A model generated the notes under the pieces. That model saw only the letters and a list, made by a program, of their open reading frames with translations. It was not told the origin of the DNA and did no database searches. Position numbers and translations under genes: made by a program. Positions 1-64,000 of a stretch of 64,000 nucleotides of DNA are shown here, piece after piece (position 1 is the stretch's first letter; every line of letters starts with the position of its first letter). This stretch comes from Eledone cirrhosa. Taxonomy: Eukaryota. Where the stretch lies: positions 66,960,001 through 67,024,000 of the forward strand of contig OZ024741.1 in NCBI GenBank assembly GCA_964016885.1, written 5' to 3'.

Positions 1-423
1 GCCATGTTGAAAGAGGTTATTTGGTGGACAAGATTGAAAGGTCTGAGGTCAGGCAACTTCCTCTCTGGCCATAGTCTGGTCTACTTCTTCCGATATCACT
101 TCGGAAGATGGATAAGCATGGAGAGAGAGGTGCTTGGCCACAGGCAGTTTTATGAAAGGTGGGTGATAGTGGCGAGAATGGCTCGTGTAAATGGGCCTTC
201 TCTGTATACCATCCTGTAAGTAAAGAAGTGAATGAGAGGGGAGCACCTTCTCCATGTGCTCCCCGGGCAAAGGATTGCACACTTTTTCGGGGCCCCCATC
301 ACGTCCCCTCCCTTTTGAGGTTGTTTTCGATTATTTTCATTTTATACCCTTTTTACTCGGTTTTATGTAAACCCCCTCTTTGTATTTGTCCCTTCTTTTT
401 ATGCCTTTATGGTAAATATAGAA
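1..423 (+). mobile_element. 3' end of an L1/Tx1-like LINE (ORF2 C-terminus plus T-rich 3' UTR), ending in a (TCTA)n tract
   Basis: ORF 4..219 (KEVIWWTR...F...ER..L...FYERW) resembles the IW..R / F...W C-terminal signature of L1/Tx1 ORF2; followed by a T-rich UTR and the microsatellite at 425-478. Confidence 0.55.
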
Positions 424-477
<54 letters not shown>

Positions 478-1040
478 ATATAATTACATTCAAAATATTT
501 TGTTCACAGCTGGGCTATTTTCAAAAATATATAATTGACATGTCCAAAATGCTGCGCAGTAGCAATGAACTCGTAACCACAATTACATAATATTTTACGG
601 GAAAAAAAAGATGGAACTATTTGTGCTTATCTTACCTTCCACCAATAGTCCAAAATAAGCGATACATAAATAACCCAGCATTACAACATAAACATGATTT
701 ATCTCAATACCATTACTGCACTTGAGCTGATGAACACAACCACAAAGATATGGTCCGAACGAGGAAGAACCGAACTCCCACTGTCATCGCCCCCCTCCCA
801 TCTCTGCGTATGGTGAGCAAATAAGGTTCCACGTGCTGGCCTCCCCACAGCCCCGGCGGACAGAATGGAGAAGGCGTGTCCCCGGAGGATGGTAAAGGAG
901 ATGCGTGGTAGAAAACAGATTTAATGTCGGGAGGGATTTAGTTAAAAAGAAACACTTGGTATGGAGGAACTGGAACTGGAAAATATGGTGAATTTTGGTA
1001 ATTATGTACATAATGACTACGGTGGGGATATTGGTGGACT

Positions 1041-1552
1041 ATGATGGTGATGATGGTGATGGTGATGATGATGGTGATGGTGATGATGGTGATGATGGTG
1101 ATGGTGATGATGGTGATGATGGTGATGGTGATGATGGTGATGATGGTGATGGTGGTGATGATGGTGATGGTGATGATGATGGTGATGATGGTGATGATGG
1201 TGATGATGGTGAGGGTGATGGTGATGGTGATGATGGTGATGATGGTGATGGTGGTGATGATGGTGATGGTGATGATGATGGTGATGATGGTGATGATGGT
1301 GATGATGGTGATAATGATGATGATGGTGATGATAGTGATGGTGATGGTGATGATGGTGATGGTGATGATGATGGTGGTGGTGATGGTGATGATGGTGATG
1401 TTGATGGTGATGATGGTGATGATGGTGATGATGGTGATAATGATGATGATGGTGATGATAGTGATGGTGATGGTGATGATGGTGATGGTGATGATGATGG
1501 TGGTGGTGATGGTGATGATGGTGATGTTGATGGTGATGTTGATGTTGATGCT

Positions 1553-1583
<31 letters not shown>

Positions 1584-1749
1584 TTGATGATGGATATGAT
1601 GATGGCGATTATGTTGATAATGATGATGATGATGAAAGAGATTACGTTGAGGATGATAAATATGATGATGGTGATGATTATGATGAAAGTGATTATGTTA
1701 ATAATGATGAATATGATGAAGATGATGATGATGATGATGATGATGATGA
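1041..1749. repeat. (GAT/GGT)n trinucleotide array
   Basis: Direct reading; explains the poly-D/G, poly-M/V and poly-I/T ORFs. Confidence 0.95.
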
Positions 1750-1884
1750 GTAGGGGGAGGAGGTTGGCGGTGGGGAAGCTAACGATGAGAGTGAGCATTT
1801 TAATATTAGTGAGGATTATGGTGACAGTAACTATGGTGATGATGATGATGTGCCTGTGTGTTATCAGGGAGTGATGAGACTGAC

Positions 1885-3560
1885 GATGATGGTGGTGGTG
1901 GTGGTGGTGATGGTGGTGGCGGTGGTGGTGATGGTGGAGTGGTGGTGTTGGTGGTGGTGGTTGTGGTGTTGGCGGGGGTGGTGGTAGTGGTGGTGGTGTT
2001 GGTGGTGGTGTTGGTGGTGGTAGTGGTGGTGGTGGTGGTGTTGGTGTGGTGGTGGTGTTGGTGGTGGTGGTGGTTGTGGTTGTGGTGATGGCGGGGTGGT
2101 GGTGTTGGTGCGGGTGTTGGTTGTGGTTGTGGTTGGTGGTGAGTGGTGGTGGTGGTGTTGTTTGTGGTGGTGGTGGTGGTGATGGTGGTAGTGGTGGTGG
2201 TTGTGGTGATGGCGGGGGGGGGTTGTGGTCGTTGTGGTGATGGCGGGGGGGGGGGGGGTTGTGGTGTTGGCGGGGTGGTGGTGGTGGTGTTGGTGGTGGT
2301 GTTGGTGGTGGTTGTGGTGGTCGTGGCGATGGCGGGGGGGGGGGGTGATGGCGGGGTGGTGGTGTTGGTGCGGGTGTTGGTTGTGGTTGTGGTTGGTGGT
2401 GACTGGTGGTGGTGGTGTTGTTTGTGGTGGCGGTGGTGGTGATGGTGGTAGTGGTGGTGGTTGTGGTGATGGCGGGGGGGGGGGGTTGTGGTGTTGGCGG
2501 GGTGGTGGTGGTGGTGTTGGTGGTGGTTGTGGTGGTTGTGGTGTTGGCGGGGTGGTGGTGTTGGTGGTGGTGGTAGTGGTGGTAGTGGTGGTGGTGGTGG
2601 TGATGGCGGGGGGGGGGGGGGGGGGGGGGGTGATGGCGGGGTGGTGGTGTTGGTGCGGGTGTTGGTTGTGGTTGTGGTTGGTGGTGAGTGGTGGTGGTGG
2701 TGTTGTTTGTGGTGGTGGTGGTGGTGATGGTGGTAGTGGTGGTGGTTGTGGTGATGGCGGGGGGGGGGGGGGGGGTTGTAGTGGTTGTGGTGTTGGCGGG
2801 GTGGTGGTGGTGGTGGTGTTGGTGGTGTTTGTGGTGGTTGTGGTGTTGGCGGGGTGGTGGTGTTGGTGGTGTTGATGGTGGTGGTAGTGGTGGTGGTCGT
2901 GGTGATGGCGGGGGGGTTTGTGGTGGTTGTGGTGTTGGCGGGGTGGTGGTGGTGGTGGTGTTGGTGGTGGTTGTGGTGGTTGTGGTGTTGGCGGAGTGGT
3001 GGTGTAGGTGGTGGTGTTGGTGGTGTTTGTGGTGGTTGTGGTGTTGGCGGAGGGTGGTGTTGGTGGTGGTTGTGGTTGGTGGTGGTGGTGAGTGGTGGTG
3101 GTGGCAGTGTTGTTGGTGGTTGTGGTGATGGCGGGGTGGTGTTGGTGGTGGTGGTAGTAGTGGTGGTGGTGGTGGTGGTAGCGGTGGTCGTGGTGGTTGT
3201 GGTGGTGGATGTGGTGGTGGTGGTGGCGGGGTGGTGGTGGTGGTGGTAATGGCGGCGTGGTGGTGTTGGTGGTGGTGTTGGTGGTGAGGTGTTGGTGATG
3301 GTGGGGTGGTGGTGGTGTGATGCTGGTGGGGTGGTGGTGTTGGTGATGGTGGGGTGGTGGTGGTGTGATGGTGGTGGTGGTGATGATGGTGGCGTGGTGG
3401 TGTTGGTGGTGGTGATGGTGGTGATGGTGGTTGTGGTGCTGGTGGTGGTTGTGGTGCTGGTAGTGGTGGTGGTGGTGGTCATTGTCGTGTTGTTGGTCGG
3501 GTGGTGGTGTTGGTAGTGGAGGTGGTTGTGGTGGTGGTGGTTGTAGTAATGGTGGTGATA
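1885..3560. repeat. (GGT)n-rich G-rich array with higher-order repeats and poly-G runs
   Basis: Direct reading; a ~130-bp block starting ggtgatggcggggtggtggtgttggtgcggg recurs near 2084, 2343 and 2629. Confidence 0.9.
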
Positions 3561-3617
3561 ATTAGGCTTAGTAGTAGTAGTAGCATTAGTGGTAGATAAT
3601 TAGGGTTACGGCCATGT

Positions 3618-4062
3618 TGATGATGATGATGATGATAAAAGGGGATAACTGTTTCTACGTTTGGCCCAAGGCCAGCAATTATTCACTGCATTATTGGTAC
3701 TAATGATGATTATGTTGACGTTAATGATGCTGCTGATGGTGATGACAATAATAATGAAGGTGATGGTGATGATGATGATGGTGGTGATGGTGATGATGAT
3801 GATGGTGATGATGATGGTGGTGATGACAATAATAATGAAGGTGATGGTGATGGTGGTGATGATAATGATGATGGGTGATGATGATGGTGATGGTGATGAG
3901 AAATGTTGCTAGAGTCTCAACATCATTAGAAGATGTCAGTATACTTCAGAAAAAGTCTTTCTATCACTTGCAACAACTAATCCCTCAGGTACTGCTTGAT
4001 TGATTTAAATTGAATTATCTCGGATTAGTAGTGTTTCTTTAGAACTACCACTACTGCTGCTG

Positions 4063-4142
<80 letters not shown>

Positions 4143-4173
4143 CCTAGAACTATTTATGCTGCTGCTGCTTCTG

Positions 4174-4204
<31 letters not shown>

Positions 4205-4343
4205 AACTACTACTACTACTACAACTACTACTACTACTACTACATCTGCCGCTACTGCTGCTGCTGCTGCTGCTGCTACTAGTACTACTATTACTCCTAC
4301 TACTAGTACTACTACACCATCTGCTACTATACTACTACTACTA

Positions 4344-4410
<67 letters not shown>

Positions 4411-4420
4411 GCTACTACAA
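3618..4420. repeat. (GAT)n array followed by (CTA)n/(CTG)n arrays
   Basis: Direct reading of 3618-3900 and 4044-4420. Confidence 0.9.
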
Positions 4421-4426
4421 TCATTA

Positions 4427-4720
4427 GGTCGCAGGCTCGATCTAATTGTTATTGCTCGATCAAATGTTATTGATCAAAGCCTCGGGTCGAACCACGTCCT
4501 TGTCAACAACATTGGGTACACGGTAACTGTTTGGAAGCCCATCGAACAGGTTGTCCCTGTTATTCAGATGGCTAGCCTTGACATACAGTGTCAATTTGAA
4601 TTTCCCTGAGAATTACAGTAAATATGCACGTGTCTGTGGAATGCTCAGCCACTTACACGATAAATTCCCGAGGAGGCTATTCTGTTGATCGAACAACTGA
4701 ACAGCCATCGTCGAAACCAT
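4427..4720 (+). mobile_element. SINE-like interspersed repeat (family B); related copies near 9680-9835 and 57300-57545
   Basis: Shared block tccctgagaatta..gtgtctgtggaatgctcagccacttacacg..aa..tgttccgttga.cgaacaactg at three dispersed loci; B-box-like ggctcgatc / gggttcgac upstream. Confidence 0.6.
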
Positions 4721-4747
4721 CTATCTATCTATCCATCGATTATTATT

Positions 4748-5003
4748 TGGCAGTATCGGTAGAGGTTTCGGACGCCATGCTTTGCTGCAAAGATTACGGC
4801 CCTTTTTGGTCTGAGTTCAAATCCCGCCGAGGTTAACTTTGCCTTTTATCCTTACGGGGTCGATAAAATAAGGTACGAGTAATACATTGGGGTAATTGCT
4901 GTCGTGGTGTCAAAAGTAGAAACAATTATTACAAGTGTAATAAAGTACCAGTAATACACTGAAATAATTGCTGGCCTTGTGCCTAAACTAGAAACAATTA
5001 TTA
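4748..5003 (+). mobile_element. tRNA-derived SINE (family A) with duplicated 3' tail
   Basis: A box TGGCAGTATCGG, B box GAGTTCAAATCC, core tttgccttt(c)atccttacggggtcgataaaataa resembling the conserved Deu/Nin-type SINE domain, tail tagaaacaattatta; more than 10 copies in the window. Confidence 0.85.
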
Positions 5004-5244
5004 CAAGTGTAGGGAGACAAGGTAAGGTCAAGAATTTGGCTTTGTAGCAATGTCGTTCCGAGATCACGTGTACTCCGGCGCACCTTCAGTAAGTACATAC
5101 TTAAATAAAAATAAATAAAAATGAAGAGTTAGTGGTAGTGGTGGCTGAAAAACCGTCGATCACGAATTTGTTCTACCAGAGCATAAAAGGTGAAAATGTG
5201 TTAATTAAATAATAACAAACGAAATAAGATACACACACATAGGC

Positions 5245-5318
<74 letters not shown>

Positions 5319-5347
5319 GTCTACGTGTGTGTATCTTATTTCGTTTG

Positions 5348-5430
<83 letters not shown>

Positions 5431-5591
5431 TGTCTCATATAAAATAATACAACTGGCTATCCGCAAAATACGTATAGTTAGCACCCCCAAACGTATAATT
5501 GGGATTATACTAAGGTATATCCTAATGTTTGTTGAGTGAGACGGAAGCCGGTCGGAGTATTGCTTAAAGCTTTCTCTGTTAATGTATTAAA

Positions 5592-5625
<34 letters not shown>

Positions 5626-5784
5626 TATATTTTTTCTTTTGAGTATATGTTGGTTGTATACCAACACCTCAATAAGCAGAGTGGAGCACTCGACGAAGTG
5701 CGCAGGTTGGTTTGGGTACTCCGGAGTAATGTAAAATAAACTAAAATAAATAAGTCAAATATTTAAAATTCGGCTTCGTTTATT

Positions 5785-5839
5785 ACTGCTATATATATTT
5801 CGGTGACAGCCATCTTTGGCTGTGACCTCTTCAGGCAGT
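5785..5839 (-). ncRNA. Minimal type I hammerhead ribozyme
   Basis: Minus strand: actgc CTGAAGA ggtcacagcca-aaga-tggctgtcacc GAAA t-atat-a TA gcagt; stem I actgc/gcagt, long stem II, palindromic stem III loop. Confidence 0.85.
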
Positions 5840-6525
5840 CCGAATTAGTGTGGTAGAGACGAGTACACATGTTGTTGAGGTGTTTAACTTTGTCAATACT
5901 CTGATATGCCCAGTTCCTGGTTGGGTTGTTATTTCACTGAGGAACTGGAATCATATGAATTTAAACAAACGAATTTCAGCGTCAAAGGACATCCTCTCCT
6001 CCCATTGGTCAGTTGTGAGAACATTCCTCAGTCAAAAGTCTATAGAAATTCGTTCTGAGGCGAGGCAATCTGTAGTGGTTGTTCTTGTTATTGTTAAGTA
6101 CATCTGACCTCTATCCTTATGTTGGTAGTGGTGTTGGTGCTGGAGTCAGCTTAATTCCAGCTGCTACTGATTTTAGAAAGATCTGTGTGTGTTGGCATCT
6201 ATCTTGCCACCAGTTCTCGTGGTAGTGGTGGTGGTGGGGGTGGGTGGGTTGCCAAGCATTTCTGTCAACAACTTACTGGCGAAACAGATCTCTTTGGATT
6301 TGTACGTGTGTTATATAGTTATAGAGGTATTTATTTACGCTTTAATTTATATTTTTAATTATCGTGTCTATAGTCTGCCTTTCATAGGTTATAGATTCCA
6401 TACACTGGTGGTTTTTTCCCTGTTCTATTGATAGCGCACTGTATCTCTCTCTAGTGTGTTACCTTTTCAACATATTGTATATATATATGTATGTATGTAT
6501 GGATGTATGTATGTATATATATATA

Positions 6526-6568
<43 letters not shown>

Positions 6569-6880
6569 AAAAATACGATGAAATAATACACAAAATTATA
6601 CCTATTTTCTTTTTCAGATCCCGGCTGCAATATCCCCGAAATCGTTTACAGTGATATAAAGTGCATAATCACCGTGAGGTTGATAGGACCTATCAAGTGA
6701 CCCCTAAAAAAAGGGATTCTTCTAGACGCCTTCGTAGCAAGTGAGAAATTCTCGAGAGGCCGAGTGAGAAATCAACACGTGATACAGTGATCAAAAGAGG
6801 ACTATTTCCTGATTCGTTCGTAGAAGTTAGAAATTATCGATAGGTGGAGGGAGAGGTTAACACGTGATGCAGTGGTCAAA

Positions 6881-7621
6881 TCGTTTTTTTGGGCTATGCG
6901 AATGATTGTTTCAGTGTGTTTGGCCTTTAACGTTTGTTATAGCTCTGGTTCATCTGAATCATTGAGCACTTGCCGCACATCTCGGAGGTTGCTTTTCGTT
7001 ATTTCGTGGGCCGAAATGCGAATCTCGATAATTTATGTTTGTATTACTCTCCAGACTCTAGCTATTGACCAGTTAATTTTCTTGATTTAATAGTTGATTC
7101 TATTGACTGATGAATAGCTTATGTTAATTTTAACCCTTCTGTTGAGAACTCTATTCGATTTGTGATGTTTTTGCATTCTTGCAAAAATATACACAACTGA
7201 ATTCATTCGCCTGATATAGGGGTTGCCTCCCTTGCCGATCCCCACGTGAGGTCAGCAATAGTCAGTCCTTGTATTAACATTGAACTAAAACCTGTTGAGA
7301 AAGTGGCTTCCTTGTTCAATCATCTTACCAGAAGCCTGACATTATTTATGTAAGCGGACGGTACTTGATTTAGGAGCCGTAGAAACCCATATACTGGATT
7401 TTACCAACCTTCCAGGGGTCCGGGTAAATTTTCAATACCCGAATTACTTGATCGTTTTTTTGGCTATGCGAATGATTGTTTAACCATCGTCTCAGTGTGT
7501 TTGGCCTTTAACGTTTGTTATAGCTCTGGTTCATCTGAATTATTGAGCACTTGCCGCACATCTCGGAGGTTGTTTATCGTTATTTCGTGGGCCGAAATGC
7601 GAATCTCGATAATTTATGTTT
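6881..7621. repeat. Unclassified repeat with ~160-bp direct repeats (6881-7041 and 7453-7621); diverged inverted paralog at ~23975-24395
   Basis: Near-identical blocks tcgtttttttggctatgcgaatgattg...ctcgataatttatgttt; right end abuts (TA)n. Confidence 0.75.
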
Positions 7622-8206
7622 ATATATATATATATATATATATACCGATTTAACCGATATACGAAAAGATTCTTTCATATATCTAGATAAACATGTTTGT
7701 GTGAATATTTGCGCATGTGTGTGTCTTTGTATGTGGGTATGTGTGTGTTTGTATGTGTTGTATGTGTGTATTTGTTTAAAATATATATGTGTGCATGTAT
7801 GCGCGTAAATCTATATGTAGCATGCGAATTTACGTGAATGAATTAATTATTTTAAACCCATATATTATTTTGAAATAATTGGTATTAATTGAACCTATGC
7901 ATATGTGCCAAATTGTTTTTTGTTTCTTTTCCCCCAAAATATTTCTCTGACCAATAAGACAAGCACACATACACACACTACACATATATGTGCGTATGTA
8001 CCTACACACACACGCGCGCATGCACACACGCGTACGCGTGCACACATGTGTGTGTATTTATATATACACTCTCACTCATACACACTCATACTCTCTAAAA
8101 CTATATTCCAAAAAGAGTATTTCTTTTCCAACCCTAATTTTGCCAATCCCATTTACCTCTCTCACACCTACAATTTGTCTCTAGCTCACATTTCCCCTCT
8201 GCACCC

Positions 8207-8298
8207 TTGACCAGTCCATTGACACAATTGAGATACACACACGTATTTACACTCTTGACCAGTCCATTGACACAATTGAGATACACACACGTATTTAC
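8207..8298. repeat. 47-bp tandem duplication
   Basis: ttgaccagtccattgacacaattgagatacacacacgtatttaca occurs twice. Confidence 0.9.
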
Positions 8299-8473
8299 AG
8301 AAAATTTCCCTCTCTCTAAAAATAATTTTGTTCTGTGTGAAAAACACAACTACCTAAATTATTCCTCTCATTTCTTTTCAATTACGAATCAAAGAAGAAA
8401 CAAGAAAAACAGATCCTTTAAATATACATTTCGTGTTATTTCCAATTCCACTTTCTCTCTCCCTGTCTCTGTT

Positions 8474-8557
<84 letters not shown>

Positions 8558-8561
8558 TCTC

Positions 8562-8595
<34 letters not shown>

Positions 8596-8952
8596 TCACA
8601 CACGCGCACACACACACGCACGCACACACACACACATACACACACACAAATGCATATGCTTCTGTGTGTATCTTCTAATCAACATATACTTCAATAAACT
8701 TTCTTGTAAATGTGAAAATGTTAAGCAAAGGTTAGAAAAACTGTTGATATATTGCTTGTAATTAAAGTGCAGCATAGGCTGAACGATATGTAAAAACATT
8801 CTCGCTTTATGTATAGTTGACTGAATATCTTTTAAGTTGGCTAATTTCAACATAACATGTTTGTACATCTCTATGAGAACGACTGAACATTTTTGTTGAA
8901 ATTGCTTTCATTTAAAACCAAATTTTGTGAGTGAATGAGACAAAAAATAAAA

Positions 8953-9580
8953 TATGAGGTTAGGCTGAAACGTTCATAGGCTGACTATGAAGGAGCTGTG
9001 AAATCTTGCAGATATTAATTTAAACTCTTATTATTAACTTATTAATAACTGCATTGTCTCTTTCTAGGGACTATGTTGAAAAATAAACCTCATTTGGTCA
9101 TTTCATGATAGTATTTTGGTCAGCCTATGAAGGAGGGATGTTAGAGCTGTGAAATCTTGCATGTATTAATTTCAACTCTTCTTATCAATAACTGCATTGT
9201 TTCTTTCTAGGGACTGTGTTGAAAAATATACCTCATTTGGTCATTCCATGATAGTGTCTCGGTCAGTCTACGAAAGAGTGATGTTAGAGCTGTGAAATCT
9301 TCTATGTATTCATTTCAAATCTTCTTATTGATAACTGAATTGTTTCTTTCTAGGGACTGTGTTGAAAAACAAACCTCATTTGGTTATTCCATGATAGTGT
9401 CTCGGTCAGCCTATGAAGGATTGGTGTTAGAGCTGTGAAATCTTACATGTATTAATTTCAACTCTTCTTATCAATAACTGCATTGTTTCTTTCTAGTGAA
9501 CTATGTCGAAAAATAAAACCCACTTGATTATTGCATGAGAGGATCTTGGTTAGCTTATGAATTTTCAGCCGACTCTAGTA
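8953..9580. mobile_element. Tc1/mariner-type MITE with four internal ~143-bp tandem units
   Basis: Imperfect TIRs tatgaggttaggctgaaacgttcataggctgac / gttagcttatgaattttcagccgactctagta with TA ends; agctgtgaaatctt at 8994, 9145, 9288 and 9431. Confidence 0.7.
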
Positions 9581-10357
9581 TACGTACGATAATTCTCAGG
9601 ATACATTCGTTTATTATATTACTGGATAATCCATGTCACTCAAATGGTTAAAATACGTCGTGTGTCTGAAATTCAAAGAGTCAGCTTTCTCATATTCTGT
9701 GTTACGCTGACTCTCCCTGAGAATTAAGTTACGAGGAAACGTTTTTGTGTAATGCTCAGCTTCTTGTACGTTAATTTCAGGGGCAAGTTGTTCCGTTAAT
9801 CGAATTAATTTAAATATTCATAGTCTGAACCGACCACCATTTTTAGTCATGCCAGAACACCCCCATAAAAGGTTCTTTCTTTTCATTTATTCCCCTATAT
9901 AACAAGTATTTTACCGTTTAACCTAGATTTTCACCACCAGGCATGCACATTCAAAGAAGTACACACACATTCTCTCACCCTCTCTCTCATCTCTCTCACA
10001 CACACAGACATATACACACGAACACACACTCTCTCTCACACTCACACACACGCATATATACATACGTTTTGATTCTGTACAGATACCACTCACAAAACAT
10101 TGGTTAGCTGGCACTACAGTAGAGACACTCCGCCAAACTGCCTCTCTTTGGAATCGAACCACGAAGCACACGGGAAGAAGCCAATGCCTTAACTACATGT
10201 CTATTGCCACATGTTAGTATAGTTGAGTTAAATCATCGTTCATACAAAGGTGAATACATCTTAAATTTTCTTTTATATACAAAATCTGATATTTTCTCTG
10301 AGTAAAACTGAAGGAGGTTATTACTGTTGTTGTTTTTATTTACCTTTAGATCGACAC

Positions 10358-10440
10358 ACAAATGGCAAGAGACAGGAAAAGATGGAGAGTGCTGGTCCAT
10401 ACGTCCATGACCACCGACCCTCAGATATGATGATGGCATG
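10358..10440 (+). mobile_element. Extreme 3' end of an RTE-like LINE
   Basis: Translates QMARDRKRWRVLVHTS, matching the A.DR..WR C-terminal motif of RTE ORFs. Confidence 0.45.
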
Positions 10441-11841
10441 AGAGGGAAGGAAGATCAACACTGCTTGGGCATATATATGATAGCAAATGTTCCAGACATT
10501 AACGTTTTTTAGTGGATAAGCAGGAGTATATGATTCAATATGCTCATTCAATATGCTCATTCAATATTCCAAACAGAAAATGTGAATTTTCAGATGATAT
10601 AACTGTTATTTTTAACATGGCAATTAACCACCGCCAGTTTCATGTGATCGAAACTGATTGGCACTCGTAGAAGTTTCTTCTTTGTGGTCCAAACTTCTAT
10701 TGCTGAGCCACTCTCACTCTTCATCGGATCACCTTTAATATCTTCCATAAGTATCTACCATAAGCACACGTAAATTATATAGGATCAGCACCCAGGCCCG
10801 TAGCAGAGTCTGAGTATGCTGTCTTAACGAGATTCTGAACCTCTTTCGCAATTGGGGCCGTTAGACTGAGATTTGTTGTTGTTGGAGGTGGTTGAGGAAT
10901 GCTTTCGTAGATTCGACTTCATGTTCTACCATCGGATCGTTTAGGGTATATTGTAGGAAGCGATGAAACCCTCTCTTTGTTTTGCATCTCGCAGGGTGGC
11001 CAAAATCCTCCTCCTAATCAAACAAGCTTGGTGGAGTTGCGGGTTTATTCGTGGACGACGCGATCATGCGATTGCTTGTACTGGGTTACATGTTACCAAC
11101 AACACCCAGGAGCGACCTGACATACATACATAATACATAATACATGCATACATACATATACACATACATACATGCATACATACACATATCCATATATATA
11201 TATACATACAAACATGAATACATACATACAAACATACATACATGTATACATAACATATATATCGGAAGTATTTATCTTTGGTGAGGAGAAGATAAATTAG
11301 AGTGTAAATATATGATGCGCATCGCATCATGTCATTTGTATATTTGTATATCAGTATGGTATATATGTAATGTTTATAATTAGAGATATCAGTTTTTGCT
11401 CTCGTGTGTGTTGAGAGAATATAAATGGAAAATTTCCACTTAATTTACTTTGACAAGAACAACTCTCCTGGAAACTTCATACATTATCAGGAAATGATTT
11501 TGATGAAGTAATATATAATAGCCTGTTCTTTCACAACCAGACAATAAATGAGTATCATCACGACTGACAAAAAATACATCACAACAACAAGAACAAGAAC
11601 ATCACAATAACAAGAACATCACAACAACAGGAACAACAGATACAAGCAGCTACAATGAAATACAATATCCAAGTGATAATAATTAATATCAATAAAAACA
11701 ATAATGGAGCAGACATGCCAGCCGTGACTATCATGTCTTATATTAGAAATATACTACATTATACGTGATAAACTAAACTGAACGATTACTTGCGTCATAA
11801 ATTCATAGTAGACAGCCGCTATAGATATATATGTGTATATA

Positions 11842-11988
<147 letters not shown>

Positions 11989-12169
11989 GAACAAGTAAGA
12001 CCCCGACGGCTGAGCTCAAGCCGTTTCGACGGCTAATTCTGGAATTAGCCGTCGAAACGGCTTGAGCTCAGCCGTCGGGGTCTTATTTGTTCCTATTACC
12101 CACTCTACTACCCTAAGTATTGAGTACTTTGGTGCGTTATGGTCCACCTGGTTCCTTACCACATTTCCT

Positions 12170-12172
<3 letters not shown>
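11989..12172. mobile_element. Fold-back element in (TA)n: 104-bp palindrome carrying HHR 3' halves, plus tail; relatives at ~23860-23965, 27785-27945 and 45185-45235
   Basis: 11989-12092 is self-complementary; each arm reads GAAACGGC-ttgagctca-GCCGTC (stem III plus GUC triplet); no CTGANGA present. Confidence 0.75.
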
Positions 12173-12204
<32 letters not shown>

Positions 12205-12249
12205 AAATGACAGGAGGCAGGACTTGTGTAAATCCTTGAAAGGTTTATT

Positions 12250-12307
12250 ATACTATGATCATTTCAATGACCGGGTTCCGTATGAATCCGGTGATATCAT
12301 CAGGTAT
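12250..12307 (-). ncRNA. Minimal type I hammerhead ribozyme; a truncated fold-back copy of the same family lies at 12472-12572
   Basis: Minus strand: atac CTGATGA t-atcaccgg...ccggtcat-t GAAA t-gatc-a TA gtat. Confidence 0.8.
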
Positions 12308-12714
12308 TCGAAATACAATAAATGAATGTAATAGGTAAAATCCATGGGGCTGAAAATCAAAAATCAAAGACAGGAGGACGACCGACCATCTAGCATCTTC
12401 CACTTTAGCCACAGCTCTATCCAGTGGTCAACCTTCAAACCCGAATATATATATATATATATATATATTATAATGAAATGACAGGAGGCTGGATTTGTGT
12501 AAATCCTTGAAAGGTTTATTATACTATGATCATTTCATTTACACAAATCCAGCCTCCTGTCATTTCATTATAATATTTAACTCCGTAATAGCACCACCAA
12601 CTACAAAAACAAAGACGGTTGAACTGCTTTACGTTGAGTACTCTCTATATTATTGCATTACGATTGACCATACGGAATAGACCAGCTCTATACAGTGGTG
12701 AACCTCAAACCTGA

Positions 12715-12763
<49 letters not shown>

Positions 12764-13238
12764 TCTCGAGTTTAATCGGGGGTAACCATAGTAAGTAAGG
12801 TACTCAATACACATTAGTAGAGTGAATACAACAAATTAAATATAGAAATGGCTCCTACAGGACTAGAACTGTTTCTTCTGATGATTTCCTTCGAACTTCA
12901 ATAACATTCTAATTTAAGTGTGTTACACGATTTCCCTGATTTTTACGAAGCGCTCTTGGGATAATGTTCAATAAAAGGGTGGTATGCTCATGCGCGGAGA
13001 TGTTATAAAATTGAATGAAGAGTCTTAAAAACAAAAAGAGAAGTAACCATCAACTGCTACGAGGGTTCGAACCTCGTATCTCCTAGACGGTATCTGGGAG
13101 TTACTAGGAGTGGGAGTTACTAAGAGGTTCGATTCCTGCTAGTACCCGATAGCAACATCTCTTTCAGTTTTCACCCTATATTATAATCTATGTTTAGCAT
13201 GAGCACACAACTCTTTATACTACACACATACACGCACA

Positions 13239-13304
<66 letters not shown>

Positions 13305-13560
13305 CCCTCCCGCTCTCTCTCTCTCTATCTATCTATCTCTCTTTCTCTCTCTCTCTATATATATATATAACTGTACATACTCACTGAGAAGTCAAATCAC
13401 GCAAACATTTGTGCAACTGTGTCTGTATGTATGTATGTATGTATGTATGTATGCATGTATGTATGTATGCATGTATGCATGTATGTATGTACATACACAA
13501 TTGCATGAAATCCTATCTGATACAATGATTAAGAGAGTTAATTAGTTTAGAATATTGATT

Positions 13561-13599
<39 letters not shown>

Positions 13600-13683
13600 T
13601 ACGTTATTCCGGGTTGAATCGGAGGTAACCACAGTAAGTAAGGTACTCAATACATTGCAGAGTATAACAGTTTTAATATAGAT

Positions 13684-13791
13684 GAGATTCAACAGGACTA
13701 GAACTGTTTCATTCTTTAGAAATCACCAGGAATCTCTGATGATTTCTGATGATTTCTAAAGAATGAAACAGTTCTAGTCCTGTAGAATCTC
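13684..13791. ncRNA. Back-to-back hammerhead pair in a fold-back element (13600-13805); family relics at ~12765-12890, 42668-42725, 44945-44990 and 47297-47341
   Basis: Plus 13741-13791: gattt CTGATGA tttc-taaa-gaat GAA ACAG-ttctagtc-CTGT A gaatc. Minus 13684-13736: same fold with a CTGGTGA core and 7-bp stem I gagattc/gaatctc. Confidence 0.75.
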
Positions 13792-13855
13792 ATCTATATT
13801 AAAACTATATATATATATATATATATAAATATATATAAATATATATATATATATA

Positions 13856-14545
13856 TTTTGTTATACTTTGGGAGAGTCATGTTGCCAATAAGAAACACGC
13901 ACCAATTGCTTTCACTTCAATTTATTATAATAAATTTATAAATTTAGGAATTTATAAATTTCCGGTTGGTTGGTTGGTTCCACAACCAGATGGTTGTTTA
14001 TATATTGTCAAAGTTCTTTCGCAACACATTCTGTGACCTCTTTAGTGACTGGGGATTCTTTTCTTTGTTTTTTGTGCCTCTCCTTTGTTCTGTCCTACGC
14101 CATCTTGTTTTTGTGTGTGTGTTGTGTGCTTAGTTTGCGCATGTGTTACATCCGGGTGTCTGTGTGTGTTTATATTCGTTTATTTATTTGTTTATGTACA
14201 TGTTACTGGTTGGTTGTTTGTTCTATGTGCGTGTGTGTTTTCATTTTGTCCTTAATTGTAAGTTGTGATGTTGCTGTTCCACTCACGTTTTCTATTTAAT
14301 TTTCGTTGTAATTCATTTATGTTTATTGCCTCTGTGATTTGTCTAAACATTGCGTTTAGACAAATCGCAGAGGCAATATAAATTTATAAATTCCTAAATT
14401 TATAAATTTATTATAATAAATTGAAGTGACGCACGTGGTGCGTGTGTTTCTTATTGGCAACATGACCCTCCCAAAGTATAACAATATCGGTTTCAACACA
14501 CGTTTTCAGATAAAGAATCTTGCTAAACAAATTCAGAAACGAAAT
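13856..14545. mobile_element. Solo fold-back 3' end/pLTR of the Neptune-like PLE at 28068-31765
   Basis: 13856-14350 is an inverted copy of ~31210-31705; 14378-14545 is a direct copy of ~31595-31765; flanked by (TA)n; HHR core mutated to CTAAAGA. Confidence 0.85.
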
Positions 14546-14570
14546 ATATATATATATATATATAATATTC

Positions 14571-14601
<31 letters not shown>

Positions 14602-15407
14602 GGTGGGTGTATTTATGTATGTATATATATATGAATATATATATGTATGTGTGTGTGTGGAAGTGTGTTTATATGCTTGTGTTTGTACGATTGTTTCACT
14701 TAATATATGTAACTTTGTACAGAAAATACGTCTAGACAACTACACGACTCATGTATCTAAAATAGGACACTGCAACCATTATCTTCAGTATTTTTCATGT
14801 AGCTTGATATGTTTATAGCATTATATATCACACTTGTGATATCAATTGAATATCGGGCGCCATATCACTCCGAACTATAGATTTTATGTACTGCAATCAG
14901 GTATAAACAAATAGTATATTAATACTACTCTAGTAGGCGTACTGTTATCGATAAGCCGATTGTTATTGCATAATTGAGCGTGGCTCCGTGTATAGAGTAT
15001 CATATAGATTTTCCTTCATATTTTTAAAAATAGATTTTAGAAAGAATATTCTATACGTCTTGTTTTTGACGATCTTGTTCCTCTGTAGCCCCAGGTCAGC
15101 TCTGACAAAGCAGATTTACGTTGAAAATACTTCTTGTCGTGCCCATCATGTCTTTGCTTTTATTTTCTAGACATAAAGTATGTAGTTTCACACTATTATA
15201 TGCCTCTTTTTCTATTGATGTGGCTTAAGGGACATATGACTCCTAGTTGTTGTAGGACGAGTAAGTCCGTAGAAGTTATGTAGTGTATGTATGGGTCCAT
15301 AACTCCTGGCGTAGTGTCTTGGCTACTTTAATCCTGGTAGAGTTTGTCATCTCTCCATGTCTAAATACAGCCGATATCTGTAAGATGAGAAAGAGGGATA
15401 TATATAC

Positions 15408-15439
<32 letters not shown>

Positions 15440-15684
15440 TGGTGGAGAGGGAAAGTGTATGTGTGAGAGAGAGAGGGAGAGAGAGAAAGAGAAAGAGGGG
15501 GAGAGAGTGTGTGTGTGTGAGAGAGAGATAGAAAGGGAAGGAGACAGAGAGAAAGAGAGAGCGAGAGAGAGATAAAGAGAAAGAAAGAGAGAGAGATAAA
15601 GAGAAAGAAAGAGAGAGAGAGAGAGAGATAAAGAGAAAGAAAGAGAGAGAGTTCAGAAATAGATGTAGAGGAAGAATCGTCTCC

Positions 15685-15830
15685 AGTACTGGATAGATTT
15701 TTATTTTTATCGACGACCTTGAAAGGATGAAGGGCAAAGTTGATCTCGGTGGGATTTGATCTCAGAGAACGTAGAGAGCGGCATTGAATACCGCAAAGTA
15801 ATCCATCTGATATTCTAACGATTCTGACAA
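15685..15830 (-). mobile_element. Diverged family A SINE
   Basis: ttttatcgac..aaggatgaagggcaaagttgatctcggtgggatttga matches the reverse complement of the core and B box. Confidence 0.7.
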
Positions 15831-16841
15831 TGTGCTGCAATCTCTGTAATGATTAGTAATGTTATAGTCATATTTTGTGGTTATAATTGAAAGTATTGAC
15901 ATTTGTTTAAATAATTGTCTGCATCGCCTTTTACCATTCTCAATATCTTTTCAAGTATGGAGATAACACTATTTTCCAACCCTTCATTGTTGATATCTAT
16001 TTCCAGAAACAAATATTTGGATATAAATCAAATTAAATCAATCGTTTTCAAGAAGCGCGAGGCAAATTTTCAAGTTTGGAAAATATGTAAGCGTAATGTA
16101 AGCTGCTTCAACGCAGGTATTTTCACTATGAAAAATATACTCAAACATGTAGTGCATATAATGCACAGTATCGCCAATAGGATACCCTCCTCCTTTTCCA
16201 TCTTTAGGGGTTTATATTTCCATTGTTCGACTATTTTTCCTAGTTAAAATCTTATATGTAAGAGCTGACATTAAACCAACATATTTTCAAAAGATATTTG
16301 GCTGGTCTCTGTTTATTTAAGTGTAAGTCTTTTAACATATCATTGGGGTAGATTAGAATAAATTGCTTTCACTCAGTCTTGGAACATGATTTCTGAATAA
16401 CTTTCCTTAACTTTCCCAGGAAACACAACAATACTTATATTGATTACATTTTGTCAACTCGACTTTCTTTTCGACCTATTTCTAGTACTTATCTCTTTCT
16501 CTGCATATTTCATATTGCGAGTAAGTTTCTATTGCATAAAACATACTCCGCCATAAATATATATATATATATTTGTAGATTTTTCCAAATTGAAGGATAA
16601 GTATTTACTTTAATTTTATTCTGAGTTAAGATTCTATTGGTTTTTTCCCTGAATTACACAAAATCTGTGGATAAAATTTCTGTCTTGACTTTTTTTGAAT
16701 TGGGATTGAATTATTTTCCCATATCTAACGTTAAATATTTTCCATGTTGACGTAATAGTCACTTATATGTATAAATTACTGTTGGCTTCTTGCTCACATT
16801 AATTTCTCTATTTTCATTTATATATATATATATGTATATAT

Positions 16842-17376
16842 AATAAATGTAATCTGAGTTTTTTCGAATATTAATAATAACATTCGATTCGTTTGCAATT
16901 ATGCAAAGAAGCCTCATTTTTAAAGCCATGTCAGTAGAATGTACCCTTCATTCTTGCTCTTGTGTTGGCATGTAAAAAGAACTGCAAACGCTAATGTTTC
17001 TCGGTATCACCCTTCATCAGTACAGCGCACTGGTCACCTGATTTGCATATCAGTCAGATGGCTGATCAGTCAGATCTGCATATTAGCAGATCCACTGATC
17101 AGCCAGATTTGCATATCAGCAGACTGGACAGTCCGTTTCCTGTATACGAGCGATAAATGGCCGGTTTTGACACATTCAAATAAAAAACAAAATTTTATAC
17201 GATGAAGGGTGATACCCAGAAACATTAGCGTCTGCAGTTCTGTTTACATGCCAACACAAAAGCAAGAATGAAGGGTTCATTCTACTGACATGGCTTTAAA
17301 AATGAGGCTTGTTTGCATAATTGCAAACGAATCGAATGTTATTATTAATATTCGAAAAACTCAGATTACATTTATT
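16842..17376. mobile_element. Fold-back element with ~177-bp arms (16842-17018 / 17201-17376) containing an HHR
   Basis: Arms are near-perfect reverse complements. Minus 16981-17026: gctgta CTGATGA agggtgataccga GAAAC attagc GTT tgcagt. The plus arm begins at GATGA and has GTC. Confidence 0.85.
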
Positions 17377-17574
17377 GTATTCAGCCATGTAGAGCGAAGA
17401 AAATTGTTTTTTATATAAATATATATATAACTAAATATATATATATATACGTTTATATATATATCATATTCACTGTCTCCGCCTACGTCAGATTGGGCAC
17501 TAACATGATGTAGTTCCTCCCAATGTTTCATATTTTGCATGATCTTATTTAATTCATATATATTTATACAAGAC

Positions 17575-18330
17575 AATGTCTCGCTAGCCCCTCGGTGGCC
17601 GACTATTTCTTTTGCTCTGAATAATACTATCCTTACATGTTTTAGAAAGACCGTTTTGTGAACGTTTTTCCTGACTAAAGAACTTCAGGGATTTGCATTT
17701 GATGATACCCATTATAGGAACTAGTTTAGCAGTTTCTAGTACACCCACACGTTTTATATGGCTGAACAATTTGCGATTTGTCAGGAACTTCATAATATGG
17801 TTTTAAAAGGTCTCGATTTTACTTATTGAGGATGATGGCCAGTTCACACATTCAAGACCATAAAGGGAGACATGTAGGATGTATAATTTATAGATTTTGC
17901 ATAGCAATTTATCATTTTCCTGAAAAGCTGCCCAGTCTAAACCTCTTCTGTGACGAACTGCAACAGAACCATCATTTGCTTTCAACAGGTTATGGAATAG
18001 ATAGACAAATTCTCAAATTGGTTTTATGAGTTAAGCATATATTGTAAAAGTTTTGAGGTTTATGATTCTTATCTGTTGACAGATATTAATTTTCGAGACC
18101 TTTACAAATAGTACAATTACGGCTGCATGTCTAGCAAGAACATCAATGTACTTTTACAGATATCGAATAGAACTGTTTACATTGGCAATATCACAGGCGT
18201 AGCTAAAATTTGACAGTAGCTGTCCACCGATGGATAAACTTGATTTGCATTTACTTCTGTTTTCAAGATTATGTTTGCTATAACAATGCAGTGGAGTAAA
18301 GCTGAAAATATTTTACAACTTTAAAGATAT
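17575..18330 (-). pseudogene. Degenerate 5'-truncated RTE-like LINE (RT C-terminal part)
   Basis: Frames give SYACDIA (YADD-like), KIYKLYILHVSLYGLEC..W....SKIETF and LKFF...KRS...KRNSRPPR, resembling the RTE LLYG.E.W and GRP motifs. Confidence 0.65.
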
Positions 18331-18338
18331 TGACACGC

Positions 18339-18478
18339 CAGGAGATGCCTGTGTCTGTTTCTATTGCTGCTGTAGGGCTATCATATGTTTGGTTTAAGAG
18401 ATTTATGTATCTCTTGTTAATAACTGTCTTATCAAACAGTTTCTATTCTACTTACGGGTGCCTTCCTGCAACTGCCTA
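18339..18478. repeat. 140-bp repeat with an inverted partner at 23321-23460
   Basis: Near-identical reverse complements; ORFs 18330..18776(+) and 23209..23454(-) share the peptide [19 protein letters not shown]. Confidence 0.9.
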
Positions 18479-18539
18479 TATATATATATATACATACAAA
18501 CACACACACACACATATATATGTATGTATACATACATAC

Positions 18540-18607
<68 letters not shown>

Positions 18608-18865
18608 CAATATAATACAAGGACTATTTGTTATGCCTTCATTACGTTTATTGATTGGTGACTCACGTTTCGCTATTGATCAGCTCAAGGTTCGATCTGT
18701 ATCGATCTGGCCCGACTCTGGAATCAAAATCCTGTCGGACCTCTGGTGTTATAATATATATATATATAAGTATTGAAATTTCCGTTGGAAACAGAAAAGG
18801 TCATAGAAATGAAGAGTGCTCTATGTAAGAATCAGAGCAAAATTTAATGTATAAAATCAATACAA

Positions 18866-18941
18866 TTACCTCATTACCAGAGGTTTCCCGAATGAGGCGA
18901 ATACGAAATAAACGACTTCATTCGTTCGTCAGACGAGGCAA
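18866..18941 (-). ncRNA. Type I hammerhead in the 3' pLTR of the Hydra-like PLE
   Basis: ttgcctcgt CTGACGA a-cgaatga...tcattcg-g GAA ACC-tct-GGT A atgaggtaa; 9-bp stem I with G-U pairs; same sense as the ORF. Confidence 0.8.
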
Positions 18942-20141
18942 TATAAAACATGGGCAAATACTTAGAAAAACACATCAAGAAAATCAAAAAAAATATATAG
19001 ATAAATGAAATAGAAATTGAAATATATAGAAATCTATCAAGAAAAATAGTTAGGTGTGTGTATGTGTATGTATATACGCTCACAGATATGCATATATGTA
19101 TATATGCACATGTAAATGTATAGTTAGAAAGTGTGCGTAATTATAAAAAATTAGGGCAAATGTATCTATATGTCTGTATTATACAGACAGAAATGGTTAC
19201 ATCGTAAATATAAGAATATAAAGTCGCGCGCATAAAAACGCCTGGACACTCGTACACTTAGATGTGGAAAGAAAGGAGGTAAAGATAGTATAATAATTAA
19301 AAGAAAAGTATCTGTCTCGATATATTTATAAAAATATAGTAACGATAAATTAGAAAGAAAAGATAGAAAGAAAAAATTAAAGAAAACAAAAAAAGAGGGG
19401 GTACATACATACACAGACACGCGTGTCTCACAAAAGAAATGTAAAAATAATTATGCTTATATACACACACGCACTTACACTTCCATACGTTCGATACGTA
19501 CATACACACACACACACACACATACTTATACTCGCGCATATAAACCTGTATGCATGCCCACGTATGAAACTGAGTAAATAACAAAAGGGGGAATGAAGGG
19601 GGGGGGAGAAGAAAAAAGGAACCAAAACATAAAACCGAAATGTCAAAAACACGGATATAAAGACACTTACATATACGCATAATATATACATACGCACACG
19701 CACAAACACCTGTACACACACACATACATACACGCACATATATATATATATACATATACATACAGGCACGCGCGCGCACATACGTAGTCACTCATATACA
19801 AATATAAAAAGTATACACACATTAAGGCGTTCAGCCATATTGAAATGTGGATAAATAAGTACAAATATAAAATTGTAAGATAGGCTGCGCAAAAATAAAA
19901 TAAAAATAAAAATGAAAAATATATCTGGATTGAAAAACACAAACGACAAGTATAATCAGTTAGTGGAGGAAAAAGGGAAGTAAAAGAAGGGGAAGTAAAA
20001 AATAGAAAATAGGGAGTGGATCGGAGAATAAGGGGGGGGGGTGAAGTAAAAATAAATAAAAGTGAAAATAAATGAAATTATTGACAAGGAAAAGAATGAA
20101 AGTAAGTCAGAAAGGGTAATTAAAAAGAGAATAATAAGAGT

Positions 20142-22280
20142 TTATGGAGGATAAGTATCTGAAAGTGTGTTAAGTTTATATGAGCTGGAAAGCAGGTGTG
20201 ATTTCATGTGTGGGCAACTGGTAAAAATTTCCGTCTTTGTGTTCAGGCAGGTCTTCGGTGATTTAAGATTTTGCAATATCCAAAATTTTTCATTTATGCA
20301 GAGCGTGCATTTTCTTGATCCTCTAGCATATTTTTTAGATTGGTTCAAAATTGACCAATCTAGTTTATATTGGATGCCTTGGTCTTTCAAATCCCAGATT
20401 CTGCTAGCCAGAGCTGTTGTAAATCTTTTTTCTGGATGTCGAAAGGATGCGACATGTGAGTAATAACGCGTTTTGAATCTGTCTTGCGTCATACCCACAT
20501 ATCGTTCACTGGTGACTGGATGGTTGTTGTTGGTGGTTGTCACATTAGCCGCATATACAATGGCTTTGGTGTTGCATTTACCTTGTAATGGGCATTCACT
20601 TTTGATTCTACAGGAGCAAGTTTGATTTTCTCTAGGTGTTGTTTTGTTGAGGATATAGGACTTAATGGGGGACCGCAGGAATAGCTAATTTTAACACAGT
20701 TTCTGTTAAAGATCTTATAGTATCTATGTGTTCTAGGGAAATGTTTATCTAGGAGTTCTAGGAATTTTTTGCCTACATTAGTTTTAACTGCTAGAGAGTA
20801 GGGGGGGTGTGAACCAGATTATTTTTCTTTTCCTATTTTTATGTTTAATAGAGTTAGTGTAGTTAGGTATGTATTTAATCGGTTCGCTAAAGCCTCTATT
20901 TTGGAGGGCTTTATTATAGTAGGGGGGTGCCTTATTGAAAATAGCTTCTGATGAAGAGAGGGTAGAGATCCTATGGCTAATATTAGGGATAAGGTTTTTA
21001 AAAACTATAGGTGGATGGCAAGATCCTTTATTTATATATTTTAAGTTTTCATTAGGTTTATGGTATGGTTTATAAGAAGCAGTAGGCAAATCTAAGTTTA
21101 TATCTAGGAAATCTACGTTGGAAAGGTTAGTATCAATAGTAATTTTAAGATTAAAACTAGCAAAGGTTTTTATTAAGTCTTTCCTTAATCTATCTAAGTT
21201 ATGGCCTATGGTGGTATGGGAAAGTATTAGACCATCATCGCGATAAAGCCCAAAAACATGGTTAGGAAATTTTTCTTTAAGTGTATGTAAGAGGAATAGG
21301 CCGACCAGATCACAAACCTCGGCACTGTCATAAGAGCCCATTGAGACATCGAATGGGTTCTCTGGGTTAGATATTTTTACCCAAGTGTCATTATCATTAA
21401 AAAGTAGAGTGTTCCTAGCATGCAAGATTACATCCTCTTCAATATCGGAGATATTAGTAAACCCTCTAGCGAAATTTAAAGCTTTCACTAAAAGGGTCTG
21501 AGTGATAGATGGGTAGAAATCAACGATATCGAATTGGGTGAATCTAGAACTGATTTTGTTTTTAATATTATTAAACCAATGTACTACGGAAGAGCTATTT
21601 ATCCATTGGAGTAATTTAGACTTACTTCTAATGTGTGTATTTAATTTATTTAAAATTTTTTTACTGGCAAGACCAATATCAGTCTTAGCAGGGTTGATTA
21701 ATCTACAACTAGGGCGATTAATAAAGTCGGGTTTATGATCTTTAAGGGTGATGTAGGCAGAACGTTTAGCAAGTTTTTCTATCCTATTATCTATTTTTAA
21801 AGAAACAGCTAATTCTTTAGCTTCCTTATTTATATTATGGTACGTATTTATATTAGCTATTTGGTATTTAGAGGTGATATTATCTATTAATAGTTGGTCG
21901 TGTAAATTATTATTAACTTCATATAGGTTTTTAGTTTTATCTGAGAAGATGAACTTATTATTAGAAGATTTGAAAGTAGAAATATCATTAGATAATTTGG
22001 ATTGAAAGGGGTTAGAGTACTTACGAAAATTGATGTTGTTGATAAGGTTAACTAGGTCTAATTCAAAGGCGGTCATATCTTTTACTCTTTGCGGGTATTT
22101 GTAAGTTTTGATGTCAAAATATTCCGTAGAATCCGTGTTAAATTGACCACCGAGAATCAAAGCTTTCCATCTCATTCTTTTAACAACCTTCTCTACTTTG
22201 TCTATCAGTATTTTCGTGTAGAGAGTGTTAGAAGGTGTTGGGATATTCTTTACGGAGTAGTCCAAAGGGTATTTGTCCAT
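20142..22280 (-). pseudogene. PLE polyprotein: reverse transcriptase plus C-terminal GIY-YIG endonuclease, frameshifted near 20800 and 20660
   Basis: 498-aa ORF with TLKDHK, RLINPAK, FDIVDFYPSI, FDVSMGSYDSAEVCDLVG, GLYRDDGL, DFLDINLDL, HPP, IIWFTPP; then CSC...CPL.GKC..AIVY and YVGMTQDRFKTRYYSH...C.LC..EK. Confidence 0.92.
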
Positions 22281-22494
22281 ATTCGGTATTGGTTTAAAAT
22301 CCTATGACTGAAGAGTGCTCGACTTAAAGAGGGCTGGAAGGTGCCAATCTCATAACGATGTAGAATATGCTACGATCATTCCATTGGGAGCTTTATAAGT
22401 ATTGAAATTTCCGTTGGAAACAGAAAAGGTCATAGAAATGAAGAGTGCTCTATGTAAATATCAGAGCAAAATTTAATGTATAAAATCAATACAA

Positions 22495-22570
22495 TTACCT
22501 CATTACCAGAGGTTTCCCGAATGAGGCGAATACGAAATAAACGACTTCATTCGTTCGTCAGACGAGGCAA
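22495..22570 (-). ncRNA. Type I hammerhead in the 5' pLTR (copy of 18866-18941)
   Basis: Same motif sequence in the second pLTR. Confidence 0.8.
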
Positions 22571-22793
22571 TATAAAACATGGGCAAATACTTAGAAAAAC
22601 ACATCAAGAAAATCAAAAAAAATATATAGATAAATGAAATAGAAATTGAAATATATAAAAATCTATCAAGAAAAATAGTTAGGTGTGTGTATGTGTATGT
22701 ATATACGCTCACAGATATGCATATATGTATATATGCACATGTAAATGTATAGTTAGAAATTGTGCGTAATTATAAAAAATTAGGGCAAATGTA

Positions 22794-22851
<58 letters not shown>

Positions 22852-22853
<2 letters not shown>

Positions 22854-22994
22854 TTTTGCCAGGTATTTTATATGAAATCGTGTGTCGAAACAAATATTGT
22901 TATACTTAGGGAGGGTCATATTTGTGTAATATTGCCAGAATTAATAACAGAACACACTCACTGTTTGGTTGGTTTTCGGTTTTCGCTTCTGTGT

Positions 22995-22998
<4 letters not shown>
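22852..22998 (-). mobile_element. Solo 3' terminus of a Neptune-like pLTR
   Basis: tattgttatact..ggagggtcat...acagaacacactcactg.ttggttgg matches 35851-36150 (without the SINE) and resembles the reverse complement of 31670-31760. Confidence 0.7.
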
Positions 22999-23070
<72 letters not shown>

Positions 23071-23076
<6 letters not shown>

Positions 23077-23276
23077 TATATACAGATATGTGCATATACG
23101 TATGTATATATATTTAAGTAAGTGCCGTATATAGCACGGCACTTACTTAAATGTAAGTATGTATGTCTGTATACATACATACATACTTACATTTAAGTAA
23201 GTGCCGTACTATATACGGCACTTACTTAAATATATATACACACATATACATACGTATATGCACATATCTGTATATA

Positions 23277-23282
<6 letters not shown>
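23071..23282. repeat. Nested palindrome (a hairpin of hairpins) within (TA)n
   Basis: tttaagtaagtgccgt..acggcacttacttaaa hairpin occurs twice, and the whole 212 bp is approximately self-complementary. Confidence 0.85.
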
Positions 23283-23324
<42 letters not shown>

Positions 23325-23724
23325 CAGTTGCAGGAAGGCACTCGTAAGTACAATAGAAACTGTTTGATAAGACAGTTATTAACAAGAGATACATAAATCT
23401 CTTAAACCAAACATATGATAGCCCTACAGCAGCAATAGAAACAGACACAGGCATCTCCTGTGTGCATATATGTGTGCATGTATGTATATATATACATACT
23501 ACTGTACGTCTGTATACATATATGTACGTACGTATACATACTTATATTTAAGTAACTGCCGTACTAAGAGTGGGAAATGAAATTTCGTTTCATTTTTTCC
23601 GTTTATCGTTTTCGGTACCCCGGCCGATTAACCCACTCGATATGCAAATTGGGCTACTCAGCCGTTAATATGCATAAGGAAAGTATATACTTTCGGAGGT
23701 TCAACTATCTGGCAGGAAGGTATA

Positions 23725-23765
23725 CGTTGCTGACGATAGCTAACAAGCTTGAAACTAGTACAGCG
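23725..23765 (+). ncRNA. Minimal type I hammerhead in a 227-nt terminally redundant unit (23570-23832)
   Basis: cgttg CTGACGA t-agct-aaca-agct-t GAAA ctag TA cagcg; 36-bp direct repeat gtgggaaatgaaatttcgtttcattttttccgttta at 23570 and 23797. Confidence 0.85.
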
Positions 23766-23827
23766 TTCCTTTGTCAGTGTTGAACAAACGAGCAACGTGG
23801 GAAATGAAATTTCGTTTCATTTTTTCC

Positions 23828-23858
<31 letters not shown>

Positions 23859-24394
23859 ACGAGGAAATTGTGGTAAGGAACCAGATGGACCATAACGCAC
23901 CAAAGTACTCAATACTTAGTGTAGTAGAGTGTAGTGGCTTGAGCTCTGCCGTCAGGACTCCGATATATATATAAATATAAATTAGCGAGAATCGTATTTC
24001 GGCTATTGGAAATTAGCGAAAGACAACTTCCGAGATGTGGCGAGGGCTCCATAGAAGCTAGTGGACTAGAGCAACAACATAAGTTAAAAGGCCAAACACA
24101 CTGAGACGATGGTTAAACCATTATCCGCACAGCCATACAAACGACCAAGCAATTCGGGTCAAAGAAATAATAAAATATGATTGAAAATTTATACCCGGAC
24201 CCCTGGAAACGTTGGTAATATCCAGTATGGGGTTTCTGCAAATCCTAAATCAGGTACTGTCCGCTTAGACAAATAATGTTAAGCTTTTGGTATGATGATC
24301 GAACTAGGAAGTCATTTTTTCAACAGGCATTTAGTTATGTGCAAAGCCATGGACTGACCGTTATCAAAACCCACGTGGGGTGTGATAAAGGGTG

Positions 24395-24487
<93 letters not shown>

Positions 24488-24520
24488 AAAGAATAGAGGT
24501 GTAACACACAAGTTATTATA

Positions 24521-26715
<2,195 letters not shown>

Positions 26716-26810
26716 GTAGGAGGTGAGTTTTATTGTAGTACAATAAAGCAATGCAGATATCGGATAAGAAGCACTCTACAGTTTGTAAGACTGGAGTATA
26801 CATAATATAT

Positions 26811-27136
26811 AAGAACAAAAGATGGTTAAAAGAGTTCCATGTATTTTATTATGCGCATTTCAAAAACAAATATCATCATGCAATAATATTTGTGTTTTCA
26901 TCAGATAAAACAGGAAGACATGATATGAAGGTTAAAAAACACTTGTGGATAGTGCAGTTTTAAATCAACATATATGATATGTTGATTTAAAACTGCACTA
27001 TCCACAAGTGTTTTTTAACCTTCATATCATGTCTTCCTGTTTTATCTGATGAAAACACAAATATTATTGCATGATGATATTTGTTTTTGAAATGCGCATA
27101 ATAAAATACATGGAACTCTTTTAACCATCTTTTGTA

Positions 27137-27139
<3 letters not shown>
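26811..27139. mobile_element. Near-perfect 329-bp palindrome with an intact hammerhead on each strand (26844-26910 minus; 27040-27106 plus)
   Basis: ttttat CTGATGA aaacacaaatatta..tgatatttgttttt GAAA t-gcgc-a TA ataaaa; symmetric about 26975. Confidence 0.9.
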
Positions 27140-27180
<41 letters not shown>

Positions 27181-27187
<7 letters not shown>

Positions 27188-27326
27188 GAAAAAACCGAGG
27201 AAGTTTCGTTTACATATGAAAAATATTTATTGCGTATCGGTATCGATCAAGAAACGTGCGTAACAGATCGATACGCAATAAATATATTTTCTATGTAAAC
27301 GAATATTCCTCGATTTTTTCTATTAT
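27181..27326. mobile_element. Small fold-back element with an HHR 3' half
   Basis: Imperfect ~60-bp arms; the centre reads GAAAC-gtgc-GTA. Confidence 0.55.
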
Positions 27327-27559
27327 ATACATTCTGGTTGTGAATAGAGTGCTTGATTTGGTACCAACACCAGTATGTCCCCGTACTACCTACACTACAC
27401 GCACAGACACACACACACATACACACACACACGCACACACATATATATATGTATATATGTATATATATATATATAAACACACACACACATATATATATAT
27501 ATATGTATATATTTATATATACACACACACACACGCACACATATATATATATATATATG

Positions 27560-27639
<80 letters not shown>

Positions 27640-28067
27640 CACACACACACATATATATATATATGTATATATATATACACACACACACACACACATATAT
27701 ATATGTGTATATATATATACACACACACACAAACACACACACACACACATATATGTATATACATCTATATATATATACGAAAAAAGTCAGGACCCAGACG
27801 GCTGAGCTCCGGCCGTTTCAACAGCTAGATCCGGAGCTCAGCCGTTGTGGTCCTGACTCTTTTTATATTACCTACTCTACTATCCCGAGTATTGAGTACT
27901 CTGATGCGTTATGGTTTACCGGGTATCTTACCACACCCTGTTTATTATATATATATATATATAGTAAAAAATTGAACGGGAACAAAACAGAGAGGCAGTA
28001 CGAACAAAGGTTTATTAGTTTCATTCTCTTGAGAGTGGGGTGGTGATATATGTATATATATATATAT

Positions 28068-31000
28068 AAACAGATAAAACTAAATCAAGATACTTTAGAG
28101 AATATCAATAGATATCCCGACAAAATTGACGGTATAAATATGGCCGATATCTCATTAACAGATGAATTCAACAACAACAACACAAATATATACGGCAACA
28201 CTACGGTCGACTCTGATGAATTATCTGTATTACAACTGCCGCCTAAGTATGCCACATACAACAAGGTAAATATGATTAGATGCTTGTCAGAAATAGAAAA
28301 ATCATTTACAAAATTACGTGGGAGCCTCAAAAACAAAAACAAAAACAAAAACAAAAGTAACAACATACGCACGCACACACGCATATACAACACACATCCA
28401 AACAACAACAGACACACAGACACAAACAACAATAACAACAACACACACATCAACAATAATAACATACTCAGAAACAACAACAACAGACACGCAGACACAA
28501 ACAACAATAACAACACACACAACAATAATAACATACACGGAGACAACAACAACAACACACATCAACAACAGCTCACATCAACAACAACAACAACAACAAC
28601 AACATCACACACACATTTAATGCCTCTCACCACCACCACAATCTTAACAAACACACAAACCAGAAAACAGATAATGACAGTAGCACAGAAATAAGGGAAG
28701 GTAATAGGATTGAAAGGAGAAGGGAGACTATGGACAGAGAAAATAACCAAGACGAACACACAGACACACAAAATAGAGTAGATAATAACAATGAGCCAGG
28801 GGAAAGAGACAGGAGTAATAATGAGAGACATAGAAACAACCATGAGGCTGTTGGTGGAAATAGAAATAGAAACAACACAACTAACAATAACAATAGCACT
28901 AGTACACATAAAGCAGCAGCCTGGAACTCTACTTTTTATAATCCCTCTGATAAGTCGTTCGACTTGCGTCGAGTCCACGCCACGACTTTAGCTTTTAACA
29001 AACGCACGCAATTGCCATCGCAGGTCGATGAACAAACAGAAGCACAATTTAGTATAGCTAGATCTAAACTTAGAAATATAGAACAGTATAGCAAGAAGCA
29101 TAATAGAATGGAAACCCAGCAACTGGGAGAAAAATCTGCAAATGGCTTGCGTAAGCTCATGCAGCGCTCGCGTAATGGAGAGATAGCATGCTTTCCAACA
29201 GACAAGTCTGGCAGAATGTCGGTTGACAGTCTGCCAAACTACATCCAGGCAATGCAACCCCACATCACTAACACAAGAGAAGTAACACCACAAGACCATG
29301 AGGATAGAGAAAAAGCCCTCAATACCCATATGGTGATGTGGACAAATATAATGCAGCCCAACAAAAGGACTGCCAATAACTTCCAGGCCTGGAACAATGA
29401 CGTGCCAGCGTTGTATGGGCTTCGAAAGGACCATAAAACGAGCAGTGACCCTGTCACGGGACCACCAACACGGCCAGTCTGTGGAGCTAACATTGCTAGT
29501 AACTACAGACTGTCCTACTTCCTCTCCCTGATCATACGCCCCATCATTGAAATGTCCCCAGATGTATGTGACAGCACGGAGGACCTCTTCAGCAGAATCG
29601 GCGAGAGTAACCGATCTAGGGACCTAACAAACTGCATAATAGGTAGTATGGATGTTGTGTCCCTGTATTCATCTATTGACGCGGATTTTGCTGTGGAGAA
29701 ATGCGTAGAAATGATCAGTGAGAGCAATGTTGAATTCCGTGGGATTGATACCAGTGAGCTGGGACTCCTACTTAAACTTACCTATAGTAATAATTTTCTA
29801 GACACATATGTCCTTAGCAACCTTTGCCCTACAAGACCAGCAAGAAGCAAGCAGACCACCTACCATTACTTCAATGGCCAAGAAAACCCACACAGATAGA
29901 TGGAACGGGTGGACCAGAGCCATACGGACACCCGAAAACCACGATGAACTAAAGAAAATGATTGCACATGCGGTGGGGGCCAGCATTCAATTAACCCTTA
30001 AGGAACATATGTTCAAATTTAATGGAAAAACATATGCCCAAGAGGAGGGAGCAGCCATTGGTGTTAGCATTGCAGGCGACATAGCTAACCTATTCATGGT
30101 ATGGTGGGACAGTAGACTTAAACTTAAACTTAAAGAACAATTAGAAGACGCCTTAACCCTGATAATGTACTCCCGCTACGTTGATGATATAAACATCGTA
30201 GTTAAAACACCCCCACTAGAGAATAGTCAGGAATTAGAGAAAAACACAATGGAAAGCATCCAGCAAATAGCTAACTCCATCCACCAGAGTATTAGAGTTA
30301 CTATAGACTACCCAAGCAAACACTCCAACCATCGATTACCTGTACTAGACACAGAATTCTGGGTAGATACCATTAATAACAAAAAACAAATCCTCCATTC
30401 CCATTATGCCAAACCCATGACTTCCAAATATCTGATCCACCGAAACTCAGCTGTTTCGGACCATACCAAAATCAACATACTGATTGCGGATTTGGTACGG
30501 GTGATGAGAAACGTGTCCCACATGTGCAACCCCAAAGAACTAGAGAGACACATACAACACTTCATCCACCGTATGCAGTTCTCTGGTTACAATCAGAGAG
30601 ATAAAATCAGAGTGTATAGAGGAGCCAGAACCAAATGGGAAAAATGGTAAATAATGACACAAGTAGGACCTGCCCCTTGTATAGGAGCAAATTTTGGAAT
30701 ATAATAGAAAGAACTAGGAATAAGGCTAATAGAATAAACTCATGGTATGATAGCAATTAATACCAGAATGTAATGTTCATCGATAGAGCCCCTAGAGGTG
30801 AATTAGCTTACAAATTTAGAAGGGCCCTAGATAAATATAAACTCAATATTAAGATAGTAGAAAGACCAGGTACCTCCATAAAAACACTTATTAGCAAGAC
30901 ATACCCTTTTCAAAGACCTCCCTGTATAGATAAGAAATGTATAATCTGTAAATTAAGCCCCATATTAACTGTAAAACTAGAAATGTAGTATATAGCATAA

Positions 31001-31765
31001 GATGTACTGAAGGACAATGTTGAGATAAAAATATAGTGTACATAGGTGAGACAGCTCGTAGTATAGGGGAACGGATAAATGAACACTGGCGAGACCTTCA
31101 AGATAGTAAAGAATCATCTGTACTCTACCAACATGCTAAAATAGAACATAAGGGTAAATTATAGAACATAGAAATAAAAATAGAATCTACACACAGAAAA
31201 GACGCAATTTTTAGACAAATCGCAGAGGCAATAAACATAAATGAATTACAACCAAAATTAAATAGAAAACATGAGTGGAACAGCAACATCACAACTTACA
31301 ATTAAGGACAAAATGAAAAAACACACGCACATAGAACAAACAACCAACCAGTAACATGTAAATAAACAAATAAATAAACGAATATAAACACACACAGACA
31401 TCCGGATGTAACACATGCGAAAACTAAGCACACAACACACACACAAAAACAAGATGGCGTAGGACAGAACAAATGAGAGGCACAAAAAACAAAGAAAAGA
31501 ACCCTCAGTCACTGAAGAGGTCACAGAATGCGTGACGAAAGAACTTTGAAAATATATAAACAACCATCTGGTTGTGGAACCAACCAACCAACCGGAAATT
31601 TATAAATTCTTAAATTTATAAATTTATTATAATAAATTGAAGTGAAAGCAACTGGTGCGTGTGTTTCTTATTGACAACATGACCCTTCCAAAGTATAACA
31701 ATATCGGTTTCAACACACGTTTTCAGATAAAGTATCTTGCTAAACAAATTCAAAAACGAAATATA
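28068..31765 (+). mobile_element. Neptune-like Penelope element (degenerate ORF ~28069-31280, 3' pLTR to 31765) between (TA)n tracts
   Basis: PTDKSG, LYGLRKDHK, GPPTRPVCGA, SMDVVSLY, YAQEEGAAIG..IAGDIANLFM, RYVDDI, TIDYPS..RLPVLD, HYAKPM; Cys-rich linker and VYIGETARS GIY-YIG; several stops and frameshifts. Confidence 0.88.
31508..31550 (+). ncRNA. Minimal hammerhead in the Neptune-like pLTR
   Basis: gtca CTGAAGA g gtcac-agaatgc-gtgac GAAA gaac TT tga; stem I reads gtca/tgac in the paralog near 14005-14050. Confidence 0.65.
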
Positions 31766-31790
31766 TATATATATATATATATATACATAC

Positions 31791-31838
<48 letters not shown>

Positions 31839-31980
31839 TGAGCAGACCCTTAAGCGTTATTTGAATATACACTATATACATGCGCACACGCACTTACACC
31901 CCCACCATATATATACATATATATATGTATATATATGTATATATATATATATGTATATTCAAATAAGGCTTAAGGGTTTG

Positions 31981-34510
<2,530 letters not shown>

Positions 34511-34763
34511 TGTGTGTATTTGTGTGTGTAGGTACATACTCTGGAGTGTGAACAGACGTGTGAGATACCGAACCCAGCATCACTCCATTGAAGTGTGTCG
34601 GACGGAAAATGACTGATGACCCGTGTAGCTGTAAATAGTGACTAGAACTTAAGATGACGTGGAGTAACAACAGCCAATGGCTTGACAAGAGTGGAAGAGG
34701 TTTATTGAGGGTGTTTTTTGATGATAACACCCCAGTGATAAAATTTGCTCCGAACGAACTACC

Positions 34764-34854
34764 CGTGTCTGAAGGAACCTGCAGCTATAGAATCAGCCAT
34801 ATCCATACAAGGACCATATCTCGAGCTACCTGCCGGCGAAACAATTGTAACACG
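34764..34854 (+). ncRNA. Degenerate hammerhead in a separate short element (~34525-34985)
   Basis: cgtgt CTGAAGG ... ctgccggc GAAAC aatt GTA acacg; stems I and III intact, stem II base eroded. Confidence 0.6.
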
Positions 34855-35010
34855 CAATAAATTGAGTCCAGATGCATCAGTGATTATTCGTTTACTTTAT
34901 AATATCTACACTCTACTCTGATGAATATTGAGTGATAATTTTGGCATACCTCCTATGGAAGCACCATAGCTACCATTATACATAAGTATATATATATATA
35001 TATATATATA

Positions 35011-35228
35011 TAATAGTACAAGGCCGTTTGGTTAAGCCTTCATTACGTTTATTGGTTGGTGACGCGCGTTTCGCTATTGATCTGTACTGATCTGGCTCGA
35101 CTCTGGAATCAAAAGCTCGTCGGATCTTTGTTGCAGTAATTACTACCATGAGCTGAGCAATAACGAAACGCGCGTCACCACCCAGTGAACTTAATGAAGG
35201 CTTAATTAATCGTCCTTGTAATATTATA
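35011..35228. mobile_element. Fold-back element with HHR 3' portions; relative at ~18605-18750
   Basis: Arms are reverse complements; the plus arm starts ATGA gct-gagcaat-aac GAAAC gcgc GTC acca. Confidence 0.75.
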
Positions 35229-35724
35229 TTACACTCTGTCTAGCTCTACACCTCACCACTGACGTGAACCTAAACACCGAGTGATCGCCTGGGTGGTAAC
35301 TTCGCGTTACATTCCCTGGATATATATATATAAACAAGTTTGGCAAGTCGGGATATCAAAGTAATTATGGTATTACAAGAGGATGCAAAGCTGAATATGT
35401 TTACATAATCAGCAATTAAAAAGACCAAATACATCTGAGGTATAATCCACAAAGTAAAGTCCAATAAATTCTATGAATGTAACTTCACAGAGCATTAGCA
35501 ATTTAAATGATATTGAACCAAAGATAAATGAGGGGTAAATTCATTTATTCATTTTACGCCCACTTCACTAGTTGAAAGAAAATAAATGGCAATTAAATAA
35601 TCAAAAATATAAGTGTATGTACAACACTATACCGTTTAATATATGTATGAAGAAATATGATAAAATATGTTTCATATGAAAGAGATGTGTAATCTTACAT
35701 ATAACGTAGATATTAAATTATACG

Positions 35725-35755
<31 letters not shown>

Positions 35756-35797
35756 ATCGAGCCCTCTTTGGATTTTAGTCTTCAAATTTATTATTAT

Positions 35798-35850
<53 letters not shown>

Positions 35851-35857
<7 letters not shown>

Positions 35858-37012
35858 ATACTCGGGGAGGGTCATATTGTTGGAATAATATTGCCCCAGA
35901 AATAATTGTTTCTATTTTAGGCACAAGGCCAGCAATTACCCAGTATATTACTGGTACTTTATTTTATCGACCCTGTAAGGATGAAAGGCAAAGTTAACCT
36001 CGGCGGGATTTGAAGTCAGATCATAAAGGGACGTAACTCTATGCTTCAAAGCATGGTGGCCGACTCTCTACCGATACTGCCAATCCATTGCCCCAGAAAT
36101 AATAACAGAACACACTCACTGATTGGTTGGTTTTCACTTCTGTATCTTTTATATCTCCATAATTAATTCATTTGGCCATCAATGTTTATCACTAACTGAC
36201 CAACGGTCAAAAATACAGATATAAACACATATATATAGTCTAACAAAGTTCTTTCGCTGCACATCTGCAACATCATCAGTGGTACTATTCTCATGTTTCG
36301 CCTGCTGTATTGTATGTATTGTAATTTCCACGCCATTTTTATTTTATCTATTTATTTATTTATTTTATTTTTGTCTTCGTCTCTGCGCATGCGTTTGCGT
36401 GTGTGTATAGTGTTTGATTTGTGTGTTCGCGTTTGGGGGACTGTGTTTTGGTTATTGAATTCTATCTTAGTTTATTAGTGTGTGCTTATATGTGTTTGTT
36501 GTTATTGTGCTTGTGTATATATTTATTTATTTATATTTGTCTTAAGTCAGTATTGTTTGTTTGGGTGTCGTTGTTATTCCATTCATTTTTTCTGTTTAGT
36601 TTTGGCTTTCTAAGCTCTATTTCACTTGCTTCTCTGATTTGCCTACCTGTTGAGTCATTTCTATGTTTAGATATTATTTTAATTTCTATGTTGTCTATGT
36701 TACCGTCATGTTGTTGTCTGGCGTGTTCGAATAGTACTAAACCGTTTTTTTTGTCCTTTTAATTCCCCCCAGTGTTGGTCTATTATCTTTCCTATGCTTC
36801 GAGCTGTCTCACCTATGTTTGTCGTTGTCATGTTTCTGCAAGTACCCTCTCTACATCTTATGCTATAGACTACATTTCTAGTTTTACAGTTTATCTGGGA
36901 GTTAACTTTACATATAACACATTTCTTATTAGTACAGTGGGTTTTCTTAAAAGGGTATGTTTTGCCGATCAGAGATTTTATGGTAGTTCCTGGCTTTTCT
37001 ACCACTTAAAGA
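35851..37012 (-). mobile_element. 5'-truncated Neptune-like PLE (GIY-YIG region plus pLTR with HHR at 36243-36283), interrupted by a SINE
   Basis: VEKPGTTIKSLI..YPF...C..KKC.IC...NCKTRNVVYSIRC...IGETARSI; HHR CTGATGA t gttgca-gatg-tgcagc GAAA gaac TT. Confidence 0.85.
35901..36086 (-). mobile_element. Full-length family A SINE with target-site duplication
   Basis: attgccccagaaataat at 35890-35906 and 36087-36103; an empty-site paralog lies near 22930. Confidence 0.88.
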
Positions 37013-37013
37013 T

Positions 37014-37061
<48 letters not shown>

Positions 37062-37068
<7 letters not shown>

Positions 37069-37935
37069 TAACTCATGTCTATAGAATTAATCAGATATTA
37101 AAATATATACTATTTCTTCTTCTAATCAGCATAATTAACCATATACATAATCAAATCTAGCAAGCTTTAAGAATACATTTTCTAACGGGGAAATCTCCGA
37201 CAAATAACTGACCGCAGCTAGTTCGCGTTAACTCCGTTCACCATTTATCAAACATTTCGGCAGCATGCAGAATCCGATCAAATACACCGTCAACCGCACG
37301 TAATTAGTAGTAAAATTAAACTTAGAAGAAATGCGCACATACCGTAATTATATCTCTACCATGGTTTCTTCCTAGTTTAGGACATCCAAATAATATGGAT
37401 ATGCTTTTTTGAGTCAGGAATCTTCAGGAGACAAACTCAGAAATAGACATTTAATTTCTCAGACAGACCGCGCCAAATTTAGATTCAAAAATGGCTAAGA
37501 TCGCTATGTAGCTGTGTACCAGCCAGAGAGAAAGCGTGTGATTGGTCGCTTACGGCGGGTAGGCATGCTGCTAGAAAGCGCAGCCATATATCGCATATCC
37601 ATATTATTTGGATGTCCTAAACTAGGAAGAAACCATGGTAGAGATATAATTACGGTATGTGCGCATTTCTTCTAAGTTTAATTTTACTACTAATTACGTG
37701 CGGTTGACGGTGTATTTGATCGGATTCCTCATGCTGCCGAAATGTTTGATAAATGGTGAACGGAGTTAACGCGAACTAGCTGCGGTCAGTTATTTGTCGG
37801 AGATTTCCCCGTTAGAAAATTTATTCTTAAAGCTTGCTAGATTTGATTATGTATATGGTTAATTATGCTGATTAGAAGAAGAAATAGTATATATTTTAAT
37901 ATCTGATTAATTCTATAGACATGAGTTATGATATA
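37062..37935. mobile_element. Fold-back element with 343-bp arms (37062-37404 / 37593-37935) and an intact HHR at 37351-37433 (minus)
   Basis: tgtctc CTGAAGA ttcct...aggaa GAAA c-catg-g TA gagata; the arms are near-identical reverse complements. Confidence 0.9.
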
Positions 37936-38049
37936 ATGCTCTGTTTTTTTTATTTTAATTTATTAATTCTTCATTGAGCTTAAAAGTGAACAGTTGCAAC
38001 ACATATATGTATCCTTGATTTAATTTAATTTAATTTTATGTATGTGATA

Positions 38050-38258
<209 letters not shown>

Positions 38259-39949
38259 TATATATATTTAATTATTTACACAGCAAAATATGAAAATAAA
38301 TAAATAAATATAGTAAAATTACTCTCTCATAATTGATAAAATGAATGAACCGTGTATCGAAGGACAATATATATTTAAGCAAATCCGTACGTAGGTATGA
38401 AACACGCAAGTCCATAAAGAATTCAAAGATAAATATGAAAAACATTTAAAAAATAGAACTATTACGGTGGTTGAGTGGTGCAACTGTAGGTTACACAGAA
38501 GAAGAAGAAGAAGAAGAAGAAAGTGGGCGTTGACGCAAAAAGGGTTGGGAACCCCTAGTTTAACATATATGGAGAATTATACGAATATTCCTAATTGATC
38601 AGCAATGACGCTTGCTCTTAGCGTGATTCTTTGTTTGAAAACTTGTGAATTCAAATTTTATTTAAAAAAATAAAAATAAATGGAAAATTTAAATCATTGA
38701 ATAATTTTCCGAAAGTTGACGAAAATAAAAAAGACGATATCAAATAGAAAATTTGAAAGAATATATTCTTAAATAAAAATAAAGCAAAACGTTGAAAAGT
38801 ATCGAAAATTAGTGAATGCTTGTTGGAATTCAAGGGAAAGAATCAAATATTCTATAGATGACGGAAATCGCCGGAAATTATGTAAAAAATATATATGACA
38901 GAATTTTGGCAAATAAATTTTAAAATATATCCGCATTTAATATTTTACTGTTTGAAAATATCATATTTTATTCGTATTTTTATCAAAAATAGTTGATATT
39001 CGTATTGTTATGTTTCTTCCTTTTTTTAATTTCGGAACAGTTGAAAGATTAAGCTTCCCCAAATGTTATTTCAAAATATTTGAAATGCTTGTTAAGTTCC
39101 GTAGAAAGGAAAAAGGTTGTTATCTCAGTGAATCTAGCTCCCAAGAGATCGGAACCATAACATTTTATTTAAATCAATACAGCCTCTGAGAAACACAAGA
39201 ACGCATTTAAATAATGACAAATACATGTTGATGGTTGTAGAATAAGAGGGAAGCTTTATCAGTCACACTCGCTACATTGCTTCTATTCTTGATTCAAAAA
39301 CAAATTTTTAAAATGAACGAACGTTACAGCTTCTAATTCCCTTCTACAATATTATTTCAAATGAAAATACATCGGTATTATACATTCTATAAATGAGTAG
39401 CTCAATTGCCGACACACACTCAGCCAAACAACTAGGCGAGACCTACTGTTACTGTGTTTTTGATTAAGCATCTAGCAACAGTTAGTTTCACATTGAAAGT
39501 ATGTTGATTCGTTTAAAACAGTAATCTAAAGTAATCATTCCCTCATTTAGTTTATCGAAAATATACTACAATGTAATTAATTGAAAAATATGACTGGTGA
39601 AAAAAAACATGAATCATAGATTTACTCATTTGTACTCTTTAACAAGCAGAGCTCCGACGGTACGAAACTGCTTTGATTATCGTTTGAAGCGGTAATCCTA
39701 GCTAATATTCCTCAAAAAGATGTAAACGTTCTATTTTTTTATCTTCTTTCCTAAATGTATATTTCTGTGAACGTTCAAAAATGCTGGCTATCGATTTTGA
39801 TTATACGTTTTGCATAACCATAAGACGGTGAAATAGCAATTAATTGTAGGACGCCAGATTAAACCGTTATACATTTTAAATGAATAATTTTACATTTTGA
39901 ATCTATATATAGGTAAGATAGACAGATATTGACTTTCAAAATCCCAAGT

Positions 39950-40500
39950 GTAAGATATGTAGGAATTATTTAATAATATTGAGTGCATAGCTTTTGTCAG
40001 ATACATCTATAGAATTCAGCCAGTGCCAGAAACTGAGGATGCAACGAAGGAAACCATCCTCTAAACAATTGAAAATTGCATATATTTTTCAGTTTACTTT
40101 TGTAGACGCTACATAAATTTCCCTTATTTGATCACTTGATCTTCTTAGTAGCAGAAAACAAAATCTTCCCCTAAATTACGCATTACTGTTTTAAATAAAG
40201 AAGGACATAGAAATATACTAGTCATAGCTAGAACGTTTAATATAACTACTGTATAACTACTCTATTCGTACAGGAATTACATCGAACCCAGTACAACAAA
40301 CTTAGATTTGCACCCACTAAATACGCAGAATCCTTTTTACCAAAAACTTCCGAAAGCCTTAAATATTCAGCATATAACTGAAAAGATAAAAATCTAGAAG
40401 TTACATACAAATCCACATTCAAAACACACAGAGAAAACTTAGTAAAGAAATGACACGTAAATATATTTAGAACATTTATATCATCAGAAAGGAACAATAA
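39950..40500 (-). pseudogene. Possible highly decayed CR1/L2-type RT fragment
   Basis: FQLYAEYLRL resembles LYADDLKL; little other support. Confidence 0.25.
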
Positions 40501-41482
40501 GCAACGCTTTAGATCAATTATTTACTTTGTCAATGAGTCTTATTTGGGCTATCATTCTCTCTCGACAATAAACCACAATAAATTACAATCAACCACAGAA
40601 TCAGTGCTCTACGCATTATAGATTATTGTATACAGACCACCGCCACTGAAAGCCTATACAACTAAACGAAAATACTCAAGATGAAAAGTTATATGTACAT
40701 GCGTGTGACGCAATTTCTTTCCACAGCAAGCTTCAACCCACACGGTCTCTCTGCCACTACATGAGAAATCCCATCCAAAACCACATACTTATACAATACC
40801 TCGCACTATTATAATCACGTCCGAAAAACATCACTCAGCCAATACGAATAAAAATAAAGATGCATGTCAGCTGGAGACATGTTAAAATCGGGAAGGCGTA
40901 TTAGAGAGTGGCAACTTGTCATTCAGCCGACAATTAGTTGTTGTTCTTCTTCTCTGGCCATTTATTCGTGGGAAGAGTCCTCAAACACTCCTTCCAGTGG
41001 GTTCTGTTTTGTCAGGAGTAACCGTCTTCAATTGATCCGGATTGATCCCCAAACAGCAACTTCAAATGTGAAAATTATGATTTAAAAAAAAAAAAAAAAC
41101 GAATTTCAACTCTCATTTGGTTTCTGAAATTCTCGCGGATGAAAGTTAAATCTAAGAAGAAATTTCAAGTAATTATAAACCTTCATTCTGATAGATTTCG
41201 TTTTCAATTCCAACATTATTTTGTATAGAATTGCAAACATACCAATTAGATTGAACAAAAATGTTAAAAAGTACAATGATGAAGTAAAATTTCTATTTTT
41301 CGTTATTTTTTAAAGTCTAAAAAGAAAACAAGAAATAGAGAGGAATATTAAAATTCTGTGATGTTGACTCGCCATTATTCATTAATTGTCAACAGAGGCA
41401 AGGATGAACAGATTGCTAATTATAGAGAAAGCAAATTAATTTCCTCCTTCTGTTTCTCATTCTCTATCTCTCCCCCTACGCG

Positions 41483-41539
<57 letters not shown>

Positions 41540-42371
41540 GTGATGTGCATGTATGTGTGTGTGTATATATGTATATATAGTATATATAATGGAAAACCAA
41601 AATCAGCAATCGCAAAACATCAGACGTATACACGAAATTCGTTATTATTGCTTTTGTCCCGGACAAATACTTATGGTAGCAATCAATTAGAGGATGTTAC
41701 AGCATTCGTTAGCTCTGCTGTCATTGATGATTAAATTAGACCATCCTCAATAAAGAGACGATCTATGCTAAGGAGGAAAACAATCAAAGTTTTCGGTGGT
41801 TCCAGTCATCAGTCTGCAACCTTGCTGGGGCATCACGTTAATTTTGTCGATCATATCGACCCTAGGAGTTATAATTTTAAGAGTGCTAGACAAACAGTCA
41901 GCTGAATATGCAGTGAGGCACTCAAAAAGAAATTCGTAAGGCAGATGGGTACAACGGTCATTTAGACAGGATGATGGATATATGGGCAGTCTAACATTTA
42001 GACAGAGTATATCGAAAATCGAAGAGGCATCTTGTCATGAAAACAAGCAGAAAATAATTAAACTAATATATTAGACAAGCAGAGAGACAAGCGGATAATC
42101 AACTTGGAAGTCTCTAAATGTATGCGCACCATGCTAGAAACAAGAGCCATATGCCCGAGAAAATTGTCATAAACATAAAGACAATGCATTGTCATAGCTA
42201 AATCGTCTTTGGGCATAGACAGTTGCTGAACACCAAGAAATTCTAAACATTCAAATAGAATAAACTTCACAGAGATAAATATACCTTGATAACCAGACAT
42301 ATATCTAATGATGTTAATTTAGATACATGGCAGACGATTTGTAAGAAGGGGAAAGTCGATTACATCTACTC

Positions 42372-42515
42372 TGGTATATGACCGGTACTTTATTTTATTC
42401 CCTCTGGAAGGATAAAAGGCAAAGTTGACTTAGGCGGAATTTGAACTCAGAACGTAAAAGACTCTAATTAAATGGTGAATAGCATTTTGTCAGACGCTCT
42501 GACGATTCTGTCAAT
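42372..42515 (-). mobile_element. Diverged family A SINE
   Basis: ggtactttatttta..aaggataaaaggcaaagttgac..ggcggaatttgaactcag. Confidence 0.7.
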
Positions 42516-42724
42516 CAACTACCTTTGTGTATTTTGGGCACATAGTTGGATACATTCATAGACAGACGCAGGAGCAAATATATATAGTATACAGACAAAG
42601 GAATAGGTGATTTGAACAGCTGACGAGTTAGGCATATTGTTTGATAGATATACATGAAATCATTAGGAATGCTCTGATGCCTTAATACGAATAAAACAGG
42701 TCTAGTCTTGTAGAAGTCATTTCT

Positions 42725-42810
<86 letters not shown>

Positions 42811-42815
<5 letters not shown>

Positions 42816-44275
42816 GAAGTTAATATGCCCGTGGGTACTAAGTACCCCCGGAAATACATAGGTTGTCTATGATTTAAGGTTGTTCTATGGTATCAATTTG
42901 ACATACCAGAACTATAATATTAATATAAGCAGAAGAAGCAAAATTCAACCAATTTTTTTAAATAAATTAAAAAATATAATTTAAATATTTACCTATTCAT
43001 TTGGCCCTTACCGATCGGTTTCGCCTTGTAAAACACTAGAGATCCAATGGATTTCTAATCGAAAATCAAGGCTCATCAGAGAAGCATTTTCCTTTCCTAG
43101 GGCTAAAGACCCAGGAACGATAAAATATATTGTTATCTGCCAGCTAGCACATATCCAAAAGGCCGAAAAATGACCTGTACGTGAACTACCCGAGGTGAAA
43201 GCGGGAAAAACATAGACGTGTTGTCTATCTCGTTACTAAAAATAGCAGCTAAATAGAAACAACAGATTTGTTCTCAACATAACGGAGGGTAATAGAAGAA
43301 GTTAATATGCCCGTGGGTACTAAGTACCCCCGGAAATACATAGGTTGTCTATGATTTAAGGTTGTTCTATGGTATCAATTTGACATACCAGAACTATAAT
43401 ATTAATATAAGCAGAACAAGCAAAATTCAACCAATTTTTTTAAATGAATTAAAAAATATAATTTAAATATTTACCTATTCATTTGGCCCTTACCGATCGG
43501 TTTCGCCTTGTAAAACACTAGAGATCCAATGGATTTCTAATGGAAAATCAAATTGGATCTGTGCTAGCTGGCAGATAACAATATATTTTATCGTTCCTGG
43601 GTCTTTAACCCTAGGAAAGGAAAATGCTTCTCTGATGAGCCTTGATTTTCCATTAGAAATCCATTGGATCTCTAGTGTTTTACAAGGCGAAACCGATCGG
43701 TAAGGGCCGAATGAATAGGTAAATATTTAAAGTATATTTTTTAATTTATTTTAAAAAATTGGTTGAATTTTGCTTGTTCTGCTTATATTAATATTATAGT
43801 TCTGGTATGTCAAATTGATACCATAGAACAAACTTAAATCATAGACAACCTTTGTATTTCCGGGGGTACTTAGTACCCACGGGCATATTAACTTCTTCTA
43901 TTACTCTCCGTTATGTTGAGAACAAATCTGTTGTTTCTATTTAGCTGCTATTTTTAGTAACGAGATAGACAACACGTCTATGTTTTTCCCGCTTTCACCT
44001 CGGGTAGTTCACGTACAGGTCATTTTTCGGCCTTTTGGATCTGTGCTAGCTGGCAGATAACAATATATTTTATCGTTCCTGGGTCTTTAGCCCTAGGAAA
44101 GGAAAATGCTTCTCTGATGAGCCTTGATTTTCCATTAGAAATCCATTGGATCTCTAGTGTTTTACAAGGCGAAACCGATCGGTAAGGGCCAAATGAATAG
44201 GTAAATATTTAAATTATATTTTTTAATTTATTTAAAAAAATTGGTTGAATTTTGCTTGTTCTGCTTATATTAATA
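42811..44275. mobile_element. Retrozyme-like element: 482-bp HHR-containing unit, ~1.5 tandem copies on each strand, joined as a fold-back within (TA)n
   Basis: Period 482 (42812/43294; 43632/44114). HHR ttct CTGATGA gccttg...caaggc GAA ACCG-at-CGGT A aggg at 43005-43083(-), 43628-43706(+) and 44110-44188(+); junction ~43551; no ORF. Confidence 0.85.
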
Positions 44276-44314
44276 TATATATATATATATATGAATATAT
44301 ATATACATATATAT

Positions 44315-44413
<99 letters not shown>

Positions 44414-44422
44414 TATATATAC

Positions 44423-44590
<168 letters not shown>

Positions 44591-44649
44591 GACATTTTTT
44601 TCCAATTCCACCCCGCCGGTCCCTTCAATCTATCTAATTTCTCGTTCTT

Positions 44650-44685
44650 TCTTCTGATGAAGGACTAGCGTCCGAAACGTTAAGA
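44650..44685 (+). ncRNA. 36-nt minimal hammerhead of classic PLE type
   Basis: tctt CTGATGA a ggac-tagc-gtcc GAAACGTT aaga; palindromic AACGTT replaces stem III. Confidence 0.85.
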
Positions 44686-44778
44686 CCCCCTTCCTGCTAT
44701 TTCAAGCGTTACCCTAATATATTCCTTCCATATACTGTAACGATTGAGTTGTTATTTCTGTAATCCTTTTAAACACAC

Positions 44779-44932
<154 letters not shown>

Positions 44933-45247
44933 CAGGAATAACGATTTCATACATGAATGAATCAGGTCTAGTCCTGTAGAAGTCATTTCTATATTATCTA
45001 TACCAAAACACAGCCACTGTACGTGATATTAACTAAAATATGTGCACTTTGAACAACGGGCTACAGTCTCACTATTGCAATCTCTTAGATTCATTGAGTG
45101 GGTGTGTCGTTGGCTGCAGATCGATAAATTAATATAAACAATTTTCGTAAACCTTGTATAATAAAGATATATATATTAGCAAGATTCGGGGCCCGACTGC
45201 TGAGCTCTTGCTGTTTAAACAGCTAGTTCCAGCCGGAGACATATAGG

Positions 45248-45627
45248 TGAATTAGCCGAGTCGTTAGCACCTTGGATGGTATGCTTTGCGGTATTCGTTC
45301 CAGCTCACTATGTTCTGAGTTCAAATCACGCCGATGTGAACTTAACCTTTCATCATTTTGAGGTCGACAAAGAAAGTACTAGTCCAGTATTGTGGTCAAT
45401 TCTTCCTCTCTATTACTTTTATTTCTCTCACGATCTCTCTCTTTCTCCCCATCCTTCCCTCTTTGTTTCTCCCCCCCCCCCTTCTCTCTCTCTTTGTCCT
45501 TATCAGGAAAACATTGGGTGTGTTTAGATCTGGAGAGGAGATGGGATCGGTCAAGTTTCAAGTGCCCCACAACATTCCATATGTCACGACGATGCCTCTA
45601 CAACTCTATCAGGAGTTACAGGTCTAT
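45248..45627 (+). mobile_element. SINE with family A head/core and an alternative 3' tail; second copy 49408-49736
   Basis: B box and core, then a pyrimidine tract and a shared tail gatggg..agttt.aagtgccc..ca.tcc.tatg...ac.actc.atcaggagttac.ggt. Confidence 0.65.
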
Positions 45628-45628
45628 G

Positions 45629-45750
<122 letters not shown>

Positions 45751-46452
45751 CAGAAAGAAAGAGAAAGAGAGGGAGAGAGAGAAAGAGAGATAGAGAGCGA
45801 GGGTGTGCGAGAAAGAGATATAGAGGGAGATGGAGAGATAGACAGAGAGAGAGAGAGAGAAAGAGGGAGAGAGAGAGAGAGAGAGAGAGAGGAGGAGATA
45901 GGGGAGAGAGAGAGGGAGAGAGAGCTAAATGATAACTAGATAGGCAAACAGAGCAGTAGACATACAGAATGGTTGTAAATCGATATAAAGATAGGAAGAC
46001 AACCGGACAGTGAAATTGATAGACAGAAGCAACGGGTAGAGATATAATACAAGATATTGAGACATTAGACTATATTAGTGAAACTGACACTAAGACAAGC
46101 TAGCTTAAGTCGCCGACTCATGTCAGACAACGATAAATATCAACAAAAAAAAAATCAACAACAAAAACAGACGCCTACACATTTTCTTTCTAAGCTGCTA
46201 CCACCCTGTAATTCCACCCGATCATCAACCATCCAACCATCAAATTTACGTCTGTGCTGCCAGAATTGCAACAGGCAGGCGCCTAATGAAATAGTCATTA
46301 TATAGAGATGTTGGTAAAGAATATAGAAAATCGATAATCGTTTCATGCCAGGAGGTACTAGTATAGTTTGTGTTTAGTAAACTGCACACCCAGTTGTCTG
46401 CGATTCACCCTAGACCGAACCACAAATGCAGTTTGATTCTACGCATATCTAG

Positions 46453-46521
<69 letters not shown>

Positions 46522-46745
46522 GTTACACATCATCAAAAATAAAATCGAAAAAGAAAGAGAGAGATAGGAATGAGAGAAGCAGAGGGAGACAGACAGGGCT
46601 AGAATGATTTAGTATAAATATTGCGAAATTTGGATCTAAGTATGTTAAGATACCGCTTATTTATGACATACATGCAAACATATTTACATGAATAGTCACA
46701 GAAACATATTTACATACGTATATTCACGCACACGAACACAAACAT

Positions 46746-46778
<33 letters not shown>

Positions 46779-46781
<3 letters not shown>

Positions 46782-47218
46782 GGGTGTGTATGATTGTGTA
46801 TAGAAGATTATATTAATAAAAGGAATTCCAACTTTGTCTGATTTACTCGTTTTATTTACAATCCTTTAAAATGTATAATGGTATTAGAATGAAATAGTAT
46901 GGTAGAATATTAAATGTTAAGTGTTAATTGAACAAGTAGTTTCATGCTTTCGCAATCTTCAGGTTCATATTGTATGGTGACAGTCAAGTTTGCAATTTTC
47001 ACAGTTGAAAATTGCAAACTTGATTGTCACCACAGAATATAAACCTCAAGATTGCGAAAGCATGAAAGTACTTGTTCAATTAACATTTAATATTCTACCA
47101 TACTATTTCATTCTAATACCATTATACATTTTAAAGGATTGTAAATAAAACGAGTAAATCAGACAAAGTTGGAATTCCTTTTATTAATATAATCTTCTAT
47201 ACACAATCATGCACACCC

Positions 47219-47221
<3 letters not shown>
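46779..47221. mobile_element. ~440-bp palindrome in (TA)n with a hammerhead in each arm (46929-46967 minus; 47041-47078 plus)
   Basis: Consensus tgaac CTGAAGA t-tgc-gaaa-gca-t GAAA gtac TT gttca; the two arms carry different point changes. Confidence 0.88.
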
Positions 47222-47300
<79 letters not shown>

Positions 47301-47337
47301 GGCTTCTACAGGACTAGAACTGCCTCATTCGGAGGAA

Positions 47338-47448
<111 letters not shown>

Positions 47449-47928
47449 CTGTGTATTATATATATATATATATATGTATAGTACACACACCCACAGACAC
47501 ATTCACAAACATATATATATATATATATATATACATACAAATATAATCATAGATGTATATTATGTATAAGTAAACTGATGATTAAATTAAGTATTTCCGT
47601 CTACTTCATCAAAAGCGATTCAAATCATATCGTAGGAACAGAAAGAAAAGTTTGTACTCGTTTAGATGATGTAAGTTTAATACGACATTTAAAATTAATC
47701 GCAGTTAATCATTGACAGTATAAAGAACTCAATGAAAGCGATCGACACTGAATCTAACATGATCTGACACATATAGTCTTTCTTTTCGTTTTATTTAAAG
47801 TAAATAGAATATATGTAGTTAAGATAATGAAGTATCAAATCACATTGCGCCAATAATTGGCCTGCTACCCGTTATTTCTTAAAATGGTATCACATCTATG
47901 AAGCATTGGATATACAGTTTTACTGATA

Positions 47929-48113
47929 TTGGCAGTATTGGTAGAAGATCGGACACCATGCTTTGCATCATAGAGTTACGGCCCTTTACGGTTTGAGTTC
48001 AAATCCCGCCGAGGTTAACTTTGACTATCATCCTTACAGGGTCAACAAAATAAAGTACTAGTAATACACTGGGGTAATTGCTGGCCTTGTGCAAAAAGTA
48101 GAAACAATTATTA
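47929..48113 (+). mobile_element. Family A SINE
   Basis: A box, B box, core and tail all present. Confidence 0.85.
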
Positions 48114-48727
48114 CTTAGATGTTGTCTTAGTTTTGGATATATTTTAGACACAAGCCTAGCATTATAGGGCAAAGGAAAATCGGTTATATCGACACCAGTT
48201 CTGGATCTAGTCTCTTCCCATTCTCATTGTTGAAAATCGGGTACTAGAGACAATTGGGCCAATATTTATTTACATGATGCCGTGTGTCCAAGATTTTTAT
48301 CAAGAAAAATATGCCGTCCGTACGTCCCAAATACTCGTCCGACCATTACTCAAAAGCTGGCTACTGAGCAGCAGTTCAACAGCCTTCATCACAAGGACAA
48401 AGTCCTCGATCACTTGGAAAGCCGACACCAAGGTAACTAAGGAGTCCCAACTACCAATGTTTTGATCCTTCTCCTAGACAGACTACTAAGCATGGCTAAC
48501 AAGCTATGTCTACCTGTTTACTTTTACACATTATTGGATAGCCGTTGATGTTAATGAGTTCCTTCAACATTTGATAGTTATTTTTTTTTCATCCCACAGA
48601 GAGTCCAAAAAGCATCCTTCTCACCAAGCAAGCTTGGCGGGATTGCCTTTAATCACCGATGACCCGACCGTGTGACAGGTTGTGGTGGTTACATGCTTCC
48701 AATAGCGCTCGATAGTGACCTTACAAT

Positions 48728-49273
48728 GTACCAGTAATTAAATGTTACCATTTTTTCTTGACTTCGGAAGTATGAATGGCAAATTTGACCCGAGAGAGAT
48801 TTGAACTCAGAATCTAAAGAGCCAGAAGAAATGTCACAATAGTATTTTATGAAACGCTCAACAAATTCTTCCAATCCACCATCCTCGTTTATATTCATAA
48901 TAATTGTTTCTACTTTTGGCACAAGGCCAGCAATTACCCTGTGCATTACTGGTACTTTATTCTATCGACTCCATAAGGATGAAAGTTAACCTCGGCGGGA
49001 TTTGAACTCAGAACGTAAAGGGCCATAACTATGCTGTAAAGCATGGTGTCTGATGATCTACCGATGCTGCCAATTCACCAATTCATTGTGGATTGGCAGT
49101 ATCGGTAGAGGGTCGGACGCCATGCTTTCCAGCATAGTTACGTCCCTTTACGATCTGAGTTCAAATCCCGCCGAGGTTGACTTTGCCTTTCATCCTTACG
49201 GGGTCGATAAAATAAAGTACCAGTAATGCACTGGGTAATTGCTGGCCTTGTGCCTAAAGTAGAACAAATTATT
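48728..49273. mobile_element. Cluster of three family A SINEs: 48728-48882(-, old), 48899-49080(-) and 49087-49273(+)
   Basis: The two young copies are head-to-head; attcat occurs at 48893, 49081 and 49274. Confidence 0.88.
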
Positions 49274-52200
49274 ATTCATGATAATACAGTATAACTATAT
49301 ATTTGAATTTCGTTTTCTTTTACATCTATGAAGAGCCTATTCTTTAAGTTTTAAAATAAGCGTATTGTGCAATACAAAACAACTCCGGCGGTATTCTCCG
49401 AGTCATAGGCGACGAATTGGCAGAGTTGTTAAAACGTAGAATGTTTTTCGGTAATCATCCAGGCTCTCTGTGCTCTATAAGTTCAATCCTGCAGATGTCA
49501 ACTTTGCCTTTCATCCATTTGTGGTCGATAAAAAAGTGCCACTCCAGTAGTGGGGTCGGTTGTTCATCTATATCACTTTCGCACTTCCTCTCTCGCACAC
49601 TCACTCCCTCTCCTTCTCTGGGAGAAATCGGCTGCGTTAAGACCATCAGAAAGGATGGGCTTTGCCAGTTTTAAAGTGCCCAATACACTCCGTATGCCCC
49701 GGCGGTGCCCCTACGACTCCATCAGGAGTTACGGGTAGATACAAATATACATTTCTCGAGTCATCGTCATCTCGGAAGATCTAAGCCAAATTCAAATGGC
49801 TCTTAGTACTCTTATGTAAAGAATTCAAAACTATAGTACAGTCTATGATGGTTCTCATCAGATACATGAGACCGTCCCTTTTCTCTGACATCCATCCCTA
49901 ACCATGTCATCACCAAGTTCAACTGCAGGATTCATACATACTTGGGATCCTCATGAAGGATGATGGGGTTAATTATTTTAGATTAACCACCACAAAGAGC
50001 CCCTAATTTGTTGGTGGAGTCTTTCAAAACCGCGCTGTTTTCATCGGTACCGTGGTTGTCTGAAATACGTCAGAGATGTAGTTCAACTGCCGTGGGCGGC
50101 CTTTTTATATTTCAGGCCGCTCATGTCAATGTAATTTTAACTTTATACACACATGGATATGCACAAACAAACACACATTTCTATATATATATATCACATG
50201 TATGAGACTGACTACAAATATATATGTAGATATATGTATATATTTGTGCTTATCCAGCAAGGGCGTATTTACCAGAAGCATTCAATTTATAACTTTCCAG
50301 ATAACGTGATTCAAATATTGTATCTATTGATTCTTTTCTGAAGCACTTAAGATTTGTCTGATATATACGCTCTTCTTACTACCAGCATAGACACAACCAC
50401 TACTATCAACAACTTTACATCCCCACCACCACCATCAACAACAACAACAACAACATCACTTCCATTAGCAATGCTACTAATATAGTATTCAATGGGATTA
50501 TCACAATCAAAATTATCACCAACATAAACATAACTACTTTAACCCTCACCACCAACACTTGCAACATAGCCACAACCAGAAACAAAAAAAGCCAGCAACA
50601 GTGATAAAACCACCAATATAAACAGCAATATCATCATCACAGTTAACCACTGTTACCGCCAGCATGACCACTACTATCAGCATAATCATTACAATAACTA
50701 GCAGCCCACGCAAATCACCCCCCCCCCACACAAAAAAATGTTTGTTGATACAAACAGCAGAAACGTAGTCGTTCATACTGCTAGAAATGGGAACCAAATA
50801 TCCTTCAGATTACATACAAGCCTCTTAAATATAGAAAAGACACACTAGATAATGTCTTTTGCTACTACTGTAAAGAGTGGGGGATCATAGATGGAATGTT
50901 TATAACCAAAGGTCTAAGTCGGACTTGCCTTGGAACTAAAGGACATCATAAGTCTGATGCCTCTATATGGTCGCTTGAGCGTCTAAATTTTGCCGCCAAA
51001 CCTCATCTTACCAACTTAAACACGTAAATAACTGATTGAATGATTTGATAAAAAATACATTATGAAAGCCAAAAACTTGGCTTTATCATGGCTGGAATGG
51101 CTTTTGATCATTAATGCTTCATCTAAGCTAAACGATAAAAATCCCAACCACGACCATTATCACTGCCATTATCGCAAATATCTGCTCAACACACGGAAAT
51201 ACTTCTGACATATCCGTATGTCATCAAAGAAGAAACACCGTGGCTACCAATAATCAGAAAATGCACCCTGAAATACTTATAAATGTTAGTATCTTACGAA
51301 TTCTACAAAATACTTACACAAACACCACAAAATAACAACATAAACAAATAATCTAGATGATGAAATATAAATTGAATGGTCACCGCTGTTAGATTATTAT
51401 ATCTTAGAACTGCCTGTGTAAATATCAGCAACCTATACCATTGCCACTCTTGTGACACATGCCTGCTTAATGTTGGAGAACGCTCTCTGGTATGAAGAAC
51501 CTCAGGGTAAAGCCACCTTATTTTCACAGCAGACAGAATAGAGAGTGTTACTCTGGAGAATAGTAAAGCAGACGCATTGAAATAGTCTTTACAACACGTG
51601 GAGCTCATTCCTTCGTGTAGCCTACATTGTCCCGATGGCAGTGAATAGGGATATGGTTCGGGGGCCAACGTCTGAAGACTCTACCGCTGTAGATTCAACG
51701 ACAAATCTATCGGAAAGCAACTCATACTTCAGCAGCTTGCGATCTTCAGCATATCGAATAATCCAGATTACAAAAATAGCATTGCCAATAGCCACAATGA
51801 TTAAGAAAAACACGACTTATTGCTATTGTTATCTTCCTTACAAACATCAGAATTTCATCCAAAATTCATACAAAACAATTCACATGCACACAAATAAACT
51901 TTATAAACGTGACGAAACCAATCTAAAAATTCTTCAATACCCAAACGGCAATAAAAACTCTTTTATGGGATTAAAGATTTTATCGTTACTCAGGACATTC
52001 ATATAGTAATAATTCAGAAAACATTCTTACCAAAACACAAAAACATTCACCATCTAGAATTATAAACAAATCAGACGATTTTACTGGCTTTCCCCAACGG
52101 ACGTTGGCTTATAACATACACACACGCACACATACACAAACACACACACTCACACACACATACACGCACACACACACATATATATATATGTACATACATA

Positions 52201-52349
52201 TACATACATACACACATGCACACACACACGTATACACATATATATTGGCAGTAGCACAATAGAGGTCTATATGAAAGAGTATACTATGTTTCTATACAAT
52301 AAAGATAAAGGCGCCTCACTATCAAAGAAAAAATATTTTTCGATATGAA

Positions 52350-53700
52350 AAAAAAATTTTTTTCTCACTTTATCTCAGTGAACATGTCATGGTTACTTCA
52401 GTAGCCACTGGGAGTGCAAGTTATCTGTTTCAAAGTTCATTAATATCTCATCAGTGACATTCACTCAACCGGTACTGAGATGAAAATAAACTAAAGCCTA
52501 TCTAAATTTTGCGTGAGAATCATTTGCTGAAGATTCTCATTTGCATACAGCAAATGGGAGACATGGGCTTCAAACTTGGCTGTTTATATTTAATTGGCAA
52601 CGTGATTATCAAACTGCGTTTATTCAAACTGCGATACTGCAGTTGTTGGTGTTCTTATTGGAGCCAGTCTCCAATTTGGTAATCTTCGCAGACCAGTGAA
52701 GCGTATTTTGTTTTTTAATTGGCTTTTACTCGCCGCATCGTAACTACATCGATGGCTTGTGAGTGTTTTCCTGGGAGCCAACAATGTCACCTATTTCCAC
52801 ATCTTTCCTAATAATTACCACTATTTCGTTTGGGGTTGCATATTCGTCAGATAGGAGGCCATTTACATCTCAAGTATCTACCATATCTTGTGGCCGTATC
52901 GCTATCCTCCACATGTGACGCCTTGTCTAACAGATCTGACTCATACTCATAATCTTTAGGATGATGCTACTTAATTCTTCAGAGGGTGACCACTGACATG
53001 CCCTGGATAGGTTTGCTGGCGAGTGCTGCAAGGTAAGAATGAAAATCAGTGCTGCGAAGACTGAGACATTCATCCTCCCCAGAAAGCCTGTTCTTTGCAT
53101 GTGAGTTGAGTTTCATTGAAACAGGTTTAGAAATCATGTATTTCGAGGCCTTTTTACGAATGAAGGAATGCAGGAGACTGAATTAAAAATAAGTATGCTG
53201 GGGCTGGTGCAATGATGCGTCAGCTTCAGCACTCCGTCATCAGAAGAAGGGAAGTAAGTCGAAAAGTCAAATTCATATCTCTAGTTCGACAGTCGAGACA
53301 ACCCTTACCGAAGGCTATGAATCTGGGGTAATGACCGGCAGAATACGATCAGAAATACAATCGGCCGAAATAGCATTCCTCTTAAAGGTCTCTTGTGTAA
53401 CGTCATTCGATAGGTTGTGTAACTCGGAGACTAGTGAGTTGCTCCAAGTAAAGCCGCTACTTCTTCCCAACCGGTGACACCAGCTTCGGTAAAACGGACA
53501 TTTTGTTAGAATGTCAAAGGAAAGACAGGGAAGACTTTATGAGCAAAGAAAACGGATTGATACGCAAAAGCAGACGAGGAGAGAGAAGGTTTGGGAACAT
53601 CCCTGAGCTTGATTGGCCTCGCCCAGTGATCCTGCCGGCTCATTTAGTAAGGGTTGCTTCCGATATGACCATCTGAAAGCTCTCTTAGGACTCTGATTCC
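52350..53700 (-). pseudogene. Possible decayed L1/Tx1 ORF1-like relic
   Basis: GC-richer complex sequence with a weak RCGE zinc-knuckle-like remnant; no open frame. Confidence 0.2.
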
Positions 53701-54262
53701 ATTACTCTCTTAGGATTAACTGGAAAAAAAAAATATACTACAACCGATATCACCAAAAGTGTGGGACATCAATGAAAATGCAAAAGTACTTTTACAAACT
53801 TAAAAAAATAACAAATGAAATATAAAATCCCAATGGAATAAATGCCACAAAGAATCAGAATGGAGATTGTCTGAATTCAACTACACCATAGTCTGCAACA
53901 TAAACATTCCAGTTATAAAGGCATATTTAATTAAATAACCCATATTTCACAATCCAGCATAAACAGTAACCCCCCCCCCCAGCATCTCCAGTTTAAGTCT
54001 AGAAATAACCAGCCTCATAAAAACCAGAGACAACTTTAAATACAATGAATTAAAATTAAACACAATCGAAATAAAACTAAACAGCAAACATAGATAGATA
54101 AAGAAAGTAATAATCGATAGGAGATATCTATATCTAACATAACTGTAAAAGTTAACAGTAAAACATTGTTATGATTAGGGAAGGTCATGTTGCCAATTTT
54201 TCCAATAAAACAGCAAAACAGTTTTTAGAAGAATTAGCACCACCATACAACGTTAACACCAC

Positions 54263-54478
54263 AATAGTTTCTAACATAGGCACAAAGCCACCGATTTTAA
54301 GGGAGGGGAAAGAGGGTTATATACTCACAGTAATTTATTGATGCTATATTTTATAGACACCAAAGGGATGAAAGGCAACATTGACCTCGCCGGGATTTGA
54401 AATCAGAATGCAAAGAGGCGTAACTAAATGCTGCAAAACATTTTGTTCGATGAAGAATCAATTTTGCCAATCCACCTC
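54263..54478 (-). mobile_element. Diverged family A SINE
   Basis: gtttctaacataggcacaaagcca...ggatgaaaggcaac.ttgacctcgccgggatttgaa. Confidence 0.7.
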
Positions 54479-55071
54479 CATGCACGCACATAAAATAACT
54501 ATCATATTGTAGTAACTATCAATCACTCTTATCTAACATTTCTTGAAAACCAGCGACAAAAAAGCAAGCCATGAACTCGAAAAGAGAAATGTGAATCTTT
54601 CATATAAACCACAATTCTGAACCCTTCCTTCCATCAGACACCCCAAAGCAATGAGGTGAGCTAAAAGTTCCAAATCGGAAATATACACCGATTGAATCAC
54701 TGTACACAAAGTCTACATCTGCACACCCTTCTTAAAATAGCACCAGGGATCATCAAATGCAAACGACAATTAATAATTGCAAAAGCTAGATATGTATAAA
54801 AGAAATAAATACCAGGAGTTATATACAATTCCTCTAAATATTTACAACACTCATAGAGTAGAATAAAGAAAAATAATATAAAGCATGATCATACTTTCAA
54901 CAATCACAAGTACAATCATTTGGTTTGCAGAATAAATTACAAAAGTCTACTATCAATACATTATATTTAACGTGGAGTGTCAGTTAATACTGGGTGTCAA
55001 GTGTTTCCACAGCAACCTGCGACAAAATATCGTCGAAGAACTGGTCCCTCGCTATGAATTAATGTATATTG

Positions 55072-55193
<122 letters not shown>

Positions 55194-55231
55194 TGCGTGT
55201 GTGTGTGTGTGTGTCTGTGTATATATATATA

Positions 55232-55344
55232 TAATAATTGTTTCTACGTTAGGCACAAGGCCAGCAATTACCCAGTGTATTACTGGTACTTTATTTTATC
55301 GACCCCGTAAGGATGAAAGGCAAAGTTAACCTCGGCGGGATTTG
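55232..55344 (-). mobile_element. 5'-truncated family A SINE
   Basis: Tail and core present, ends within the B box. Confidence 0.8.
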
Positions 55345-55423
55345 TATATACACCGGCAATATATATGCAATATACATATATATATATATATGTATATATA
55401 TATACACCGGCAATATACAATTA

Positions 55424-55458
<35 letters not shown>

Positions 55459-55644
55459 TGGACGTGAGTCTACATGTGAGAACACATATTTGAGGAGCTC
55501 CCGATTCCAGAGTCTGGATCAAACATTAATCAATCGTTCCTCAAGCAGATCTGCAGTGAAACATATGTAATATGTAATTAAATATGTATATGGTGCAATA
55601 CTGATTCTTTGTTCCCATTTATTATTATTATTACTAAACACAAA

Positions 55645-55836
55645 GGGCGGTGGATTGGCAGTATCGGTAGAGGGTCGGACGCCATGCTTTCCAGCATAGT
55701 TACGTCCCTTTACGATCTGAGTTCAAATCCGGCCGAGGTTGACTTTGCCTTTCATCCTTACGGGGTCGATAAAATAAAGTACCAGTAATGCACTGGGTAA
55801 TTGCTGGCCTTGTGCCTAAAGTAGAAACAATTATTA
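55645..55836 (+). mobile_element. Young full-length family A SINE with TSD
   Basis: Starts gggcggtggattggcagtatcgg; flanked by ttattactaaacacaa on both sides. Confidence 0.9.
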
Positions 55837-55891
55837 CTAAACACAATAAGAAACCATTAAAAAAGAACAAATATAAGAAACCATTATTACT

Positions 55892-55985
<94 letters not shown>

Positions 55986-56100
55986 CGGCTCTGCTGGACA
56001 CTTTTCCATCTCCAAGGTTATTTTACCAAATTTTTAAGCTATTATTTATAGTGATCAACTGCTGTTACAGTTGATTTCTGTGTTTGGGATTCCCGCTATT

Positions 56101-56165
<65 letters not shown>

Positions 56166-57677
56166 CATATTACAGATATACAAACATGCCATGTCATTGC
56201 ACCCGTCACTCCTGATTGAGTCTTATCCATTGTACTCAGAAAACATTCACACTGAAACAATATTACTGAAAACAAAATCCTACCAGAATATGACAGTGTT
56301 ACAGCATTGTTGCTGCAACAAGATTCCACTAACACGTTCTACATCACTAAAAAACTGCTTTCACTAAAATCCAAATACAAGTAGACATTAAGAGCACTAT
56401 AACTTCTATTCACTAACGATAAATGAAGAGAAACGGTAAGTGTTATGTTCAAGCTGGTCCTTCCGCTGTAGCCATCAAGATTACACATGATTAGTTACTG
56501 GCTGGCTGGTTTGTTAGGTGGTTGGTGTATCGACTGGCTGGTTGGCTTAGAGAAAAACGAAAGGAAAAATATAGAGAAAAGAAAGAGAATAACAAAATTA
56601 AGCAATGGAAGAAAGGGGAAGTGGGGACGAAGCGGCATGTTTCAGCTGTACTCCGCGTACGAATTGGTGGCGGCATTGCCGCAGATTATAACCAGCGACA
56701 CTCGCTGCACTACCCAACCTACCTACTTCTTTGGGTGGGCTGCAGTCTTCCTGGTTTTGCGGAGGAAAACAGCATTTCGGGGACAGTGAGTAGTACCCGT
56801 GAAGTGGCAAAGCTGGAGGCGGTGAAAGAGTCGCACTACGTTGCATCACAGATTTGGTATTTACCCACCTAGAACGGGAAGAGAGTTATCCCGCCTGACG
56901 CTTACCTTGAACACAGTTGAGGCCTACTAGTTTCAGTTGTGACGAGAAGCAGGCTTCGTCGAGTCTCATTCTGATTATAACATTCAGAGCAGCGTGTTGA
57001 GGTAACCGACCTTCGCTATGACGTAGAACTGCGGGTGCAAACCGAACTAGTCGACAACAGCTCCACAACAGCAATTGTGTGACTCACACACGTGGAGGCC
57101 GAGGTGTGGTGTTACTCCGATGCGAGTTCATTAATCATCAAAAAGAATACAGATTGAGGAGGAGGGCACCAAATTGAGCCACGTGCCATTGTTTGGCTGC
57201 GAGGTAGATCGGAGGTGGGTAGGATTGTCTTCGTCTCAGGAAAACTTGTTCTTGTTTCGAAGGGTGTTCCACGATAGACTAAAAACTCAATTCTATGGGC
57301 CCAGCGTGGCCGAATGTTTAAGCAGTTTGCTTCTTAGTTTGATCGAACTGCGTGGCATTTTGGTCATGCGGAATTTATAATAGCCTGGGTTCGACATATG
57401 GCTTGTTGAATGTCTAGCCTTGTCAGGGTGTCATGCTGAATCTCCCTCAGGATTAGGTTAAGTGTTCAGTCACTTACACGTTAATGTTATACGCAACGGG
57501 TTCCGTTGGACGAACAACTGGAACACTCGAAACCGACGGAGTTACATTCATAGAACAGCGTTTTCCAAAGTTTGTTTCTACAGATCCGCGAAAAATTCTG
57601 GATCTTTGCGATATAAAAATGTAATTAAAACTAAATACATACATACAAACACACACACACACACATATATATATACA

Positions 57678-57775
<98 letters not shown>

Positions 57776-57881
57776 GGAGAGAGAGAGGGACGGAGAGAGA
57801 AAAGAGAGAAAGTGGGAGAGAGGGGGAGATAAATGAGTTCTCTCTCTAAAGCAATTATTTACTTCATTTAATGTTTTAATA

Positions 57882-58255
57882 GGCGGGGAATTAGCAGTGT
57901 CGTTAGAACATGAGATAGAATTCTTTGCGGCATTTGTTCCAGCTCTCTCTCTCTGATTTTCTCTCTCTCTCTTACTCTCTCTCTCACTTTATCAGTCTCT
58001 CTTTCTCTCTCTGTCTTTCAAACTCTCTCTCTCTCTCTCTTTCCCTCTCTCTCTTTCTCTCACACACACTCTCTCTCTATTTCTCTCTCTCTCTTTCTCT
58101 CACACACACTCTCTCTCTATTTCCCTCTCTGCACACTGTGTTGAAGTCTAACCGATGTCAACTTTGCCTTTCATTATTTTAAGGTCGATAAAATAAAGTA
58201 CCAGTAATACACTGAATTAATTGGTGGCCTTGTGCCAAAAGTAGAAACAATTATT
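57882..58255 (+). mobile_element. Family A SINE interrupted by a CT-rich expansion between the A and B boxes
   Basis: ggcggggaattagcagtgtcgttaga, then a (CT)-rich tract, then gtcaactttgcctttcat..ggtcgataaaataaagtaccag..tagaaacaatta. Confidence 0.65.
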
Positions 58256-58547
58256 TTGAGGTCGATAAAAGATTACCAGACAAGATGTGATGTCAACACT
58301 TCCTCTATAAGTGATGTTCACTTCCCGATTCTCTCACACAGTCTCTCACTTTCTGTGATCAGATCTGGAGACTGAAGCCAAGTCATGTTACTACCGTGCC
58401 TCCATGATTCCACCAACAGCCACTGGTGCATACAATGTTCTGTTAAGACTAGGACAGTGATGGATTGTCCAGAAAACCAATTGAGTTGCCACAACTATCA
58501 CAATATCAACTAACAGTAACAACAGCCACACATCCAGGAGCATCACC

Positions 58548-59278
<731 letters not shown>

Positions 59279-59362
59279 GCTACAACTTGACACCATGGGA
59301 CTAATCATTTTTGTTTCAAATTAATAATCTATAAATATAACGTGCGAAGCCATTAGATATCA

Positions 59363-59545
59363 ATATTAGTTATAATTAGATACGTACTCACACACACAGG
59401 ATAGACGTACACATACACACACACTTGTATACACACTCACACGCACATATGAGTTATAATTAGACACACAAGATAGACGTATACATACAGCCATCCAAAA
59501 GCAGAAACACATACACACACACACACACACACACAAACACATACA

Positions 59546-59612
<67 letters not shown>

Positions 59613-59668
59613 TAGTTATAATTAGACACACAAGATAGACGTATACATACATCCATCCAAAAGCAGAA

Positions 59669-59711
<43 letters not shown>

Positions 59712-59796
59712 CACACATACACACACACACACACACACATATATTAGTTATAATTAGACACACAAGATAGACGTATACATACATCCATCCAAAAGC

Positions 59797-59894
<98 letters not shown>

Positions 59895-59917
59895 TAGTTA
59901 TAATTAGACACACAAGA
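59363..59917. repeat. Minisatellite: ~55-bp unique core plus variable (CA)n, about 5 units
   Basis: agttataattaga(cacacaagatagacgtatacatac) recurs near 59368, 59452, 59614, 59746 and 59896. Confidence 0.9.
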
Positions 59918-60082
59918 GATTATTAAGTGTACACACACACATACACACTCACACACGAATATATACACACACACATTAAATTTGGTGTAAAATTACTTGG
60001 TGAGGTAAATTAATTCTGGTTAATTGAATTTCCATATATGGGTTCCACAGAATCTTCAATTACTTGTGTATATATTTCTGTA

Positions 60083-60145
<63 letters not shown>

Positions 60146-60195
60146 ATATATATATTGTGTGTGTGTGAGTGTGTGCGTTTGTATTCACATATATA

Positions 60196-60246
<51 letters not shown>

Positions 60247-60407
60247 TAAAACAACAGATTAAAGTTTAAGCAAAGAATCGCTGATTTCTCCCTTAACGGG
60301 ATCTTCTGAAGCTAACAAAGTCAATCTGTGAACGCAGAAGTGAATATTTCAAAAAACGTTGCAACCGGAGGAAGACAGGAAGACGATATTTTGGTTCGTG
60401 GAAACGT

Positions 60408-63400
60408 TCCCACATCAAGACGTAACATATCCGCGTATAGTTCATACTATCCGTTAGGGTATAACGTGGCGCTGTAATACAGGAAAGTTTTGTTCAATTT
60501 ATGTTTACAAGCCAAAATTGCCTCAGATTTTTTGTTTAATATGTGGTCTTTGGCGTAGAGTATTTCCAGGGACTCAGCGGCGCAGAGGTCACATGGTCTT
60601 TTATTTCCGTTATACGATTTAGCCCTAGCTAGGATATCCCAGTGTAACTTATATTGGGTGTGGTTGTCTTTTAGACGTTTTCTGGCAATGAACAAAAAAA
60701 AACGAAGATAATAAGTCATATGTGGAACGTGGAGAACAATAGCACGCAAAGACAAAACCACGTAAATGGTATAGCAGAAGTTGTAGCCTAAATTTCTAAC
60801 TAGGAGACCGAATGAATCTCCGCTACAGAGTTAAGAACAAAGTAAATAAATACAATACAGAAGTAATAGAAATAAATAAATACATACACGCAAACAAATA
60901 CGTACATACACAAGCATACGCAAAACACTTACCATAGGTATACAAAACCACGCACATATAAATATGTGTGTGTGTATGCGTGTATACAAATAAATAAATA
61001 ATTATATAAACGTATATAAATAAATAAATACGTATATAACAAGCACACCCACATACCTACATGTAAATACACGAATGTTCGGAGACGTAAGTCAACCAAA
61101 ACATGAAGTACACATATACACACACCCTACATACGTACGAACCAGCATACTCACACAGACGCAAAACTTCCGTATACACAAAGCCAAACCATATGTACCA
61201 GAATATATAAAATTATACGCCAAAACATAAACAATTAAATATACGTACGAGAAGGTAAACGTACCTTCACAAAACATACGGGTAATATATACTTACCTAT
61301 GCAAATAAGTAATGGTATAAACAAAACATATACTTAGCTCCCACATCAAGACGTAAAATATCCACGTATAGATCGTACTATCCGTTAGGGTATAACGTGG
61401 CGCTGTAATACAGGAAGGTTTTGTTCAATTTATGTTTACAAGCCGAAATTGCCTCAGATTTTTTGTTTAAGATGTGGTCTGTGGCGTAGAGTATTTCCAG
61501 GGCCTCAGCGGCGCAGAGGTCACATGGTCTTTTATTTCTGTTATACGATTTAGCCCTAGCTAGGATCTCCCAGTGTAACTTATATTGGGTGTGGTTGTCT
61601 TTTAGACTCCAGATATAAGCTGAAAGTGTCGTCATATTCCTTCTTAGAGGGTAACGAAAAGAATGGGTATGCATGTAAAGACGCTGCTTGAATCTATTGG
61701 CGGTTAACCCTATGTAGGCCCTACGGGACGTGGGTGTTACAACCTTACATTTGTAGACGATGTTACTAGAGAGGCATTTCTCGGATAGGGGGCAATCAAA
61801 CTGATTCCTACAAATACAGTTAGTACTAACTACAGGGTTGCACGTGTTTTTACGGCTAGGTAGTTTAGCTAAATTTGAAGCTGTGAAGTTATGTGCAAGG
61901 TTAGGAGTCGTAGAGTAAGACATTTTAATAGTATTTCTATTAAAAATTTTACTATATGTATGTGTAGGGGGAAAATGCTTCGTAATAAGGGAAAGAAAGA
62001 TCTTAGCTAATGGTGTGGCCACCTCCATATTATATGCGACGGGATCTATTTCTTCTAGGTCTATTTTCGTACTCAATATATGCTACCTTATCGACAAATC
62101 CACTTCGAGCAAGAGCTTCATTGTAATAAGTGGAATGGTCGTTGAAAATACGCTCGTTGGTGGAAAGACGGGAAAGCCTCAACGAAACATTTCTTACCAG
62201 GTTCTTGGTTATGCTGTATAGAGAGGTTGAAGACTCTAAAGAAGGCTGTGAGTTCTTTTCTGAACCTGTCGCAAGCACGAGGTCCGCACTTAGTCATGGT
62301 CAAAAGACCATCGTCACGGTACAAACCACCGCCCGCGTTGGGGAATTCATCCTTGATAGAGAAAAGAAGGAAAAGGCCGATAAGATCAGTAACCTCCGCA
62401 GAATCACTGGCGCCCATACTCACGTCGAATGGGGTACTATTGGATTTTTTAATCCAAATAGAGTCGTCGAAATTAATCACCGACTTTCGGCCATTGAGGA
62501 TGACATCAACTTCGAAATCCTTAACCACTGTGAGTGTTATAGCGAAATTGATAGCTCAAAGGAGAAGTGGTGAAGTGATGGAGGAGTAGTAATTGTTGAT
62601 GTCGAATTGGATAAAACAGCAATGTTCCTTGTTACATATGCCGTTGAACCAATCAATCACCGCGAAAGAATTGTTCCACAGTGCAAGAGGGTCCAAACTT
62701 CTAATTTCAGGTATAATTCTATCAAGAATCGTTTTACTAAGTCTGCCTAAATCGGACTTCGTAGGGTTAATAAGCCGAATAGAGGGGTTGTTCGGAAAAT
62801 TGGATTTGTGATCCTTCAGGGTAAAGTGGGGAGAAATAGGCCCTGGAAATACTCTACGCCACAGACCACATCTTAAACAAAAAATCTGAGGCAATTTCGG
62901 CTTGTAAACATAAATTGCACAAAACTTTCCTGTATTACAGCCCCACGTTATACCCTAACGGATAGTACGATCTATACGTGGATATTTTACGTCTTGATGT
63001 GGGAGCTAAGTATATGTTTTGTTTATACCATTACTTATTTGCATAGGTAAGTATATATTACCCGTATGTTTTGTGAAGGTACGTTTACCTTCTCGTACGT
63101 ATATTTGATTGTTTATGTTTTGGCGTATAATTTTATATATTCTGGTACATATGGTTTGGCTTTGTGTATACGGAAGTTTTGCGTCTGTGTGAGTATGCTG
63201 GTTCGTACGTATGTAGGGTGTGTGTATATGTGTACTTCATGTTTTGGTTGACTTACGTCTCCGAACATTCGTGTATTTACATGTAGGTATGTGGGTGTGC
63301 TTGTTATATACGTATTTATTTATTTATATACGTTTATATAATTATTTATTTATTTGTATACACGCATACACACACACACATATTTATATGTGCGTGGTTT

Positions 63401-63660
63401 TGTATACCTATGGTAAGTGTTTTGCGTATGCTTGTGTATGTACGTATTTGTTTGCGTGTATGTATTTATTTATTTCTATTACTTCTATATTGTATTTATT
63501 TACTTTGTTCTTAACTCTGTAGCGGAGATTCATTCGGTCTCCTAGTTAGAATTTTAGGCTACGACTTCTGCTATACCATTTACGTGGTTTTGTCTTTGCG
63601 TGCTATTGTTCTCCACGTTCCACATATGACGTATTATCTTCGTTTTTTTTGTTCATTGCC
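60408..63660 (-). mobile_element. Rearranged Hydra-like PLE: RT plus GIY-YIG (62830 to 61378), 3' UTR to ~60680, extra ORF-end copy (60408-60675) and inverted upstream copy (62840-63660)
   Basis: FTLKDHK, RLINPTKS, QFDINNYY, FDVSMGASDSAEVTDLIG, GGLYRDDGL, YIGLTANRFKQR, CDLCAAE; duplicated segments match by direct reading. Confidence 0.9.
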
Positions 63661-63885
63661 AAAACACACACAGGACAAAATGAAAACACACACACGCATA
63701 GAACAAACAACCAACCAACAATAAATAAATAAATAAATAAACAAATAGATAAATGAACACAAACACACACAGACACCCGGATGTGGCGCATGCGCAAACT
63801 GAGCACACAACACACACACAGAAACAAAATGGCGTAGGATAGAAGAAAGGAAAGGCACAGAAACAAAGAAGGAATCCCCAGTCAC
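63661..63885 (+). mobile_element. Fragment of the Neptune-like pLTR family
   Basis: Matches ~31305-31513; ends at cagtcact followed by (TA)n. Confidence 0.8.
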
Positions 63886-63970
63886 TATATATATATATAA
63901 AGAAAAAGAGATGAAATCGAAAATGCAACTGGAGTCTTATTTTAAAAAAAAATATATATATTTATTTGGT

Positions 63971-64000
63971 TCCTTTACCGGTTTCGCAGTTCTTCTGCTT
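63971..64000 (-). ncRNA. Hammerhead 3' portion running off the window edge
   Basis: Minus strand: aa gcag-aagaa-ctgc GAAA ccgg TA aagga. Confidence 0.55.

Follow-up and report, generated by a model that had tools for sequence, protein, structure and literature searches.

A 227-nt retrozyme-like unit with one hammerhead motif and a 37-bp terminal repeat beside a Hydra-clade Penelope-like element in Eledone cirrhosa

Introduction

According to the available text of PMC7229834, metazoan non-LTR retrozymes are low-GC type I hammerhead repeats of 170-400 nt; as membership limits, a unit of about 150-450 bp and a GC content below 45-50% were used here. Unit lengths given there are 225 and 245 nt in Acropora millepora, a coral, 227 nt for the jellyfish Nemopilema nomurai, 233 nt also for jellyfish, and 350-390 nt for mussel, and axolotl and mussel retrozyme RNAs were closed by RtcB in vitro. 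In the accessible part of their preprint, Li et al. (bioRxiv 10.64898/2026.07.22.740005) derive retrozymes from the pseudo-LTRs (pLTRs) of Penelope-like elements (PLEs), count monomers as common, and call a non-LTR retrozyme 'active' if it has two or more successive units with a complete hammerhead in each.

PLE insertions often carry an extension of 30-40 bp (PMC8557442). In an anole PLE with AT-rich targets, this extension was found to correspond to what lies between two internal sites of RT initiation at a stem-loop (PMC11167929), and the copying of a circle beyond unit length has been put forward as a hypothesis for PLE tandems (PMC4209133). Both the copying of circular RNA by PLEs and the mobilisation of retrozymes by PLEs have been proposed in the literature and are still undemonstrated.

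Here, we analysed a 64,000-nt stretch of the Eledone cirrhosa genome (GenBank assembly GCA_964016885.1, contig OZ024741.1, positions 66,960,001 to 67,024,000 of the forward strand), hereafter the window, in whose coordinates all features are given. It contains a hammerhead-bearing 227-nt unit, for which the original prediction had proposed that a 227-nt circular RNA was copied slightly more than once and that it represents a second, smaller retrozyme family. In a literature search on cephalopod and octopus retrozymes and hammerheads, which covered few subscription papers, no description of this element was found; it yielded the PLE paper PMC8557442, a paper on an LTR element and one on twister ribozymes.

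Results

The locus is a single genomic copy that is 1.16 units long and contains one type I hammerhead motif. It is bracketed by an exact direct repeat of 37 bp on the plus strand, copy 1 at 23570-23606 and copy 2, the start of a second unit, at 23797-23833, with a period of 227 and a leftward extension of zero. The (TA)n run at 23831-23858 already includes the last 3 nt of the repeat, hence its honest length is 34-37 bp, and the 3' end of the element lies at 23830-23833. The starts at 23570 and 23797 had been predicted correctly together with a length of 36 bp, which has to be changed to 37 bp, while the predicted terminal redundancy of the 227-nt element is well supported by an exact repeat far beyond the chance expectation of about 6e-14. 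The 28-nt core of the repeat occurs at just these two sites in the window when up to 3 mismatches are allowed, and no further copy of the 227-nt unit was found within the 64 kb.

The full unit (23570-23796, plus strand) has a GC content of 42% and is non-coding. Its longest ATG-initiated ORF, 68 codons at 23577-23783 (+), spans most of the 227 nt; since ORFs of this length or longer were obtained in 266-431 of 5000 shuffles (5-9%), it is treated as a chance ORF. It is without homologue, and as a probe for other copies it gave 0 candidates. The region 23570-23833 contains no RT/GIY-YIG ORF, and an identity with an autonomous Hydra-clade PLE, which would have an RT with a C-terminal GIY-YIG, was therefore rejected. 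The unit also has no AT-rich UTR or ORF remnant and no tRNA-derived head (ARAGORN). The exact 26-nt ribozyme pattern had 0 matches in GTDB genomes, blastn gave 0 matches in phage sequences, and a bacterial promoter scan, which is not relevant to this DNA, was empty.

The type I hammerhead is located at 23724-23766 (+) and consists of a 6-bp helix I, a 4-bp helix II with a U.U mismatch at its base and a 2-bp helix III with a palindromic hexamer. The core motif CTGACGA is found at 23730-23736, GAAA at 23751-23754 and the palindrome ACTAGT at 23754-23759, and cleavage is predicted after A23760. The single 41-nt hammerhead that had been predicted at 23725-23765 between the repeat copies was recovered with its size and its palindrome, and also stem I is present, although its proposed 5 bp are too short because A23724 and U23766 pair as well. 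Helix I extends past an internal loop (loop 1) over 23712-23776. The same extension is present in the HH9 model, which represents type I ribozymes of the canonical form and of which positions 1-77 could be aligned.

An equally complete hammerhead motif was seen in 1 of 300 order-3 Markov windows and in 0 of 200 shuffles. Searches with Rfam at the gathering level gave 0 matches in the 64-kb window, and a search of 800 nt brought up nothing beyond miRNA matches driven by microsatellites and further hits due to chance. In a 96-nt search the full HH9 model (RF02275) was aligned with E=0.0078 at 19.2 bits against a gathering cut-off of 52; loops 1 and 2, in which metazoan non-LTR retrozymes have conserved nucleotides for tertiary contacts, are of model size and show part of the model letters. 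The helix sizes are those of the 'canonical' metazoan type I form in the available text of PMC4209133, according to which a weak palindromic helix III functions as a dimer. The motif at 23724-23766 is predicted to need a dimer and, with one ribozyme, the locus itself cannot release unit-length RNA.

The 37-mer alone is predicted to fold as a hairpin, and copy 1 resembles a miniature pLTR or 'tail'. This hairpin is extended across the unit junction by a helix between 23786-23796 (5' arm) and 23601-23611 (3' arm, with 23607-23611 beyond the repeat; both plus strand). Nine of its 11 pairs are Watson-Crick, including all 5 in which both partners lie beyond the repeat; the helix contains a symmetric 2x2 loop and keeps exact register with the hairpin. 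The actual left flank reaches 3 of 11 with the same arm. A pairing as good with the junction arm was found at 33 of 105148 window positions. The junction hairpin has a predicted energy of -18.1 kcal/mol versus -9.1 for the hypothetical empty site, and 55 of 5000 random flank pairs did as well as the junction. The end and the start of the unit thus complete the hairpin in register, so that the repeat belongs to the element and the template was head-to-tail; it should be noted, however, that both arms pair with each other in the linear unit too, where they close a multiloop.

As a circle, the unit is predicted to fold at -64.2 kcal/mol with 70% of its bases paired and z-scores of -3.7 and -3.8 (0 of 300 and 0 of 150 shuffles), compared to -2.5 for the linear unit. 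Helices I and II are pre-formed in this fold (pairing probability 0.45-0.94 for helix I and 0.9-1.0 for helix II), and the active fold is 1.4 kcal/mol above the minimum. A ribozyme that is free to fold within a self-paired circle has been described for metazoan retrozyme circles (PMC7229834). However, the antisense circle folds nearly as well (z -3.5) and 2 of 40 random window pieces had z-scores of -3.8 or lower, hence the circular fold is supporting and not decisive.

With its 3' end the element abuts the (TA)n microsatellite at 23831-23858, which is presumably the insertion target and lies outside the 227-nt unit, because copy 1 runs at 23607 into non-TA unit sequence and a different repeat follows on the far side, where 23862-23931 matches 12169-12101. 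The element was thus wrongly thought to end in (TA)n. Its 5' end is without direct (TA)n contact. Three unassigned nucleotides (23567-23569) separate it from the left neighbour, a fragment of another repeat (23323-23566, minus strand), whose part 23323-23460 recurs in inverted orientation at 18339-18476; both copies are (TA)n-terminated on the side away from the element. The block 23323-23830 has (TA)n on both sides, resembling the many tail-out inverted insertions of the window, and it might conceivably result from a single event. Further to the left, 23021-23322 represents a nested palindrome between two (TA)n runs, with 151-bp arms that each contain an inner hairpin, and the motif at its inner end is common to 23540-23566 in the left neighbour.

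The 5' end of the insert, G23570, has repeat position 31 as its pairing partner; the 3' end is situated 3-6 nt further on. The two ends are thereby placed opposite each other on one short helix, an arrangement expected in about 5% of cases by chance (post hoc estimate). The terminal stretch is a hairpin whose 37 bp are within the published tail range of 30-40 bp, and its interpretation as a PLE tail is plausible. Fifteen local inverted repeats were examined, 12 of them bounded by TA runs; one-sided extensions of these 12 ranged from 0 to about 150 nt, and since 39-40 nt were found in just 2 of them, the local repeats do not confirm a fixed tail length. No clear pattern was shared by the terminal hairpins of other elements in the window. 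In 8 of the 12 TA-bounded repeats, for example at 24524/26611, 26812/27138, 37067/37930 and 35013/35224, the longer arm goes on with a TATA- or ATAT-like stretch at precisely the point where the shorter one runs into (TA)n, which suggests that microhomology to the (TA)n target serves in priming.

A Hydra-clade PLE is situated at 18769-22791 (-), 0.8 kb from the 227-nt element, so that a suitable mobiliser clade is present in this genome. It is (TA)n-bounded and has 394-bp pLTRs that are 99% identical, each with a long-stem hammerhead (cores at 22561 and 18932). Its ORF is interrupted once, between 20784 and 20684, and contains the motifs RWK, DKT and CxCx5C, which are given as diagnostics of Hydra-clade PLEs in the consulted part of PMC8557442. 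The clade was assigned from these motifs and by eye against Hydra-1_Obim; among the three proteins of this by-eye comparison the ORF came nearest to Hydra-1_Obim, which is from Octopus bimaculoides, the others being Hydra proteins of coral and sea cucumber. A sequence search gave 2130 relatives of the Hydra ORF. Pfam, applied to 9 proteins, left the Hydra ORFs unrecognised; its two matches were both weak, one to RVT_1 and the other unrelated. Three ORF regions in the window carry Hydra-clade motifs. Further broken PLE-like ORFs are found at 28047-30650 (+), with a DKS motif and the weak RVT_1 match, and at 31974-33100 (+) and 60408-63667 (-), which are Hydra-like, the latter with inverted and direct repeats. 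The original interpretation stands only in part, and it missed this PLE context: among the traits published for PLEs are copying of more than a unit, a terminal extension of 30-40 bp and insertion into (TA)n.

In the part of PMC8557442 that was available, (TA)n is listed as target for 26 of 27 Hydra families. A hand count of its Hydra-clade ribozyme rows gave a U.U at the base of helix II in 14 of 26, ACT..AGT in helix III in 17 of 26 and both features in 13 of 26. The distance from the cut to the 3' end was 29-152 nt in 23 of 24 rows, with two rows that have a 5'-end ribozyme left out, and amounts to 73 nt in the 227-nt element. The U.U base is also found in an axolotl retrozyme (PMC7229834) and hence is not Hydra-specific. 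The unit and the neighbouring Hydra pLTR showed no significant similarity (score 27, null mean 37), and the ribozyme of this pLTR differs in shape from that of the unit.

Upstream of the hammerhead, an octamer module at 23639-23675 (+) comprises ATGCAAAT at 23642 and a related second motif. The octamer is presumably the Oct/POU octamer of snRNA-type promoters, and the module could possibly act as an internal promoter element. An 11-mer with this octamer occurs three times in the window versus 0.05 expected, each time upstream of a hammerhead-like core. The promoter of newt satellite 2 contains an octamer. Newt satellite 2 has been cited as having an snRNA promoter (PMC2220036). It resembles the 227-nt unit in being a small repeat with a hammerhead and possibly with a promoter inside, whereas no proximal element was identified in the unit.

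The module is also present upstream of the degenerate hammerhead-like core (at 17020) of 16843-17200 (-), an element with an inverted 5' partial copy that reaches to about 17414. When a cognate autonomous end was sought in 17 window regions on both strands and in 1046 sliding windows, 16843-17200 was the only credible match; its score of 65 was the best among the sliding windows (mean 30, sd 7; next unrelated 60). In 2000 shuffles none was as good under two of four scoring schemes, and 6 and 47 were as good under the others. The similarity sits upstream of the ribozyme (0 of 1000 shuffles in all four schemes); downstream of it there is no match, shuffles being as good in about 250-460 of 1000 cases, and the 37-mer is not significantly similar to the tail of 16843-17200 (1369 of 2000 shuffles). 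Three weaker matches, antisense or gappy, to the 44654 element, the 482-bp repeat and the 36279 region were discarded as low-complexity. The element at 16843-17414 has two exact octamers, a related third motif and a 39-nt one-sided extension, and judged from its sequence it could possibly be a 379-nt head-to-tail unit related to the 227-nt element. The tail of 16843-17200 matches its own start (22 of 2000 shuffles, low complexity). We regard 16843-17200 as either a distant relative or an analogue of the 227-nt unit.

Several other hammerhead motifs are scattered over the window. The region 42813-44272 contains a 482-bp head-to-tail repeat and an inverted copy, with hammerhead cores at 43632, 44114 and 43079 (minus); the helix II region of this hammerhead measures 50 nt and its helix III is palindromic. 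With its two tandem ribozymes the repeat makes a stronger case for an active retrozyme than does the 227-nt element, and it probably represents the first, larger retrozyme family that was implied when the 227-nt unit was called the second. More hammerhead-like motifs at 44654 (+), 37427 (-), 26904 (-)/27046 (+) and 5834 (-) belong to different repeats that end near a microsatellite, and at 12303 (-), 31512 (+) and 36279 (-) hammerhead cores are present that failed the descriptor. A SINE-like dispersed repeat of about 185 bp occurs in many copies (4747-4931, 35901-36087, 47928-48115, 48897-49275, 55650-55838 and partial copies), in which ARAGORN found no tRNA head.

Discussion

The repeat, the ribozyme anatomy, the lack of a coding gene, the junction pairing, the (TA)n neighbour and the nearby Hydra PLEs are all directly visible at this locus. 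For the view that the locus is a non-autonomous retroelement of the non-LTR retrozyme kind, of which a circular RNA was copied into (TA)n by a PLE, probably of the Hydra clade, we see about an even chance; the same reading without the circle step appears distinctly probable. The steps that we infer concern transcription, cleavage, circularisation, the mobiliser, and the sites where copying started and stopped. Transcription would take place at a tandem source locus elsewhere, and paired hammerheads would cut the transcript after the base equal to 23760 to free monomers, which a host ligase may close into a 227-nt circle. A PLE protein would then nick (TA)n, and reverse transcription might begin internally, at the hairpin's 3' foot in the RNA, go one lap, copy the hairpin again and halt at its 5' foot, leaving a hairpin at both ends. 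With one ribozyme, the resulting copy is probably a dead-end monomer.

The insert is uninterrupted through the predicted cut site, hence the template was a ligated circle or an uncut multimer, or was bridged by a precise jump. An uncleaved tandem transcript leaves the same footprint, so one copy cannot prove a circular template. Head-to-tail copying over 1.16 units can be retained from the original prediction, in view of the in-register junction hairpin and a circle z-score of about -3.8 (0 of 150 shuffles), while the circle itself is kept as a likely reading. Likewise, size, GC content and ribozyme type fit metazoan retrozymes, and the proposed 'family' consists of one copy.

The main rival is the uncut multimer, that is, the same element and PLE machinery with a linear uncleaved tandem template that was 5'-truncated after 1.16 units, including an array shortened by recombination or collapsed in the assembly. 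It deserves this place because unprocessed RNA was the dominant substrate for the anole PLE in vitro, where the hammerhead was not required (PMC11167929), and 8 of 9 Xenopus retrozyme dimers showed no cleavage (bioRxiv 10.64898/2026.07.22.740005, as far as its available part reports). We nevertheless consider it somewhat unlikely, since random truncation would not account for a 5' end that comes to lie across a single helix from the 3' end (about 5%), 16843-17200 also seems to begin within its own tail, for which the low-complexity match gives 22 of 2000 shuffles, and in coral, mussel and axolotl the form that abounds is the circular one (PMC7229834). Still less credible, and in our opinion improbable, is an origin as a one-off internal-deletion derivative or solo pLTR of a long Hydra-clade PLE with a 30-40 bp tail at both ends, in which case there would be no independent small-RNA family. 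Such a derivative would account for the Hydra-type ribozyme shape and its distance to the end, for 37 bp inside the published tail range and for one copy in the window, and a pLTR origin of retrozymes has been proposed (bioRxiv 10.64898/2026.07.22.740005). However, the entire 227 nt form a compact self-paired fold without AT-rich UTR or ORF remnant, the PLE ends of the window do not match the unit, and the octamer module is common to another small hammerhead-like element.

Two further explanations place the origin of the repeat outside the element. In a window so rich in (TA)n-bounded local duplications and inversions, one might suspect that 37 bp at the margin of some unrelated repeat with a hammerhead were duplicated locally at the DNA level, through repair or a template switch, yet the cases in the window are inverted and not direct, and the pairing register is unlikely by chance (33 of 105148), which makes this explanation very improbable. 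The 37 bp could also be the target-site duplication (TSD) around a 190-bp hammerhead element, an objection that the original prediction had raised against itself. The repeat is exact and metazoan retrozymes may have TSDs of more than 4 bp (available text of PMC7229834), but element-internal sequence on both sides finishes the hairpin of the repeat in register, the other copies of either flank are without the 37-mer, the 190-nt circle folds worse (z -2.6 vs -3.8) and PLE targets are (TA)n here. Hence, we assign a TSD a barely appreciable probability.

The explanation by a PLE-copied retrozyme RNA can be extended to a mini-retrozyme with its own octamer promoter that rides on Hydra-clade PLEs, with the insert ends as the two feet of the junction hairpin and one RT lap plus hairpin on circular RNA. 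This full version is rather doubtful. If it were true, the one-lap-plus-hairpin footprint would explain the PLE 'tail', and the 227-nt element would be a natural substrate for the question whether PLEs copy circles. The facing of both insert ends on one junction helix gives a testable clue to this tail. Moreover, with its sharp ends, its Hydra-type ribozyme and an adjacent Hydra PLE, the element offers a small and cheap test case together with a candidate partner clade.

Regarding known systems, plant LTR retrozymes are likewise non-autonomous, carry hammerheads and are explained by a circular RNA model, but they have a type III hammerhead in each long LTR, PBS and PPT, a 4-bp TSD, 600-1000 nt and a high GC content. 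An identity with them was rejected, because the ribozyme here is type I, single and outside the repeat. The tail of the anole Poseidon element PAc (Frangieh et al. 2024, PMC11167929, as far as its available text goes) resembles the present repeat in a terminal stretch of 30-40 nt, a stem-loop downstream of the hammerhead and an AT-rich target; it is a one-sided, optional extension of an autonomous element, whereas here the stretch is found at both ends of a non-coding unit. Hydra-clade PLEs, as described in the consulted part of Craig et al. 2021 (PMC8557442), share with the unit the U.U helix II, ACT..AGT in helix III, a cut-to-end distance into whose range the 73 nt fall, (TA)n and partial-tandem ends. 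They differ in having an RT/GIY-YIG ORF, 2-3 kb instead of 227 nt and a 1-3 nt centre in helix III, and the unit has no match to the Hydra pLTR of the window.

The closest likeness is to the metazoan non-LTR retrozymes (PMC7229834; bioRxiv 10.64898/2026.07.22.740005), which have canonical type I helices with a short palindromic helix III, units comparable to the 227 bp, 42% GC, non-coding sequence and predicted self-paired circle with free ribozyme found here, autonomous PLEs in the same genome and commonly monomeric copies; the present locus differs by its 1.16 units with one ribozyme, and the likeness refers to the published descriptions. With one ribozyme at the locus it is a monomer, and not an active retrozyme, by the definition of Li et al. 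Elements of this kind are already described, and 227 nt is an ordinary size, with families of the same size in corals and jellyfish. Collectively, the locus likely functions like a metazoan non-LTR retrozyme, but is not to be classed as an active retrozyme or an autonomous PLE.

What the first reader, a model, noticed from the sequence alone, without database searches (positions are those of the whole stretch)
42811..44275. 482-nt tandem HHR unit: candidate retrozyme producing a circular RNA, integrated as a fold-back
Seen: a non-coding 482-bp unit present as ~1.5 copies on each strand. Two plus-strand HHRs have predicted cleavage sites after 43702 and 44184, exactly 482 nt apart. The two arms end at different points of the unit (...cttcttcta at 42811 versus ...cttatattaa at ~44273). 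Established: tandem HHR repeats self-process into monomers that circularise. Inference: greater-than-unit-length, permuted copies fit reverse transcription around a circular template. The near-identical copies suggest a recent event.
Basis: partly seen in the sequence, partly recalled or inferred. Interest (0 to 1): 0.85.

Follow-up and report, generated by a model that had tools for sequence, protein, structure and literature searches.

The report
Two-armed Penelope-type hammerhead retrozyme
A 482-base non-coding repeat with a predicted self-cutting RNA motif sits here as two back-to-back arms whose outer ends fall at the same two points in nearly every copy examined, likely because a Penelope-type jumping-gene enzyme copied one RNA unit, probably a circle, from both sides of a DNA break.

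Summary
The structure is real: a head-to-head fold-back (42810-43551 minus, 43553-44276 plus) of a 482-nt non-coding unit inside (TA)n. It has three intact hammerhead cores, not two. It is one copy of a dispersed family (up to 2,330 candidate places).

In 54 loci, 83 of 88 outer ends fall at unit position ~92 or ~199. 30 of 34 fold-backs pair one of each, and none pairs like with like. This is the Penelope footprint (inverted 5'-truncated arm, tail on one end), also seen in an ORF-bearing Penelope-like element here. No PLE ORF is joined to any of 57 loci.

Repeated copying of one unit is supported: arrays reach 7.4 units, 115 of 115 junctions counted have no indel, and locus-private variants are shared by all units and both arms. 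A circle is the likeliest template (~0.65) but is not shown. No RNA run was listed and cleavage is untested.

It is a new member of the metazoan non-LTR retrozymes.

The parts
42810..43551 (-). Left arm, 1.54 units (u422 to u199); ends at site 2 and so carries the 107-nt tail
43553..44276 (+). Right arm, 1.50 units (u333 to u92); ends at site 1, no tail
43552..43552 (.). Head-to-head junction of the two 5'-truncated arms, one base belonging to neither arm
43703..44184 (+). Complete cut-to-cut 482-nt unit (predicted monomer); 35.5% GC, longest stop-free stretch 74 aa, circular fold z = -4.2
43009..43490 (-). Complete unit on the minus arm; its upstream ribozyme is truncated
43622..43712 (+). 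Type I hammerhead motif 1 (core at 43632, predicted cut after 43702); 6-bp stem II extended by a long hairpin, palindromic stem III, weak stem I
44104..44194 (+). Type I hammerhead motif 2 (core at 44114, predicted cut after 44184)
42999..43089 (-).
43491..43551 (-). 3' half of a hammerhead; CUGAUGA strand lost by 5' truncation
42810..42916 (-). Tail (u93-199): the stretch between end site 1 and end site 2, present at one end only
42728..42809 (.). (TA)n target tract, left
44277..44586 (.). (TA)n target tract, right

Best explanation
This is one two-armed insertion, in a (TA)n tract, of a dispersed ORF-less 482-nt hammerhead-repeat family with two fixed end sites, likely inserted by a Penelope-type reverse transcriptase-endonuclease copying a single predicted self-cleaved unit, probably a circle, from both sides of the break. 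Steps: (1) Inferred: a locus with two ribozymes is transcribed and cut after GUA into a 482-nt monomer that is ligated. (2) Inferred from the footprint: a PLE protein acting in trans cuts both strands of (TA)n, and each DNA end primes reverse transcription at an internal site, one at u~92 and the other at u~199. (3) Inferred: each cDNA runs a variable distance (0.09-7.4 units) round the same unit. (4) Shown as structure: the two 5'-truncated arms are joined head to head, mostly over 1-5 shared bases. Confidence by step: retrozyme mobilised by PLE machinery ~0.9; one unit copied repeatedly ~0.8; covalent circle ~0.65.
For: Ends: 83 of 88 outer ends in 54 loci lie at site 1 (u84-96) or site 2 (u194-202). 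30 of 34 fold-backs pair site 1 with site 2, none pairs like with like; 2 of 2 further fold-backs agree. Both flanks are TA-rich in 48 of 57 loci. PLE footprint: an inverted 5'-truncated copy and a tail at one end are the described PLE layout (PMC8557442, PMC3846280). Two internal start sites that bound the tail were shown in vitro (PMC11167929). The ORF-bearing PLE P2 of this genome shows the same two-site fold-back (L188). A 76%-identical sister family (526 nt) keeps both sites at aligned positions. One template: 16 of 128 one-locus variants are fixed in every copy of their locus, and four private ones span both arms (L006, L024, L038, L042). Variants seen in 3 or more loci are fixed in 224 locus-states and partial in 26. 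115 of 115 unit junctions counted have no indel. In L113 neither arm is contained in the other. Ribozyme: core intact in 89 of 95 copies; the stem II C-G to U-A double change is in 22 of 95. Stem III changes C-G to U-A in the sister family and keeps a perfect palindrome. Arm 5' ends gather at -3..+15 of the cut site: 12 of 79 against 4.75 expected, p~0.002, window chosen after seeing the data.
Against: No RNA, cleavage or circle was observed. Rfam does not score the motif. In the window's copies stem I has two G-U pairs, and the active fold is 5.6-7.7 kcal/mol above the minimum-energy fold. In one study only 1 of 9 predicted retrozyme dimers cleaved in vitro (preprint 10.64898/2026.07.22.740005). 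For the anole PLE, cleavage was not needed for insertion and uncut RNA was the main substrate (PMC11167929). No autonomous PLE sharing the unit's sequence was found; P1 and P2 show no significant similarity. 11 sites vary in more than one but not all copies of a locus, e.g. L002 u56 in two adjacent units. One junction outside the counted margin has an extra base (L035). Private variants could come from unsampled parents, since 57 loci of up to 2,330 candidates were read. Among arms longer than one unit the 5'-end excess is weak (5 of 40, p 0.02-0.07).
Confidence: 0.62

Rival explanations
1. Same PLE-driven two-site insertion, but the template is an uncut linear multimer transcribed from a longer array; no circle is needed.
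For: Exact junctions fit equally well. The active fold is disfavoured in the window's copies. Uncut RNA was the main substrate of the anole PLE (PMC11167929). L002 has a variant in two adjacent units only.
Against: A mutation arising in one unit cannot become fixed in all units and both arms without a monomer bottleneck, yet 16 private variants and most states of 32 shared ones (224 of 250) are fixed per locus. Arrays could only shorten over generations. The ribozyme core and stems are conserved with compensatory changes.
Confidence: 0.18
2. The ribozyme cuts, but the reverse transcriptase builds multimers by jumping end to end on linear monomers.
For: Excess of 5' ends at the cut site suggests some templates had a free end there. 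One junction has an extra base (L035).
Against: 115 of 115 counted junctions have no lost or added base; end-to-end jumps usually leave such marks (established knowledge of R2 and group II intron RTs, recalled). Jumps between different molecules would mix subfamily markers within arrays, which is rare.
Confidence: 0.1
3. One arm is made from RNA and the second by copy-back (self-priming) on the first cDNA, with the end set by the endonuclease, as proposed for PLE palindromic junctions.
For: It explains variants shared by both arms. 7 of 34 fold-backs have both 5' ends within about 10 nt of each other (read). Proposed in PMC3846280 (passages).
Against: In L113 neither arm is contained in the other. 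Most junctions, including the window's (u422 against u333), are far from palindromic. Either site can carry the long arm.
Confidence: 0.06
4. These are solo PLE pLTRs or dead fragments, expanded in tandem at the DNA level after insertion.
For: Fixed ends and (TA)n flanks. One locus shows local duplication of a piece with its TA tract (L014). The 2026 preprint proposes local amplification from a PLE terminus.
Against: Every array has exactly one-unit period and a family end site. Young arrays are 99.5-100% identical in both arms. No PLE protein match is contiguous with any of 57 elements; the nearest is 78 nt away.
Confidence: 0.04

Closest known systems
Metazoan non-LTR retrozymes (Cervera and de la Pena 2020, PMC7229834, passages and Discussion read; Li, Clavereau and Pollet 2026, 10.64898/2026.07.22.740005, parts 1-3 of 5 read)
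   Same: Non-coding tandem repeat under 50% GC, one type I hammerhead per unit, no LTR, dispersed, coexisting with PLEs; predicted well-paired monomer.
   Different: 482 nt is above the 150-450 bp of the 2020 paper but inside the 51-972 bp of the preprint. Stem II carries a long hairpin extension. The two-armed layout with two fixed ends is not described in the text read ('inverted' occurs 0 times in PMC7229834). Circles were shown there and not here.
EN+ Penelope-like elements: inverted 5'-truncated copy, tail, (TA)n targeting (PMC8557442 passages and section 11; PMC3846280 passages; PMC11167929 parts 1-2 of 4)
   Same: Head-to-head inversion, tail on one end only, two internal end sites downstream of a hammerhead, microsatellite targets, 5' truncation.
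   Different: No ORF; the whole element is the repeat unit; the tail is 107 nt against 30-40 nt; arms run over several units.
Circular-template model for PLE tandems (Cervera and de la Pena 2014, PMC4209133, passages)
   Same: Proposes ribozyme cleavage, ligation and more-than-unit reverse transcription; palindromic helix III allowing dimeric ribozymes.
   Different: A proposal there; here per-locus variant patterns give indirect genomic support, still without RNA data.
LINE-1 twin priming (recalled, no call)
   Same: Both DNA ends prime on RNA, giving an inversion joined by microhomology.
   Different: In L1 the second primer site is variable and the arms copy different parts of one RNA. Here both sites are fixed and the arms copy the same sequence.

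Membership tests
Metazoan non-LTR retrozyme | Head-to-tail tandem repeat with a type I hammerhead in each unit | tested here: met
   Three intact cores in the window; core intact in 89 of 95 copies; arrays to 7.4 units. Motif and covariation only; no Rfam match.
Metazoan non-LTR retrozyme | Non-coding, low GC, no LTR | tested here: met
   35.5% GC; longest stop-free stretch 74 aa. PBS and PPT were not searched for.
Metazoan non-LTR retrozyme | Dispersed, mobile copies | tested here: met
   2,330 candidate places, 40 scored; near-identical copies on many contigs.
Metazoan non-LTR retrozyme | Ribozyme self-cleaves | not testable with these tools
   Indirect only: covariation, 5'-end excess at the cut site; active fold not the minimum-energy fold.
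Metazoan non-LTR retrozyme | Expressed as monomeric linear and circular RNA | not testable with these tools
   No RNA holder listed.
PLE-mobilised insertion | Inverted 5'-truncated copy and a tail at one end only | tested here: met
   30 of 34 fold-backs pair site 1 with site 2, none like with like.
PLE-mobilised insertion | Insertion into AT-rich or (TA)n targets | tested here: met
   Both flanks TA-rich in 48 of 57 loci, one flank in the other 9.
PLE-mobilised insertion | Homology to the pLTR of an autonomous partner | tested here: inconclusive
   No significant similarity to the two PLE families examined. One sister-family fragment sits at the junction of a P2 fold-back. Other PLE families were not surveyed.
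Autonomous Penelope-like element | RT plus GIY-YIG ORF between pLTRs | tested here: not met
   No P1 or P2 protein match contiguous with any of 57 elements.
Viroid-like self-replicating circular RNA | Ribozymes in both polarities and RNA-to-RNA replication | tested here: not met
   All cores lie in one polarity of the unit; the minus-strand core belongs to the inverted arm. Replication was not testable.

The most novel reading that the evidence does not exclude
The family is a genomic record of two PLE reverse transcriptases (a dimer) starting 107 nt apart on one ribozyme-made RNA circle, one from each side of a (TA)n break, and displacing each other's cDNA as they go round. The strict site-1 plus site-2 pairing would then explain both the one-sided PLE tail and retrozyme tandem arrays by a single mechanism. 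A Hydra-like PLE (P2) would be the driver.
Probability: 0.4. Interest if true: 0.72.

Novelty: new member of a known kind. Interest (0 to 1): 0.5.

Why it matters
How animal retrozymes get into genomes is proposed (circle plus PLE enzymes) but not shown in the papers read. This family carries the PLE footprint directly and gives exact predictions: two start sites, a 482-nt circle, and candidate driver ORFs in the same genome. An in vitro test with the published PLE assay format is therefore straightforward. The strict one-of-each pairing of end sites also bears on the unexplained PLE tail. The interest is tempered because every component is known and the circle is inferred.

Tried and rejected
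Rfam, whole window at the gathering score: 0 matches. At E<=10 on 42500-45100: 17 weak rows, mostly TA-repeat matches, no hammerhead.

Expression: no RNA holder listed. The four listed runs (kind not on record; one study, at most two samples) gave contigs only, which cannot show RNA ends or copy number.

Randomly permuted 3' ends: rejected.

Two different templates for the two arms of the window element: first suggested by u339, rejected because the left-arm base is a single derived change.

RNA-editing scars (lead from e1-8803865): variants fixed per locus were A>G 5 and T>C 1 of 21 in this family, and 3 and 3 of 25 in the sister family. No support.

Partner search: PLE P1 (from the window's endonuclease fragment) and PLE P2 share no significant sequence with the unit. 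A motif from a loose contig end had 0 matches in the assembly. Direct parent-daughter links: only 1 of 18 two-locus variants is fixed in one locus and partial in another, which is inconclusive.

5' ends cluster near the start of whichever query was used (sister family), so 29 ascertained arms were set aside from the 5'-end test. The ribozyme regex failed on the sister family (0 copies), so that comparison rests on single units. Pfam gave nothing for the window fragment or the P1 ORF, and only a sub-threshold GIY-YIG match for P2.

Literature searches listed no paper on cephalopod retrozymes or two-armed retrozyme insertions; the library lacks most subscription papers. Supplements were not seen: those of PMC7229834 (Figs S4-S9) and the preprint may bear on the novelty claim.

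Full report
Observation. The region 42810-44276 is an inverted pair of arms between (TA)n tracts at 42728-42812 and 44273-44586. Numbering the 482-nt unit from the first base after the predicted cut (43703 = u1), the minus arm 43551-42810 reads u422-482, 1-482, 1-199. The plus arm 43553-44276 reads u333-482, 1-482, 1-92. The arms are joined at their 5' ends over one extra base. Copies differ at 11 single-copy substitutions. Three intact CUGAUGA...GAAA...GUA cores are present, two on plus and one on minus, plus a half motif. The longest stop-free stretch in the unit is 74 aa. The host is a 3.0-Gb AT- and microsatellite-rich animal genome. A cephalopod is likely; that is my inference and the wording of earlier scan notes, not a call result.

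The ribozyme. Rfam does not score it, possibly because stem II (6 bp) is extended by a long hairpin. The evidence is motif and covariation. The core is intact in 89 of 95 copies. Stem II shows a C-G to U-A double change in 22 of 95, and stem III is unchanged in 92 of 95. A sister family of 526 nt and about 76% identity changes a stem III pair from C-G to U-A and keeps a perfect palindrome, 10 nt here and 12 nt there. Short palindromic helix III is typical of animal type I motifs that can act as dimers (PMC4209133, passages). Against: stem I is weak in the window's subfamily, and the active fold costs 5.6-7.7 kcal/mol over the minimum-energy fold, against 3.0 in the youngest subfamily. Cleavage is untested. 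As circles the three units tested fold better than shuffles (z -3.0 to -4.7, 40 shuffles each).

The family. The unit has 2,330 candidate places, of which 40 were scored. Sub-queries gave 2,155 (u81-196), 579 (middle) and 1,284 (ribozyme) candidates. I analysed 54 loci (40, 14 new) and checked 3 more. Two further new loci were listed but not fetched. 83 of 88 outer ends lie at u84-96 or u194-202; L007 was assigned by eye because a deletion breaks its alignment. Of 34 fold-backs, 30 pair one site with the other, 4 have one irregular arm, and none pairs like with like. Of 20 one-strand loci, 19 end at one of the sites. L193 and L195 are two more site-1 plus site-2 fold-backs. Both flanks are TA-rich in 48 of 57 loci. 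Fold-back junctions share 1-5 bases in 22 of 34 cases, 11-19 bases in 3, and have 0-2 extra bases in 9. All 20 sister-family loci analysed (of 40 scored) have an outer end at the aligned positions u126 or u221-236. So the ends are fixed, not permuted.

What the footprint means. An inverted 5'-truncated copy and a tail at one end only are the described structure of EN+ PLE insertions, and Naiad and Hydra clades target (TA)n (PMC8557442; PMC3846280). For an anole Poseidon, reverse transcription starts at two internal sites that bound the tail, both target strands are cut and extended, and the protein is predicted to be a dimer (PMC11167929). In this genome the ORF-bearing element P2 has a CxCX5C linker and an RWY motif resembling the Hydra clade description (no tree built). 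It forms the same fold-back with a different end on each arm (L188). No P1 or P2 protein match is contiguous with any of the 57 elements, and neither family's ends resemble the unit significantly. The only link to a driver is one P2 fold-back whose junction holds about 185 nt of the sister family (L050 5342-5526), which I read as a possible template switch. It is a single case.

One unit copied repeatedly. Arms span 0.09-7.39 units. All 115 unit-to-unit junctions counted are free of indels; one more, excluded by a 14-nt margin, has an extra base. Variants seen in three or more multi-copy loci are fixed across all copies in 224 locus-states and partial in 26, the largest groups at two CpG sites and a homopolymer run. 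Of 128 one-locus variants, 16 are fixed in all copies. With stricter polarisation, 21 variants are fixed, 146 are single-copy and 11 are in several but not all copies. Four private variants span both arms. A mutation arises in one unit, so fixation across an array and its inverted arm needs a one-unit bottleneck followed by repeated copying. A circle gives this with exact junctions. Caveats: parents are mostly unsampled, and gene conversion is not excluded. In L113 neither arm is contained in the other, which argues that both arms were templated independently rather than by copy-back.

Sign of cleavage. After setting aside 29 arms favoured by the query, 12 of 79 arm 5' ends (both families) lie within -3..+15 of the cut site. 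A length-jitter null expects 4.75 (p 0.002; 0.006 and 0.0002 with other jitters), and the flanking windows show no excess. The window was chosen after seeing the data, and for arms longer than one unit the excess is 5 of 40 (p 0.02-0.07). It suggests some templates were open at the ribozyme, but a structural stall fits too. No A-to-G excess was found. No RNA run was listed.

Mechanism and odds. Shown: anatomy, fixed paired ends, (TA)n targets, no ORF, per-locus homogeneity. Inferred: cleavage, ligation, PLE action in trans, priming from both DNA ends, rounds on a circle. I give 0.62 to the whole chain. The rivals are an uncut linear multimer (0.18), jumping on linear monomers (0.10), copy-back (0.06) and DNA-level expansion of solo pLTRs (0.04).

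Comparison and novelty. It meets every testable criterion of metazoan non-LTR retrozymes and fails the ORF criterion of autonomous PLEs. PLE mobilisation and circular templates are proposed in PMC7229834 (Discussion) and PMC4209133. The 2026 preprint adds pLTR homology and co-occurrence but says the mechanism is unresolved. Five searches listed no description of two-armed retrozyme insertions, and an octopus repeat annotation does not use the word ribozyme (PMC13282606, passages). Earlier notes of this scan describe the same layout for 310-, 311- and 422-nt units, and PLE-type ends for 467- and 478-nt units, in this genome. A sequence look-up for this unit returned nothing. Those notes are unchecked and I do not count them as support. 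Verdict: new member of a known kind, with an informative insertion footprint; interest 0.5.

Noticed in passing
L050 4271-5050 (G000:C1 ~115578270-115579050) and loci L137-L161: Sister retrozyme family with a 526-nt unit, about 76% identical, 1,396 candidate places, arrays of several units, same two end sites.
   Followed up: yes
L050 5087-5976: Fold-back of PLE P2 with about 185 nt of the sister retrozyme at its junction; possible template switch pointing to P2 as a driver. Only such case among the loci scanned.
   Followed up: partly
L187 334-1560 (-), L188; window 13736 (+): PLE P2: RT and C-terminal endonuclease with Hydra-like motifs, a microsatellite-rich 3' region of about 3 kb, a minimal hammerhead-like motif and two end sites; a related end lies in the window.
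   Followed up: partly
window 36279-37005 (-): Endonuclease fragment and hammerhead-like motif of an abundant PLE (P1; 21,190 candidate places; stop-free frames of 1,153-1,287 aa in partial tandems and fold-backs ending in (TA)n).
   Followed up: partly
window 44590-44770 (+): Another compact hammerhead-like motif (core at 44654) in a short segment that ends at an (AC)n tract; probably the end of a third PLE family.
   Followed up: no
window 42664-42727 and 44950-44995: Short ends resembling P2's; the first has very high contig depth. The TA tract hit by this element seems to be the end of an older repeat.
   Followed up: no
L073 about 6200-7490 (-): Array of a 310-nt unit with five hammerhead-like cores beside a P1 copy; likely the 310-nt family of earlier scan notes.
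   Followed up: no
window about 43985-43997 and 44060-44070 (+): A TTTCCCGC motif (E2F-like, recalled) and a TATA-like stretch are kept in both families upstream of the ribozyme; possible internal promoter, untested.
   Followed up: no
L014 2158-2709: Two extra copies of the u320-u92 piece, each followed by its own TA tract: local DNA duplication or repeated priming.
   Followed up: no
L033 2317-2947: Fold-back with a 14-nt site-1 arm, and a site-2 start that skips to u123 after 10 nt.
   Followed up: partly
window 60982-61039 and 63304-63361; 26904/27046; 18932/22561: Further inverted or duplicated segments, probably other retroelement fold-backs.
   Followed up: no
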